Part shown: piece by piece, positions 1 through 64,000 of the stretch
Numbering within the stretch: position 1 is the stretch's first letter
Layout of the letters: each line of letters opens with the position of its first letter
NCBI RefSeq assembly: GCF_011386835.1
Contig: NC_088796.1
Coordinates: 84,506,001-84,570,000, forward strand
DNA: 64,000 nt
Source of the DNA: Chrysemys picta bellii
Taxonomy: Eukaryota
Direction of reading: 5' to 3'
Notes under the pieces: generated by a model
What the model was told of the DNA's origin: nothing
Database searches by the model: none
What the model saw: only the letters and a program-made list of their open reading frames with translations
Translations under genes and position numbers: made by a program

Positions 1-505
1 TGATATTGAACAAAACTGGCCCCAGGACTGACCCTTGGGGCACTCCGCTTGATACCGGCTGCCAACTAGACATGGAGCCGTTGATCACTACCCGTTGAGC
101 CCAATGATCTAGCCAGCTTTCTATCCACCTTATAGTCCATTCATCCAGCCCATACTTCTTTAACTTGCCGGCAAGAATACTGTGGGAGACCGTATCAAAA
201 GTTTTGCTAAAGTCAAGGAATAACACGTCCACTGCTTTCCCCTCATCCACAGAGCCAGTTATCTTGTCATAGAAGGCAATTAGGTTAGTCAGGCATGACT
301 TGCCCTTGGTGAATCCATGCTGACTGTTCCTGATCACTTTCCTCTCCTCTAAGTGCTCCAGAATTGATTCCTTGAGGACCTGCTCCATGATTTTTCCAGG
401 GACTGAGGTGAGGCTGACTGGCCTGTAGTTCCCCGGATCCTCCTTCTTCCCTTTTTTAAAGATGGGCACTACATTAGCCTTTTTCCAGTCATCTGGGACC
501 ACCCC
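1..505 (-). mobile_element. CR1 LINE fragment, reverse-transcriptase region (runs off window start)
   Basis: Minus strand reads [72 protein letters not shown], typical CR1 RT motifs. Confidence 0.92.
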
Positions 506-1149
506 GGATAGCCTAACAGTCCAGGAAATAAACAGCAGTTCAAGCTGTAGGGCTGACTCAAGTGTCTTGATTCATTATCCTAAATTTGCTTTTCGTGTGG
601 TACCTGGAACACTTTGTTGTATTTGCTGGGTGTAAAATTCATCCCTTAGCTTTCCTAATACATTGTGAAGGGGTTTGTACCACAATCAGGCCCTGAAGGG
701 GTTAATGTGGGCCTGAGGGGCCAGAGCAGGTGCCTGGTTGCACCTGGTGGAAGATCCAGATTTAACTGAATAAGAGGCTCAGCTGGGCTGGAGTAGGCTG
801 GATTATAAAGCCAGGATGTTTACAGCAGAAAGAGACGATAGGAAGAGAGTCTAGAGTCAACTCTCTGGGAGCAGAGTGGAGGGAAAGTGAAAACCTAGGA
901 GGGAGACTAAGCCCCAGGGTTCGAGACCTAGAAGAGACTGTGCTTGTTCAGGGTAACTGGCTTTCTGCTCCTTCTCTTCTTCTGTTTCTCCTGCTTTTCT
1001 CTCTCTCTGACCCCTCCCTCTACTAAAATCCAGTCTCTATGTTTGCCATGAGGGCCAGGACCCTGTCGCAGCAACTTCTGTGCAGTCGAAAACCAGCTTG
1101 CTCCTAGGGTAGGCTGACATCCACATTGGCTCAATTTGGTTCAGAACGA

Positions 1150-2650
1150 GGGTAGGTGATGCTCAAGAGGGAGACTGGACTATAACTAGACGGGTAATCT
1201 GCACGTTTTTCAGGCTTTAGGAGTGCAATAACCTTGACTTCTGTCCACACACTGCAGATTTCACCAGTCTCCAGGATGTTGGTGAAAAGCTGCATCATCC
1301 ATTACTGTGCTAGTGGACCCAGGTTATATAGGAACTCAAGATAGATACTTTCTTTTCTTGCTGCTTTTCCCAATTTCATGGCTACAATGGCTTCATAAAT
1401 CTCCTTACTTGTGAATGGTCCAAATCATTGGGATGATGGAGCACATGTGGACATCACCTGCTAGAGCTGATGCCGGACTTGGTTGTAATACTGTTTGTCC
1501 ACAGGCTGTTTTGATGTCCATAAAAATTTAGCAGCAATGGCATTGTCTTTCACCTGCAGCCTAGTGGCATGTGTGAGATTTGCAACCCCAAGGTGTTGCA
1601 GCAGACTCCAAGCGCATCTGCTCTAGCCATTGTTTCCACCTTGCTGCATCCACTGATGCCAGGAGGGCTTTTCCAATTTCTGAGTCTCTTCACTCATCAT
1701 ATTTATGGAGGAGCTCTTGGCGCTCTGCAGTTCACCAAAGAGTGTACAATGACATGTGTCCCTGGGGGGTAGGGGAGGAGATTGTTCTTCTGTGTAGCGG
1801 AGATTAGGAGCTCAGTAAAATGGTCAAAAGTCTTCCGTGTTGGGGGAATGTGGGAGGTTGTATTGTCCACAGTCCTAGTGAAAGGGCCCAGTCTGCTTTT
1901 TTGAAGTTCTAGTGCAGCACTGGTTTTAAGTAGAGAACTGGGATTTGAATGCCAATATGGGCAGTACTGGTCTGTGCTGGCTGTTCAGGAAATCATAGAG
2001 GACGATCTGCAATGCGGGTATTGGTGGCCCTGGTATCATCTTTAGATATGACATTCAGGTGAGGGCACTATCCTCTGCCCCATCTTGCAGATTGGAAAAG
2101 ACATGCCCTTTCACATAAAAAAGGAGGAACATATAATCTACGGATGCCCAGCATGTCAGTTCTTCACCTGCAATGTGGTTTGCTGCATAGCCCCACTGGG
2201 TGAAGTGACTATTACAGGTGCATGCAAATACAGCAGGGTCCTGTGCATTCTGCAGAGCTGGCTGAGGGCACAGAGCCCCAGGTGGTTGATATATATTAGC
2301 GATGGTAAGCTTGCCAATGTGTTGTTTGTTTGTATGCTGCTGGAGACAGAAACACATTCACTGAGCTCCTGCTTTATGTAAATTGCCAGCCTTTATTTTG
2401 AGTGGTAATTGCTGGAGCTGAGTTTATAGCCATTGATTTTGTAGCAACAGGCTTTTTCTTCCTTTGGAACATGGGTCTCCTGGAGGGAGCGGATGTTTAG
2501 GACAGCAGTCTTCAGCATTTTCTCCAGGTAGTCACACTTGGCCCAACTGAGAGAGGCCTCAATATTCAATTGGCAGATCTTTACCCCAGGTCCAATCTGC
2601 CTAGAACATTGACCCTGACAAGGTAGACTTATTTTGTTGTTCTTTTGACT
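1150..2650 (-). mobile_element. Degenerate Vingi/Ingi-type non-LTR retrotransposon (APE endonuclease plus start of RT)
   Basis: Broken minus-strand frames give QETH, IANIYQPP, NSHFTQWGY, DFPNSQHRPVL, NFKKADW and YLEFLYNLGP..LFTNILETG..VIALLKP in the expected order; many stops and frameshifts; boundaries approximate. Confidence 0.7.
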
Positions 2651-2790
2651 GGGAGGTTAGATGTTCCATCGACAGTTTGATGTCAGTCATTATTTCCCAC
2701 TTAACAGGGTGGACTGTGTGAAAGTCATCATCTTCCACCCCAAAAAAGCAAAATAAACATGAAACAACTCTACTTTCTTAATGTCATCAG

Positions 2791-3421
2791 CAGTGTTCCC
2801 TCTAATTTTTTACATCCATGTGTGGGTTGAATTTTGTTATATGTACCAATATGGAGATGATGTGTGGCGGGGTGGGGCTGAGGGATTCGGAGCGTGGGAG
2901 AGGGCTCAGGGCTGGGGCAGATGGTTGGGGTGCGGGAGGGGTGAGGGCTCTGGCTGGGGGATGCGGGCCCTGGAGTGGGGCCGGGGATGAGAGGTTTGGG
3001 GTATGGGAGGGGGCTCAGGGCTAGAGCAAAGGGTTGGGAGTGCGGGGGAGGGGGATTAAGGGCTCTGGCTGGGAGTGCGAGTTCTGGGGGTGGGGGGATG
3101 AGGGGTTTGGGGTGCAGGCTGCCCTGGGGCTGCAGTGGGGAGAGAGGACTCCCCCCAGCCCTCTCTTGCCACAGCAGCCCGGGGCCCGGTGAGAGGCGCC
3201 TCTCCTTGGCCATGGCAGCCCCATGCCAGGGCTGGGGGAGAGGGACCTCTCCTTGCCGCGGAAGCCCCGGGGCTGGGGCCGGGGGAGAAGTGCTTCTCTC
3301 TGCCACAGCCCTGCACGCCCCCTACCTCTCTCCTCTCCACTCCACTCCAGGCCCCTAAGGCTGCATGACTGCATGCCCTTGATAGCCTGCTGCATGGTCA
3401 CGCAGCTTAGAGGGAACTTAG
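2791..3421. mobile_element. hAT-type non-autonomous element with GC-rich internal repeats
   Basis: Termini CAGTGTTCCCTCTAA / TTAGAGGGAACTTAG; 8-bp TSD GTCATCAG at 2783-2790 and 3422-3429. Confidence 0.85.
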
Positions 3422-3573
3422 GTCATCAGTTATTAGCTCTCCTGCCCTGCTAAAGAGAGGCCCTATACTTTCCTTCATCTTTCTGTTGCTCCTAATGTAT
3501 TTAAAGAATCTCTTCTTATTGTTTTTTATATTCCTTGCTACATGTAACTCATTTTGTGCTTTAGCCTTTCTAA

Positions 3574-5693
3574 GCCCTGGTCTACACTACGAGTTTAGGT
3601 CAAATTTAGCAGCATTAGATCGATTTAACCCTGCACCCGTCCACACAACAAAGCCATTTTTGTCAACTTAAAGGGCTCTTAAAATCGATTTCTGTATTCC
3701 TCCCCGACGAGGGGATTAGCACTGAAATCGATCCTGCTGGGTCGAATTTGGGGTAGTGTGGATGTAATTCGACAGTATTGGCCTCCCAGAGCTAACTCAG
3801 AGTGCTCCATTTTGACCACTCTGGACAGCACTCTCAACTCAGATGCACTGGCCAGGTAGACAGGAAAAGCCCCAGGAACTTTTGAATTTCATTTCCTGTT
3901 TGGCCAGCATAGCGAGCTGATCAGCACAGGTGACCATGGAGTCCCAGAATTGCAAAAGAGCTCCAGCATGGACTGAACAGGAGGTACTGCATCTGATCGC
4001 TGTATGAGGAGACAAATCTGTGCTATCCGAACTCCGTTCCAAAAGAAGAAATGCCGGAATATTTGAAAAAAATCTCCAAGGGCATGAAGGACAGAGGTTA
4101 TAACAGGGACCCGCAGTAGTGCAGCGTGAAGCCTACCAAAGAACCAGAGAGGCAAACGGCCGCTCTGGGTCAGAGCCCCAGACATGCCACTTCTATGATG
4201 AGCTGCATGCCATTCTAGGGGGTTCCCCTATAACTACCCTACCCCTGTGCTTCCCTCCTCCCCCACCCTTCCCGGGCTACCTTGGCAGTTATCCCCCCAT
4301 TTGTGTGATGAATTAATAAAGAATGCATGAATTTGAAACAACAATGACTTTATTGCCTCTGCAAGCGGAGATCAAAGAGGGGAGGGAGGGCAGTTGCCTT
4401 ACAGGGAAGTAGAGTGAACCAAGGGGGTGGGTTTTCATCAAGGAGAAACAAACAGAACTTTCACACCGTAGCCTGGCCAGTCATGAAACTGGTTTTCAAA
4501 GCTTCTCTGATGCGCAGCATGCCCTGCTGTGCTCTTCTAACCACCCTGGTGTCTGGCTGTGCGTAATCAGTGGCCAGGCGATTTGCCTCAACCTCCCACC
4601 CTGCCATAAATGTCTCCCCCTTACTCTCACAGATATTGTGGAGCGCACAGCAAGCAGAAATAACGATGGGAATATTGGTTTCGCTGAGGTCTAACCAAGT
4701 CAGTAAACTGCGCCAGTGAGCTTTTAAATGTCCAAAGGCACATTCTAACACCATCCTTCACTTGCTCAGCCTATAGTTGAACTGCTCCTTACTACTGTCC
4801 AGGCTTCATGAGCCATGGGAGCAAGGGATAGGCTGGGGTAGGTGCAACCGCGCAGTACTGCTGACTGGGAGAGCAGCCTGAGGCAGAAGCCTCCAGCTGG
4901 CATGATATTCCAGGCAGAACTGAATCTCTATTAGATGAAACTTAAAGAAGAGAATGACCTGGAGTCATTCCCATTTTTGTCCAGGCGCTCCCGACCAACC
5001 TAACCGAGGTCAGCCAGGAGCACCCACGGGACGATGACGAGGGCTAGCAGTCGTATTGCACCATCTGCCGTCCGCAAAACAAGGCAAGGCAAGGCAAGGC
5101 AAGGCAAGGGGATGCTTCTGTGTAGCACTGCAGTACCGCATCTGCCAGCAGCATCCAGGAAACATACAGCTGAGCGGGCTCCATGCTTGCTGTGGTATGT
5201 CGTCTGCACAGGTAACCCAGGAAAAAAGGCGAGAAACGATTTTTTGCCGTTGCTTTCATGGAGGGAGGGAAGGAGGGGGGGCCTGACGACATGTACCCAG
5301 AACAACCCGCGACAATGTTTTTGCCCCGTCAGGCATTGGGAGCTCAACCCAGAATTCCAATGGGCAGCGGAGACTGCGGGAACTGTGGGATAGCTACCAC
5401 AGTGCAACACTCCGAAAGTCAACGCTAGCCTCAAGTATCAGAGGGGTAGCCGTGTTAGTCTGAATCTGTAAAAAGCAACAGAGGGTCCTGTGGCACCTTT
5501 AAGGCTAACAGAAGTATTGGGAGCATAAGCTTTTGTGGGTAAGAACCTCACTTCTTCAGATGCCTCGGTACTGTGGACGCACACTGCCGACTTAATGCGC
5601 TTAGTGGGGACACACACAATCGACAATATCAAATCAATTTCTAAAAAATCGACTTCTATTAAATTGACCTAATTTTGTAGTGTAGACATACCC
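3574..5693. mobile_element. PIF/Harbinger transposon deletion derivative
   Basis: TIR-like ends (..GTCTACACTAC / GTAGTGTAGACATACCC) with TAA TSD. Disrupted Myb/SANT-like ORF on + from ATG 3936 (MESQNCKRAPAWTEQEVLHLIAV, later FYDELHAILGG). DDE transposase C-terminus on - at 4461-4754 (ECAFGHLKAHW..ACCALHNICE). Confidence 0.92.
5433..5563 (-). mobile_element. Penelope-like element 3' terminal stub with decayed hammerhead motif, nested in the Harbinger
   Basis: Matches the terminus at 32217-32320 and 49658-49790. Minus strand 5563-5523 reads GCAT-CTGAAGA-A-stem-AAAAGCTT-ATGC (GAAA changed to AAAA). GCCTC occurs at both junctions. Confidence 0.8.
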
Positions 5694-7325
5694 TAACTTT
5701 ATTCCCCCTTGCTTGTGCTATTCACAGGTACCAACTTCTCCTCTGGCCAGTGGGTGCTCAACCCCACAGCCCCTGCTCTGCCCTCGCCCCACCCCCATTC
5801 CACTCCTTCCCCAAGTCCCTCCCCCCTCCCGATTGTGCTGGTGGAGAGCAATGCATATTTGCCCTAATGGAGGGGATATTCAGGCCCTTGGTCTTCAGAT
5901 GCATGTAAGTAACAATAGGAGTTGCCCATGCCTATCTGAGGGAATAAGTAGGCCCATAGATTAGAGAGTACACACCTTCGGGTATAGGTAAAATAAAAAA
6001 CAGTATTGCACAATGTAAATTAATTGTAATATTCCTGCATATAAAAGGGAAATGAAATCAGACTTGGAAAAGATTTGATATATGTACAGTAGCAGCCTTC
6101 TAAAAAAGGATTAGCAGGCTAGTAAATACGAGATGAAAATGTTTTCTATTATCCTGCTCCCCATCAATCCCCTCAGTTACAGCCCTACAATTTACTGTAG
6201 TGTCAAATGCATCTGTGATCTATGTTACAACTTATTCAGCTTTTCCCACCATTACACCTCTTTCTAGCACCATGCGCCCTTTCCACCATCACATCCTCCT
6301 GGTAGTCTTCGGCATCGGTACTGAAGTTGGTTCTTACTATAAACACCCATCCTGAATCTCTATAAGCAATTCAGTATGGATCAAGTAACCAGCCACAGCG
6401 GTACCTGTAGCTACATTTTTAGCACAAATCCACAGCAGGAAGCAGTTCTCTGTGTTCTTACTTTACTTACTTTACTTTTTTTAGAAATCAGAGCTCATGT
6501 GAAGAAAATGTGAGCTCATTAGAGCAATTACAGGATGAATAATGGGGCATCTTGTGCTGGCCAATATAGATCTCAAATGTGAGATCTCACCAAGATTAAA
6601 GCCGAAGGCATACGTGGGCTCCGATTCCCGTGTGAAGAAGTACTGGGGCCAGACAAAGATCACTTCTTTATGCTTTATCACTTAATCATATTCATCCTTT
6701 CATGTATCCTAGTTAAAAAAATTGTCCCTATTTGTTTCACTGATCCTATTGCTGCCCTTGCTACTTGTAATTGTTATTGTGTAAAGCAACTCCACCTTCT
6801 TTTGTGCCCACTTTTCCTTCGCTTAAGTTGCTGCCCTCTCTCTTTCTTGTAAGTGAGAAGAGTGGGAGAGAATCCTGTCAAGAACCCTAAAGTGATCAAA
6901 ACATGTCTAGGGATTGTGTGGAAATTGAAAAGACCTAACAAAAGAGTCACCCTTATAAATGGAAGTAATGCACAGACCTTAGAGCAAAAATGCTGAGGAG
7001 ACTTTGTATGAAATATGCTGAAAGTAAAAGACATTCAAATTGTTATGAGAAGTGAAAAGAGGCTTCAGACTCTTTTGAATAGCCATCAGAGGAACACAAA
7101 GGACTGTTGCTCACAGTTATCTCACTTTAAATCCACTACAAGAATGTTTAGCTTTCTAGTTACATATGCAGATATGCTCACTAACTACATCTGTAGTTTT
7201 GATTTTATTTACATGAATGGACTGTTACTCAAATCCCATTGTTCTGTATATGCCATGAGATTAGTTTGGAGCAAAACTCTTAAGCTGTAATACTATTAAA
7301 ATGCAGATAACTAAATTCTCTGGGT

Positions 7326-7389
7326 GAAATCCTGGCTTCATATAAGTCAATGGGAGTTTTACCACTGACTGTAATGGAGCCAGGATTTC
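7326..7389. repeat. Short palindromic (hairpin) interspersed repeat; relatives at about 9665-9708 and 52186-52253
   Basis: Arms GAAATCCTGGCTTCAT / ATGGAGCCAGGATTTC around an AAGTCAATGG core; the related copies have their own complementary arms. Confidence 0.7.
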
Positions 7390-7534
7390 TGTCACTGTAC
7401 TGCATGATGGAGTGAAAGTGAAATAAAGGGTGGGGAAGGGTGGGGGGGGGGGAGAGAGAAGGGGGAGAAAAGTACACTTACTTAGTGCCTGCCATCTGAT
7501 TGTGTCAAAATAATTTACCAACATTAATAAAGCC

Positions 7535-7690
7535 TCAGATCAACCCTATGAGTTATACACATTTTATAGATGGGGAAACTAAGACACAATGAGATCAATT
7601 GACTTGCCCAAGGTCACCCTAGTGAGCAGTGGCTCCACTGAAAAGGGAATCCAGGAGTCTGGGCAGGCAGTTCCTAGGCTAACCACTACT
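7535..7690 (+). mobile_element. MIR/CORE-SINE-like fragment
   Basis: Contains CATTTTATAGATGGGGAAACTAAG..GACTTGCCCAAGGTCAC, close to the MIR core. Confidence 0.65.
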
Positions 7691-8289
7691 AGATCAAAGA
7701 AGGAGAGGATGAGGAGGAAGTTGATGACTAGCTAATCTACTTCTGTTTTTGCAATCTCATCAGCAAGTAGTGTCTATGCAGAGGGTGGCAGTAAAGACAG
7801 GCTAAGTGGGGAGAGGAGAGAAAGTAGGAGGAAGAAAGTGGGGCAGGAAGTATAATTGCCTGTTCTAGATTTTTTCCAATGCAGGACAGTGTGTATATGC
7901 TATGCCTCCTTTCCTCAGTTATAAATTACAGTTTATTCTTTTCCTCAGTGATTTTTAAGACAAGGGACCCCATCTCTGCATGGTACAGAGGTATAGGTAG
8001 AGAACTGGATTATTTGTACTCTAGATAATTTACTAATCCTTAAAAGAATTTGTTTAGTCTTCAGCAAAGCAAAGTATTGAATTCCTGGAAGGATTCCAGT
8101 TTCCTCCAGCTCCATTTTAACCAAAATCATCTACAAAACTATATACAAAACTTTCCTAAATGATGAAGTGGGAAGACAGGTCCTTAGAAATACTTGAATG
8201 GGAACATGTTAGAAAGAGTTTTACTAATTAATTATAGGGCAAGGCAGTTACAGTTGAAGATACAGTTAGACTAATTGTAACTCACACAC

Positions 8290-8466
8290 CTTTTGGATGT
8301 GGTGTTCTGTCCCATCTAGTGGCACCAAGACCACTTAAAGAGAGAGATAAAATGAGTCTGCTTAACAGCCAGTTGGCTTTTAGCTCATGGAGTAGAGGCT
8401 CATGCACTAAGTTCCAGAGGTCCCAGGTTCGATCCCATCCACCGACAACTGGGGTTTATCAGCATT
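8290..8466 (+). mobile_element. Repeat with tRNA-like A/B boxes (SINE-like), not a tRNA gene
   Basis: TAGCTCATGGAGTAGAG (A-box like) followed by GGTTCGATCCC (B-box like); no complete cloverleaf seen. Confidence 0.45.
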
Positions 8467-8469
8467 ACA

Positions 8470-9464
8470 CAGTAACTCCTCACTTAAAGTTGTCCTGGTT
8501 AACGTTGTTACGTTGCTGATCAATTAGGGAACATGTTCATTTAAAGTTGTGCAATGCTCCTTTCTAACGTCATTTGGCAGCCGCCTGCTTTGTCCACTGC
8601 ATGAGCAGCCCGTTGCAGCTAGCTGGTGGGGGCTTGGAACCAGGGTGGACTGGCAGCCCCACTATCAGCTCCCCGCTCCCGTAAGTTCCCTGTGCTGCAG
8701 CCGCTCAGCAGGCTATCAATTGGCAGTTCAGCTCTCCTCCCCCCACTGCCATGTGCTGCTCCTGCCCTCTACCTTGGAGCTGTTCCCAGAGACTCCTGCT
8801 TTACTGTGCAGGGGGGGAAGAGAGGGGGCTAATGTCAGGGTGTCCCTCTCCCCCCTGCTCCTGCACCCCGCTTACCCCTTCTCCATATAGAGCAGGGAGG
8901 GGACACAGAGGGAACAAGACAGAGAGCTTGGGGCAGCAGCTGTTGTCTCAACTTCCTGATCCACTTAAAAAGAAAATGCACTTAAGAGTAGGTCAGCTTA
9001 CTTAAAGGGACAGGGTGCAGCTCTCTCTCTCTTTCCCACACACAAGGTGTGTGTCTGTTTCTGTCTGCTATACTGTCTCCCCTCCCTCATGTTCGTGCTG
9101 CCTTGATGAGAGGCTACATTAACAACAATGTGTTAACACTTGAGGGCTCAGCCGAGTGCTAGTTCATCATTTAGCAGTAAGGCATTCCCTGGGAAATATC
9201 CCTCCCTCTTCCACCCTCTAACTTCACCACCTCAACCAAGCTTCACAATCATCATAGCTGAGAACAGTATTACATTGTTTGTTTAAAACGTATACTGTGT
9301 GTATATCTATGTAATATATAGTTTTTTGTCTGGTGAAATTTCCCTGGAACCTAACCCCCTCATTTACATTAATTCTTATGGGGAAATTGGATTCACTTAA
9401 CATCGTTTCGCTTAAAGTCTCATTTTTCAGGAACATAACTACAACGTTAAGCGAGGAGTTACTG
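8470..9464. mobile_element. Tc1/mariner (Tigger-like) non-autonomous element
   Basis: TIRs CAGTAACTCCTCACTTAAAGTTG / CAACGTTAAGCGAGGAGTTACTG; TA on the right flank, CA on the left. Confidence 0.8.
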
Positions 9465-11224
9465 TATAATTACTTTAGTTAGCCCATAAACTCTGAAAGT
9501 ACAAAAGTGCTCGTGTTAGAGTTTCTCTACTTTATATTTATTAGAACATAACACAGGCATTTTAGTACCAGCTGTGCTTTAGCTAGAAAATTTCTTCACA
9601 AGTACAGCCTACTGGTTTTGAAGAGAAACTGTCATAATCATTGCTTGTTAAAACAAATTTAAGGCCTGATCCAAAGACCACTGAAGTCAGTGGCATCTTT
9701 GGATCAGGAGAGATCTAGAATATGTATATGAATTCATTGGCCTTTTTCCTTCCTTTCTGTGTTTTTACATATTTCCCTTCAATAACTTGTATTTATTTTA
9801 CAATTTTAATAAACCTTAGCATATAGAAAGTAATCCAGAAATTAATGTCATTACCTCTGGCATATTTGAGGTGTTTGGTTATGACTTTGATAAGTCACAA
9901 ATCCAGGAAGAAGGCATTATGGAAGTGGAGCTGCTCTGAAATAATGTACAAATGCTATATGTTTACTGAATGAATATATTGGTTTAGTTCAATAGAGTGC
10001 AGCTAGAAAAAAACAAGCAAGAAGGGCAATGAATAGCTTGAGATAACCTACCTTTCAGCAAACACTTGAAGGTTGTTAAGGGACAATGCCCCAACCTCTT
10101 AGCTTTGAACATTTTACCTTCTCTCCAGCCAACGTGCATAATCAGTCTTGTCCAGAAGGGCCAAAGCTCCGGAACACAGAAGAATAAAATACTTCTGGAA
10201 GTTTAAGGAGGACCTCCTTCTTAAGAGAGGGGGGAGAGTTGTTCAGGGGAACAAGACAAACACTCTGGAGTATCTGAAGAAGTTAAACCCAACTAGTTTA
10301 CCATAAGAGGATTGTAAGCCTAATAGATATGCCAACAGCATTGTAGATCACTGCTCATAGACTCCTGAAGGGAAGAAACGCAGGTGTCCAAACTCAGTCG
10401 GACCTGCAGGATAAGCATGGTTGATACACATGGTACAGTAGCCAAAAGCCTGGTGTAAGAGTGTGAGAATTGTGGAAATCCACCTTGACCATAGGTGAAG
10501 TCACTGGGGGAGGGTGAGAAGGGGACAGCGCACTAGAGAGAGCATAAAGAGGACAGAGGTGCAGGTAACCCTGAGCCAAGACAGAGGGGAGTAGAGAAAA
10601 AATGGTGTACAAAATGACAAAAGGAGAAGGGCTAGGGGGGAGATGGCAGAATAATATCAATAATACCCATTTGGGGATGGGTTACACCTAATAAACCCCA
10701 GATTTATAAAACAAGGAAATGGGAAGCAAAAAGTTTGAGTATGTGGTGTCAAAGTTTAACATGGCTGCATGGACTAACTTTTCAAACTCTCAAAACAGAG
10801 AGGTTTCACCCAGCTCTTCATCATGTGGCCCTGAATTCTATGTCTCATTAAAAATATGATTAAAAAAAAAAAGGAAAAATTACTTACTAGTTAAACAATG
10901 GCAACAAACAGCACGGCAGACTTACGGGGAGAATCACTCACCAAACTCCCTGTAAACATGGAGTTAAAATTGCTGCCATACAGCAGGGTGTTGCCTCCTC
11001 CTCCCCCTGCACTTCCTGAATGGGAGAGATTAATTCCTCAAATTTAAACATTCAAAAAACCAGGAAACACAGAGTCACAGCTTTTACACAAGAATTACAG
11101 TATAAGCAACCCAACTGACAAACCCCTTTACAAGAGCATTGCAGCTACATTAAAAAAGAAACCTCAGATTAGAAAAAGAAAAATGCAAAGTTAAAATATT
11201 TCTCTGACTAATCAACCACACTGA

Positions 11225-11542
11225 TACCTGAGGGCTCTTCAGTCTATAGATTGAAGGTCAAGATCTACTGACTGGAAATTGAACTCAGCAATGTTCAAAC
11301 TGGAAATAGGCTGCTGTTTTAACAGGAAGGGAAATTAACCATTGGAACAAATGATCAAGAGATGTGATAATTTGGAGTCTTTAAATCAAGATTGGATACA
11401 TCTGTAAAAAAATAAAATTGAACCACAAGTTGTTGGACTAGATGCAGAAAGTACTGGATGAAATCCATGGCCTGTGTTAATCAGGAGGTGAGACAAGAGG
11501 ATCATAATGATTCCCTCCTAGTCTTTAAATCTATGACTATGA
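11225..11542 (+). mobile_element. Old CR1 3' end
   Basis: Resembles the CR1 ORF2 C-terminus (TTCAAACTGGAAATAGG..ATTAACCATTGGAAC) and ends in a CTATGACTATGA tail. Confidence 0.65.
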
Positions 11543-12161
11543 GTAGAGTTATTTGCTCTTTACATCCCAAATGTAATATGAAGGAATCACACAGGCACAA
11601 GAGGGTCCAAATAACTCTGTTTACTAAACATGTATAATATGCAAGGCCTAGCTACGTATACACACTGCTGCTCTGGTGGGTGTCTGGTGGCTTCTGAATC
11701 ACAGAGTGGGCACTCACAAGTTATTTGAAGGAATACTACCCAATTCTTACACAGCATAGTGTATTGGAATTGGGTAGTATATCTGGATTATAGAGAAATT
11801 TGAAAACTGGCTTTAAACTCTATTGCAACCTTACTACAGAGTTGCTATCACTTATCCGTAATTCTCAGTTTGGGGCTTTTCAACTGTGTAGCTCCTCTTA
11901 GTATTAAGGAGTATTGCCTATTTAAATCTCTACCTTGAGCAGATAACATCCATCTACAATGGACAATCAAGAAGTTTTAGTAATGGCTTCTGAAGAGGAT
12001 GTTTCCCTTCATGATTATTTGCTTGGAAGTAGAGGCTAATAATCAAATTTCATTCCCGAGGATTCTTTTTCCATTAGTCACACTCCACTAGGGGAGGGTG
12101 TTCTATCCTTCCCACTAAGCAACTGGGGATCAGTACTGTTATGTAAAAAGAGATCTCTTGG

Positions 12162-12166
<5 letters not shown>

Positions 12167-12196
<30 letters not shown>

Positions 12197-12204
12197 ACAC
12201 ACAC
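12167..12204. repeat. (TC)n(AC)n microsatellite
   Basis: Direct reading. Confidence 0.9.
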
Positions 12205-13629
12205 TTTTCTCCATGCACCTTTTAAAGTGAAATAATCTTTTGATCCATTTAAGAAATTTAACTGCATACGAACAAATGAAGTAAAAACAGTTTAAATATA
12301 ATTGGTTACTAATGATACATTAGTAGAACATTATGATGATAGCTATTTCACTGTCAGAGAACTCCAGGATTTCTTATTATCACCTGTAATTTCTACTCTA
12401 TTTAAAGTAGCACAATATTTTTGCCAGTGTTAAAACTATACCAAATTACTTCTTCATTTAGGGCCTGATCTTGCACCAGTGAAGTCAGTGAGAGTTTTAC
12501 CATTGTTGCCATTTGGAGCAAGAACAATAGCTTTATGATCTAAATTTTCTAAAATATGCATATCTAAAGAAATTCTGTGTTCATTTACACTGGTGTAGAT
12601 CTGGAGTAACTTCCCTGAAGCCAATAATTATTCTGAATGTATGCCAGTATAACAGAACAGAGTTTGGCACCTAATATTCACTGACAAGTGCTTCAACTTA
12701 ATAATTTTATTACAGTTAAAATTTCCAGTTAACAATTACAGTATAAGCATCTATTGGTGTTTCTGTGATAAACTCTTATATTCAGGGACTTATAACATGG
12801 CTGTACATATAAAATCTATTCTAAAAACCTGGAAAAAAGAGACCCTTTTGTTTCAAAGTGTAATTTTAAAAATTGTTTTGCTCATCTAAGTGATAGGAAG
12901 CAACAAATTAAAAGTGAAATGAATACAAACATGTATTTCTGTCCTCACAGCCTAAAATAACAACAACCAAAAAAAAGAGTTGGATTTTACATCCATAAAT
13001 GGACCTCACCATTTTAATATAATTAAAAATATGAGTGAAGGCAGAGGTTCATATACTAAACCCAAGTGATTTGCTGAGGGTGAGATCCTCACCCCAGCTC
13101 CTTTATGCTGGAGGTAAGGACCAGTGTAAAGGGGCTCTCAAAGTTTTGGATCCAGTCGGGGGACAATTCCCAGGGTGCAGGGACCAAGGAGTCATCTACT
13201 GTTGACGTCCTTGCACGCACTGGCCCAGGGCCTTGGCTGGGGGCAGGAGGACATCTCAGGTGTGGAGACATGGTTTTGTGGAGATTCTGAGCAGCGCTGC
13301 TACCCACAGCCAGGAAGGAACAGGATGTCATCACTTAGCCCAGTGAGGCAGTGTAAATTGTGCCAGTGGGCACTCAATCCCAAGGAACAGCCTGGAACTG
13401 GGAAGGTGCTAATTTGACTTAATGTTTCCTTCTTCTGAGCGGTGAGTTTTTTTTCTGTGCCTTACAGAAAGAATTAACTGATGTAAACGCACTGTTGTAG
13501 GAGTAGTGTAAAAAGCTAGAGAACAAAAGAAATGCATATACTACTGAACCACCAGTAATCTATGAAAATACTCATTATTGGAGATATAGTTTTGGGTAAC
13601 AGCCACATGGTTAATTTTAACCCTCTAGA

Positions 13630-13797
13630 GAATTTGCTGTGAGTCCCTTATGCTTAGCAATTTGTCCCACTTTGTATTTAGCTTGAACACTCTAGTTACC
13701 TTCTTCAGACCCTGAGGAAGAGCTCTGTGAAGCTTGTCCCTTCTGCCAACAGGAGTTGGACCAATAAAAGATATTACCTCACCCGCCTTGTCTCTCA
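13630..13797 (+). mobile_element. Penelope-like terminal fragment, family B, with degenerate hammerhead
   Basis: AGAC-C-CTGAGGA-A-GAGCT..AAGCTTGTC followed by CCAATAAAAGATATTACCTCACC, shared with 25002-25130 and 25420-25544. Confidence 0.7.
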
Positions 13798-14503
13798 CAA
13801 AACTGAAAGGGGTAAGTTAATCATAGGCCTCTACCTAAGACAGAAGGTTTATGTGAACCCACACAGGAGTTTTGGACTGTGGACAAAAAAGGACTTTTGC
13901 AAAGTATTGTTTTGGGATGGGGGGAGGAAAGGAGAGGAGAGAGAGAATAGCCAGAACAAAGGACCAGACAATGACACAGACAGACAGGAAGAGTGGCTGA
14001 AAACATGTTGTCTGAACCTGGAAGAAACCTGCAGAGAGATTTTTGAGTCAGGGGTGCAGGCTGAAAAAAAGAGTGCTTGTGGCATTGTGAGCAAACAAAG
14101 CTTTTTCATGCTATTTAATTTCTTCTGTATTCAGAAGTCTAGGACTTTGTACATTCTTTGTTAAGAAACAAATCTGCATCAAAGGCATACCTAACTATCA
14201 CAATTTCTATGCCCAAATGGAACATTTCCATGACCCCAAACTTCCACTAGCCAAGAGGTTGAAAAGGGGCTCCACTTCTTTTGCAGTAAGTTAGTAGGCA
14301 AGCCAGTGAATAGTTTATGGCTATGTCTTCACTGCAAGAAAAATGTGTATTTACAGAAAGTTAGCTATTTTGATGTAAAATTCTAGCCGAGACAAGGCTC
14401 TGTAGTTTTTACTTTGATACAGTTAGATGAGGCCAGCCCCAACTGGGGAAATGGGGGCCATTGTGTTGACTTTAACTAGCCACATCAAAGTAGTAATCAC
14501 ATG

Positions 14504-15283
14504 TGTTGTGAGATGCTACCGGTGTGGTGCTCTGCTTTCTCCTATGTTGATATCACTCGGCTGCGTGCGTGTGTTCCCTCTGTGTGCTGCCCCAGCTCTG
14601 CACAGATAGCTGACCCAGCAGACCCGAAGAGAACCCCCAATAACCACAGAGTCTAGTAAGATGCAAAATCACGTTGAGTAGGTTTATTGCGACCTCGGAC
14701 ACAATTGCGGTTCCCTGTAGGTTTCTGAGCCTAACTCAGGGCATACTATGAGAAAGTGCCTCTTGGCAAGGACCCGGCTCAGTGGCGGCACTTTCCACTG
14801 CCCCCCGGCCGGACAAAGACACCACCCCAGGGATACATTCTTATACACAGGTACAAACAAATTACACATCACTCCTGACGCACTGAGGTGCAACCCCTCC
14901 ACGTAGCAAGGTACAACCCCTCTAGGTAGTAAGGTGCCGCCTCTCACCTTGTATATGTTCGTTTGATCAAAACAATTCTATCCATCATTTTACCCTTTTG
15001 CCCCTGTCATTGGGATGGGTCGGCCTGTTCCATGTTATCTGTGGAATGTTCCAGTATAGTGTATGTTCTAATATCTGGTGTCCAGTACCTTTTAGGTATG
15101 TCTCTTTTTGCAGCATCAGCCCTTTCCTTGTCACCTTCTGTGAGCAGGGCCTGCCTCTGGCTCACAGCTTAACTTTGCTTTATGTTAGCAAAGTCTTGAC
15201 CATTACTTTAGTTCAGGCCTTAGGCCTCATACCAGGCCTCTGATACCAAGGTTTATCTCTCAGGGCCTCCTCTTACTACAACA
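14504..15283 (-). mobile_element. Solo ERV-type LTR inserted in a Harbinger-MITE-like repeat
   Basis: Ends TGTTGT..ACAACA; AATAAA on the minus strand near 14685; three AAGGTRCAACCCCTC-like repeats. TSD is ambiguous because CATGTG overlaps both ends. Confidence 0.7.
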
Positions 15284-18200
15284 TGTGCCTATCTCAGCAA
15301 AGATTTTATATCAAGATAGCGAATTCAAGTTAGTTATCTTGATATAAAACCCCTTTTTATTACACTTTGTAGCCTAAAAGCATCAGGGAAGCTATCCTGC
15401 AACTTTGAGGATTATAAATAACAACTGCAAAACAAGGAAGTGGGTGAAATGGGTCATGGATTCACTGATTTATGAGTTATTGGCTAACCAAATCCAAGAA
15501 TGATGCAAGGAGAGATGACAGACCTGACCAGAAAAAGCTTGAAGCACGGGCAACCACTGTTATGGAGACAAGAATGGGAAAGAGAGCCTAACAGCTCAGC
15601 TGACCACTAGTTACTGTCTACCATGATATCCTGTCTGGAAGGAAGAAAGGCAAAAGTAGACTTTGACATACTCATGCCCATAAACATGTTCCTAGAAATA
15701 TTTAAAACTCACACCTAGCAGCAGTTCTTATTCAGCTAGGAGCTACAATATCAACTCTGAAACTGCTGCAGCTTCATTCCTGCTTGTGAGAGTAGTCTCA
15801 ATGCAGGTTGATGTTAGTATTAAGATACTCTGTACCCATAAAAGGCAATTTTTTAGCTAAAATTAAGACTAATATATTTGTTGATATGTTTGTTTTCTGT
15901 AACTATTTTACTATATTTATATCTAATCACTTATACTGTCTTTTTAAACATTTATGAAATGTGTTACTGCTTGGGTGGATGTCTCAGGATGTAGTATATG
16001 AGTTTTCTAATCAGAGAACAATAAAGAGACTATATTTTTGCTACTTAGTTGCTAGCAATAAATTGGAACTTGGTTTTTATCTTCATATAGAGTCTGGTAT
16101 CCTTTTCCTTGAAAGAATAGGAGTAGTGAAGTGATGGTTTTCTAAGGTCTTATTTAATTTGATTTTAAGCAGCCATTGCACTACAGCCCTCTCCCATTTT
16201 GACTTTTCTCCACTCTCATGGGGGGGGGGGAGGGGGGTGTGGTGTCTCATCACAACACCACCTAGTCTCCAGTCTGGCTTCAGGCGAGCTCCTACCTCAG
16301 CTTCCTTTCACTCAGGTTGGATCTCCTGACCTTCTAGCATGGTTTGGTTGCTGCAGTGACTTAGTCCTCTGGGTAAGTCATTAAAGAAGGAAGTCCACCC
16401 CTGTAGGCTATCCAAGTCCAAAACAAACACAAAAACAGTCTTCCACATTCACTCCTGGTCTTAAACTGGGCCTACTCCCTCCTAAGGGATTGTCTTTTCT
16501 CCTCAGCCCCTCCTGGGCACCTTAAAGTCTCTCCTAAGCTCCAAACCTCCTGCCATCTTCCCTAAAGTATCACTTTGACTCTCCCTATGCTTCTCTCTTA
16601 TCTCCACCCCAGGTGGCCTGATTTGGTTACATAACCTGCCTGTCATGTGTCTTTACTCATTTTCCCCACCTGGGGAAGTGAGTTAAGCATGTTACAGGTG
16701 GGGCTGTGCCCAGCTCTCCTTAAAGAGCCAGTCAGCCTGTGCCAAGTCTTTATCATAAACTCAGCATAGTTAAGTGGAAGTCATCATGGTTCCAGGGAGT
16801 CAGTTGGAAATCTTACCTCCCAGTTCCCTGCTTGGTGTTTTTCTTCTTAAGGGAGGAGGAAGCCTGACTGATGGTGGGGTCATGGCAGAAGCTGCTGCCA
16901 CCATGGAAGGAGCCTTCTGGGAGGGCTCTTGCCCTTTTTCCTACCCTGGTCCTTTTTGCTGATTGAGGGGGGCTCCCTTGGTAGTGGTAGGACTTTTAGC
17001 AGCAGGGTCCCTGCTGCTGCCATTGTCCCAGTGTTGGTGGTGGTAGCCACAGGGGTGGATGGGAGAGAAAACCAAGATGGGGCAACAGTGGTGACTGGGG
17101 AACCTCCCCCCTGAGTCTCTTCCCTCTCTTTCCCCCATGGATGCAGCCACCAGAGCAGAAGCCTCACATGTGGCAGAGTTGGGATCCGCTATTGAGGACA
17201 GGTGATGGGAACAGCCACAGGAGTGGGGGCTGGGGGGAAGAAATTATTAAGGGCGGGGGAGGGAAAATGGATGCTAACTATTCCTCCTCACTAGGCTATG
17301 AGTGGCAGCAGGATGGTGCAAACAGAAAATGGTGGAATTAAAACAAACCAACAAAGAAGTTGGGGGGTCACAGCAGGCAGTTTTGGGTAAACTAGCTCCA
17401 CCAGCTGCACTGGGAGCAATGGGCAGATGTAGGTGTGAAGGGGTGCAGTGGATGGGGAGGGGGTGAAAACAAAATGGGGGTGGAGAATCACAAGCACTGG
17501 GAATGCGCAGGTGCATAAGGTAGGTGAGGATAGTGAAGGTAGAGAACATACAGTAAGGGGAAGGGGCTTGGACTGGCAACAAAGTAGCAAGAGGAGGGAA
17601 ACTGGGCAGGATGGGAGAGGTAGGTAACAAACAATAAAGGGGAAACATAGGTGGGGTGGTGGGCAGGGGAGGCAGGTAACAAACTGGAAGGCAGTCAACT
17701 GTGAGGTGAGGGGGACCATGCAAGATAGGGGGAGCGAATTGCAAGGGGGGAGGCCACTGGGGGACCAGGTGACATGGGGGAAGCAGCAAACTGCAAAGGG
17801 GGGAAAGAATGACATGGGAGGAGTCTGGGGAGAGGCAAGATGAGCATAAGGGGTGGCCCATCAGCCCAATGCTAACTGACCGAAACAGGGTGGGGAGGGG
17901 GAAGTCCAAGAGGTCAGGTGATCTCTGCGTGTCCTGCTGCTGTGGTTGCCCAGGATGGCTCCAGACTCTCCTGCTGCTACTGGTAAGCTGGAAAGCTTGG
18001 GAGCAGCCTTGTCGTACAGATGGTGTGGGAGTGAGGATCCAATGGACACTTAATTTTTCACTCCAAGTAAAACTGGAATGGGTAAAGAATGTGGTCTATT
18101 TTCTTGGCAGCTGCTCAGGAGGTGGGGGACAGTCCCTGAGATTTCATTGTCTGAGGAGGAATTAAGCCCCAGTGAATTCCTCCTCACTGAGCGATGCCTG

Positions 18201-18615
18201 TGCCTTCCACAGCTGCAGTAGAATAACAATGTATCTTATAAATATCTATTTACTCTATAGCCTCCGCTCAGATATATCCCAGCATTCAAATCGCAAGATA
18301 CTAAAAGAGGCTGAATAGCACCTTTAGTTTGGGGGCCAAGTGCTATGGCAACCATTTTTTATGCTATTTGGAATTTGGTATTTATACATACTAACAGAAA
18401 GCTGCTTTAAGCTATTCTGCTTTGAAGGACTCATTACTGCTTACAATTGGCTGGCTAGCTTTCTGCAAGTCATTGAGTCAGAGAGTGAAAAATACCCCAG
18501 CAGTCCTCTACTTCCTTAGACTGACTTACTCCGACTCATACCCACTTACCAACGTGTAACTTAATTGCATCACCCCCTTTCACAACACCTCTGAATTTAG
18601 GCCATTTGAGTCTGA

Positions 18616-19020
18616 GGGCTTGTCTACACTTAAAATGCTACAGCTGCACTGCTGTAGTGTTTCAGTGTAGATACTACCTGTTGCCAATAGGAGTGGTTTT
18701 CCCAACACTGTAGATAATCCATCTCGAGAGCAGTGGTGTTGGGACAATTGTTATAGTGGGAATGTTGAAGGCGGAAACCACATATTTGGGTTGTTATTAC
18801 TACTTCAAGCCAGGGGGCATGGCATCGCCCCCAGCACCTCTAGTTCCAGTACCTATGCTCAAGAGGCACTAGCTTGCTCGATGGAAGAATTCTTCTGTTG
18901 ATCGGTGCTGGCTACACAAGGATTTATGCTGGTTTAACAACACCACTCAAAGGTGTGGATTTTTCATACCCCTGACTGATGTAGTTAATCTGATCTAATT
19001 TTCTAGTGTAGACCAGGCCT
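18616..19020. mobile_element. Harbinger MITE with a nested hAT-like insertion (18731-18857)
   Basis: Ends GGGCTTGTCTACACT / AGTGTAGACCAGGCC flanked by TGA; inner element flanked by CTCGAGAG / CTCAAGAG. Confidence 0.7.
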
Positions 19021-20253
19021 GAATTGATACTCTCATGCCAAGGGGACCACACAGAAGTGTACCAAGAAAACCAACTAACAGGAGGATGTAAGAATGCATA
19101 AGTTCAAGTAGGACTTCTCCCCTACTTTTACTCACACTTCCTTTCTTTACAGTGTGTACATTATACCATCTTAGAGTCACTTATGCTTTGGGCATGAACG
19201 TACTACAGCATGAGTATAAGGAGATCTAACTTCTACATCACTTCTGAAATTGGGGGTGAATGTTACTAATATAGTGTAATGTTTCCAACTTTTCCCTTTA
19301 CAAACACTGACAAATTAGTCTGTTAAAAAATGATTTTTAAGATGTGGGGTTATATAGTGCCAGCAATTTTTCAGCAAAACTCCCCACTGATTTCAAACAC
19401 TAGGGAGTTCTGCCTGAAAACTGATGGTATAAAGCAGCCCATTGAAATTTAAAAAGGAGAAATAGTTTAATACAGAGAAGCAGATGACTGAAATAACTTT
19501 TTTTTTCATGAATCAAGCTGAAAACAAAATGCCTAAAACCTTTGACAATTCCTCCATACCCAACAAACATGATTTTTTTGCTTTATCACTGTAAGCTGTT
19601 TAAAATGGTCCATATTTGGTCCCTCCAATGCAAAGCTCAGTTTCAAAATTCTGTTCCTAGTTTCCCCCTGTATGAATTCAATGTAACTCCATTCTAGTCA
19701 ATAGACTTGTTCTTCAGTTACACCAGTTTAGTTGTAAGCAGAATCTGGCCATAAAATATAATCATATTATCCTAGCTATGGTTTCTGTCTTCTTTCCCAC
19801 TGTTACAAAATATTTAACTTTTTTTTTTTAAACAAGAATGTCCTACTTGACAACCGCGCTGTTCTTTTTGCTGGTATATGAATGACATCCTAATCTTAAC
19901 CGCATGACCCTGAAATAAAACTCCGTAGGTCCAGCTTTCATAGGGGCAGCCATAGTGTTCTGCCTTTTCTTCTTTTTTAAGCTCAGACAAGGCAAAGAAA
20001 TAATTCTTCAAAAATCTGAAAAAAACATTGAATCAAAATGGAAAATGCACAAAAGGTAGTGGGTGGAAATTTAATTGAGATATCATTCCAGTGCTCATGA
20101 GAGAACCTAAGGAGATTAAACTCCTTTTCACACTAACCGAATATGGTCCTTCAACATGCACAGTAACTGGATCTTTTTTATATTAGTATATAAGAGCTCA
20201 GTTGTTCAAGTAGGGTTGTATTGTTGCTATGATCCTGCTCATGTGGTTCAGGC

Positions 20254-20259
20254 TTTATT
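20254..20259 (-). promoter_or_regulatory. Candidate polyadenylation signal of the kelch/coiled-coil gene
   Basis: AATAAA on the minus strand 11 nt after the stop codon. Confidence 0.55.
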
Positions 20260-20270
20260 CAGCAGACTGG

Positions 20271-20375
20271 TCACATTCCTTTAAACTGTTGCATAATAGA
20301 AAGCAGCTGCTGATTGCGGTGTTGAACATTTTGCTGTTCTTCTTTTAGCCTCTCCTGATCATGAAGAATCTCTTC
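20271..20375 (-). CDS. Kelch-repeat/coiled-coil protein, terminal coding exon
   Basis: Acceptor ccttttgtag, phase 0; EEILHDQERLKEEQQNVQHRNQQLLSIMQQFKGM then TGA; in frame with exon 22562-22666. Confidence 0.88.
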   Translation of the reverse strand, partial: EEILHDQERLKEEQQNVQHRNQQLLSIMQQFKGM

Positions 20376-21299
20376 CTACAAAAGGCAGGAGACCACGCTT
20401 TAGATGAAACATCCAGTCCTGGCAACTAATATAAAAAATGAGTTAAAATATACCACCACCTCCCCACCCCCCCCCCCTCCAATCAAAAAAACCCATAAGT
20501 GCTAGAGAGCCACAGCTATGACCAGACTCTCTCTTTCAGTCAAGTAAAATTCAAAAACCAAAACAAACAAAATCAACTAGCTCACTGCCAAGTGGAAAAA
20601 ATAATTTAGGGCCAGATCAAACTGAAAATTCAAGGGCTTGCCATATAGATTGCAGGAATTTGTCCCCTCTCATGGCAGGGGTTTGGGTCTTGGAGTGGGC
20701 AGGGAGTGAAGCCTCCCTATTTAATAAATCCAATGAATCCCCAGGAAAAAATACTTTCAGATCCCCAGTGGCAAAAAAAAAAATAGTCCAGATGGATGGC
20801 TGCTTCCTGTGTTTCTCTATTATCCCTTCCCCTTCAGTAACACAGCTCCAGCAGGCTGAGTTCCCCTGAGGCTACTTAGAAACCTGAGAGAGGGGACCCA
20901 GCAAGAATTATTACGTTTCTAACAGCATTACCTCCAACTCTAGTTTCTGCGTGGAAATCTATGGGCTGAGCAGAGGATGATTCCACAGAGAGCATCTAGT
21001 TCCCATGAAAGCTATTGAGTACTTCTCTTTAGCTACCAACTAACTCCCTCTTATGCCTTATCAGCAAGGCCAAAACTTCAGAAACTTTCAGCCAAATGCT
21101 CTATATTTTCTGAGCATAAGTGGGCCTTGCTCAGACGTGTTGTACAGCAGAATTTATAACTACCATCTATTATTCCTTAGTCAAACCCCAATTCCAATGG
21201 GGGTTCTGTCTTAGTAGGGGCTCAGAACCATGTTCTTCCCAAACTGTTTTTTATGTCAGCAGCAGGAGGAATCTCCAAGTTTCAGCTGTGGAATTCCCC

Positions 21300-21422
21300 T
21301 AGGGTGACCAGGTGTCCTGATTTTATACAGATAGTCCTGATTTTGGGGTCTTTTTCTTATATAGGCTCCTATTAGCCCCCACCCCGGTCCTGATTTTTCA
21401 CTCTTGCTGTCTGGTGGCCCTA
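21300..21422. mobile_element. hAT-type MITE (TAGGGTGACCAG family)
   Basis: Same family as 30047-30170 and 41019-41141. Confidence 0.8.
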
Positions 21423-22561
21423 AGTTTCCCCCTCACTGTAACTTCAGAAGGCTGGGCTTGCTCTCCCTTTGTGTAATGGTTGGAGTGAGGGTTTGGTCTC
21501 CTGACTTCCTGAGATTTCCAGAAGCCCAGGGTCCCATGCAGCCAATGCACAGGGCCCTTCTCCCTGCCAGTTTCTTATTCAGGATCCATTCTACCGCTGG
21601 CTGACACCCCCTCAGCTTCACAGTAGTAGCCATGAAGGAGAGTCCCTAGTTATTAATGTTAACACCTGATTGGATAATCCATGGATTCAGCATGGCAGCA
21701 CACTCCAGACTGCACCTGCTCCCTAGTTCTATCCCTGGCCCTACCTCCAAATACCTCAGAGGCCTGACCTGGCACAGTCTAGGAAAAAGGCTTCTGCAGT
21801 TTCCCTTATTGGGGGAGGAGAGGAGAACATACTGCAGAGCTGGTGCTGTCACATTCTGTGGCCCTGACTCAGTTATAATCTGCTTGCACTCCTCTCTACT
21901 CGAAGCACGGGGGAGAATCTGGCTCTGCGTGAGGATGGCAGGACTGGGCCACTGAGGAGGAGGATAAAAAGAATGTTTGCATGCATTAAAAAACAAACAA
22001 AGCTACATTAATAAGGAAAATCATTGTGATAATTATTAAAACTGGCTCTATATGGACAAAATAATGTATTTTAAGTTTTAAAATAAACTAGTATAGGGCA
22101 GGGGGGGTTGTTAACTATTTTAAAAGTAGACTTTTTTGGTTCAGTTCTTACCAGAGGAATTCTTAAAGATAAATCAGAACTAAAACAGAGCAATAGTGAA
22201 CAAAACATGTTTATCGTTCATGCAAAAATTGATTGTTTGGTTGCTGGAAACATGTTTATGTATTTTAGCTACCGTAACTAAAAAGTTGAAGGGGAAAACA
22301 ATTAAATTATTTGAAAGCAATTTAAAAATGTAATCCAGAACTAGCAGTCGGTGATTCATTTAACATTTCCTTCTAGAATACTTTGGGAACAGTGGTTTTG
22401 TTGTTGTTGTATCATCTTCATATGTGGTGTTCAAGAAAAAAAAACACATTTTGCTTATTTCATTATTGCTATAAGAATTGTGCCTACAACACATATAGAA
22501 AGGATCCAAATGGACTCTCCAGTTATGCACACAGTTATATGTTACTTTGGAAAAAGTTTAC

Positions 22562-22666
22562 CCTCAGTTTACATATTTCTTTCCTTTCCTTGTCATTTTC
22601 CTCTGCTCTGGCTTTGAGCCAGGCTTCATTTTGGGCCTTGTGCTTATCTAGCATCTCTTGCAGCTC
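22562..22666 (-). CDS. Kelch-repeat/coiled-coil protein, coiled-coil exon (105 nt, phase 0-0)
   Basis: tttttaaaccag / gtaaac; ELQEMLDKHKAQNEAWLKARAEENDKERKEICKLR. Confidence 0.9.
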
Positions 22667-23039
22667 CTGGTTTAAAAACAAACAAAAATTAAAAGATGTG
22701 CTAAGTGGTACTGGCTTTAAAGTTGTCTATGTTCAATTACGGACATTAAAAGACAAGCCAGTATCTAGTCCAGTGCATCTTTCAGGAAATAGCTGTCAAA
22801 GGCATACTCACATCCTAGGATTCTTCCTAATTTCAGGACACATTTAAATTTCTTCAGTCTCTCTAAGCTATATTTTGTTCAGTTTTCTGCTTAACCAGTG
22901 ATAATAAAGAACATTGTTTTCTTTGACAAATGCAGTAAGCTATTATTTCTGCAGATGTTTCCTCATCTAAGTAAGTCTTGCTAATGTGAATAATAATACT
23001 TAGCAGGCCTCTGCTTGCACCTGAATGGTGCTACTTGTG

Positions 23040-23300
23040 AGTGAAGTCCAATACCCCTTTTGTAGACTTTGACCCACATTGTGTGGGGCTAGCTTGGAGA
23101 CCACTTCTACATCACAGAGAGAAAGGACAGGATGACCTGTCACGTCACGTACAGGGGACACCCAGTACAGACAGTGTTCAAGGCTTAGATGGTCTAAGTA
23201 ACAACTACTTGTGTGAACTGGGTTCTGCAGTACAGAGCCTGTAAATTGCACTCCAGCTTTGAAAAGTGCCTATACAAAATGGCACCTTTCTTACTTAATG
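23040..23300 (+). mobile_element. Very degenerate RTE-like RT fragment
   Basis: FVDF.. followed by MTCHVTYRG..VFK resembles RTE RT motifs; heavily mutated. Confidence 0.4.
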
Positions 23301-24439
23301 GACCGGATTCCAGGGGATATTTAGTGTCACAGCAACTGAATTTACTGACTAAGATAAATCTGTACAACTTCTTACTCCTGTTAGCCCTGCAGAGCTAACA
23401 AAACTGAGAGAATGAGCTGATTTTATTCTGGCTCATGCATCAACAGAGTTGTTAAATATGTTCCAATTACAGGATCTCTGCGGCTGGTGATGTCTTAGCC
23501 AGTATGAGCTCAATTTGATTTTTAGGTTAAAGGCTGAGTTTGCAGACTTGGCAATTAGAACATATTTTTCTATTTGTAAATTGAGCAAATTTGTTGTAGA
23601 ACAATTGAAATGCAATAAATATGAAGGCCCATGATCAAATACAAAGTCAACTTCCAGTGTAGCTCAACAATTTAAAGAGAGAGCTGAATTTGGCTTGGTT
23701 TCCACTGAAATCAATAGAGTTGTGCCAGCTTATGCCAATGGAGATGCCAGAAGTGGGGGCTGAAAGCTCTGAAAAAGAAAATAAATGGGGCTGGGAGAGC
23801 TGATGTCTGCTGCCCTTTCTCCAGGAAAGCTGGGACTTTTGTTATAGCCTGGGAATTGCTGGTTTTCTAGGGGAAAGCAGAGTGGAAGAGAAGCTCATAA
23901 AAAACTATTGGGGAAGCCGGGTAGTTGGCTGAGCACAGGAGTGTCTGAATGAGGAGCAGGGGGTCAGAAGGAAGGAAGGAAAACTGCTTTTCAGCTTTTC
24001 ACAAATATTAGTGAAAAATATTTTGTACAACACATCTGGATTTGATCCTGACTCAGGGTTTTACTCCTGCACTTTAAACTTTCACATTAAGAAAATCTAC
24101 ATTTCCTGGGATGATTTGCTCTTCAATAGTTGGTCCCACCTGTCACCTAAAACAATCTGTGATTTAGGAAACAAAGAGACTGCTGTGCTGCTTGCTAATT
24201 AGCCAATCTTGTAAAAGGTTAAAAGGTGGATATTTTGTCTTTGTGTTCAAATAAACTCAAGTAATGGTTGTCTGATATCTATCAAGTATCCAAGTATAAC
24301 ACCCTCCTCTGCTTTGGAGACAGGAATTTCTATATCAGATGATGCTTTGTCAAGTTTCTTCCATATCTCTCCTGTTACATCTTTTTTTCTCTTTTTTCCT
24401 CCTCTTCCACCTCTATTTTTCTTTGCTTTGTATAGTTGC

Positions 24440-24640
24440 TGTGGGATAGCACAGTCTAATAAGTGAGCACTGCACTTTATCCCGCTGGCAATGAGATTTG
24501 AGCTCATTCTTAGCTCCTCCATTAATGAGTTCCAAAGCTTTGGGCCTGTTGCTAAGAAATCCTTCACTCTCACAAGCTTCACAGAGGGTGGCAGAGAAAT
24601 GTAGTAGTTGAGGGAGATCATGAAGAGAAAGGTGTTCTGT
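24440..24640 (-). mobile_element. L2/CR1-group LINE C-terminal remnant
   Basis: DFLATGPKLWNSLMEELR resembles the AFSVAGPRLWNSLP.ELR motif; an upstream piece (IHAFVTSTMDYSNSLL) lies at about 26150-26380. Confidence 0.6.
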
Positions 24641-24774
24641 GCGGTACAATATCTTGTACTGTTTCACTGGAGAGTTGTGATGGACTGAACATGTCAAAGT
24701 AATATTTATAATCTGAGGAGGGGGGAGTTTTAGTTTTAGAAAGATTCTTCCTCAGCCAGACCTTATTCAGTGAA

Positions 24775-25384
24775 CAATTTGTATTGCCCATCAGAAGCCA
24801 CTTTACTTGATGGGCAGACTGCTCTGTGAAATACAGTCTTTCAAATGGGTAGTTAAACTTTTGAAAGGTGATGATTAAAGGCCACTGGATTCTCAATAGG
24901 ACATCTCTCGGGCATTAGCTCAACAAAACTTTAAAGAAAACAGTAAGTCCAAAACCTATTGGGTAAAAAACTAAATAAGTACCTAAAAAGTTCTTAAGGG
25001 AAGACCTGAAGAAGAACTCTGTGTAGCTTGAAAGCTTTGTCTCTCTCACCCAAGAGAAGTTGGAACTTGGTCCAATAAAAGATATTACCTCACCTATCAT
25101 GTCTCGCCCATTATCTAGGGTGGCTACCCCCATTCTCCAAACAAGTCTCTCCTCCCCCCACCCCCAATAACTTTTTAGGTATTTAGGTTTTTTTACACAA
25201 TAGGTTTTGGACCTGCTGTTTTCTCTAAGGTTTTGTTGAGCTAATGCCTGAGAGATGTCCTATTGAGATTCCAATAGCCTTTAATTATCACCTTTCAAAA
25301 GTTTAACTACCCATTTGAAAGACTGTATTTCACAGAGCAGTCTGCCCATCAAGTAAAGTGGTTTTTGATGGGCAATACAAATTG
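24775..25384. repeat. Inverted duplication, arms 24775-24992 and 25169-25384
   Basis: The right arm is the reverse complement of the left arm at roughly 90% identity by eye. Confidence 0.92.
25002..25130 (+). mobile_element. Penelope-like terminus, family B, with hammerhead-like motif (25002-25042)
   Basis: AGAC-CTGAAGA-A-GAACT-CTGTGT-AGCTT-GAA-AGCT-TT-GTCT, then CCAATAAAAGATATTACCTCACC. Confidence 0.8.
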
Positions 25385-25419
25385 GAAATATGAAGTTGCC
25401 ACCCTCTAGAGTGGAGTCT

Positions 25420-25544
25420 TCTTTCAGGTCTTGAAGAAGAGCTCCGTGTTGAGGCTCCAAAGCTTGTCTCTCTCACCACCAGAAGCTGATTCAATAAAAG
25501 ATATTACCTCACCCACCTAGGACTGACATGGCTACAATAACACT
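25420..25544 (+). mobile_element. Second Penelope-like family B terminus, decayed hammerhead
   Basis: TTGAAGA-A-GAGCT..GGCTC-CAAAGCTTGTCT..TCAATAAAAGATATTACCTCACC..GGCTACAATAACACT. Confidence 0.72.
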
Positions 25545-26672
25545 AGATGATGGGAGGCATTTCTAGACAGGAAAGCTGCAGGGCAGGGAAAAGTGAGGTC
25601 CCTGAACAAAGGGAAGGGAGACTCTCTTTCACCTTGGAACAGGGTGGGGGTGGAACTCTGACTCTGGGCTCCGAGCCACACAGTGCTTTTTGGAACATGA
25701 TGCAGAGAGCGTCTTACTTGATTTATCTTATGCAAAGTGTATGTCTAGGTATGTAACCAAACAATTTCTTTTTTGTTCTTACTCCACTTTCTCTCTGTTT
25801 TTAGTCAATTTTGTCCTCATTAAGAAAATTGCTGCTGTGTGTGGGGAAGGTTCACCCAGTCCATCCTGGTCCTGGACATGAAAAAGCATGCTGCAAACTC
25901 CAGCAAGGGATATGGAAGGAAAAAAGCATTCTGAAACCTAACCTCCCCACTCTCACCTCAGACAACAAGGCACAGGCAAGGGTTTCCACCCTGTGTTGTG
26001 TTGCAAAAGGCAGTGGCAGGCAAATACTTGGGGAGTAGCTAACAATGACCAAGAAAGAGAAAAGTGGTGGTGCTGGTGTAAGGTAATAAAGGTTCCCACA
26101 TTCTCTGTGAGCCAATATAGTGCACCGAGCACTGCTCTCAGTTGCCGGTCATGCTGAAGAAGAGGGCTACTGCATTCTGGACTAACTGAAGCTGTTTTAA
26201 TATTGGAGTAGTGAGTTGGAATAGTCCATCGTGGAGGTGACAAAGGCATGGATTCTTATGGCCTGGTCTATATTAGGTAAAATGGGATGCAGTCTTATTG
26301 CTAGTTTTAGATGGATAAAGACATTTTTGTGGGTATCACTATCTCTGTGTCCAGCACTAGTGAGGAGACCAGGAGGAGTGCCTGAGGCTGCAGACCAATT
26401 TAACAATCTGGAGTCAGGCCATAGGGGTTTCTTTCCTGGTCTTTCTTTCTTTCAAAGTTTCCCCTTTTCCCACCAGCATTCCCTTATCTTGCCCAGGTTC
26501 AGCTTCACCCAGCTGCCTTTTATTTCTCTCAGCCAGACAGCACCATTTCCCAAATATCCTATGTGCATTTAAATAAAGAAGACATGGAGCTGAGTACCAT
26601 GTACATCTTGCTGGCATTTGAGGCCATGACTATCTTTGGGCTCTACGGCAAGTGAGAGACCGGAGCTGCTTA

Positions 26673-26946
26673 GGGCTGGTCTATACTGAAAATTTACGTT
26701 GGAATAGCTCCGCCTCTTCACATCCCTGAGAGACGTAGCTCTGCCAATCTAACCCCTGGCGTAGAGTGTGCTAGGTCCATGGAAGTAATCTTCCATTAAC
26801 CTAGCTACTGCCTCTTGGGGATGTGGATTAACTACAGCAAAGCAGATCCTCTCCCGTCATTGTAATGAGTGTCTACACTGAAGTGCTACAGTGCTGCATC
26901 TCTGCTGCATTCGTGCTGCTGTAATGTTTTAACTGTAGACATACCC
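26673..26946. mobile_element. Harbinger MITE
   Basis: Ends GGGCTGGTCTATACT / ACTGTAGACATACCC; TTA on the left flank. Confidence 0.7.
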
Positions 26947-27045
26947 TTTGATTTGTGAACTCTTTGGAGCAAGAGCTGTCCTTTCTGAATGTTTGGAAAA
27001 TGACCAGTATATAGTAGGCACTAATCTATCACAAATAAAGAATAA

Positions 27046-27341
27046 GGGCTAGTCTACACTGGCAACATTAAAGCGTTGCCATGGCAGCACTTTAACGTGC
27101 CTTGTGTGGTTGTAGCACAGCGCTGGAAGAGAGCTCTCCCGCAGCGCAGCGCTGAGTGCTCTAAATAAACCCCTTCCACGAGGGGTGTAGCTACCAGTGC
27201 TGGGAGCACAGTTCCCAGCGCTGGTGCACTGTCTACACTGGTGCTTTACAGCGCTGAAACTTGCTGCGCTCAGGGGGATGTTTTTTCACGCCCCTGAGTG
27301 AGAAAGTTGCAGCGCTGTAAAGTGCCAGTGTACACAAGCCC
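27046..27341. mobile_element. Harbinger MITE
   Basis: TIRs GGGCTAGTCTACACTGGCA / TGCCAGTGTACACAAGCCC; TAA TSD on both sides. Confidence 0.88.
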
Positions 27342-27836
27342 TAAGACATGAAAGGAGCACAAAACGGGAAGGAGGGACTTACAGACGCAGTGTGGTGTGG
27401 GTAGTGGTACTGTGGAGACTGGGTGCTGGGGACCAATGATGAGTCTCCTTCAGTTCTAGTCATAGAAGAATGGGCATTGGGCAAAGGAAAGACACAGATC
27501 AGTCTTAACTGCTTGCAAGATTTGTGGAGAAGGCAAATATTATAGATCAGGAGGTCAGTTCAGGCTTCCCACTAGCAGGCAACAGCTTAGATCTTCTCCC
27601 TTCAAGGAAAGCAAATGCCTTGACAGGCCTTACAGGACTAGAGGGAGGAAGCAGCTGAATACACTGTAAATAACTTGCTTTTCAAGGCAACCCTGCCTGT
27701 CAAGTTTCTCCCAAAATTTTAAGTCATCTCCATGCGGGATAAAACTAGGTAAAATAATCTGTTGCAACCAGGCTGGAGGAAAGAGATTCTGAGCACAACT
27801 TCATCATATATATGGGTGAGATTCTTGGATAGATTT

Positions 27837-27907
27837 AGTCTCTAAGGTGCCACAAGTACTCCTGTTCTTTTTGCGGATACAGACTAACACGGCTGCTACT
27901 CTGAAAC
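27837..27907 (+). mobile_element. 71-bp extreme 3' stub of a Penelope-like element (family A)
   Basis: Reverse complement of the terminus seen at 49658-49735; 13-bp TSD CTTGGATAGATTT at 27824-27836 and 27908-27920. Confidence 0.88.
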
Positions 27908-29047
27908 CTTGGATAGATTTGTGCCTGGATTGCCATAAAGCAAATGAATTTGTTGCTGCCTGCAGTACTGTTCTGAAAAGGATTGGATGTGGAGAGCCTT
28001 GATTAGCATCTCTAGGTTAGCAGAAAGAGCAGACCAAGGAAAGAAAATGCTGTGAATTACCAGGAATTAGGAACCAGGGAGAGAGCAGTAGGGTCAAGAT
28101 CTAGAGACACCCTACATTTTAAATGTCCAAAACCAGGCACCTAAACTCTAAGTGGTAGGTGAAAGCATCCTTTATAGAAAGCTATCAAAATGAAAGATTT
28201 AATCTAATAACAAATATGTAGATGCTGCTACATGACAGAGAGGAATCTGAATCCTACAAAACAGGAGAAGCAGGATAGAATGTTACAGGAAAAACAGACT
28301 ATTAATCTTTCAGAAGAACAGCAGGATGTCTTGGAATTTGGTAGCCAAGGGACATAACAGCTGGCTAAGTTATGTAGAGACATATTACAACGCCTGTGTA
28401 GATCTAACACTTTCCCACAGTGTAATTTGATGGTTACTACGTTTTCAGTCTTATCTCTTGCACACTTACAGTGGGGACAGATTCACTCCTTTGGGGATGG
28501 GGTACGGGTGCGAAACAGGTGCCCACATGTCATGGTGATAAAAACAAAAATAGAAAAGTTCATCCCTTACACCTGCAAAAGCAGCAACAATGGAGGGGGG
28601 ATTTGCTCTGGAAAGGTAGGCAGCAGTGCAACTGCTATCCTCAACAGTTCTTCTAGAGAAAAACAGCTTTAAATTACTGTTGGGGCAGTACAGGAGCTCC
28701 TCTGCAGGAAACTGCTTAGAAGAGACACTGAATCCTTGCAACTCTCAGCTGATCTGTCCCTGCTCTCTTCTATGGTGGCCATTTCCACTTTTGGGGCAAT
28801 GTTAGTTCCTGAAAGGTGCTGTGCCCCAGCTCCAAGTGGACTTCCTATTTCCAAGGGCCTGCAGCCTAGTGAATCTGGCCCAAGATGTTTGTGAACTTGC
28901 CCTTGTTTCCATTATTGAAAGTAAAAGAAATGATGCAGTCTCCATTTCTGATTTATTGCCAGATAAGATTTTTATAGCTGGGAAAATGAAGTGGGGGAGA
29001 GGGCAGCTCTGCAGGCTAATCCCCATTCCCTTTTTTATCCTGCAACT

Positions 29048-29498
29048 AGCCGTTTAAAAAAAGATTTGGTTGTTCCCCATGTAGGTACTTCCTAGACTGT
29101 AATCAAGTCACTTCTTAACCTTCTCTTTGTTAAACTAAATAGATTGAGCTCTTTGAGTCTATCATTATAAGACATGTTTTCTAATCCTTTAATAATTCCT
29201 GGGGCTCTCTTCTGAACCCTCTCTAATTTATCAACACCTGAGTTGTGCAAGTTGAGCCTAGTTAGCATCAAGAGATGTTTTAACTTTTGTGTCCCCATAC
29301 TTTGCTAATATGTAATTGCTGAAGAAATAAATTCCATCTATGAACATGCAGCCACTTTTTCACCATATCTTTTATAAATACAGAAACCCACCTGCTGTTG
29401 ATATCTGAACTGTTTGTTGTAAGCCTCCTTTTCTTGTTGGAAAGCAATTGTGGCCTGAACTAATTCAGCTTTCTCACTGTAAAGTAAATTGGGGGGAG
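29048..29498. repeat. 451-bp direct duplication, copy 1 (includes a CR1 C-terminal fragment and a coding exon)
   Basis: No differences found by eye versus 33319-33769 (offset 4271). Confidence 0.95.
29392..29476 (-). CDS. Kelch-repeat/coiled-coil protein, coiled-coil exon (85 nt, phase 2-0), probable original copy
   Basis: atttactttacag / gtgggt; (T)EKAELVQATIAFQQEKEAYNKQFRYQQQ; upstream intron keeps a long pyrimidine tract and a TACTAAAC branch-like site. Confidence 0.85.
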
Positions 29499-30046
29499 GG
29501 GAAAATATGTTTAGTAAAAACAAACAAGTCATGAAATTACCAAAAAGGCCTGTTTTCGAAGGATGTTGGTGGCTTCAGTTATTTTAAAAACACAATACGC
29601 CATTTTAAATATAGATTTTAAATGTAAATGGAATTATTTGATCAGGTCTGTGCTGGAATACCAGGTGTTAGAGGTCTGTGGTTTAGGAGGGCACACTTCT
29701 AGAGCAGCCCCTAAACATGCCTAGTTTCCACACAAATTTCCAAGTGGAAATCTGCCCGGGAATTAATGTTGCTCCAAACTTCCTTCCTTCACTCCTTTTA
29801 TCCCCTGGGTGGAGGTATGTGGGGAGACTACAGACGCTGAGGAGGAGAAGCAATAGCAAAAAGAACAGCTCCTTAAGGAATCATACTGCACAGAGTTGAG
29901 GATCCAGGATACTCCAGGGAGGGTCTAGTTTTCCATGCTACAACACAGGATCCAAGGATCGCAGCCTGTTTTCCCTGAGGAACCCTAAGTGAGGCCTCAG
30001 TAGGCCTCATTCAATTGTTGGGTTAGAGACCCCTTTCCCTTGAGGC

Positions 30047-30170
30047 TAGGGTGACCAGATGTCCTGATTTTATAGAGACAGTCCTGATTTTGGGGTCTTT
30101 TTCTTATATAGGCTCCTATTACCCCCCCACCCTCATCCCGATTTTTCACATTTGCTGTCTGGTCACCCTA
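30047..30170. mobile_element. hAT-type MITE (TAGGGTGACCAG family)
   Basis: TIRs TAGGGTGACCAGA / TCTGGTCACCCTA; perfect 8-bp TSD CTTGAGGC. Confidence 0.92.
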
Positions 30171-30458
30171 CTTGAGGCAAAAAGAGAAAGGACATGCCAC
30201 AATGTGAACATGGTGGAGTTTCTAGCAGGATAAGTTTCAAAAATGTGAATTTAGGCATTTTTCCCAGGTCTCATGGCAATATTCTCATGCAGCCTTGTTG
30301 ATGAAGGCCCCAATTCTGCATGTGCTTAACTTTACTACTCTGAATTGCCCTTTATCTTCAGTAGGGCTACTCACGGTACAGTTAAATTAAGCACATGCAT
30401 AAATGTTTTCAGGATTAGGATCTAAAGCCTCAGTTCCGCAATGAACTCTATGCAGGTG

Positions 30459-31368
30459 TGTAGCGAGGCGATGTGGTCCCCCACCGTCTCAGAGAGGGAC
30501 GAGCCCCTCTGGACACCAAAGTGGGCAGAGCCAGTGAGTCCTGCACCCGCCCCCCCAGAGGTCAAAGCGCAGGACAGGAAGTATAAAAGCCCAACCCCAG
30601 AGCTCACTGGAGAAGCAGCCACTGGAGAGGCCAGATGACTGTGACCTAGCTCCCAGTTGGGAGACCCTGGCAACCGGTGGCAGACCCGAAGACTGGCCTG
30701 CCCAACCAATGCCTGACGCTGACCAGAGCCCGGAGGAGCTGCCAAGCCTACCCCTTGCCAGTTACCCTGAAAAACCCATGGTACTTGAACCCCCGGAGGA
30801 CACCGTCCAGACCCAGGTACCTCTAGAGGGAGAGTTAGGAAGTGGCCCTGGGGCAGCCAACTGTAGTCTAGCTGCAGCACTGCCAGAGCCTATGTCAGTG
30901 TGTTGCGGCCAGGATCCCCACTGACACAGCAGCGGGTCCTCTGCCGCTGCTAAGGCCCTGGGCTGGGACGCAGTGGAATGGGAGGGCCATTCTGGGTGGC
31001 AGTCTCCCCTTCTCCCAGGCCCCTCCGAGCCGAGAGCCTGGGCTGGTTGTTTACCTGCCTTTGCTCAGCCCGTGTCTGAGGGCCTGAGCCACTGACTCTC
31101 TGTGGCCCTGCCCCGACCCAAGGCCGGGGCCTGCTAATTATATAAACAGTTGCTCAGCTCCTGCCTGAGGACCTGAGCCCTGGACTCACTATTGCCGCCG
31201 ACCACGGGCCGGGCACGAATAACTGTCTGTGTTCGCCTCTACTGCTGCCACGGCGAGAGACTCCCACGGCCAGGCTAATTCCCCATCAACAACTGGAAGG
31301 AAGTACCGAAGCAGTGTGGTCCCCCGCCGCCCCAGAGAGGAACGAGCCCCGGCCAAACCCCTCATACA
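30459..31368 (+). mobile_element. Solo LTR (Gypsy-like, 910 bp)
   Basis: TGTA...TACA termini; 5-bp TSD AGGTG at 30454-30458 and 31369-31373; TATAAAA box near 30582. Confidence 0.85.
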
Positions 31369-32273
31369 AGGTGGCTCCTCATTAAAATCAGTGAAGCTCC
31401 TCAAACGGGCAAGGATCCATCCACAAAGTCAATTGCAGGATCAAAGCCAGAGGCTTGAACTATAGCAGTCTCTTATAGGTGCTGTGATAGTTACAAATAC
31501 ATCTATATTGTTGATTAAAGTAGAATCTATGCTTTTGCTTGAACTCCCTACAAAACAAAGCAAAATATAAAATAATAATTATATTTTTAATGGTCTCGTT
31601 TGTGTGCGGTAACAAAGTAAGTGTACACACAGCCTATCTAAACTCTTGACATATAGTGAGAAAGATTTAAATTTTTGCAAGAAGAGAGTAATCTTTATGT
31701 ATTTCTAACTATCTGATGAAAGCTTACTATCATAGTTCTGAGAAACTCTGCATTCCAAAATGGAGGCTCTTAATTCCAAAATGAACCAAGAAAACTCTCT
31801 CTCTCAGTTCCAATGCTTTTTCTGTCCTAATTTCTATTTTTCCTAAAAAGATTTTTGAGAATATTAAAATCATTATGAAGTGTAAGCCAATTTTAATGGT
31901 ACAGCATTTTTAAAAACAGATTTGTAGTTTTTAAACATATTTTTAAAGTTACTTTTAACAATATTTTTATTTCTTTCTGTGGCCTTGTTTAGAAAATGGG
32001 ATGTTTAAGATAGCTTTTCTGTAACAATAAATATATAATAGAATCTTGTAAGGGATATATAGAACAGATATCCCTTGAATGATCAATACTTTCTGATTCC
32101 TTCTGGCCCTCAGAAATTAAAAAAAGCTATCCACCTCTGTTTATCACAAAATAGAATCCACCTAAGAAGTAAAGACACTAAGAAAATGGTTCACATCATT
32201 TGAGACACTTTATCTAAGCAAAAAGAAGAACAGGAGGACTTGTGGCACCTTAGAGACTAACAAATTTATTAGA

Positions 32274-32313
32274 GCATAAGCTTTCGTGGACTACAGCCCA
32301 CTTCTTCGGATGC
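32274..32313 (-). ncRNA. Minimal type-I hammerhead ribozyme-like motif in the Penelope terminus
   Basis: GCAT-CCGAAGA-A-GTGGGC(TGTA)GTCCAC-GAA-AGCT-T-ATGC: helix I GCAT/ATGC, 6-bp helix II, palindromic helix III AGCT. U4 is C in this copy. Confidence 0.7.
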
Positions 32314-32508
32314 ATATAGAATGGAACATATATTGAGGAGATATATATACACACATACAGAGAGCATAAACAGGTGGGAGTTGTCTTACCACCTCTGAGA
32401 GGCCAATTAATTAAGAGAAAAAAAACTTTTGAAGTGATAATCAAGCTAGCCTAGTACAGACAGACAGTTAGATAACAAGTGTGAGAATACTAACAAGGGG
32501 AGACAGAT

Positions 32509-33294
32509 TCAATGTCTGTAATGGCTCAGCCATTCCCAGTCCTTATTCAAACCGGAGTTGATTGTGTCTAGTTTGCATATCAATTCTAGCTCAGCAGTTT
32601 CTCGTTGGAGTCTGTTTTTGAAGTTTTTCTGTTGTAATATAGCCACCCGCAGGTCTGTCACTGAATGACCAGACAGGTTAAAGTGTTCTCCCACTGGTTT
32701 TTGAGTATTTTGATTCCTGATGTCAGATTTGTGTCCATTAATTCTTTTGCGTAGAGACTGTCCGGTTTGGCCAATGTACATGGCAGAGGGGCATTGCTGG
32801 CACATGATGGCATATATCACATTGGTAGATGTGCAGGTGAACGAGCCCCTGATGGTATGGCTGATGTGATTAGGTCCTATGATGATGTCACTGGAATAGA
32901 TATGTGGACAGAGTTGACATCGGGGTTTGTTACAAGGATAGGTTCCTGGGTTAGTGGTTTTGTTCAGTGATGTGTGGTTGCTGGTGAGTATTTGCTTTAG
33001 GTTGGGGGGTTGTCTGTAAGCGAGGACAGGTCTGTCTCCCAAGATCTGTGAGAGTAAGGGATCATCTTTCAGGATAGGTTGTAGATCTCTGATGATGCGC
33101 TGGAGAGGTTTTAGTTGGGGGCTGAAGGTGACAGCTAGTGGTGTTCTGTTATTTTCTTTGTTGGGCCTGTCTTGTAGGAGGTGACTTCTGGGTACTCGTC
33201 TGGCTCTGTCAATCTGTTTTTTCACTTCAGCAGGTGGGTATTGTAGTTTTAAGAATGCTTGATAGAGATCTTGTAGGTGCTTGTCTCTATCCCC
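32509..33294 (-). CDS. Penelope ORF C-terminus: RT thumb, CxxxxCxxC linker, GIY-YIG endonuclease (5'-truncated)
   Basis: PCNKPRCQLC..NVIYAIMCQQCPSAMYIGQTGQSLRKRINGH..E..GLN; no stops or frameshifts. Confidence 0.9.
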   Translation of the reverse strand, partial: GDRDKHLQDLYQAFLKLQYPPAEVKKQIDRARRVPRSHLLQDRPNKENNRTPLAVTFSPQLKPLQRIIRDLQPILKDDPLLSQILGDRPVLAYRQPPNLKQILTSNHTSLNKTTNPGTYPCNKPRCQLCPHIYSSDIIIGPNHISHTIRGSFTCTSTNVIYAIMCQQCPSAMYIGQTGQSLRKRINGHKSDIRNQNTQKPVGEHFNLSGHSVTDLRVAILQQKNFKNRLQRETAELELICKLDTINSGLNKDWEWLSHYRH

Positions 33295-33318
33295 TCCCTT
33301 GTCTCTATCCCTATCCCA

Positions 33319-33769
33319 AGCCGTTTAAAAAAAGATTTGGTTGTTCCCCATGTAGGTACTTCCTAGACTGTAATCAAGTCACTTCTTAACCTTCTCTTTG
33401 TTAAACTAAATAGATTGAGCTCTTTGAGTCTATCATTATAAGACATGTTTTCTAATCCTTTAATAATTCCTGGGGCTCTCTTCTGAACCCTCTCTAATTT
33501 ATCAACACCTGAGTTGTGCAAGTTGAGCCTAGTTAGCATCAAGAGATGTTTTAACTTTTGTGTCCCCATACTTTGCTAATATGTAATTGCTGAAGAAATA
33601 AATTCCATCTATGAACATGCAGCCACTTTTTCACCATATCTTTTATAAATACAGAAACCCACCTGCTGTTGATATCTGAACTGTTTGTTGTAAGCCTCCT
33701 TTTCTTGTTGGAAAGCAATTGTGGCCTGAACTAATTCAGCTTTCTCACTGTAAAGTAAATTGGGGGGAG
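33319..33769. repeat. 451-bp direct duplication, copy 2, fused to the Penelope 5' junction
   Basis: Apparently identical to 29048-29498; the right end joins a CR1 fragment. Confidence 0.95.
33663..33747 (-). CDS. Duplicate of the 85-nt coiled-coil exon (usage unknown)
   Basis: Identical exon and splice sites to 29392-29476, but only about 20 nt of native upstream intron retained. Confidence 0.5.
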
Positions 33770-34620
33770 TTCTTTTAAAACTCTTGGATGCAATTTCTCT
33801 GGACCTGCTGATTTTAAAATGTCTGACTTTGGAGGCTTCTCTTTAACATCCTCTAGAGATACTAGTGGGATGGAAAGAGTGTTAGGACCATATAATGAGA
33901 CTGCATCATCTTTTTTTCCTTCAAATACAGAACAAAAATACTTATTGAACACTTTTTCTTTTTTTGCTTTTTATGCATTATTATTGACAGTTCTTTCATT
34001 TCTAGCTAATAATGAACCAATACCATTGTCAGAATTCTTTTTGTTCCTAATATATTTTTAAAACTCCTTATTGTCCTTGTCTGTTGACCATACATTTCTC
34101 CTTGTGTCCCTTGGCTTTCCTTATCAATTTTCTACAATTCCTAACTTCTGACTATCAACTCCCCCTTTCTTCCATTCATTATATATTATTATTTTATTAT
34201 TTTTATAGCTGCCTTCACTTCCCTTCTAAACCAGTTTTTTTTTTTTAATCCGCACAGCCTTCTTCCTCAGTTGTGGGATTGTGGCTTTTTGGGCATCTAG
34301 TAAGGCATTCTTAAAGGATGAACATTATCATGCACATTTTTCTGATTAAATTCTTTCTACCAGCTGAGTCAGCTTAGCCCTATTAAAGCACCATATATAA
34401 AGTCCAGATTCTGTTTGCAGAATTATAAATATGATCAATTCATGGTCACTTTTACACTAAGCTACCAATAACTTTTAGTTCTGTAGTCTTTTCCTCTTTA
34501 CGTTAGGACAAGGCCTAATATAGAATTCCCCCCATGTCGGCTGTAACACTTTTTGAGTTAGGAAACTGTCAGCTATAATGTTTAGAAATTCCAAGGATTA
34601 CTTAAAAGGGGTGGGGAGAA
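33770..34620 (-). mobile_element. Old CR1 ORF2 fragments
   Basis: FNKYFCSVF..KSAGPEKLHPRVLKEL are typical CR1 linker/RT-proximal motifs. Confidence 0.75.
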
Positions 34621-36414
34621 GGAGAAGGGATCCCAATTAATAGTAGGGGCTAATAATGAAGAACAATCCTTGAAATGAATCAAGCTTAAAAAGCCTCCGA
34701 TAAGAAATGGATTAAAAACATTTGTTATATACCGGTGCCATCTACTGGATACCGATGAAAGCATCAGAGAAAATAAGAGCTGAAATCTAAGCACTTACTT
34801 GGCATGTATCAGGAATTCGAGGGTGATCCCTTCCAATTAGTCCTGAAACTAGGGTATATAAACTGAGGTCACCATGTGCTCAAGAGAGTTGACTGAATCC
34901 AACAAGAAGCTTCGGAATCCTAAAAGTGTGACCTAGGTCCAGACCAGACCAGCCTTGTGGAAATGACCCTCCCCATCCCAGGGCTAAAGGGATAAAAAGT
35001 GGTGAGGGGATTTCAATTCAGAGATTGTATTACTCCTATTTCTTTAACATAAAGAACTGTATATTATTTTGCTGAGCCCACACTGTCTAATGGTTTCTCT
35101 CAAGCAACCATATTTTTAATTTTAATTCCTCTATAAACCAAGTGAGACTGAAAACAATAACTTTAAGCAATTGCTTTTAATATTCTAAACTTGTCCTTTT
35201 TGGACCAATCCATTTGTACCATACTACCCACACTCTTCAAAGTGCCTTAAAGACAAGTGTATCCTTGGAAGTGTGATAAATGTGTTGGTACTAAATAACT
35301 GATAAGTAAATGTAGTAAGAAATCTTGGTAATTTGCACTGTTCCTCAAAATAACTGCTGAGCCTCAACTCTACTCTGTAATAATTTTTTTGCAAGACTGT
35401 ATTGTGTGTGTAGTACACACCTAGAATATTGGTTGTGTCTACATTTGAATGGTGAACTGTTGATTGTATACTAATGAGGTTCTGGGTGAATAAATACATT
35501 GTTGGTTGGCTAAGAATAAGCAAGTGTGAAGTGTCCTGATTTAAGGAATACTGTTCAAGTTAAAAATTGACCTGGAAAGAACCCAGCATTAAAACTGGTA
35601 AGCTAACACTCCCTGGATTCAATAAAAATAACTTACCCAACTGGCAAACCTAGTTTGTTAGATTTCAGCTTTAAAATCTAATTGGCACCCTGGCAAATTC
35701 ATAAAAAAATTACCTCTTTTCATGCTTACAATCTAGACATGTCAGAGAAAATAGACAGAAAAGATCTAATTGTTACATTATCTCTAGTCCAGCTCCTTGT
35801 TTGTGCGGGATTGCTTCCTATTGTCCACTCTAAAAATTATATTAAATGTGCCAAACAAACAACTTTTCCCGCCACTTAAGTTGTGTTTATACTAGAATAT
35901 TTTTGCTAAAATGTCCCCACTGTTTCAGCTCCACTGTGTAGCCCATAGAGCTATCCTGGCCTTTATACTAAGTTGTAATGCAAGAAACCTACAGGCCTGT
36001 ATACAGTAAAATATTAGCTTAGGCAGGTTAATTTAAGTATAATCAAATATAGTAGTCCTGTGACCCTTGGCATAGATAAATGGCCTGATAGTTACCCTTA
36101 GATTTTGGGGAATTAGGAATAGCTTGCTCAATAGCAGAAGTTGAAACCTAATGATAGCCGGTAACCGTAGGGACATAAAAGTGATACTGAGCTGGGATAT
36201 TTTAGGATACAATCATTGGCAGATATCTAAACACAAATTTGCTTGAGCAAGAGGTGATGTATAAAATAATGAGTCAAAATGGTATGAATATGTATTAATA
36301 TGTTAACCTATAGGATAAGTGCACCCCAACAGTTTGAGGGTGAGGAAATTAGATTTGGACATGGAAGGCTGAGCATTAGAATGAATATTCATGCTAGTGT
36401 TCAGGCCCTATCAT

Positions 36415-36898
36415 TAGAGCCTTGCGCAGATACAAATTCATACCCGCGGATGCAGATATCTGCAGATATAAATTGGTATCCACGGAACCACAGGGCTCTC
36501 CTGGTAACCGCAGCGGCGAAAGGAACAGAATGTGGGGCTGCCACTCCCAGGAGCCAGCGCCCTGCACCAGCAGCTCCTCCAGCGTGGCTGTACTGCCCCC
36601 AGCGCTGCCCACTGGGGTGGGCACCAAGCTTACCGGCAGCTGTTCCTGGTCACGCTCTTGTGTTCAATCAGCGCGCATCCACCCAGACAGGAGACGCAGA
36701 CAGCTACATGGAAGGAACGGAGGTAGTACAGCCACGCTGGAGGAGCTGCTGGAGTGAGGTGCTGGTTCCTGGGAGCGGCGGCCCCACGTTCTGCTCCTTT
36801 CACTGCTGTGGTTCTTGGGAGAGCCCTGCAGTTCCACCGATTTATATCCGTGGATATCCGCATCTGAGGGTATAAACTTGTATCCGCGCAGGGCTCTA
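36415..36898. mobile_element. hAT-type MITE with long imperfect TIRs
   Basis: About 90-bp inverted ends (TAGAGCC..GCGCAGATACAA / TTGTATCCGCGCAGGGCTCTA); TSD CCTATCAT / CCTATAAT. Confidence 0.88.
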
Positions 36899-39680
36899 CC
36901 TATAATAGGGCAAACCACCATGTGGAGGGGGCTAGTTTTCCATCATTTGACCCTTCATCAATCTTGGGCATTGAGGAACGTGGACCACTGGATTCGTTTG
37001 GCATGCCATAGACAAGGCTGATCCTTTGTCTTACCATCAGTACCTCAAGGAAGGGTATAAGTATGCAAATCTAAGAGCATATGCAAAGAATGGTACCACA
37101 GATATCCCCAATACTGTATTATTCCTATCTATTTATGTGGCTCAGAGCTTTTCTGGCTTTATTATTGATCCTGATAAAAATTTCTAAGGCTTTACTTTGC
37201 CCTCAGTGTGAGTTCCTTGCCAGACCCCTCGAGGTTCCCTACAAGATATCGAATTGGTTGGTTTAGTTCTGTGTAGCCTGATTGATTCTGGGACAATAGC
37301 CCTATTACCCTCAGCTCATTAATCAGATCAACTGGCAACCAATCCAAGCATTATTAATCATTGAAAAGGATCAGACAACAACTGGTGTTAGTAATAGTGA
37401 CAACACTAGTGTAGACAGAGCATGACATAGGCATCAGCATTTTAAGCACATGTTGTCTAACAGCTAAATGACATATAGTTTAAAATGAGAGCTGGTCAGA
37501 AATTTTCTGGAACATTTTCTGTCAGAAGAAAATGCCAATTTGCCAAAAGTGAAACATTTGTGTAGATTTCAACAAAATTTCACTTAAAAAAGCAGAATGG
37601 GGAATTCCAATAAATTTCCAGTTTTTCATTTTGAAAAGATGTTATTGTTTCAAGTTTTTTTAATACAAGTGAAAATTAGAACAAAACATTTCAAATGACC
37701 TGAAAATGAACTTTTCAAAATGTTGTTTCCTGGGAGATTTCAAATTTTTTAATTATTCTATTTTAAAACAGAAAAGTTTTAAAATTTCAGAATTTCCCAT
37801 GAAACAGGAAGTCTGGTTTCTGCCCAACTTTACTTAAAATACTGGAAATTGATGGCAGCTTTGCCTACATTGTCACCCCCAGTGGAGCTCAAACACAAGG
37901 AACAACAACAAGACGTTTTAGCAAAAGTTTCCTATTGTAAGACCTTGGTCAGTGGAATAATCTCAAGGTAACGAATTTCACTGGAACTGATCCAGTCTAG
38001 ACTGGGAATTGTGGGCTTCATAGTGCTCTGCTGCAACAGAGCTCCTGGAAGCACTTTGTCTTAAACAGATACTGTCAAAGCTGTCCAGGAAACCAAATTT
38101 TAGTTCTGCATGAAATTTTGTATTTAAAAAAATATTTTTCATCCCAAATGGGAATGAAAACCAACTAATCAAAAGTTTTCAGAGAACTGAAATCCCATAG
38201 TATTTCACAAATGGAGCTATGGAGGGTGGAAGCCACTCACTGACATTGACACGATCCTTGTCAGTTTCATACTAGTCACTGCTGAATTGCAACCGTGAAA
38301 TAGACCAGACTTATTATCAAGTGAACATGAGACTGGTCACTTTTACACCCGTTATTCAGTGGTGAGCAGCCATGAGACTGACAAGAATCAAGTCCCTTGT
38401 TTCAAGCTCAAGCTCTTTCACAACTCCCCAGTTCCTTCTCTACCTGGGAGCTCTGTTGGTTCCTCTCCAGCCTGTGGGCCCCTCTAGTAAGAAACACCCC
38501 ACCAGGTCTTTTCATGGCACCAGTCCCTGGGCTCAAACTTCTCTTTCCTTTGGGATAAGGTCACCATAGCCCTCCTTCTTGGGGCTGTGCCTGAACTGTC
38601 AGGCTTCCCAAACCCATCATCATGTAGTCCTACCACAAGACAGCCTCTCTAGGTTCCTCCTAACTGATCAAACAGCACTACTTTTTAATCCTCATCAGAT
38701 GATCACATGCCTCAGGCACAGTATCCTATTCCTAGTTTGGTCTCATGATCCTCCTACCTTTTCTTAAAGGGGCCATGCCTTGGAACAGAGTTGGCTGGCC
38801 CCAGGTCCCCATTGACCTTAAAAGGAACAGACTCTACCTAGACACCTCTCTACCTGCCCTCTCTCCCTCCTTGTGCATTCCTACATAATCAAACCTTACT
38901 TTACACAGGGCTGTTATAAGAAATCCCTGTTTGTATTACATTAACAAAGAATTAGCAGATGGGTCAGAGTTAAGGTTTTCAACTTTAACCCTGCATTTCC
39001 TCTCTTCTGGAGGTCTGATTTCCCAGTTTCAGCAATGCATTTACGCTAGTTTTGTGTGTACAATTTCCTTGTGGTTTTATTTTGAAAGAAAAAAATAAAA
39101 TATTGGCAATGGGATATGTAGTTTGATCTTCAACTATTTAGCTTGATGTCCACTGAACCTGGCTGCACTTGAACAAGGCCTCTCAAATCCAGCGGGGAGC
39201 TGCTGAACCTCAGCAACCAGTACCTGCCCAGACACACACTACTCACAGCAGAACTCCAACAGCTGTGTTATAAATCCAATGGCAATTTGAGCACTACAAC
39301 TCAGAGGGAAGGAGAAGCAAGTTAGCCTCCCCTAGGGCCCTTTCCCAAAAAAAATCATCACTCATCTCTGTAAAGTGTACACTGTGATTCTGGCAAGGAC
39401 AGCAAGAATCGGAAAACCATGGGAAAGACTTTTTGTGTGCTATTTCTAGCCAGGCTAAAGCTGTAGTAAATACTGGAAATCCTGCCAGAACTTGATCTTT
39501 CAAGGTTTTCAGACCAAAAAGATTTTAGAAAAGCTTATGATCAGCATCAAACTTTGCGCTGTTGATCTGAACCTCCAAACTTTGTGTGGTTCACCCATTG
39601 CTACAGAAGGCTCTAAAAGGAAATTAAACATCCAAAAGAAAGAAGCTCTAAACAACACTGAAAACAAAACCAAAAGGTAG

Positions 39681-39733
39681 GTAACAAGGAAATTAGTGCA
39701 AAGGAAATTAGTAACAAGGAAATTAGTGCAAAG
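39681..39733. repeat. Short tandem duplication (30-nt unit GTAACAAGGAAATTAGTGCAAAGGAAATTA)
   Basis: Direct reading, about 1.8 copies. Confidence 0.85.
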
Positions 39734-40392
39734 ACAAAAGGCCCTTCAACTAATTATCTCTGTGTAGGATGGTACATCCCCTAAGAACTGAGGGTGGTTA
39801 TTCCACCTCTCAGGAAGGAGGGGGGAATTGGGTAATATTCCCCTCATCTTTACCACATGAAGGGCACTCTGTAGACACAGGGCTGGAGAAAGGAACAGAG
39901 AATAGGTGGACCTGGGTGGATCCCCCTCCCCCAGTATAGCCCTGAAAAGATTATTCAGAAAATAGAAATTGGAGCTGTATTATCTTTTCCCCAGGGGCAG
40001 CTGCAGGCAAGTCCCTGATAACATAGCTACGGTGGTGGTATGCTGCCAGGGATGGAGCACAGGATTCCACTGGGGGCTCAAGCAACTGTGGAAGTACAGG
40101 TTATGCACATGGATGACTCTGATCTCCCACAGATACCCAGGAATCCTTCAGATTTGTGGGTGGCTCCTGCAACCTGTACCACAGGGGATAAGCTCACTCC
40201 CCTAGTGAAGCAACCAGAGGGAAGGATCTCTGCAAGATGATCCTTAAGGAAATTTCCTTCCTCTGAGTCCCTTTCTGTATTGTTTTTCTGCCAGAGGGGG
40301 CAATCGGGCTCTGAGAACTAGAACTAAGCCTAGTAGTAACTCTTTCATGTTTCTCTATAAGTTGCTTAAAATACTTTGACATTCATGTAGGG

Positions 40393-41015
40393 CAGTGGTT
40401 CTCAACTTTAACAGTCCGCGAACCCCTTTCACTAAATTGTGAAATCTCGTGAACCCCCTCCTAAAAATGAATATTTTCAGGGATTAAAGTTTAAAATTTC
40501 CTCAATGTGATGGATGCCCCAACTGCCTGCCCCGCTCTTCCTGGGGCTCGGGCTGGGGTTTGGGTTGCTGGCTCCCCTGCTGACAGGGGCAGAGCTGGGG
40601 CTGCCAGCCCCAACTGCCTGGCCCCAGTCTTCCCAGGGCTTGGGCTGCCAGCCCTGCGTGGGGAGCGCTGGGGTTCGGGCTGCCGGCTCCCCTGCTGATG
40701 GGGGCAGGGCTCAGGCTGCCAGCCCCAACTGCCTGGCCCTGCTCTCCCTGGGGCTTGGGCTGCCAGTCCCACGCGGAGCGCTGGGGTTCGGACTGCTGGC
40801 TACCCGGTTGGTGGGGGCAGGGCGCAGGCTGCCAGCCCCAACTGCCCGGTCCCGCTCTCCCTGGGGCTCGGGGTGTCTGCCCTGCAACTGGGTCCCACCT
40901 GCTGTCTCTAATGCCCGGGGTCCTCTGTCCGCCATTAGTGAAATTTTTCTGGCGAATCCCCTGTAACGTTCTGCGAACCCCCAGGGGTTTGCGAACCCCA
41001 GTTTGGGAACTACTG
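40393..41015. mobile_element. hAT/Charlie-like MITE with internal GC-rich tandem repeats
   Basis: Ends CAGTGGTTCTCAA / TTTGGGAACTACTG; perfect 8-bp TSD ATGTAGGG. Confidence 0.9.
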
Positions 41016-41018
41016 ATG

Positions 41019-41141
41019 TAGGGTGACCAGACAGCAAATGTGAAAAATAGGGACGGGGGTGGGGGGTAATAGGAGCCTATATAAGAAAAAGACCCAAAAA
41101 TCGGGACTGTCCCTATAAAATCAGGACATCTGGTCACCCTA
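41019..41141. mobile_element. hAT-type MITE (TAGGGTGACCAG family)
   Basis: TIRs TAGGGTGACCAGA / TCTGGTCACCCTA. Confidence 0.88.
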
Positions 41142-41527
41142 CTCATGATATAATAACTAACATCCAAATTTTAAAATACATACTGCATATTAAACTTTAA
41201 ACAAATTGTGAGCAAACAGTAGAGCAATTATGCCCTTTGAGGTTTCTGAATATCACATTATCTTTTTGGCAGCAGCCACAGCCATATGATGCATACTGCT
41301 CCATGGAGGGGAAAACAGTTTAATGATAATGAAGCTTGCAGCCCTTTATTTAAAAAGCCGAATCATCTTGCTGAACTTTTACATTTGTAGACATTTCTAT
41401 CGTATTTTTTGCTCGTAAAATATTGGTTCCCATAATAATCCTTATCCTTGCCCCCTTTAAGAGATTTTTACCCCCCATCTCCCACAAAACACAAAGAACA
41501 TTTCTAGAGACTCTAAATAATACATAC

Positions 41528-41628
41528 GTGTCTAGCTTTTGAAACTCCAAGTCCAGCAAGGCAAAGGCCCTTGTGATCATGTCCATTGCTTGGTTACGTA
41601 CAGAAATGAAATCTCTGAGTTGAGCTGC
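41528..41628 (-). CDS. Kelch-repeat/coiled-coil protein exon (101 nt, phase 0-2)
   Basis: ttttctacatag / gtatgt; AAQLRDFISVRNQAMDMITRAFALLDLEFQKLD(T); phase fits the 85-nt exon. Confidence 0.88.
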
Positions 41629-43372
41629 CTATGTAGAAAATCATAAGTTAACACAGCTTGAGATACCATAAAGAATCACAGAAGAAGAGAAGGCATTTAA
41701 TGATTATTAGCATCTCCCCTTAAACCTACAATGGTCTAAGTCATCTATGAGTTTTCCCATCAAGACCTACTGTTCTATCTACCAGTTTTTCCCTGGGTGA
41801 TGGTAAGAGATGATAGATTTCACTACAACACAGACTCATGTTGATCATTATTTCATAGGGGGATGCCAGTTGTGATTTTTGGTTTACTCTAGTTATTTAT
41901 TTGCACATTTTTCCACCTTGTCTCTGCTCAGCAGTGATTTTTACCTTTTCTGTTCTAAACAATACATTTATTTTGCTATGAATTTTCCTCATTTAATCCT
42001 GTTCACAGCATTAGTTATTCAGTCTCTTTAGGAGAGTGGCCTGTACATATTGGTTTTTACCACTGGTCTCACAGACAGGGCTGAAATTCTTCTGAAGGCT
42101 GATCTCAAATCATCTGCAGGGGGGATGGAATCCTACACTGAAATTATTGATAGTAATAAAATAATGCATCCATTTAGCAAATGCTCTGTAGTATAATGTT
42201 TAGTAATGGAAATTAATTCCTTTACTGAGCAACGTATTTACTTGACAATTAAATCAATAATTAAATATTTTACTACATAAGTTAAGAACCCAGTAATTTA
42301 TTTGCTAAGCAATGCTGTTATTGGGCAATCTGGGAAATCTTTATATGCAAGTGATTCAAGGAACATGTGACCCATTTAAATTGTTACCTACAGCAAATAG
42401 TTATATAGTAATTGTATTGTAGCAATAATTTTCAAATTATATCCCCCAAAGCAGGTTGAAGATGGGGCTGGCATACTCAATTTTTTCATGTGATACCATA
42501 AGAAATACATGAAATTGACCTGAATGGCTTGTACCAAATTAAAAGAGTCTATTAGCCCATAATTTGAAAATAACTGCTAAAATTACTATGCAAGGTATAA
42601 TGATAATAGAAGGAGCAATTTAGGCCCAATTCAGCCATCCAGCCCTATTCAGCAAAGTATTTAAGCATGTATTTAAAAGCTTTACTGAACTGGGACCTTA
42701 AAGAGCCTCCTCTCCCCCGCCCCCCCTTCCCCGGCCAAAATAATACCTCCAAACCAAAACCTTAGCACCAAAAGAGATGACTCAGAGTGGAGGCCATTAA
42801 CGTGATACACCTGTCAGGTGGGAAAGATGAAATACATTATGTCCCCCCTCAGACCTTTCTCTCCAGTTTATTTATTTAATTAATGTATCTCTCTCTTTTA
42901 CTCCTCCTGGAGATACTCAAACACTTTAGCAGCTTCCCCCAAAAAAGAATATGTTCAGTGTTTAACCCCATTTCTGCTAAGTCAAAGGAGAAAGGAAGAG
43001 AAACCTCTTTCAGAATAAACAACATTAAAATAGGTTCTGGTTCTGTAGATCCTTTTTTCTTACTTTCATGCTTAGTATAAACAAAGCCAGGCAGGAACCC
43101 TTGACCTTGCTGCACAGAAGGGAGAGTACAGACGCTCCCTGGGTTATGCAAGCCCGACTTACGCAAATCTGCACTTACGGAAAAAGTTCTGTAAATTCCG
43201 TAAACTAGAATTTTTTGTGTGTGTGTGTGTAATGGTCGGGTATATGTTCCCAACTTACGCAAAATTGGAGTTACGCAAGGCGTTCCGGAACGGAACGCTT
43301 GCGTAAGTTGGAGAGCATCCATACTTCCTCTGTCACTCCATCCCCCTCTCCTTACTGAATGTGGATGCTTCT

Positions 43373-43492
43373 TAGGGTTGCCATCCCTCCAGGATTGCCC
43401 GGGAGTCTCCAGGAATTAAAGATTAATCTTTAATTAAAGATCATGTCATGAGATGAAACCTCCAGGAATACAGCCAACCAAATTGGCAACCC
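43373..43492. mobile_element. MITE with TAGGGTTGCCA / TGGCAACCC ends
   Basis: Terminal inverted repeats visible. Confidence 0.65.
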
Positions 43493-44308
43493 AAATGCTT
43501 ATTTGCTGGAGCTCTGCATCATGGATGGAATGCTGCTGAGTTCATGGTACAAGACCAAAAAGTAGAAGAGGGGAAGTGTTGCTTTCTGAAGCACTGCAAA
43601 GTGCCTTGCAGACAGCTAGGTGGAAGAACTACAGTTGAGAGCTATAGTGCTCTCTCTGAGTCACCTCTGCAGCAGCTACAGAGCTGCCACAGGGGGACCC
43701 CAGCCAATAACTGCAGAAATTATGTTGCCCGGGGGTGGGGTGGGGGTGGTAGCAGAAGCAGCAATGCAGCAGTCACCCCTGTAAGACAATTCCTGTTCTC
43801 AGTACAGACATTCCTCTCCACAAATCCTTAAGGGCTGGTTCAAGAAAATCTCTGCCAGGGTCACCTCATGGAGTTCGCCTCCCTCTTGGGCATTCCAGTC
43901 AGGGTGTGTGTGAGAGAGAGATCTGGCCCTTAAAATGTTTATTTCTTTGACTTTTTTCCCCTCCAAGTGGAAGGATCTATATAAAATCCACACTAAAAAA
44001 AACAACCAACTAAACCCCCAAGCAAACAGGAATAATTTTTCTTTCATGAAGCCATTTTGTAATTACCCAGAGGCACAATAAGGTGCAACATCATGCCCAA
44101 GATATTCAGGAAACTTGCCTTAGCTTTGTTCCTCACAAGGCACCTGCAGGGTAATGTTGTATAGCATGAAGCACATCCTGTCATGTCTTACTGCTTAACT
44201 TTCAGGTGAATGCACATTTCCTAAGTGTTCTGGATAAAACCACAGCTCCAATGTTACACAAAGAAACAAACCTCCTTAGATCTAGTGAAACTGAGGTGAG
44301 ATACTTAC

Positions 44309-44396
44309 TGGGATTGCAGGTGGGGACTCCATTCTCGCAGGAAAAGGTGATACCATTAATTCATATTTCACTTTGGGTATTTTGGTGGGAGTAAAC
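44309..44396 (-). CDS. Kelch-repeat/coiled-coil protein, Pro-rich linker exon (88 nt, phase 2-0)
   Basis: gtgtgtatag / gtaagt; (R)FTPTKIPKVKYELMVSPFPARMESPPAIP; phases fit both neighbours. Confidence 0.82.
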
Positions 44397-45146
44397 CTAT
44401 ACACACACACATACACAAAATCATGGTATTAATAACGAGCCTGAAACTAAACACTTTTCTAAACAAATAAAAATGACTGCAAAGGAGGTGAATTCTCTTT
44501 TTCTCTTGGTTGATCTGGAAGTTGTTTGAGGTCAGGTATTAGAATATTGATTTAGTTCAAGGGGACAAAGTTATTAAGCACAGAACTATATGCTACAGTT
44601 GGGTGAATCAAATAATACATTTGCAAAACAGCAGAAATATTTGAGAACTTAATCTTTCAGCATTAGTGTCATCTTTGACTCTTCTATTTTTCTCTCCCCA
44701 TATCCAGTATCTTCCTACTTGATATCCTCAATCTACTATTTCAGGTCCTCCCTCCTTAAGTCTTCAGGAGGTAAATGAATATCACTGGCATCCTTGCTGA
44801 GAAGACAGATGAGTGTCTTTGTCCACATGAAGGCCAGGGTGGCAAGAGATGTTCTCTGAGAGTATGTCTACATTTCCGGCTTTCGGTGTGTCAAATCGCT
44901 AGTCATTGCCTCCTACATTACTATCATTCACACTCAAATCCCTGAGATACGTGTTCAAAGGTGTGTAGAAATGGAGCTGGCAAACCTGTCTGGAGGCCTG
45001 GGTAAAGCTGCACGTTGACCCATGACCCACCTTGCTACCTGGTCACTGTGTAGTGTGGTCATAGCGATGACGTGGTGACCTGTCCTCGAGTCTACTTACT
45101 CTTCCATTGTCATTCACACAATTCCCTGTTCTGCTATGGAGAAAGA

Positions 45147-46063
45147 TGTTATGTTCCGGGAACAGGTTTGTTTATCCTGGGTGGAGGGCAGTACACAAGA
45201 AACTCTCATAGTGTCACAATAAAATGCCTCCCCCACTCATGGGGTCCCCTGGGTAAGCACCAGCATTGTATATTGCTAACATCTCTATATGCATTGGGAA
45301 GTATCTTGGGAAGGGTTAAAGGTATGAGTGTGGAATGGAAGATTCCTTTGCAGGTTACAAAGGGCCAAAGGGGGAGGAAGGGAGAAAGGAACGGGTTAAC
45401 TTGACGAACCAAAGCTAAGGAACGAAACTGCAGCCCAAGGCCAGTGCACACAAACAAGCTCTCTGCTGCCAAACAGCCGGAAGCCTGTATCACAACCCCG
45501 GCTAGCCATGAGAAAGGAGAACTGAGCCAGACAGAACTGAAGGGGTTGCAAAACTAGTAAGATTGCGAAGGCCAGCGAATGGGAACACAACAGTCTTGCG
45601 ACCCTGAAACTGGTGTGTTTTGGGGAAGCCAAAGGAGCTGCAGAAGGCCGGTTTGGACTGGTACAGAGACCACGGGGGATGGGGGCCACTGGATGAAACG
45701 CCCCCAGAAGAACCCAGGGCTTAAAACTCTCCTGAGAGCTGAAGCAAGACAGAGATTTACAGCGGACCCTAGACAACCTGTGCACAGGGTAGAACTCTCA
45801 TCTTTCCCCCCCACTTCTTCTTACGTTACACCCAGGCTTGGCCAGCCTTGGGTTGTGCGTGTGTAAGTATGAAAGTGGGTTAGGGCTTGGGCACTAACGC
45901 TTTCTTCCTCCCTTTGAGTGATGTGGGGTGCACCCAGCACTCACTGCTGTTATTTGGTTAATAAAGCTTTAAACTTAGTCACTTGGTGTGCTCCTTCATC
46001 TCCTCTCCTAAAGATCCTGCGGCCTCAGCCTGATCACCTGAAGCCCCAGGCAGACTGGTAACA
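45147..46063 (+). mobile_element. Probable solo LTR
   Basis: TGTTA..TAACA ends and AATAAA at 45960; no TSD found, left boundary uncertain. Confidence 0.45.
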
Positions 46064-47273
46064 TAAATCTGTCACAATAGGGCACCTTCCCTCGCTCCAG
46101 ACCCCCTCGCTCCAGCTTCCCCCACCACCATGTGGTATCCAAGATGGATGCCAAGCTGAGAAAAGTTTATTTTTAAACACTCTGTTATTGTTTATCCTGG
46201 GCAGAGGGAGGTACATAGGAGACTCCCAGAGGGCATCCACCCTATCCTCAGACTTGCATCCTCCCCAGGCTGACACCACATGGTATCCAAGATGGATGCA
46301 TGTGGTCCTACCACACTATGCTAGTTGTCCTGCACCAGATATGCCGGTCTATACATGGAAAATAAGGACCAATTGTGGCATTCATTAGCTGTGTCCAGTC
46401 TGCTGTGAATGAATCCTCCTCCAAGTTCAGCTGCTTTCTTTGTCTCAGAACGTGCTCCTGAAATGCCATCCAGTGTCTTGCTGAACATCTGCTCTGCTAC
46501 TTAAACCATTCATTTGCAAACAGGTGCAGCTGATCAGTTGGTCCCACGCTCTTCCCGGGATAGACTGGACAGAAGTGAACAGCATTCACAACTTGCAAGC
46601 GCCTCACAAAAAAACAGCATTTAAAATGTGGCAGGCTGAAAGCACTTCTGCACAGGGGTCTGAGAAGAACAGACAAGTTCTCCCACAAACCAATACTAGG
46701 GCTTCTCCAGATGGTGAGGACACTCAGGACTCCGAAACGCCATGTAGCTACACTATCAGTATGGACATGGCTACATGGGGTATGGCGTCTGTGCAGCTCT
46801 GCAGTGTGGACTCTGGTGGTGGGCTTAGCTAATATGCAGATGCATGCATGCGAGCCAGGACTTGGGTACAGGCCCAGTGTAGACATAGCCTCAGATAAAC
46901 CAGAGAAGAAGAGGAGTAAAGGCAGACAGCCTTTGTATTAAGGGTCCAGAATAATAGGACCCACATCTGAATATCAGCTTATTCCTTTATCGCTATTAAA
47001 TGCTGTTCTCTGAGTAGCAAGGGAATTGATTTATGTAGCTGGGCCATTGTATTTGTCACTGAAATGTGGGCAATTATTAGTTATGAGCCAGATTCAAAAA
47101 ATCAACGAATCACATATTTATGATGATTTATTCACAGAAAATACTTTGTACTGCATGGAGAGGCCAGCTCAGTCAAAGGCAGAGCCAATATGAAAAAAAT
47201 CACAAATATTCAATCTTTCCTGCCTTTTCCCATAGAAGGAAAGAAAGCAAAGAAACAAAAATATAAAGAATAC

Positions 47274-47322
47274 CTGCTGCTTACTCCCTGGATTCCAAAT
47301 TCTGAGAGAATCTCCTTCATTA
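47274..47322 (-). CDS. Kelch-repeat/coiled-coil protein exon (49 nt, phase 1-2)
   Basis: cttaatttcag / gtattc; (I)MKEILSEFGIQGVSS(R); phases fit both neighbours. Confidence 0.82.
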
Positions 47323-48135
47323 CTGAAATTAAGACATCAATTTGCCATTAGTCTAACAACACATTTTATGAACAAGGAGTGATAGATCAGAACCATTATG
47401 GGATCTTTCTACTATTTTTATAATGTATTTTGGCTGAGACCATATCATTACAATAACATGTGTATAGCTTTTTTAACTGCTATGAATGTTCATCCACAAG
47501 ACAAGTTTTGAAGTGATAAAATGTTAGCATAGCAAAAATCACACACTCAAGATAATTTGAAGCTTCAGTTGATACAGAATGTGGCTGCCAGCTTGCCACA
47601 TTGGGAATAGGGTATGTGCCTGGAACATATTATACAAGCCCTCCAAAGACTATCCCTATTCACTTTTAGGTGCAGCTTAAGTTATTGAACTCTTCAGGAT
47701 ATGGACTGTGTTCACATCTTGATTTATATAAGGCCTCACATAATAGGACCCTGATCCTGTTTGGGGCTTTTGGGTACTACTATAATATAAATATTAAACC
47801 CCTATATTACTTGTATTCTAGCTACCTCAGGAATTGCCTCTCTGTACCAGCATGATGGACTGAGATCAGCTGAGATGGGCTCTTGCTTCTCTCTCTCTCT
47901 CTCTCCCCAACTCTTCATTTTCTTTTCTCGCATTTCATTACACAACACTTGGAAACCTCTGTACCTCTGCATACATACAAGATGGGCCTTGGTGAACATG
48001 CACACGACCCAGATCCCCAGGGCACTTGTTATAGCCCTTGAGCCTTTTAAAACTGTGAGCTGCAGTGGCAGGGCACTTGACTAGTACCAAATATGTGACC
48101 TACCAGAATGCAGATATAATGCTTCCCGCTTCTTA

Positions 48136-48405
48136 GGGTATGTCTACAGTGCAATTAGATACCTGCGGCTGGACCAAGCCAGCTGACTGGGGCTCCTGGG
48201 GCTTGGGCTGCGGCGCCGTTTCTTTGCAGTGTAGACTTACAGGCTTGGATTGGAGCCTGGTCTCTAGGACCCATGAGGTGGGAGGTTCCCAGAGCTTGGG
48301 CTGCAGCCTGAGCCAGGAAGTCTACACAGCAATGAAAAAGCCCTGCAGCCCGAGTCAGCAGGCATGGGCCAGCTGCAGGTTTTTATTTGCAGCGTGGACA
48401 TACCC
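48136..48405. mobile_element. Harbinger MITE
   Basis: Ends GGGTATGTCTACA / CGTGGACATACCC; TTA TSD. Confidence 0.88.
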
Positions 48406-48471
48406 TTAGACAAGGACAGCAGACAGGTTTGAAAATAAAGCCAGTCCTGAGGAAGGGTCTTGGCCTAAAGA

Positions 48472-48663
48472 CACCTCTACCCCGATATAACGCGACCCGA
48501 TATAACACGAATTCGGATATAACGCGGTAAAGCAGTGCTCCGGGGGTGGGGGTGGGGCTGTGCGCTCCGGCGGATCAAAGCAAGTTCGATATAACACGGT
48601 TTCACCTATAATGCGGTAAGATTTTTTGGCTCCCGAGAACAGCATTATATCGGGATAGAGGTG
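48472..48663. mobile_element. Tc1/mariner (Tigger-like) MITE
   Basis: TIRs CACCTCTACCCCGATATAA / TTATATCGGGATAGAGGTG. Confidence 0.82.
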
Positions 48664-49657
48664 CAGTTGTTGGGAGCTTAATTGTACCCTCCCCAGTCAG
48701 AGAATATGCCCAGTGGCTTGCAACCTTGTTTCAGCTTTCTCCCACTTCCTGACACTGCCGGGCTTTACTACTAACTTGAGTCCCAGAATGCAGCAAGCAT
48801 GAGATTTCAATTGTTCTCTGACTTGAGAAGCACACATTGTGCATTCTGGGGTGAAAGCCCAAGGCAATTCCACAGTGTCATGAAGTATGAAGAGAAATGA
48901 ATCACTTAGACCTCCGGGTCTTGCCACCCAGCTACTGCCTCCAGTGGGAAGATAGAGGCCCACACCTCAAATTAGAGGTTTGCACATCAACCTCCTCCTC
49001 AGAAATGACATGCCACTGGAAGAGATCAGCCAGACAGACCACAGAGAACCTTCCTCACCAAGAGGGCCTGCCACCAACGTGGGAGAGAAGAGTCCTTTTT
49101 CACACCATTGAAGATCCTGCTGCTAGCAACACTCCCCTGCTATGGGGAGATGGGGCTTGTTGGAGGAGGAATTGTGTTGCAGGGAAACTGACAATTGGGG
49201 ACTGTCCAAAGGATACTGGAAAAGCTTCAGAGCTTTGAATGAGAACAAAAATTTGTAATGTTGAACAAACCCTGTCCCTGCTGAGAATTACCTATTGCTA
49301 ATTATAAAGAGGGATAGTGAGGATGTATGCAGCTGAAAAGGACACCAGTCACACAGTGTACAAGTGAAGCTGGCGCACATTACTAGGCTGACACCCACAA
49401 AGTGGGTTAGTGTGATGACATCTTGTGGTAATTGTGAAAACAACACTACTCGCTCCATAACATGCTGTCTAGTCTGGAAATATGGTAGACACATATTACT
49501 GGGATGCTGGTAATTAAGACTCCTAATTCACAAAATGAGCATTGTAGGCATTAACGATTCACACCACCTTTTATGGGTGAAAATAATGTATTCTCTCAGA
49601 TATTTTTAAACAGCTTTTAGTAATGTCATGAATTAAAATCAATTCAGCATTATTATA

Positions 49658-49890
49658 GGTTTCAGAATGGTAGCCATGTTAGTCTGTATCAGCAAAAAGA
49701 ATGAGGAGTACTTGTGGCACCTTAGAGACTAACAAATTTATCTGAGCATAAGCTTTTGTGGGCTAAAACCCACTTCATCAGATGCATGCAGTGGAAAGTA
49801 CAGTAGGAAGATATATATACACAGAGGACATGAAAAAACGGGTGTTGCCATACTAACTTTAACGAGAGTCATCAGTTAAGATGGGCTATT
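49658..49890 (-). mobile_element. Penelope-like 3' end (family A) with hammerhead-like motif at 49746-49785
   Basis: GCAT-CTGATGA-A-GTGGG..CCCAC-AAA-AGCT-T-ATGC (canonical CUGAUGA but G12 changed to A). Confidence 0.82.
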
Positions 49891-50093
49891 TTCTCCTGCT
49901 GATAATAGGGTTAGTGCCAGTGCTCCTTTTGTTATGAGCTACTGTGCTCATTTTACTCAGACATTTAATAAGAAACACATTTTAGATGAACTATTACTTA
50001 CTGTGACAGAGTGATGAGAACCAGCAGCTGAACCAGCACTCTAGTCAATTTAAGTCCAAGTAGTTTCCCCAAAGAAGACCTGACTGATGGAAG

Positions 50094-50312
50094 CCATGGA
50101 GGATAGGTCCATCAGTGGCTATTAGCCAGGATGGACAGGGATGGGGTCTCTAGCCTCTGTTTGTCAGAACCTGGGAATGGTGACAGGGGATGGATCACTT
50201 GGTGATTACCTGTTTTGTTCATTCCCTCTGGGGCACCTGGTATTGGCCACTGTCAGAAGACAGGATACTGGGCTACTATGGTCTGACCCAGTATGGCCAT
50301 TCTTATGTTCTT
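50094..50312 (+). mobile_element. CR1 3' UTR (tail type shared with turtle SINEs)
   Basis: GGATAGGTCCATCAGTGGCTATTAGCCAGGATGG..GGTCTGACCCAGTATGGCCATTCTTATGTTCTT. Confidence 0.8.
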
Positions 50313-51286
50313 GTGAAGCTGGAGCTAATTACTAGATCAGTTTGAGCTGGGGGCGCTAACAAGCTAGTTAACCCATTAACTGAAAGAGTAGAATGGCACA
50401 CAGGAAGGAAGTGCAAGGGGAAGGGGCAATGAGAATGGCATAAGGGATAGGAATAGGGCTGGGTAAAAGGGAGATCTCTGTGGCGAGATCTCTTCCCTCT
50501 CTTCTTGCTGGCAAAACGGGGATGAGGTTTGTATGTCACTGTAAACGGAGTTGCTGCATGGACTGTAAAAGAGGTGGTGGTTGAGATAACCCAAATAAGC
50601 TATATGTCAGTGTTTACAAATCAGAGTTGTTACAGTCATTTGAACAAGAAGACAGAAGTGAACAGAGGGCCGCACCCTGTTACACTTACAATATTTTAGT
50701 TGGATCTATGACTACAACTAGCTGATATTACCATTATTCTTATTTTAAAAAGGCTAAAAGTAAGTGACATTAGTAATAACCCAATAGGTGGAAAACCAAT
50801 CCTATGGTATTAAGGGACTAAGTACATTTTAGTGAACTATTTTACAGTGTAAATTAAGGTAATACTTGAGCATGTGATCCTACCAGGTGATGAGAGCTCT
50901 TAACTCCCACTAAAGTTAACTGAAAGTTATTTTCTTCAGAAAACAAGCACACTGCTATTTGATCTTCAAGTCAATTAATGTCAAAGGAGTTCAGTTCCTC
51001 GCAGGTGGCACTCAGCACCTCAGAGGACTGGGCCCTATAAGACCAGATAGAGTGTATGTTTTCCAGAGATCATGACAGTCAGTTTAGGTGATGTATTAAA
51101 TAGCATTTTAAGGAGTGAACAGCAGCTCTGGAAGCCCATGTTAAGCAAACATAATAGTACTGTCTTTCTATAGACATATTATCACAGAATTTGGCATAAG
51201 ATGGGAGTGGGAAAGGACGGAGACATGAAGAATTGGCTTCAAGTTAACAATAAATTTAGAATTTACCAAATTCATAGTAAACTTAC

Positions 51287-51374
51287 TAGGTTGTCTGTCT
51301 GATGGGTTTATCAATTTCATCCCCATTATATCATTGAGTTCTTCTTCCTCATTCATGCCACCAAAGATATAGAG
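51287..51374 (-). CDS. Kelch-repeat exon (88 nt, phase 0-1)
   Basis: ttgttcccag / gtaagt; LYIFGGMNEEEELNDIMGMKLINPSDRQP. Confidence 0.92.
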
Positions 51375-53707
51375 CTGGGAACAATGAAAAAGCAAGTGAC
51401 ATCAATAGCAAACCAAAATAATGACAGGGTTGCATAATCACATTAATGTATCAGTTAATGTTTGCAGAGGCCCTTTAGTATAGTACATTCTGTATTTATG
51501 GTTCCCGGTGCTCATTCCAATTGAATACAGTAAAACTCTTCTTGAAAAAACTGTATAATTCCAATAAATGGAAAATGCCTGACTGTGTCACTGCCTGGGA
51601 TCCCCGCACAGAAGACTCTGACATAATCTGCCTGCCCTGCCCCAGGCGAGGAGAGGAACTGCTCAGCCTGGTCTATGCAGGACCTTACAGAAGTTGCTGC
51701 CTAATTTCCTCTAGAGAAGATGTTTCCAATCTCCCTGCCCCTCTGAAAGAAGTTGAGCAGCTCATCCCAGAGAGTGACTTTATGCTCATTTTGGGACTTC
51801 CAGTAGTTCAGAAGAGAGCCTCCTTAGCTGTTCCCACAGTCCTTGTGTCGACAAGGGAAGAAGACCCACTACCATCTAATCTCATAGAGGAACAGTCCTG
51901 AGTAATTTCTGTTGCTCACTCCAATGCATTGGCAACACTATTGGGTGGAGAGTGTTAAATAAATAAAATAAAATAAAATAAAATACACACGAAAACCCTT
52001 TTTGGTTTATATTTACTGCCTGCAAAAGAAAGTTTAGAGCCCACACTATAGAGCTGTCTAGTTAGCAGCTTCAACAGGGGAGCGCTGCTGGCCTGCAATC
52101 AGTGCCTTCTACTGCAGTCTCTCATGTGGACGGTCCCTCCTTACCTGAGGAGCTGGAGCTCAGAACAACTGACTTCAAAGACTGAGGGCCTGATCCTGCA
52201 CCACTGGAGTCAATGTGAGCTTTGTCATTGATCTCACTGCAAGATCAGGCTCCGAGACCACTCGAGTGCATTCAGGAACCGATACTTAGTGGAACCCCTC
52301 AATGCTAGAGGTGACTGTGTGAGCCACTTTGAGGAAAAGGCTACAATGGACGTGTCATAGAGAAGGTCGATTTGTACCAACACAGCACCAGTGCTGAGTC
52401 CTAGTGCTCAGGGGTCTTGGCCAACTCAGTTTTATGCCTTGAGGGTTTAGTCAGTGATGTGACACACCTTCACAGCCTTGTTTTGGACTTACAGGAGTAC
52501 CCCAGGGGTTTATCAAAGCGTGCTTGGAGTCATTCTGAACATTTCTTAAGTTCTTTGGGTAATATTTGCAAGCACGTCTGTCACCCATGCACGTTGTGGC
52601 TGACTCCAAGATAGATGGCACAAAGATTATCAGTCATCACAGACATCATGTGTTTCATTCACATGAATTGCTACTGTGCAACCTTCCTTCCGTTTTAGAA
52701 GTTACTTCCTGTGAAAAGGAAAAGGGTGCAGGCTCCTCCAGGGAAGCACCCACCATACCTAATAGACAAACTGCTACATTAAGTAATGTCCCAAAGATGT
52801 GGAACAGTGAAGCAAATGCTAAATGCCAAGATGGAAGCCAAGCCAAAATGCAAAATTTGGTGTTAAACCACTGAGAAACACTGGTGGTGAGGTACTGCAG
52901 TAGCACGGAGTCACTAGAAACACAGGCACTGAGGTACAAAGGAAAAAATATCGTTGCACCAAAACAGGCGTTGAGGTGCAAAGACAATGTCAAGCACAAG
53001 AAACCAGGAGTGCCAGAGCTTCAAGCAGGTGCCAGAGTCAGCCACCAGAGCACTGAAAAAAACAACAACTGATGAACAGCTGCAAAAATGTCTTGAAATG
53101 GTCAAAGCAAAGACCTTTGAAATTTAACCACTGAAAAACCAGGTAGAATCTGAGAAAAAGATATCCAGAGATATTGCTGGGATGTGAAGAAGAGCTGGAG
53201 CAACAGCCTTTGTGGTTTAGCTCCTGTGGAGAACTCTTTCACTAATGACAGTCAAAAAGATGCTGAGTGGAATACTTGGAAGTCTGCATTTATACTTGAA
53301 ACAGTGTGGTGAGCGACAACAATCCATAAGACGCCTTGCTCGTACTTCACTCTGCTCCTACTACTGCCCTTAAGTGTGGGAAAAAACCTTGATTTACTGG
53401 ACTTTCTGTACATTGTTTCATGTATTAATAAACTGTTTTTATTTTGTTAAATGCAACTATTTAATTGTTGTAAATTGTGTTTTGAAAAGAATGATTAAAA
53501 TCAACATGGGACTTAATAGAAAATAGAAAACTAAAATGTAGGTCTATACGGTGACTACATATACATTTAAGAACTGAAGAAACAGCTGAGCTGTATGTTG
53601 CCTGAATAAATACAGATTGCAGGTAGGCTCTTTAAATCAGTAAGGATGAAACACAGTTAGTAAAGTTTAGGATGGCAGAATTCTGCTTTAACATTACATT
53701 CACTTAC

Positions 53708-53793
53708 ATGGCTATGAAGAATAAATGCTACATGGTTGTGTCTGCAAGCGGGAGGGATCCCTACATAAAGTGGCATCTTCCATTTCATCTTTG
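53708..53793 (-). CDS. Kelch-repeat exon (86 nt, phase 1-0)
   Basis: ttgtattttacag / gtaagt; (A)KMKWKMPLYVGIPPACRHNHVAFILHSH. Confidence 0.92.
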
Positions 53794-56305
53794 CTGTAAA
53801 ATACAAAAGACAGAAATCAAAAACAGAACATATCTACTGTCAATGCATTGACAGACATGTCTTTGCAGTAAGTTAGGCCCTAGATAGTCTCAGTATTACA
53901 CATGAAGCACTTGCAAGCCTAAGACATTTGTATAATTATAGGACCTGCCAAGTAAAGAACAGCAGTAGTGAAAGCCACAGGGGAAAATGCAAAACAAAGA
54001 ATTCTGGGTAATCCTCTAATGACAAAAAGAAAGCCCTTTCAGACAGGTATCTTTCAGTCTTCCAAAAACTAATGACTGACCTCAGAAAGATCAAAATCAC
54101 TAAAGCCAAACACATTCCAAAAAGAAATGTATACCCAAGTTATTGTCTTAAAATAGATTTACTCAAAATAAGCAGCTAAGAAAAACATTGCAAGGATGGG
54201 AGATGATAGGGAAGTCTATTTGTAATGTCAAGGAGGATAATAATGTTAATGCAGTAAATCTGTTACATTTATATGACTTTTAATCCCAAGTGATCTCAAA
54301 GTGTTTTCCCACTTCCATATACAGGGATCTCTGCCCATCAGTGAAATGCATGAAGCATTGGAGTTCATCTATGGAGTGAACATGGCATCTGTTTAGCTGC
54401 ACACGGTGAACTCAATTCATGCCCTTGTGACAAGGAGGATAGCTCTGCCGCAGAGAGACACACTCCAAGTGTTTGGTAGCTTTAAATTTTCATAATTGCT
54501 ATCTGGCTCTGGACCTCAAGGCAGAGCATGAGTTACAGGTGTTTTGCATCTCAATCCCACTTCCAGGTAGACTTCCTGCCACCAAAGGCTTTGTTCACTG
54601 GAATAAGCTGATAGAAGTCAAAAATATCTCAGGGTTGATTCAAGACCAGCAACTCTAAACAATAATTTATGGCACAAAGGGAGAGCCATCACAAACAGTG
54701 ATGATATGTATTGTCAAGCAAAAAAGATATGTGATGGGAGTGATGATATGTGACAAAGGACACAAAGAACACACAATGTAGAAGTTGCATTATGTGGCAC
54801 TATTTGTGTTGTTACTCTGGTAGATCCAATAGAAAATTATGTATAAAGATTTCACAATATGGGGTTATGCATGTGCCATAAAGCACAGCGAGTGATTCCT
54901 GTCTGATCATGCCCTTTGCCATACTGCATTATAGCCAAGAAGGTAGAACTTCTGAAAATAACTCAGCACCAGCAGATCACAGTTTAGTCTGCTGTACTTA
55001 ATCCATTAAATCATGTGGGTTTTGGAAGGAACTTCCTCCAGCAACTTTGTTAAAATTAATGTGGGTGAATTTTCATGCAAAAATGGCTTTTCAAGTTTTT
55101 GCAGGCTTCAATGCAAATAGTTTTCAGTCACCTGAAATTCTGGGGTGAGAAATCATGGAAAAACAACAAACAACAACAACAAAACCCTGGTTAAAAAAAG
55201 TTGCATTAATTTTCTTGAAAATATTTCCAATAGTTCCCTGCTCCCCCTAATTCTCATCAACAGTGTGGCTCTATAATAAATTACACTCATAAAGTTCCTT
55301 TTTACTTAGTGTCCTGCAGTGATTCACCTTGAAAGAAGACAGAAAAGTTAGCCAATGTATTGTCAGATTTAACTTTTTTTAAATGTCATTGAAACTATTT
55401 AATTTTAAATATAATTGTTTATTTTAAACCAGAAAAGTTGGTTAAAAAAGCTTCTCTGCACAAAAACATGGAAAAACTAAATGACAATGAATTTATAAAC
55501 AGGTGTAACATTTTTCTTCTCTGTTTAAGGAAAACAGTTAGAAAAAATGTGCTAAGCAGTCACTAACTGCAGCCCAACATGAGTATTGTACAACTCCACG
55601 GTATGTCCATTCTTTTTGCATGACCATTGTTTAGAACAACAGGTGAAATCATATTTGAAATCTGACTTTCCTAAAGAATGGCATTTTGCAGCCTTCCCAA
55701 ATCACTATAGGTCACATTGTGAACCTCCTGTTCCTGCTCTTGAGCAGTTACTTCCCTATGTAGTCTCAAGGACTTCTATAGAACCACTTGGGTGAGTAAC
55801 TGCTCACCAAGGGAAGGAAGGGAGAGGTTCAGAGGTTTCCTGCAATCTCTTGTGCAACAAAAAGTGTTGAATTAAAGTGGTTTACAGAGCTTGTCTAGAG
55901 AAACATTGCAACCTAACGTAAGCCATAAAATGCTGTGCAACCTTACATTACAGATTCAAGGCAAATCTGGAAGGTGTGATAACATCTTTAAGGGGATAGA
56001 GAGTGGTGTTAGATTTGGAGCATATATTTGTGTGTATAAATATTATACAACTTTTAATTAAATCTTACACATTTTCAATAAATTGTTAAATTATTGATCA
56101 TATATTGACTACAGAGATGCACTTGTGCATTTGGATGTATTTTTATGTAGCTCCACACATATTTAAAGATGTACTCAGGTTCATTTTATTACAAGACTAT
56201 GCCCTTGTGCAGCCATTTAGCTTTAGGATAGTGCTGGATAGTATCTTGCTCTATTCAGTGATTAAAAAATTGTGCTGACAACCCTCTTTTTGCATTTTTA
56301 CTCAC

Positions 56306-56387
56306 CTAAGCTTAATTTCTTTACATCATTCTTTGTTGTTTTATTACCATCTTTAGATTCATATATTCCTCCAAACAAATAGATATC
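56306..56387 (-). CDS. Kelch-repeat exon (82 nt, phase 0-1)
   Basis: ttcttgccaacag / gtgagt; DIYLFGGIYESKDGNKTTKNDVKKLSL. Confidence 0.92.
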
Positions 56388-57232
56388 CTGTTGGCAAGAA
56401 TTGCAACTGTAATACAATATATGAGACTCTGTTCTCAAAGTATTATCTTATGGAAAGTCTCTTTCCCTGCAATTTAACTGTATGTATCTAGAAAAACAAC
56501 ATGAAAACTCCCCTCTCCTCTCAACACACACATATCACCTATACCACCCCGCAAAAAACAAAAAAAAAGAGAAGCGGGTGAGGTGGGGGAAGAAAACCTA
56601 ATTATTTATTAACTCTTATTACTAAGGAAAGGAGAAGAGTAGACAATGTAATGAAATCCACTGGACTCTCTCTATGTGGAACTAATTTACCTGGATTTAC
56701 TGCTTGGTTATTACACTGATGAGGCTATAGAAAACCTTAAAATAGACAGATTCTTGGGCATTCTGAACATTGTCCATATATTAGTGAATGCAAAAATGCT
56801 TCAGCGTTTGCAAGTAAGAGGTGTTTCAGACTGCAGTGAAAAGGAAGAGAATCAGTACTTTCGCTCATCTTCCAGGTTGTTGGATTCCCAGAAGGTAGCG
56901 CGTATAGTGTGGTTAGACTTTAGAAGAAAAAGATATGGCATTCAGCACTCTTCCAGCAACCTGTGCAGTGTGGCAACAGAGGAAACTATGAGACATAAGC
57001 AAGTCATGCAGGAAGTAATGATATTTTTAAAAGTGAGCATAGTGTTTGCATGAAAGTTATTTGCTATGTTTGACAGTATTGCAAACTGAACCCCTTCATT
57101 TATGCACTACTAAAAAGCACTGGCTGTGCTAGGAATCCCCATTGCTCTGCCACTGGTCCTGAGCTCTGTGCTGGAAAGAATGCTACAAGGATTGTGGAGT
57201 TTGTTCAGCCTCCATGCCCATTCAGTCTAGAG

Positions 57233-57675
57233 CAGTGGTGGGCAACCTGCGGCCCACAGGCCACATGCGGCCCATCAGGGTAATCTGATTGCGGGCTGCG
57301 AGACATTTTGCTGATGTTGACTGTCTGCAGGCACGGCCCCCCACAGCTCCCAGCAGGGCCAGCTCCAGGCACCAGTGCAGCAAGCAGGTGCTTGGGGTGG
57401 CCAACGGAGAGGGGCGCCACGTCCGGCTCTTCGGTGGCAATTCGGCGGTGGGTCCCTCACTCCCTCTTGGAGCGAAGGACCTGACGCCAAATTGCTGCCG
57501 AAGAATGGGGCAGCAAAAATCCTGGAGTCGGCCCTGGCTCCCAGTGGCCACTGGGAGCTGCGGGGGGGGGGCTGCGCCTGCGGATGGTCAATATCAGCAA
57601 TATGTCTTGCAGCCCACATACAGATTACCCTGATGGGCTGCATGTGGCCTGTGGGCCGCAGGTTGCCCATCACTG
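57233..57675. mobile_element. hAT MITE with long TIRs containing a second hAT MITE (57354-57536)
   Basis: Outer TSD GTCTAGAG / ATCTAGAG; inner element CAGGGCC..GGCCCTG with perfect TSD GCTCCCAG. Confidence 0.9.
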
Positions 57676-58399
57676 ATCTAGAGTCTCTCTGATGAGATTG
57701 CCAACTGTAGTGATGGGAACTGGACCAGGGACATTCACTCACTCACACAGACAAAAAAGCTAGAGAGCAATAACATTCAATCACTAGTAATCTGGGCTAA
57801 ATTTGAACAAGCGACCTATACAACAAATGGATCACATTGTGCCAGTGATATTTATGAAGAAATCCCAACTGAAAACTTAGCACTTGCATATGGCTTTACA
57901 TTTGAAAAAATAATATACTCCACTTTCGAGAATTAATGAATATATTCTGACAGCATCTGTGTGGGGTAAGTAAGTATTATTATCCCTGTTTCTAAGATGG
58001 GAATCTGGGGAAGAGATATTAAGATCAACTTTTTCTAAAGCGGGCATTTCTATGGGATGCCTCCGTTTTTTGGTGTTCATTTTGAGACACTTTCAGAAGC
58101 ACAGAGCACCCAAAATTCCATATGAAGTCAATGGGATCTATGGTTGCTTAGCACCTTTGAAAATGAGGCCTCAAATTGAGTAGACAAAAATTAAAGGGCA
58201 GGAGTTCCTGGCTCCTACTCCTGTACTAGACTTCTTGATCATACTGCTGCTCAGAAAAACCTAGAGGTGAATCTCATTACACCTTCTTTAAGAGTATATA
58301 TCTGAGAAGTGTTGAGAAGGAGACATTCCTGCATCTTCCTTCCATATTGGAATTACAGAAAAAATAAACCAGGACAGAAAAATGACATTTGGTCTATAC

Positions 58400-58485
58400 C
58401 TTGTCATGGTGTGCTGTAAATGTGTGATGTGACCTTCCACTGGGTATCTCTCCCTTGATTTCACACTGCTGCCAGGTTAACAAAC
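58400..58485 (-). CDS. Kelch-repeat exon (86 nt, phase 1-0)
   Basis: cttttccaacag / gtatag; (G)LLTWQQCEIKGEIPSGRSHHTFTAHHDK. Confidence 0.92.
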
Positions 58486-60562
58486 CTGTTGGAAAAGAGC
58501 CTCACATAATTATATATTTTCCATTGATTTCCCTTGCTATCTGAAAATCATAAAATTTACATACTACAGCCTTTTAAAGTGCAGCTATAATCCAAAAGCT
58601 GGTTGCAAAGATGGACTTGTGCGGGATCCAGATTTATTTTCTCCCAATTTGTTTAGTTCACCAGCAGAAAACTTGGTGGGACGGCATAGTAAATTGTTGC
58701 AAGAAGTATTACTTGAAAGACTAATAGATCAAAGGAAGTTACAGTTATAGTTCATGGGTTAACAAAACAGAGTGGTGCAAAACCACCAACTATCACTGCT
58801 GAAGAAACAATGTGGGGGGGGGGTAATATTTTTTGCAGGTCAGCTGGAGTGAAACATTTTGAGCTAGATTGTGGCTTTTCAGCCACTGTCCTGAAGAGAA
58901 GGCCATTCAAGTAGCAATGCCTCAGAAGGAGCACTCGGGAGGTTGGCACAATCTTTCCGGTGATGCTCCTTGTACATAAGAGGTGAGCAATCTGCTACCT
59001 TTATGTGCTGACTCCACTCCACAAACTGATGCAGAAGGGGAGTGGGATCACAGCCCTGCCTCCTGCCTCCTCCCTCTGCAGAGCCCTGCTTCCTGGGGGG
59101 AAGTGGAAGGGGTGACCAAGGCTAGGCTGTCTTTGTGCTCCCCAAAGTGCAGGCAGGACAGGGACTGGTCTGTGTGTAACCTTTGCACAGCTGCAGAGAG
59201 GGGTAAATTGTCTTGCTCACCCCTCTGGCTCCATGTAGTTATGCAGGGGCCACATCTGGCCCCATGCAACCATACCGAGGCCACACCCTATTTGCCCCCA
59301 TGCAGTCTCATCTCAAACCTCTGATAAAAATAAAGGCGATTTTTGAGCTGGAAAACTCCCTTTACAGTGAAAAAGCCAAGGTCTCTGCAAAAATGGCCTA
59401 TTTCCATCTGGACATATTAAAATTCAAGTTTGAGTTGGGAGAGGGAAATTTCAATTAACTTATCCTAGAAGACAAACAGTTCAAAAGAGGGGCTTGAGAT
59501 AGTGGCTTATTTCTAATGTCTTTTTTCCTGACTCAGGATAGGTGAAAGAAGCAGTTGTCTCCAGACAAATAACTTAATGACCAGCCCCTCCTAATAATTT
59601 AGGTTGTCCCTGAATCCAGTCTGCAGCTGTAAATACATTAGGTGTATTTTCATGAGGCAATATACAAATGCATGACCAGGCAATACAATTATTTCATATC
59701 AGTTAGCTCATATCCAACCTAGGAAAGAAGATATTTGAAATGAAACAATGAGAAATTTCTAGGAAGTATCTCAATTTACCCTGTGTGGTTCCTCTGAAGA
59801 CAGTAAATGTGGTGGGTGAGGATGGATTTAAGTGGGAAGGATAGAAAAAGGGGTAAATTTTCATCTACACTCCAGCTGTGTGTGCCTGTTTCTATGATGC
59901 TTTTAAGGATTTCTATTTTGCAGGCCTATCAGACTTACGAATAAAGCAAATGTAATTAAATAAACTATGCAACTCTTTCAATGTGCTTTGGCTGGCTTTA
60001 ATTTTCTGTTGTAAATTCACCTTGTCAGTACTATATTTACAAGCTTGTATTTAAGACTGTATTCTTGGCGCATCTCTCAAAGACAGGTAACAAAAATGAT
60101 ACTTCACACAAAGGTCAAAATTTTCTCCCCTCCTCTGTAGGTGCCCACTAACAGAGATGAACCTTGGTAGTTCTGCAGCACAGGGGCCAGGAAGAAACAA
60201 TCCAAGAGCTCACAAAGTAGGTGCAGGCTCTTCTGCATTGTGTGGAGTCCAGTACAGAAGAAGCTCTTGCACAGCTACATGCAGCAGTTCTTTGGAGGTC
60301 TGACTGAAGTCCCTACTGTTGTGCAGATTCTCCAGTCCTTCTATCAATGGAAGGGGCACTAAGGCTGCGGGGCCTAGTCCTGTCCTCAGAATGGAGTATG
60401 GGCTGCAGAGCAATTCTGCACCAACTCTGGATCCTGCTGGGAGGTTAGAAATAGTACCACGGGATCTGTAAGACAGGTTTGTGATACTCCTCTTCTCTTA
60501 TCACACTTTATATATCTATAAAATGTACTAAGAAGGAAATCATCTGCAATTCTAAAAGATAC

Positions 60563-60663
60563 CTGTATCCAATGCATGCACATCAGTGCAGTAAATATTT
60601 TCACCCGAAGAACCGCCAAACATGTATATTACTTGTCCAACTGTTGCAAAAGCATGGCCTGAC
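60563..60663 (-). CDS. Kelch-repeat exon (101 nt, phase 2-1), most 5' exon found
   Basis: ttattcttttcag / gtatct; (R)SGHAFATVGQVIYMFGGSSGENIYCTDVHALDT. Confidence 0.93.
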
Positions 60664-63632
60664 CTGAAAAGAATAAAATAACATTTGAAGCCAACAGTTT
60701 TTCTAACATTCACTAAGTAAGCACAATTACTGAAACCGGAAGAAGCCAGACTGCTATTCATTACAGGTCAGAACAACATAGGGGAAAATATATCCTGTTT
60801 GTTACACTCATAGCAGTAGTGTTACAGCATCTGTGCTTTCCTCCCCTTCTCTGAAGAAGCATTAGCTCTTATTTCCATATAGTAGCTGCACATGTGCTTG
60901 TGTGCATTACATCTATAAACAACTCAACCACTTTTCCTTGTCATTCCAGAGAGGTTCCCTCATCCACCTTTCAATATCTTGGGCTAAATCCCCAGCTCTC
61001 CAGGTGCACTAAAGTGGGGCTCAGTGCATGGAGGTGGGGTGGGTGGCTTAGGTGGTTTTCTCCACCTTTCCAACCCCCTGACCTGAGGGATATCAGGGAG
61101 TGTGCTGGCACAGGGATGGAGTAATCAGCCCTACATGAGTTCCTCTTGCCCCATCCTATGTAAGGGACATTTTGGGAGCAGAGAGGAAGGGGACATGTCA
61201 GGGGCGGGGCAGGGCATGAGGTTCTCAAGTGATCCTTGGGGACTGTTATATGCCAGTAGGATAAAGGTAGATATAAGAAGGCTACAACAAATCCATTGTA
61301 CAAAAGAAATAATCTGGTTAAAAAAGAAAAAAAAAAACCTTATGTTTTCTAATTAAAGCGTAATTAACAAAGACTAGACAGCTGTACATCTGAGAAATCA
61401 TTTCTCCATAGTAACTCTGATACAACAATTCCCTGTCTTAAATTAGTATTATAGAATGAAAACTCCTACACTAAATTATATCCTAAAGGAGAAAAAGAAG
61501 CCTTAAAATCATAGATAGGAGAATTTTGGCAGGAAAGAGTTTTTAGAAATGTCCACATTGACCATATCGATTCCCATTTCTTCCTGATCCAGAGAGGAGA
61601 GAGTTTTTGCAATGAGAAAATGTTTGGCTTTCTCAAAGTCCAAAAAGTTTCCCAAAATGTTAATATAATAGGCTGGACCTACAAGTGCATGTATGAGTAG
61701 CATCATTACAATATCATCCTTTCATCATGAATAAGGATTTGCAGTATTCAAAAGTAATGTAGGGCCAGAGTTTTAAAGGTATATTAAAGGCTTATACATA
61801 CAGATAGATGCCTAGTCGGATTTTAAGAGCACACAGGCACCTAATTTTCATTGAAACCAATAGGAGTTAGGCACCTTTGTAAATCCCACTAAGCATCTAT
61901 CTGCAGCTTTAGATACCTGAATACCTTCAAAAGTCTAGCCTGTAAATATTTTATTAAAATATAAAAGCTACAGGAATCAGTTTAACCCTAAATGTGATCT
62001 GTGAAGTATTTTTTTTTAAATTGGTCTGATGTCCCTTTCTTTATAAAGACTGCCCAGATGCCTTGTTTGTTATTTGCTTTGTTAATACTTGCTTTTCACC
62101 ATAAAAATATAAGGGTTCAGGACTGTCAAGCCTGGGAGGCATAAGGGATGTTTATTGTGATAGAAGAGAGTGCTGGATCTTTTAACAAATGCTCCCTTAA
62201 TTCCAAATGTTAATTTGTCACTGGAATTAAATAGGTGTTACTAAAACACATCCCAAAAAGGTTTTAAATAGTCTAACTAAATCCCTCCCCCACAATTGCA
62301 CTCTTTGGGGTATTGTGATGTCACCATTTCACTAGTTCTCCAGGCATTGTGAAGTCTTTCAGCCCAGGAAAGACCTGCATTGCTAATACAAAGAACAGAC
62401 ATATAATTTTACAAGACTTTTAAGCCTTTTTTATATAGCATAGAGAAAGATACAAACTGGATATAGTTTCCTATGCAGGTCACCAGTGATACACGTAAAT
62501 TCCTGATTTATTAATTTTTAAGATCTCAGGGAAGATCACAAAACCTTTATAAAACTGGGATTTTGTAACTACTAATTTTGATAAAAATTATGGATATGGG
62601 ATTGACTAGAGCACAAATTTTGAGTAACAAGGATATTTGGGGGTTGGAGAATTAGGCCCTGATCTTGCAATTGTTAGCATGTAAGCATCTGCTGCACCTG
62701 TTGTAGGGCCCAACCAATTGCAGAATCGGGGCCTATGAAGGAGCAAAGAAACTGCCATCTGGCACAGTGGGGATTAAAGAAAACCTTTGGGTTCAGCTAG
62801 CCCTGCCCTGCTATACCTGCAGCCAATACCAGGTTTGGAGGGGGTAGAAAAGAAGGGAGGCTGGCTCATTTGGCAGCTGACTGGTGAGATGGCAGGAGCT
62901 ATCTGCTGGCTGAGATGGATCAGTAACCTGCCAGCCAGCACAGCCACTTGAGGCAAGTAAATGTTCCCCTGCCAAGGGGAGTATGCAAATAATCCCTAGA
63001 TGTTGGGCATCTGGACTAGTGGGGCCATGCCCCAAACTAAAGAGACTTGTAGGAAGAAACCCACGGAACACACACTGGGAGGCAGACCCAACTCCTCTGT
63101 TTAGGGGTTGACCTACATAGGGCTCTGGGCTGGGACCCGGTGGAGAGGGAGGGTCTGGGTCCCCCTACCGTCCTCTCTGGCCTTACAGATTGAAAGACCA
63201 GCTACTAGGCCACCTGGCCATAGAAAATCCTATACCAATATAGTTAAACCTGTAACAACTTTTGGGTGTAGACAAGACCATTGCTAAAGAATCCCAATGA
63301 CCTTAATTGAGTCTCCATGTGAAGGTTCACGGTGCTTAGTGCAGAACTGGAGCTCAAAGTTTCTGTGGTGTTAACAAAAGTGACACTGATGACAGGGAAG
63401 AGACACTTAGTGAACAGTCACATAGTCCTGCCAATGCATCTCAATCATAACTTGCAACATTTTGGCTGAGAGGAAAAAGAAACTATTTTAAAGGTACCTT
63501 AATCTATTTACTTTGGCCAGCTTCTTGTTGGCTCATAGTAAAGAGCAGGAGCAGGACGTGGACAGCTGTAAAGGAAGTTCTGAATTGTGGAGCACTGCTT
63601 CGTGGAGGCTTGATCTGCTGCAATTGGAGCGC

Positions 63633-63633
<1 letters not shown>

Positions 63634-63697
<64 letters not shown>
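63634..63697. repeat. (GT)n microsatellite
   Basis: Direct reading. Confidence 0.97.
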
Positions 63698-63699
<2 letters not shown>

Positions 63700-64000
63700 A
63701 CACATTCCTAAGTAGGATGCTACACTCCAAGGCCTTGCAGAACTCCTCTGTGGGAAGCCTATTTAATCAAGCCTTGCCAGGTGCGAAGATTTAAGCCTAT
63801 TTACTAATTCCCCATCCCCTTGTTTTCTTTGCAATGAGTAATTCCATGTCATCAAAATATACAGAGCCAGGGTCAGAATAAATTCTATTTGACAACCAAT
63901 TCTTTGTGCATCTGATATATAAAGCAGAACTTGTGATTTTTAGAGAAAAGCTTTTTTCATGGTAAATGCAAATGTATGAGAAATATTTTATTTTCATGAC

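Follow-up and report, generated by a model that had tools for sequence, protein, structure and literature searches.

How does an intron come to hold two identical copies of one coding exon, one of them beside a young retroelement? The question is raised by a 64-kb window of the Chrysemys picta bellii reference assembly (the window being the whole stretch of DNA analysed), which includes part of a minus-strand gene, a conserved one of the Kelch/coiled-coil kind.

Results

An exon duplicated without divergence

A 451-bp segment of the window (A1) recurs with zero mismatches as a second copy (A2) at a distance of 4,271 bp (Table 1), as an earlier note on this DNA had claimed. The identity stops exactly at 451 bp and extends no further on either side. 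No other 100% identical repeat turned up when the window was compared with itself at a threshold of 90% identity or more; the window contains no Ns, and a search of the 2.37-Gb genome places the whole segment at just these two sites. Only positions 23–189 of the segment, a C-terminal fragment of CR1 ORF2, have further copies, at 87–90% identity. A1 is made up of 344 nt of downstream intron, an 85-nt exon, and 22 nt of upstream intron. The exon is bounded by AG/TGAG at its start and CAG/GTGGGT at its end (slashes mark junctions here and below), and frame 1 is its only open frame (EKAELVQATIAFQQEKEAYNKQFRYQQQ).

Table 1. Features of the duplicated segment, the inserted block, and the surrounding host gene (window coordinates)
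Feature	Position	Strand	Evidence or remark
Last coding exon, 34 aa then stop codon	20274–20375	-	tblastn
Next downstream coding exon, 35 aa	22562–22666	-	tblastn
A1, original segment	29048–29498	-	exact repeat; flanks contiguous in X2, X3, and X11
CR1 ORF2 C-terminal fragment inside A1	29070–29236		
Native coding exon, 85 nt, phase 2 to 0, third from last	29392–29476	-	translation, splice sites, tblastn of turtle orthologues
Native intron between Penelope and A1, 2.7 kb	29499–32220	-	unique in genome apart from old repeats
Left breakpoint, native intron / Penelope 3′ end	32220–32221		2-nt GC microhomology
Young Penelope-like element, 5′-truncated	32221–33292	-	family identity, Pfam, 3′-end comparison
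Filler, 26 nt, between A2 and Penelope 5′ end	33293–33318	-	read from sequence
A2, derived identical copy	33319–33769	-	no counterpart here in Pangshura (L047) or Malaclemys (L048)
Twin exon within A2, 85 nt	33663–33747	-	
Right breakpoint, old CR1 / A2	33768–33770		2-nt CT microhomology
Old CR1 fragment, 73–80% identical to other copies	33770–34598	-	3′ part lost in event
Upstream coding exon (...LLDLEFQKLD, ends AC/GTATGT)	41528–41625	-	

The Penelope copy and the filler

The Penelope copy (1,072 bp, the 3′ part of the element) is 99.9–100% identical to more than 40 copies in the genome, belongs to a currently active family, and lies in the same sense as the host gene. Its open frame (32512–33324, minus strand) matches the GIY-YIG domain at residues 169–218 (Pfam PF01541, E = 3.4e-6). 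No match to a reverse-transcriptase domain was found in this copy, which keeps about 270 codons from the C-terminal part of the ORF and is 5′-truncated at 33292, a point beyond which other copies of the family extend upstream. When 3′ ends were compared across copies, this one proved to be the family's “short-type” (...TTCTTCTTTTTGC). An Rfam scan of 27000–35000 (E ≤ 0.1) gave no hammerhead match, although minimal hammerheads may escape such a scan.

Family comparison and Pfam thus bear out the earlier description of the element as young, 5′-truncated, and sense to the gene. A2 had also been said to abut it directly, which is incorrect, since a 26-nt filler intervenes. Read in the sense direction, the filler repeats 13 nt (GGATAGAGACAAG) and 6–7 nt (GGATAG) of the adjoining Penelope end; nine other copies carry on at this position with family sequence, and the window does not. 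The family is dispersed and multi-copy, and 13 of 18 other young loci sampled are inverted pairs (head-to-head fold-backs), so that new copies of the family are routinely joined at their 5′ end to a second synthesis product. A local duplicate of non-Penelope sequence was found at none of the same 18 loci, suggesting that such an outcome is rare.

Ancestral state and breakpoints

In two independent assemblies, the orthologous loci of Malaclemys terrapin (L048, 98.2% identical) and Pangshura tecta (L047) share one architecture, with one A copy each and the young Penelope absent. Both A counterparts are collinear and single-copy; the Malaclemys one (L048 69618–70068) has 1 mismatch, and the Pangshura one lies at L047 21737–22178. 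DNA contigs of three other resequenced turtles (X2, X3, and X11) cross both A1 edges unbroken, and their A-region depths (21.9, 20.4, and 43.3, vs. 22–26, 18–25, and 29–51 in neighbouring contigs) are those of single-copy sequence. All three leave the reference exactly at 32220 and continue for 64, 64, and 205 nt, respectively, in sequence unlike it.

Because its two flanks occur in these three individuals and in both other turtle genomes, A1 is the original copy; the 2.7-kb stretch between A1 and the Penelope, contiguous and collinear with A1 in the same five, was likewise not inserted. Penelope and A2 are missing together in all five, as a single event predicts, and among the assemblies and individuals compared the derived allele is present in the reference assembly only. 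A duplication in relatives without the Penelope, which the earlier note had named as evidence against its reading, was thus looked for and not found in any of the five. The pattern is that of a private, newborn exon duplication, an assembly error being less likely.

Both outer breakpoints are defined to the base. The block of Penelope, filler, and A2, about 1.55 kb, stands in place of 3,979 bp of ancestral intron in Malaclemys coordinates (L048 62693–66671, missing from the window and replaced by window 32221–33767). The event is thus more than a plain insertion, given the stutter filler and the loss of some 4 kb of ancestral intron; this loss was not visible from the window sequence on which the earlier note was based. 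At the left breakpoint, Malaclemys reads ...GGGTGC/TTAGATAAAG vs. ...TTTTTGC/TTAGATAAAG in the window. At the right, Malaclemys reads ...AAAAGAACT/GGCTGAGG and the window ...AAAAGAACT/CCCCCC, the A1 context being ...TTTTCCC/CTCCCCCC. The old CR1 that is cut here runs on for more than 1.1 kb in Pangshura and Malaclemys, and the ancestral intron upstream of A1 contains this CR1 intact, an old fold-back Penelope relic, and unique sequence. The insertion lacks a target-site duplication, target DNA having been deleted instead, so that an origin of the breaks by endonuclease cleavage and target-primed reverse transcription (TPRT) is presumptive. The flank TTAGATAAAG is AT-rich, and AT-rich targets have been reported for Penelope (PMC3846280), although this is no proof of an endonuclease break here.

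Origin of the duplication

The allele is probably the product of one complex Penelope retrotransposition and repair event in the reference lineage, during which DNA was lost from the target site and sequence close by served as the template for an extra copy. As envisaged, the + strand DNA 3′ end at 32220 (...TAAGC-3′) would have paired through 2 nt (GC) with a Penelope RNA, close to the 3′ end of that RNA, and served as the primer for reverse transcription, in the manner of TPRT. After about 1.07 kb the polymerase would have stalled and stuttered, copying 13 nt and 6 nt again. Synthesis would then have switched to a template with the A sequence, 2.7 kb away, or else the opposite DNA end would have been extended on A, the template being either DNA or the unspliced pre-mRNA of the host. 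Once 451 nt had been made, a 2-nt (CT) microhomology would have served to join the product to a DNA end within the CR1, some 4 kb upstream, with loss of the DNA between the joined ends.

The earlier note had proposed a switch from Penelope RNA to nascent host pre-mRNA or nearby DNA. That reading is supported in part, among other things by the youth of the element and the joint absence of Penelope and A2 elsewhere; since the copied segment is unspliced, the two templates are indistinguishable by their sequence. A jump of the Penelope reverse transcriptase, at work in a transcribed intron, from its own RNA specifically to nascent unspliced pre-mRNA, which would have returned the exon with its two splice sites to that same intron, is put forward only tentatively.

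It is unlikely, though sequence alone cannot tell one step from two, that the Penelope was a bystander, having inserted at 32220 (probably as a fold-back) before a later rearrangement. In the second step, microhomology-mediated template switching or polymerase-theta end joining would have deleted about 4 kb together with the 5′ part of the Penelope and repaired the gap from neighbouring DNA, of which 451 bp were copied. Template switching by DNA polymerases is also marked by 2-nt microhomologies and templated stutter filler, the fold-back relic in the deleted segment is a long inverted repeat that could provoke breakage, and the inverted partner carried by 13 of 18 young copies is absent at this locus. 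Such a history nonetheless calls for the coincidence of two rare events at the same place in a very short time, as the 451 bp are without differences and the Penelope is about 100% identical to its family. The intermediate allele is seen in none of X2, X3, and X11, all of which lack the Penelope, and the filler repeats the very end of the truncated element, as if truncation and junction arose jointly.

An assembly artefact would mean that the reference animal truly has the ancestral arrangement and that the block was misassembled, for example around the palindromic relic. The allele is missing from all three other individuals compared, one of which (X2) has the same organism label and shows zero differences over about 2.9 kb, a result that would point to an artefact if X2 were the assembled animal; the ancestral fold-back repeat is also hard to assemble. 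Improbable as an artefact seems, it would have to account for a family-typical 3′ end at a base-exact breakpoint, a 5′ truncation, a 26-nt filler, and 2-nt microhomologies, features unlike assembler output, in a window that contains no Ns and in which no other 100% identical repeat was found. A private insertion is moreover to be expected of a family with dozens of copies that are about 100% identical.

Conventional duplication, whether as a long target-site duplication or 3′ transduction around a 3.8-kb insert or as a tandem duplication by unequal crossing-over, is very improbable. On the surface the A-B-A layout does look like a long target-site duplication, but the 2.7-kb spacer is native intron, contiguous with A1 in the three individuals and two other species, and so was not inserted, which refutes this explanation; a tandem duplication would also not have set A2 against mid-CR1 while losing about 4 kb.

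Predicted splicing outcome

A2 holds a complete exon, as translation and the reading of splice sites agree with the earlier note in finding the whole 85-nt exon and both of its splice sites inside the duplicated segment. Each twin is preceded by the same 22 nt of intron with its AG acceptor and followed by the same GT donor. The upstream coding exon leaves 2 nt of a codon at 41528, and because the length of the twinned exon is not a multiple of 3, the frame is kept only by single inclusion. Joining one twin to the other gives CAGCAG/TGAGAA with an in-frame TGA. The second twin opens with this stop codon, which stands 85 nt ahead of the junction with exon 22666–22562, itself followed by one more junction; the stop thus lies farther than 50–55 nt upstream of a later junction, the distance criterion for poison exons. 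Sequence and tblastn are in accord here with the CAG/TGA stop upstream of two exon junctions that had been described.

Messages with one twin are predicted to be normal, and those with both should be degraded or encode a protein without its last 97 residues. Sequence comparison also confirms that A2 lacks the native intron sequence upstream of -22 and adjoins old CR1, as had been noted. Without the native TACTAAA-like branch region, the frequency with which the upstream twin would be used is uncertain. A 1,277-nt RNA contig (X26) matches 29391–29480 and nothing beside it, with the exon present once; its organism label also has the DNA run X3, which is without the twin. A mutually exclusive or poison-exon pair is at this level a prediction.

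Discussion

Significance

Most conserved mutually exclusive exon pairs stem from tandem exon duplications. To our knowledge nearly all known cases of the latter date back hundreds of millions of years, so that the mutational step by which they arise can seldom be observed. At this locus that step appears to have been caught, with zero divergence between copies and base-exact breakpoints. The combination of truncated element, stutter filler, local templated copy, and deletion points to exon duplication by retrotransposition-associated repair rather than by unequal crossing-over. The locus would thereby widen to Penelope-like elements a class of complex insertions that, in the literature surveyed, is documented for L1 in cultured or tumour cells. 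If the jump to pre-mRNA did take place, it would represent a retroelement-driven route to tandem exon duplication, one that could recur where Penelope families are active. For the carrier, the allele probably means less output from the host gene, which makes a short-lived and mildly deleterious variant a likelier description of it than the beginning of a new isoform.

Comparison with known systems

L1 retrotransposition with target-site deletion and nearby templated sequence is said to have been described by Gilbert et al. 2002 (Cell) and Symer et al. 2002 (Cell). Three further L1 insertions with a target-site deletion and templated local sequence have been described (PMC11702581). The turtle locus resembles these complex insertions in its 5′-truncated element, intact 3′ junction, junction microhomology, and loss of target DNA, as well as in the extra segment, which was copied from DNA at a distance of a few kb and stands at the 5′ junction. 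Unlike L1, the element is Penelope-like, with a GIY-YIG endonuclease and no poly-A; unlike the cell-culture events, this is a germline or natural allele; and the copy, at 451 bp, is long and takes in a complete host-gene exon.

Chimeric retrocopies attributed to template switching by reverse transcriptase, such as U6/L1 and L1-mRNA fusions (PMC4476161; bioRxiv 10.1101/2025.02.02.635956), are similar in that a truncated element carries at its 5′ end a second sequence of like orientation, as an RNA-to-RNA jump would give. The partners described there are either abundant small RNAs or spliced mRNAs transcribed at other loci, whereas the turtle partner is an unspliced segment whose source lies in the same intron at a distance of 2.7 kb, making a DNA template equally possible.

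Closer in element type is Adineta vaga, where Penelope-mediated copying of intron-containing host genes has been reported and template jumps and self-priming have been proposed for Penelope-like elements (PLEs; PMC3846280). There too a PLE is tied to duplication of host sequence with introns kept, but a whole gene lies between Penelope terminal repeats at a new locus, with an 8-bp target-site duplication (PMC3846280). The turtle copy is local and 451 bp long, without surrounding terminal repeats, and accompanied by a deletion in place of a target-site duplication.

Tandem exon duplication is known to give mutually exclusive exons (PMC9013439, PMC9741552), and the tandem-duplicated pairs known so far are overwhelmingly ancient and diverged (PMC9741552). 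The turtle pair is like them in comprising two homologous tandem exons within one intron, of a length not divisible by 3. It differs in that the copies are identical, and so offer no isoform diversity yet, in that the allele is private, and in that the pair is known here from DNA alone. Compared with the usual fold-back form of its own Penelope family, finally, the insertion has the same kind of 3′ end and likewise consists of a 5′-truncated sense copy whose 5′ end is joined to a second synthesis product, but the partner is a direct copy of host DNA instead of an inverted Penelope fragment.

The 451-bp repeat and its exon

The recurrence of a 451-bp segment without mismatch, reported in the earlier note, was borne out: A1 (the original segment) and A2 (the derived copy) are identical over exactly 451 bp, with an abrupt stop at both ends, and a search of the 2.37-Gb genome found the full-length segment (A) in these two places only. 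Only positions 23–189 of A, a C-terminal fragment of CR1 ORF2, have further genome copies at 87–90% identity. A1/A2 was the sole 100% identical internal repeat found when the 64-kb window was compared with itself, considering matches of at least 90% identity only; there are no Ns in the window.

Each copy holds an 85-nt exon with acceptor ...CTCCCCCCAATTTACTTTACAG| and donor CAG|GTGGGT, open in one frame only (EKAELVQATIAFQQEKEAYNKQFRYQQQ). Its first base, T, belongs to a split codon, GAG comes next, and the final codon is complete, so that a splice from twin to twin would read ...CAG CAG TGA. A profile-free protein-library search starting from the upstream exon yielded turtle proteins, which were then placed on the window by tblastn; the two further exons that the earlier note had expected after the twins were recovered in this way.

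Coordinates of features in and around the host gene (window positions)
Feature	Position	Strand	Basis or description
A1	29048-29498		original 451-bp segment
A2	33319-33769		identical derived copy
Native 85-nt exon	29476-29392	minus	translation, splice sites
Twin 85-nt exon	33747-33663	minus	within A2
Gene model	...41625-41528, [33747-33663], 29476-29392, 22666-22562, 20375-20274, stop codon	minus	tblastn
Host gene	20274-60665	minus	
Young Penelope	32221-33292	minus	5'-truncated copy
Filler	33293-33318		between Penelope and A2
Intron between A1 and Penelope	29499-32220		2.7 kb
Old CR1	33770-34598	minus	right of A2
Penelope-like fragment	27835-27872		38 nt
Repeat of ~910 bp	30456-31368		
High-copy short repeat	30047-30171 and 41018-41141		opposite orientations
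Transposase-like open frame	4464-4757	minus	by eye only

The host gene product is about 506 aa long, with Kelch repeats (propeller) and a C-terminal coiled coil. Its conservation extends from sharks and teleosts (the zebrafish orthologue is zmp:0000001301) to reptiles. Across species it has a dozen contradictory automatic names, including RABEPK-like, KLHDC3-like, actin-fragmin kinase-like, and Tea1-like. An identical 506-aa sequence (protein record P0207) is on record for Malaclemys terrapin and Chrysemys picta bellii, and a UniRef entry of C. picta bellii agrees 100% with the window exons, intron read-through tail included; the window is therefore from this species or a very close one. Several database models of the gene end in such read-through (P0002 from Caretta, P0041 from C. 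picta bellii, P0004 from Gopherus).

A 1,277-nt contig from X26, a probable RNA run, matches 29391-29480 and none of the adjacent sequence; the exon is therefore spliced as predicted, and once in that transcript. This result says nothing on carriers of the derived allele (the block of Penelope, filler, and A2). On the RNA side, the initial run search returned small-share metatranscriptome rows only, and an exon-only search returned probable transcriptome runs under other organism labels.

Ancestral arrangement in other turtles

Orthologous loci were obtained through exact-product look-ups from Pangshura tecta (L047, ~90% identical to the window) and, via its longest isoform P0207, from Malaclemys terrapin (L048, 98.2%). 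Both are collinear with the minus strand of the window, each has one A in the context of A1, and the young Penelope is absent from both. The Malaclemys A (L048 69618-70068) has one mismatch in 451 bp. The alignment of the Malaclemys locus to the window ends at 33768 coming from upstream and resumes at 32220 on the downstream side; between them Malaclemys has 3,979 bp (L048 62693-66671) that are missing from the window, made up of the 3' 1.1–1.4 kb of the same CR1 that borders A2, an old Penelope relic, and unique sequence. Pangshura has ~4.5 kb at the same place, with part of the relic inverted relative to Malaclemys. The relic (L048:64234-66104, L047:16253-17945) is ~84% identical to the young family and matches young copies in both orientations, as a fold-back. 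Such a long inverted repeat, lying where the later deletion occurred, could have made a fragile site.

Both breakpoints are base-exact. On the left, ancestral ...GGGTGC|TTAGATAAAG corresponds to ...TTTTTGC|TTAGATAAAG in the window, with GC common to both; on the right, ancestral ...AAAAGAACT|GGCTGAGG corresponds to ...AAAAGAACT|CCCCCC, where the A1 context is ...TTTTCCC|CTCCCCCC and CT is common. The reference allele is thus a replacement, in which the block of Penelope, filler, and A2, 1,547–1,549 bp long, takes the place of ~4 kb. The observation in the earlier note stands, corrected by the 26-nt filler and the ~4-kb deletion. Neither of two short ORFs crossing the A2/CR1 and Penelope/filler/A2 junctions is on record by exact-product look-up.

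The old CR1 is 73–80% identical to other copies and breaks off at A2 in mid-ORF2 (...HPRVLKEL); its missing 3' part was not found anywhere in the window. The reading of 33770 as the normal 3' limit of CR1 copies was rejected, since the position is in mid-ORF2 and other copies, like the L047 and L048 orthologues, continue there. The intron between A1 and Penelope is unique in the genome except for old repeats. A repeat of ~910 bp (30456-31368) is 73–83% identical to many genome copies and has similar ~40-nt motifs at its start and end (...tgtggtcccccRccg...cagagaggRacgagcccc). The two copies of a very high-copy short repeat within the host gene are 94% identical, with a word depth above 1e6 in every DNA run. 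Elsewhere in the window, an open frame resembles by eye the C-terminus of a Harbinger/PIF-type DDE transposase (...ACCALHNICE...) and could represent a transposon or one that has been domesticated.

The young Penelope and its family

The inserted element is 99.9–100% identical to more than 40 other genome copies, and its open frame includes a GIY-YIG endonuclease domain. The copy here represents the 3' portion of a young Penelope-like element and runs in sense with the host gene. Nine other copies share an upstream continuation, ...CAATCCCTC|GGATAGAGACAAG, and the window copy stops at the bar, hence is 5'-truncated at 33292. Its 3' end (...TTCTTCTTTTTGC) is of a "short" type shared by four of nine other copies, another four of the nine ending ~35 nt further on. 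Compared across window 32221-32260 and loci L010-L018, the family has 3' ends of two kinds, either ...TTCTTCTTTTT plus 0–2 nt or, ~35 nt later, ...CTACTCTGAAACC, a pattern suggesting that the Penelope RNA has two points at which priming or termination is preferred. The filler, read in sense, is TGGGATAG-GGATAGAGACAAG-GGAGG; it re-copies 13 nt and 6–7 nt from the extreme end of the truncated element. An Rfam hammerhead scan of the region of the insertion gave no match. The 38-nt fragment 4.3 kb away, in opposite orientation, shows 95% complementarity to 32223-32260 at the Penelope 3' terminus and looks like an older, separate tail remnant.

Of 18 other young, near-identical copies (L029-L046), at least 13 are head-to-head inverted pairs, with arms of 171 to 1,664 bp and element 3' ends as both outer ends. 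New copies in this family usually have their 5' end joined to a second synthesis product. Beside these the window copy, solitary and not folded back, is of unusual form: its 5' partner is host sequence, where the usual fold-back has inverted Penelope. A small, one-sided screen of the 18 loci, in stretches cut to 10 kb, found no local non-Penelope duplicates (0 of 18).

Other individuals and age

Logan contigs of three DNA runs from other individuals were placed on 28700-34400. X2, from another sample and study, carries the organism label of the best-matching run and is free of differences over ~2.9 kb; X3 (a second label) differs by ~0.2% and X11 (a fourth) by ~1.3%. All three have one contig spanning 29047|29048 (28700-29122/29131) and one spanning 29498|29499 (29169-30070/30074). 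Depths of the unique-A contig in X2, X3, and X11 (21.9, 20.4, and 43.3) are single-copy, neighbouring single-copy contigs having 21.7–25.8, 18.4–24.9, and 29–50.9. The contig over 31276-32220 extends past 32220 by 64, 64, and 205 nt unmatched in the stretch. These contigs fit the prediction for the ancestral allele, with the same breakpoint as Malaclemys, so all three animals are without Penelope and A2.

The derived allele was seen in the reference assembly only, and is possibly private. The slightly higher word share of X1 (0.86 vs 0.83), a run of the probable source sample, is compatible with that run containing the ~2% of words that are junction-specific, and is not evidence. Given no differences over 451 bp, the ~100% identity of Penelope to its family, and absence from an animal of the same label, the allele is a within-species variant. 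The one base differing from Malaclemys is the same in A1 and A2, as expected of a copy made within this lineage.

Origin of the derived allele

The earlier note proposed that synthesis had switched from Penelope RNA to host pre-mRNA or nearby DNA. This is supported in part: a one-step, Penelope-associated event is probable, though well short of certain. On the Penelope side, the 3' junction is typical of the family and has 2-nt microhomology, the 5' end is truncated, and there is a stutter filler; on the far side, a same-sense copy from 2.7–4.3 kb away, another 2-nt microhomology, and loss of the intervening DNA. The same pattern is seen in break repair associated with L1 retrotransposition. 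There are two variants. First-strand cDNA being extended on the + strand from 32220 may have quit the Penelope RNA for a sense template of A, either unspliced host pre-mRNA or the minus DNA strand. Alternatively, the opposite DNA end, in CR1, may have annealed via CT and been extended on the + strand of A1, the extended end then being closed with the truncated cDNA by end joining with stutter. Both fit the orientation, and an unspliced intron-exon-intron copy would fit an RNA or a DNA template. Since Penelope-like elements (PLEs) copy host sequence with its introns (PMC3846280), the RNA-template variant is not far-fetched. A lariat branch-point stop of reverse transcriptase was rejected for the 5' end of A2, as A begins at -22, within the pyrimidine tract instead of at an adenine, and so was a microhomology linking the 3' flank of A1 to the Penelope end (only GGATA, 7 nt off and unfit for the junction).

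It is unlikely that an ordinary Penelope insertion came first and an unrelated deletion, patched from a template, came later. The old fold-back relic lay within the deleted DNA and could plausibly have been a fragile site for such a second step, but two rare events would have had to hit a single spot in very quick succession, and the intermediate allele was not seen in the X2, X3, and X11 contigs. An assembly artefact is just as improbable, and the little that remains is left for other readings. A long target-site duplication or 3' transduction is excluded by the native intron beside A1 (29499-32220), and tandem duplication by the junction of A2 with mid-CR1 and by the deletion.

Predicted consequences and comparison with known systems

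Acceptor, exon, and donor are the same in both twins, as are 22 nt of pyrimidine-rich intron at the acceptor and 344 nt of intron downstream of the donor. Their sequences part upstream of -22, where A1 has TTTGTTTTTACTAAACATATTTTCCC, with a TACTAAA branch-site-like motif and 70% pyrimidine, and A2 has purine-rich CR1 coding sequence with 37%. Splicing in exactly one twin is predicted to give normal mRNA. With both, the second twin would open on a TGA codon, 85 nt ahead of the next of two junctions, leading to nonsense-mediated decay or a protein without its last 97 residues; with neither, there would be a frameshift. The derived allele would therefore be at best neutral, and is probably hypomorphic, which fits its absence in the other animals. 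Present isoform diversity is nil because the exons are identical, so the mutually exclusive pair envisaged in the earlier note is a possible future and not a present function.

Taken singly, the ingredients have precedents: complex insertions are known for L1, template switching for reverse transcriptase, and capture of intron-bearing host DNA for PLEs, and tandem exon duplication is known as the source of mutually exclusive exons. No published description was found of a Penelope-like element associated with a locally templated copy comprising a whole exon of the gene that hosts the element, before divergence. The derived allele, seen in one assembly only and with its splicing effect predicted, offers a natural example that is clean, sharply delimited, and mechanistically detailed. 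Tandem-duplicated exon pairs known so far are "of ancient origin", more than 90% being shared with bony fish (PMC9741552), whereas the twins described here have been caught before any divergence.
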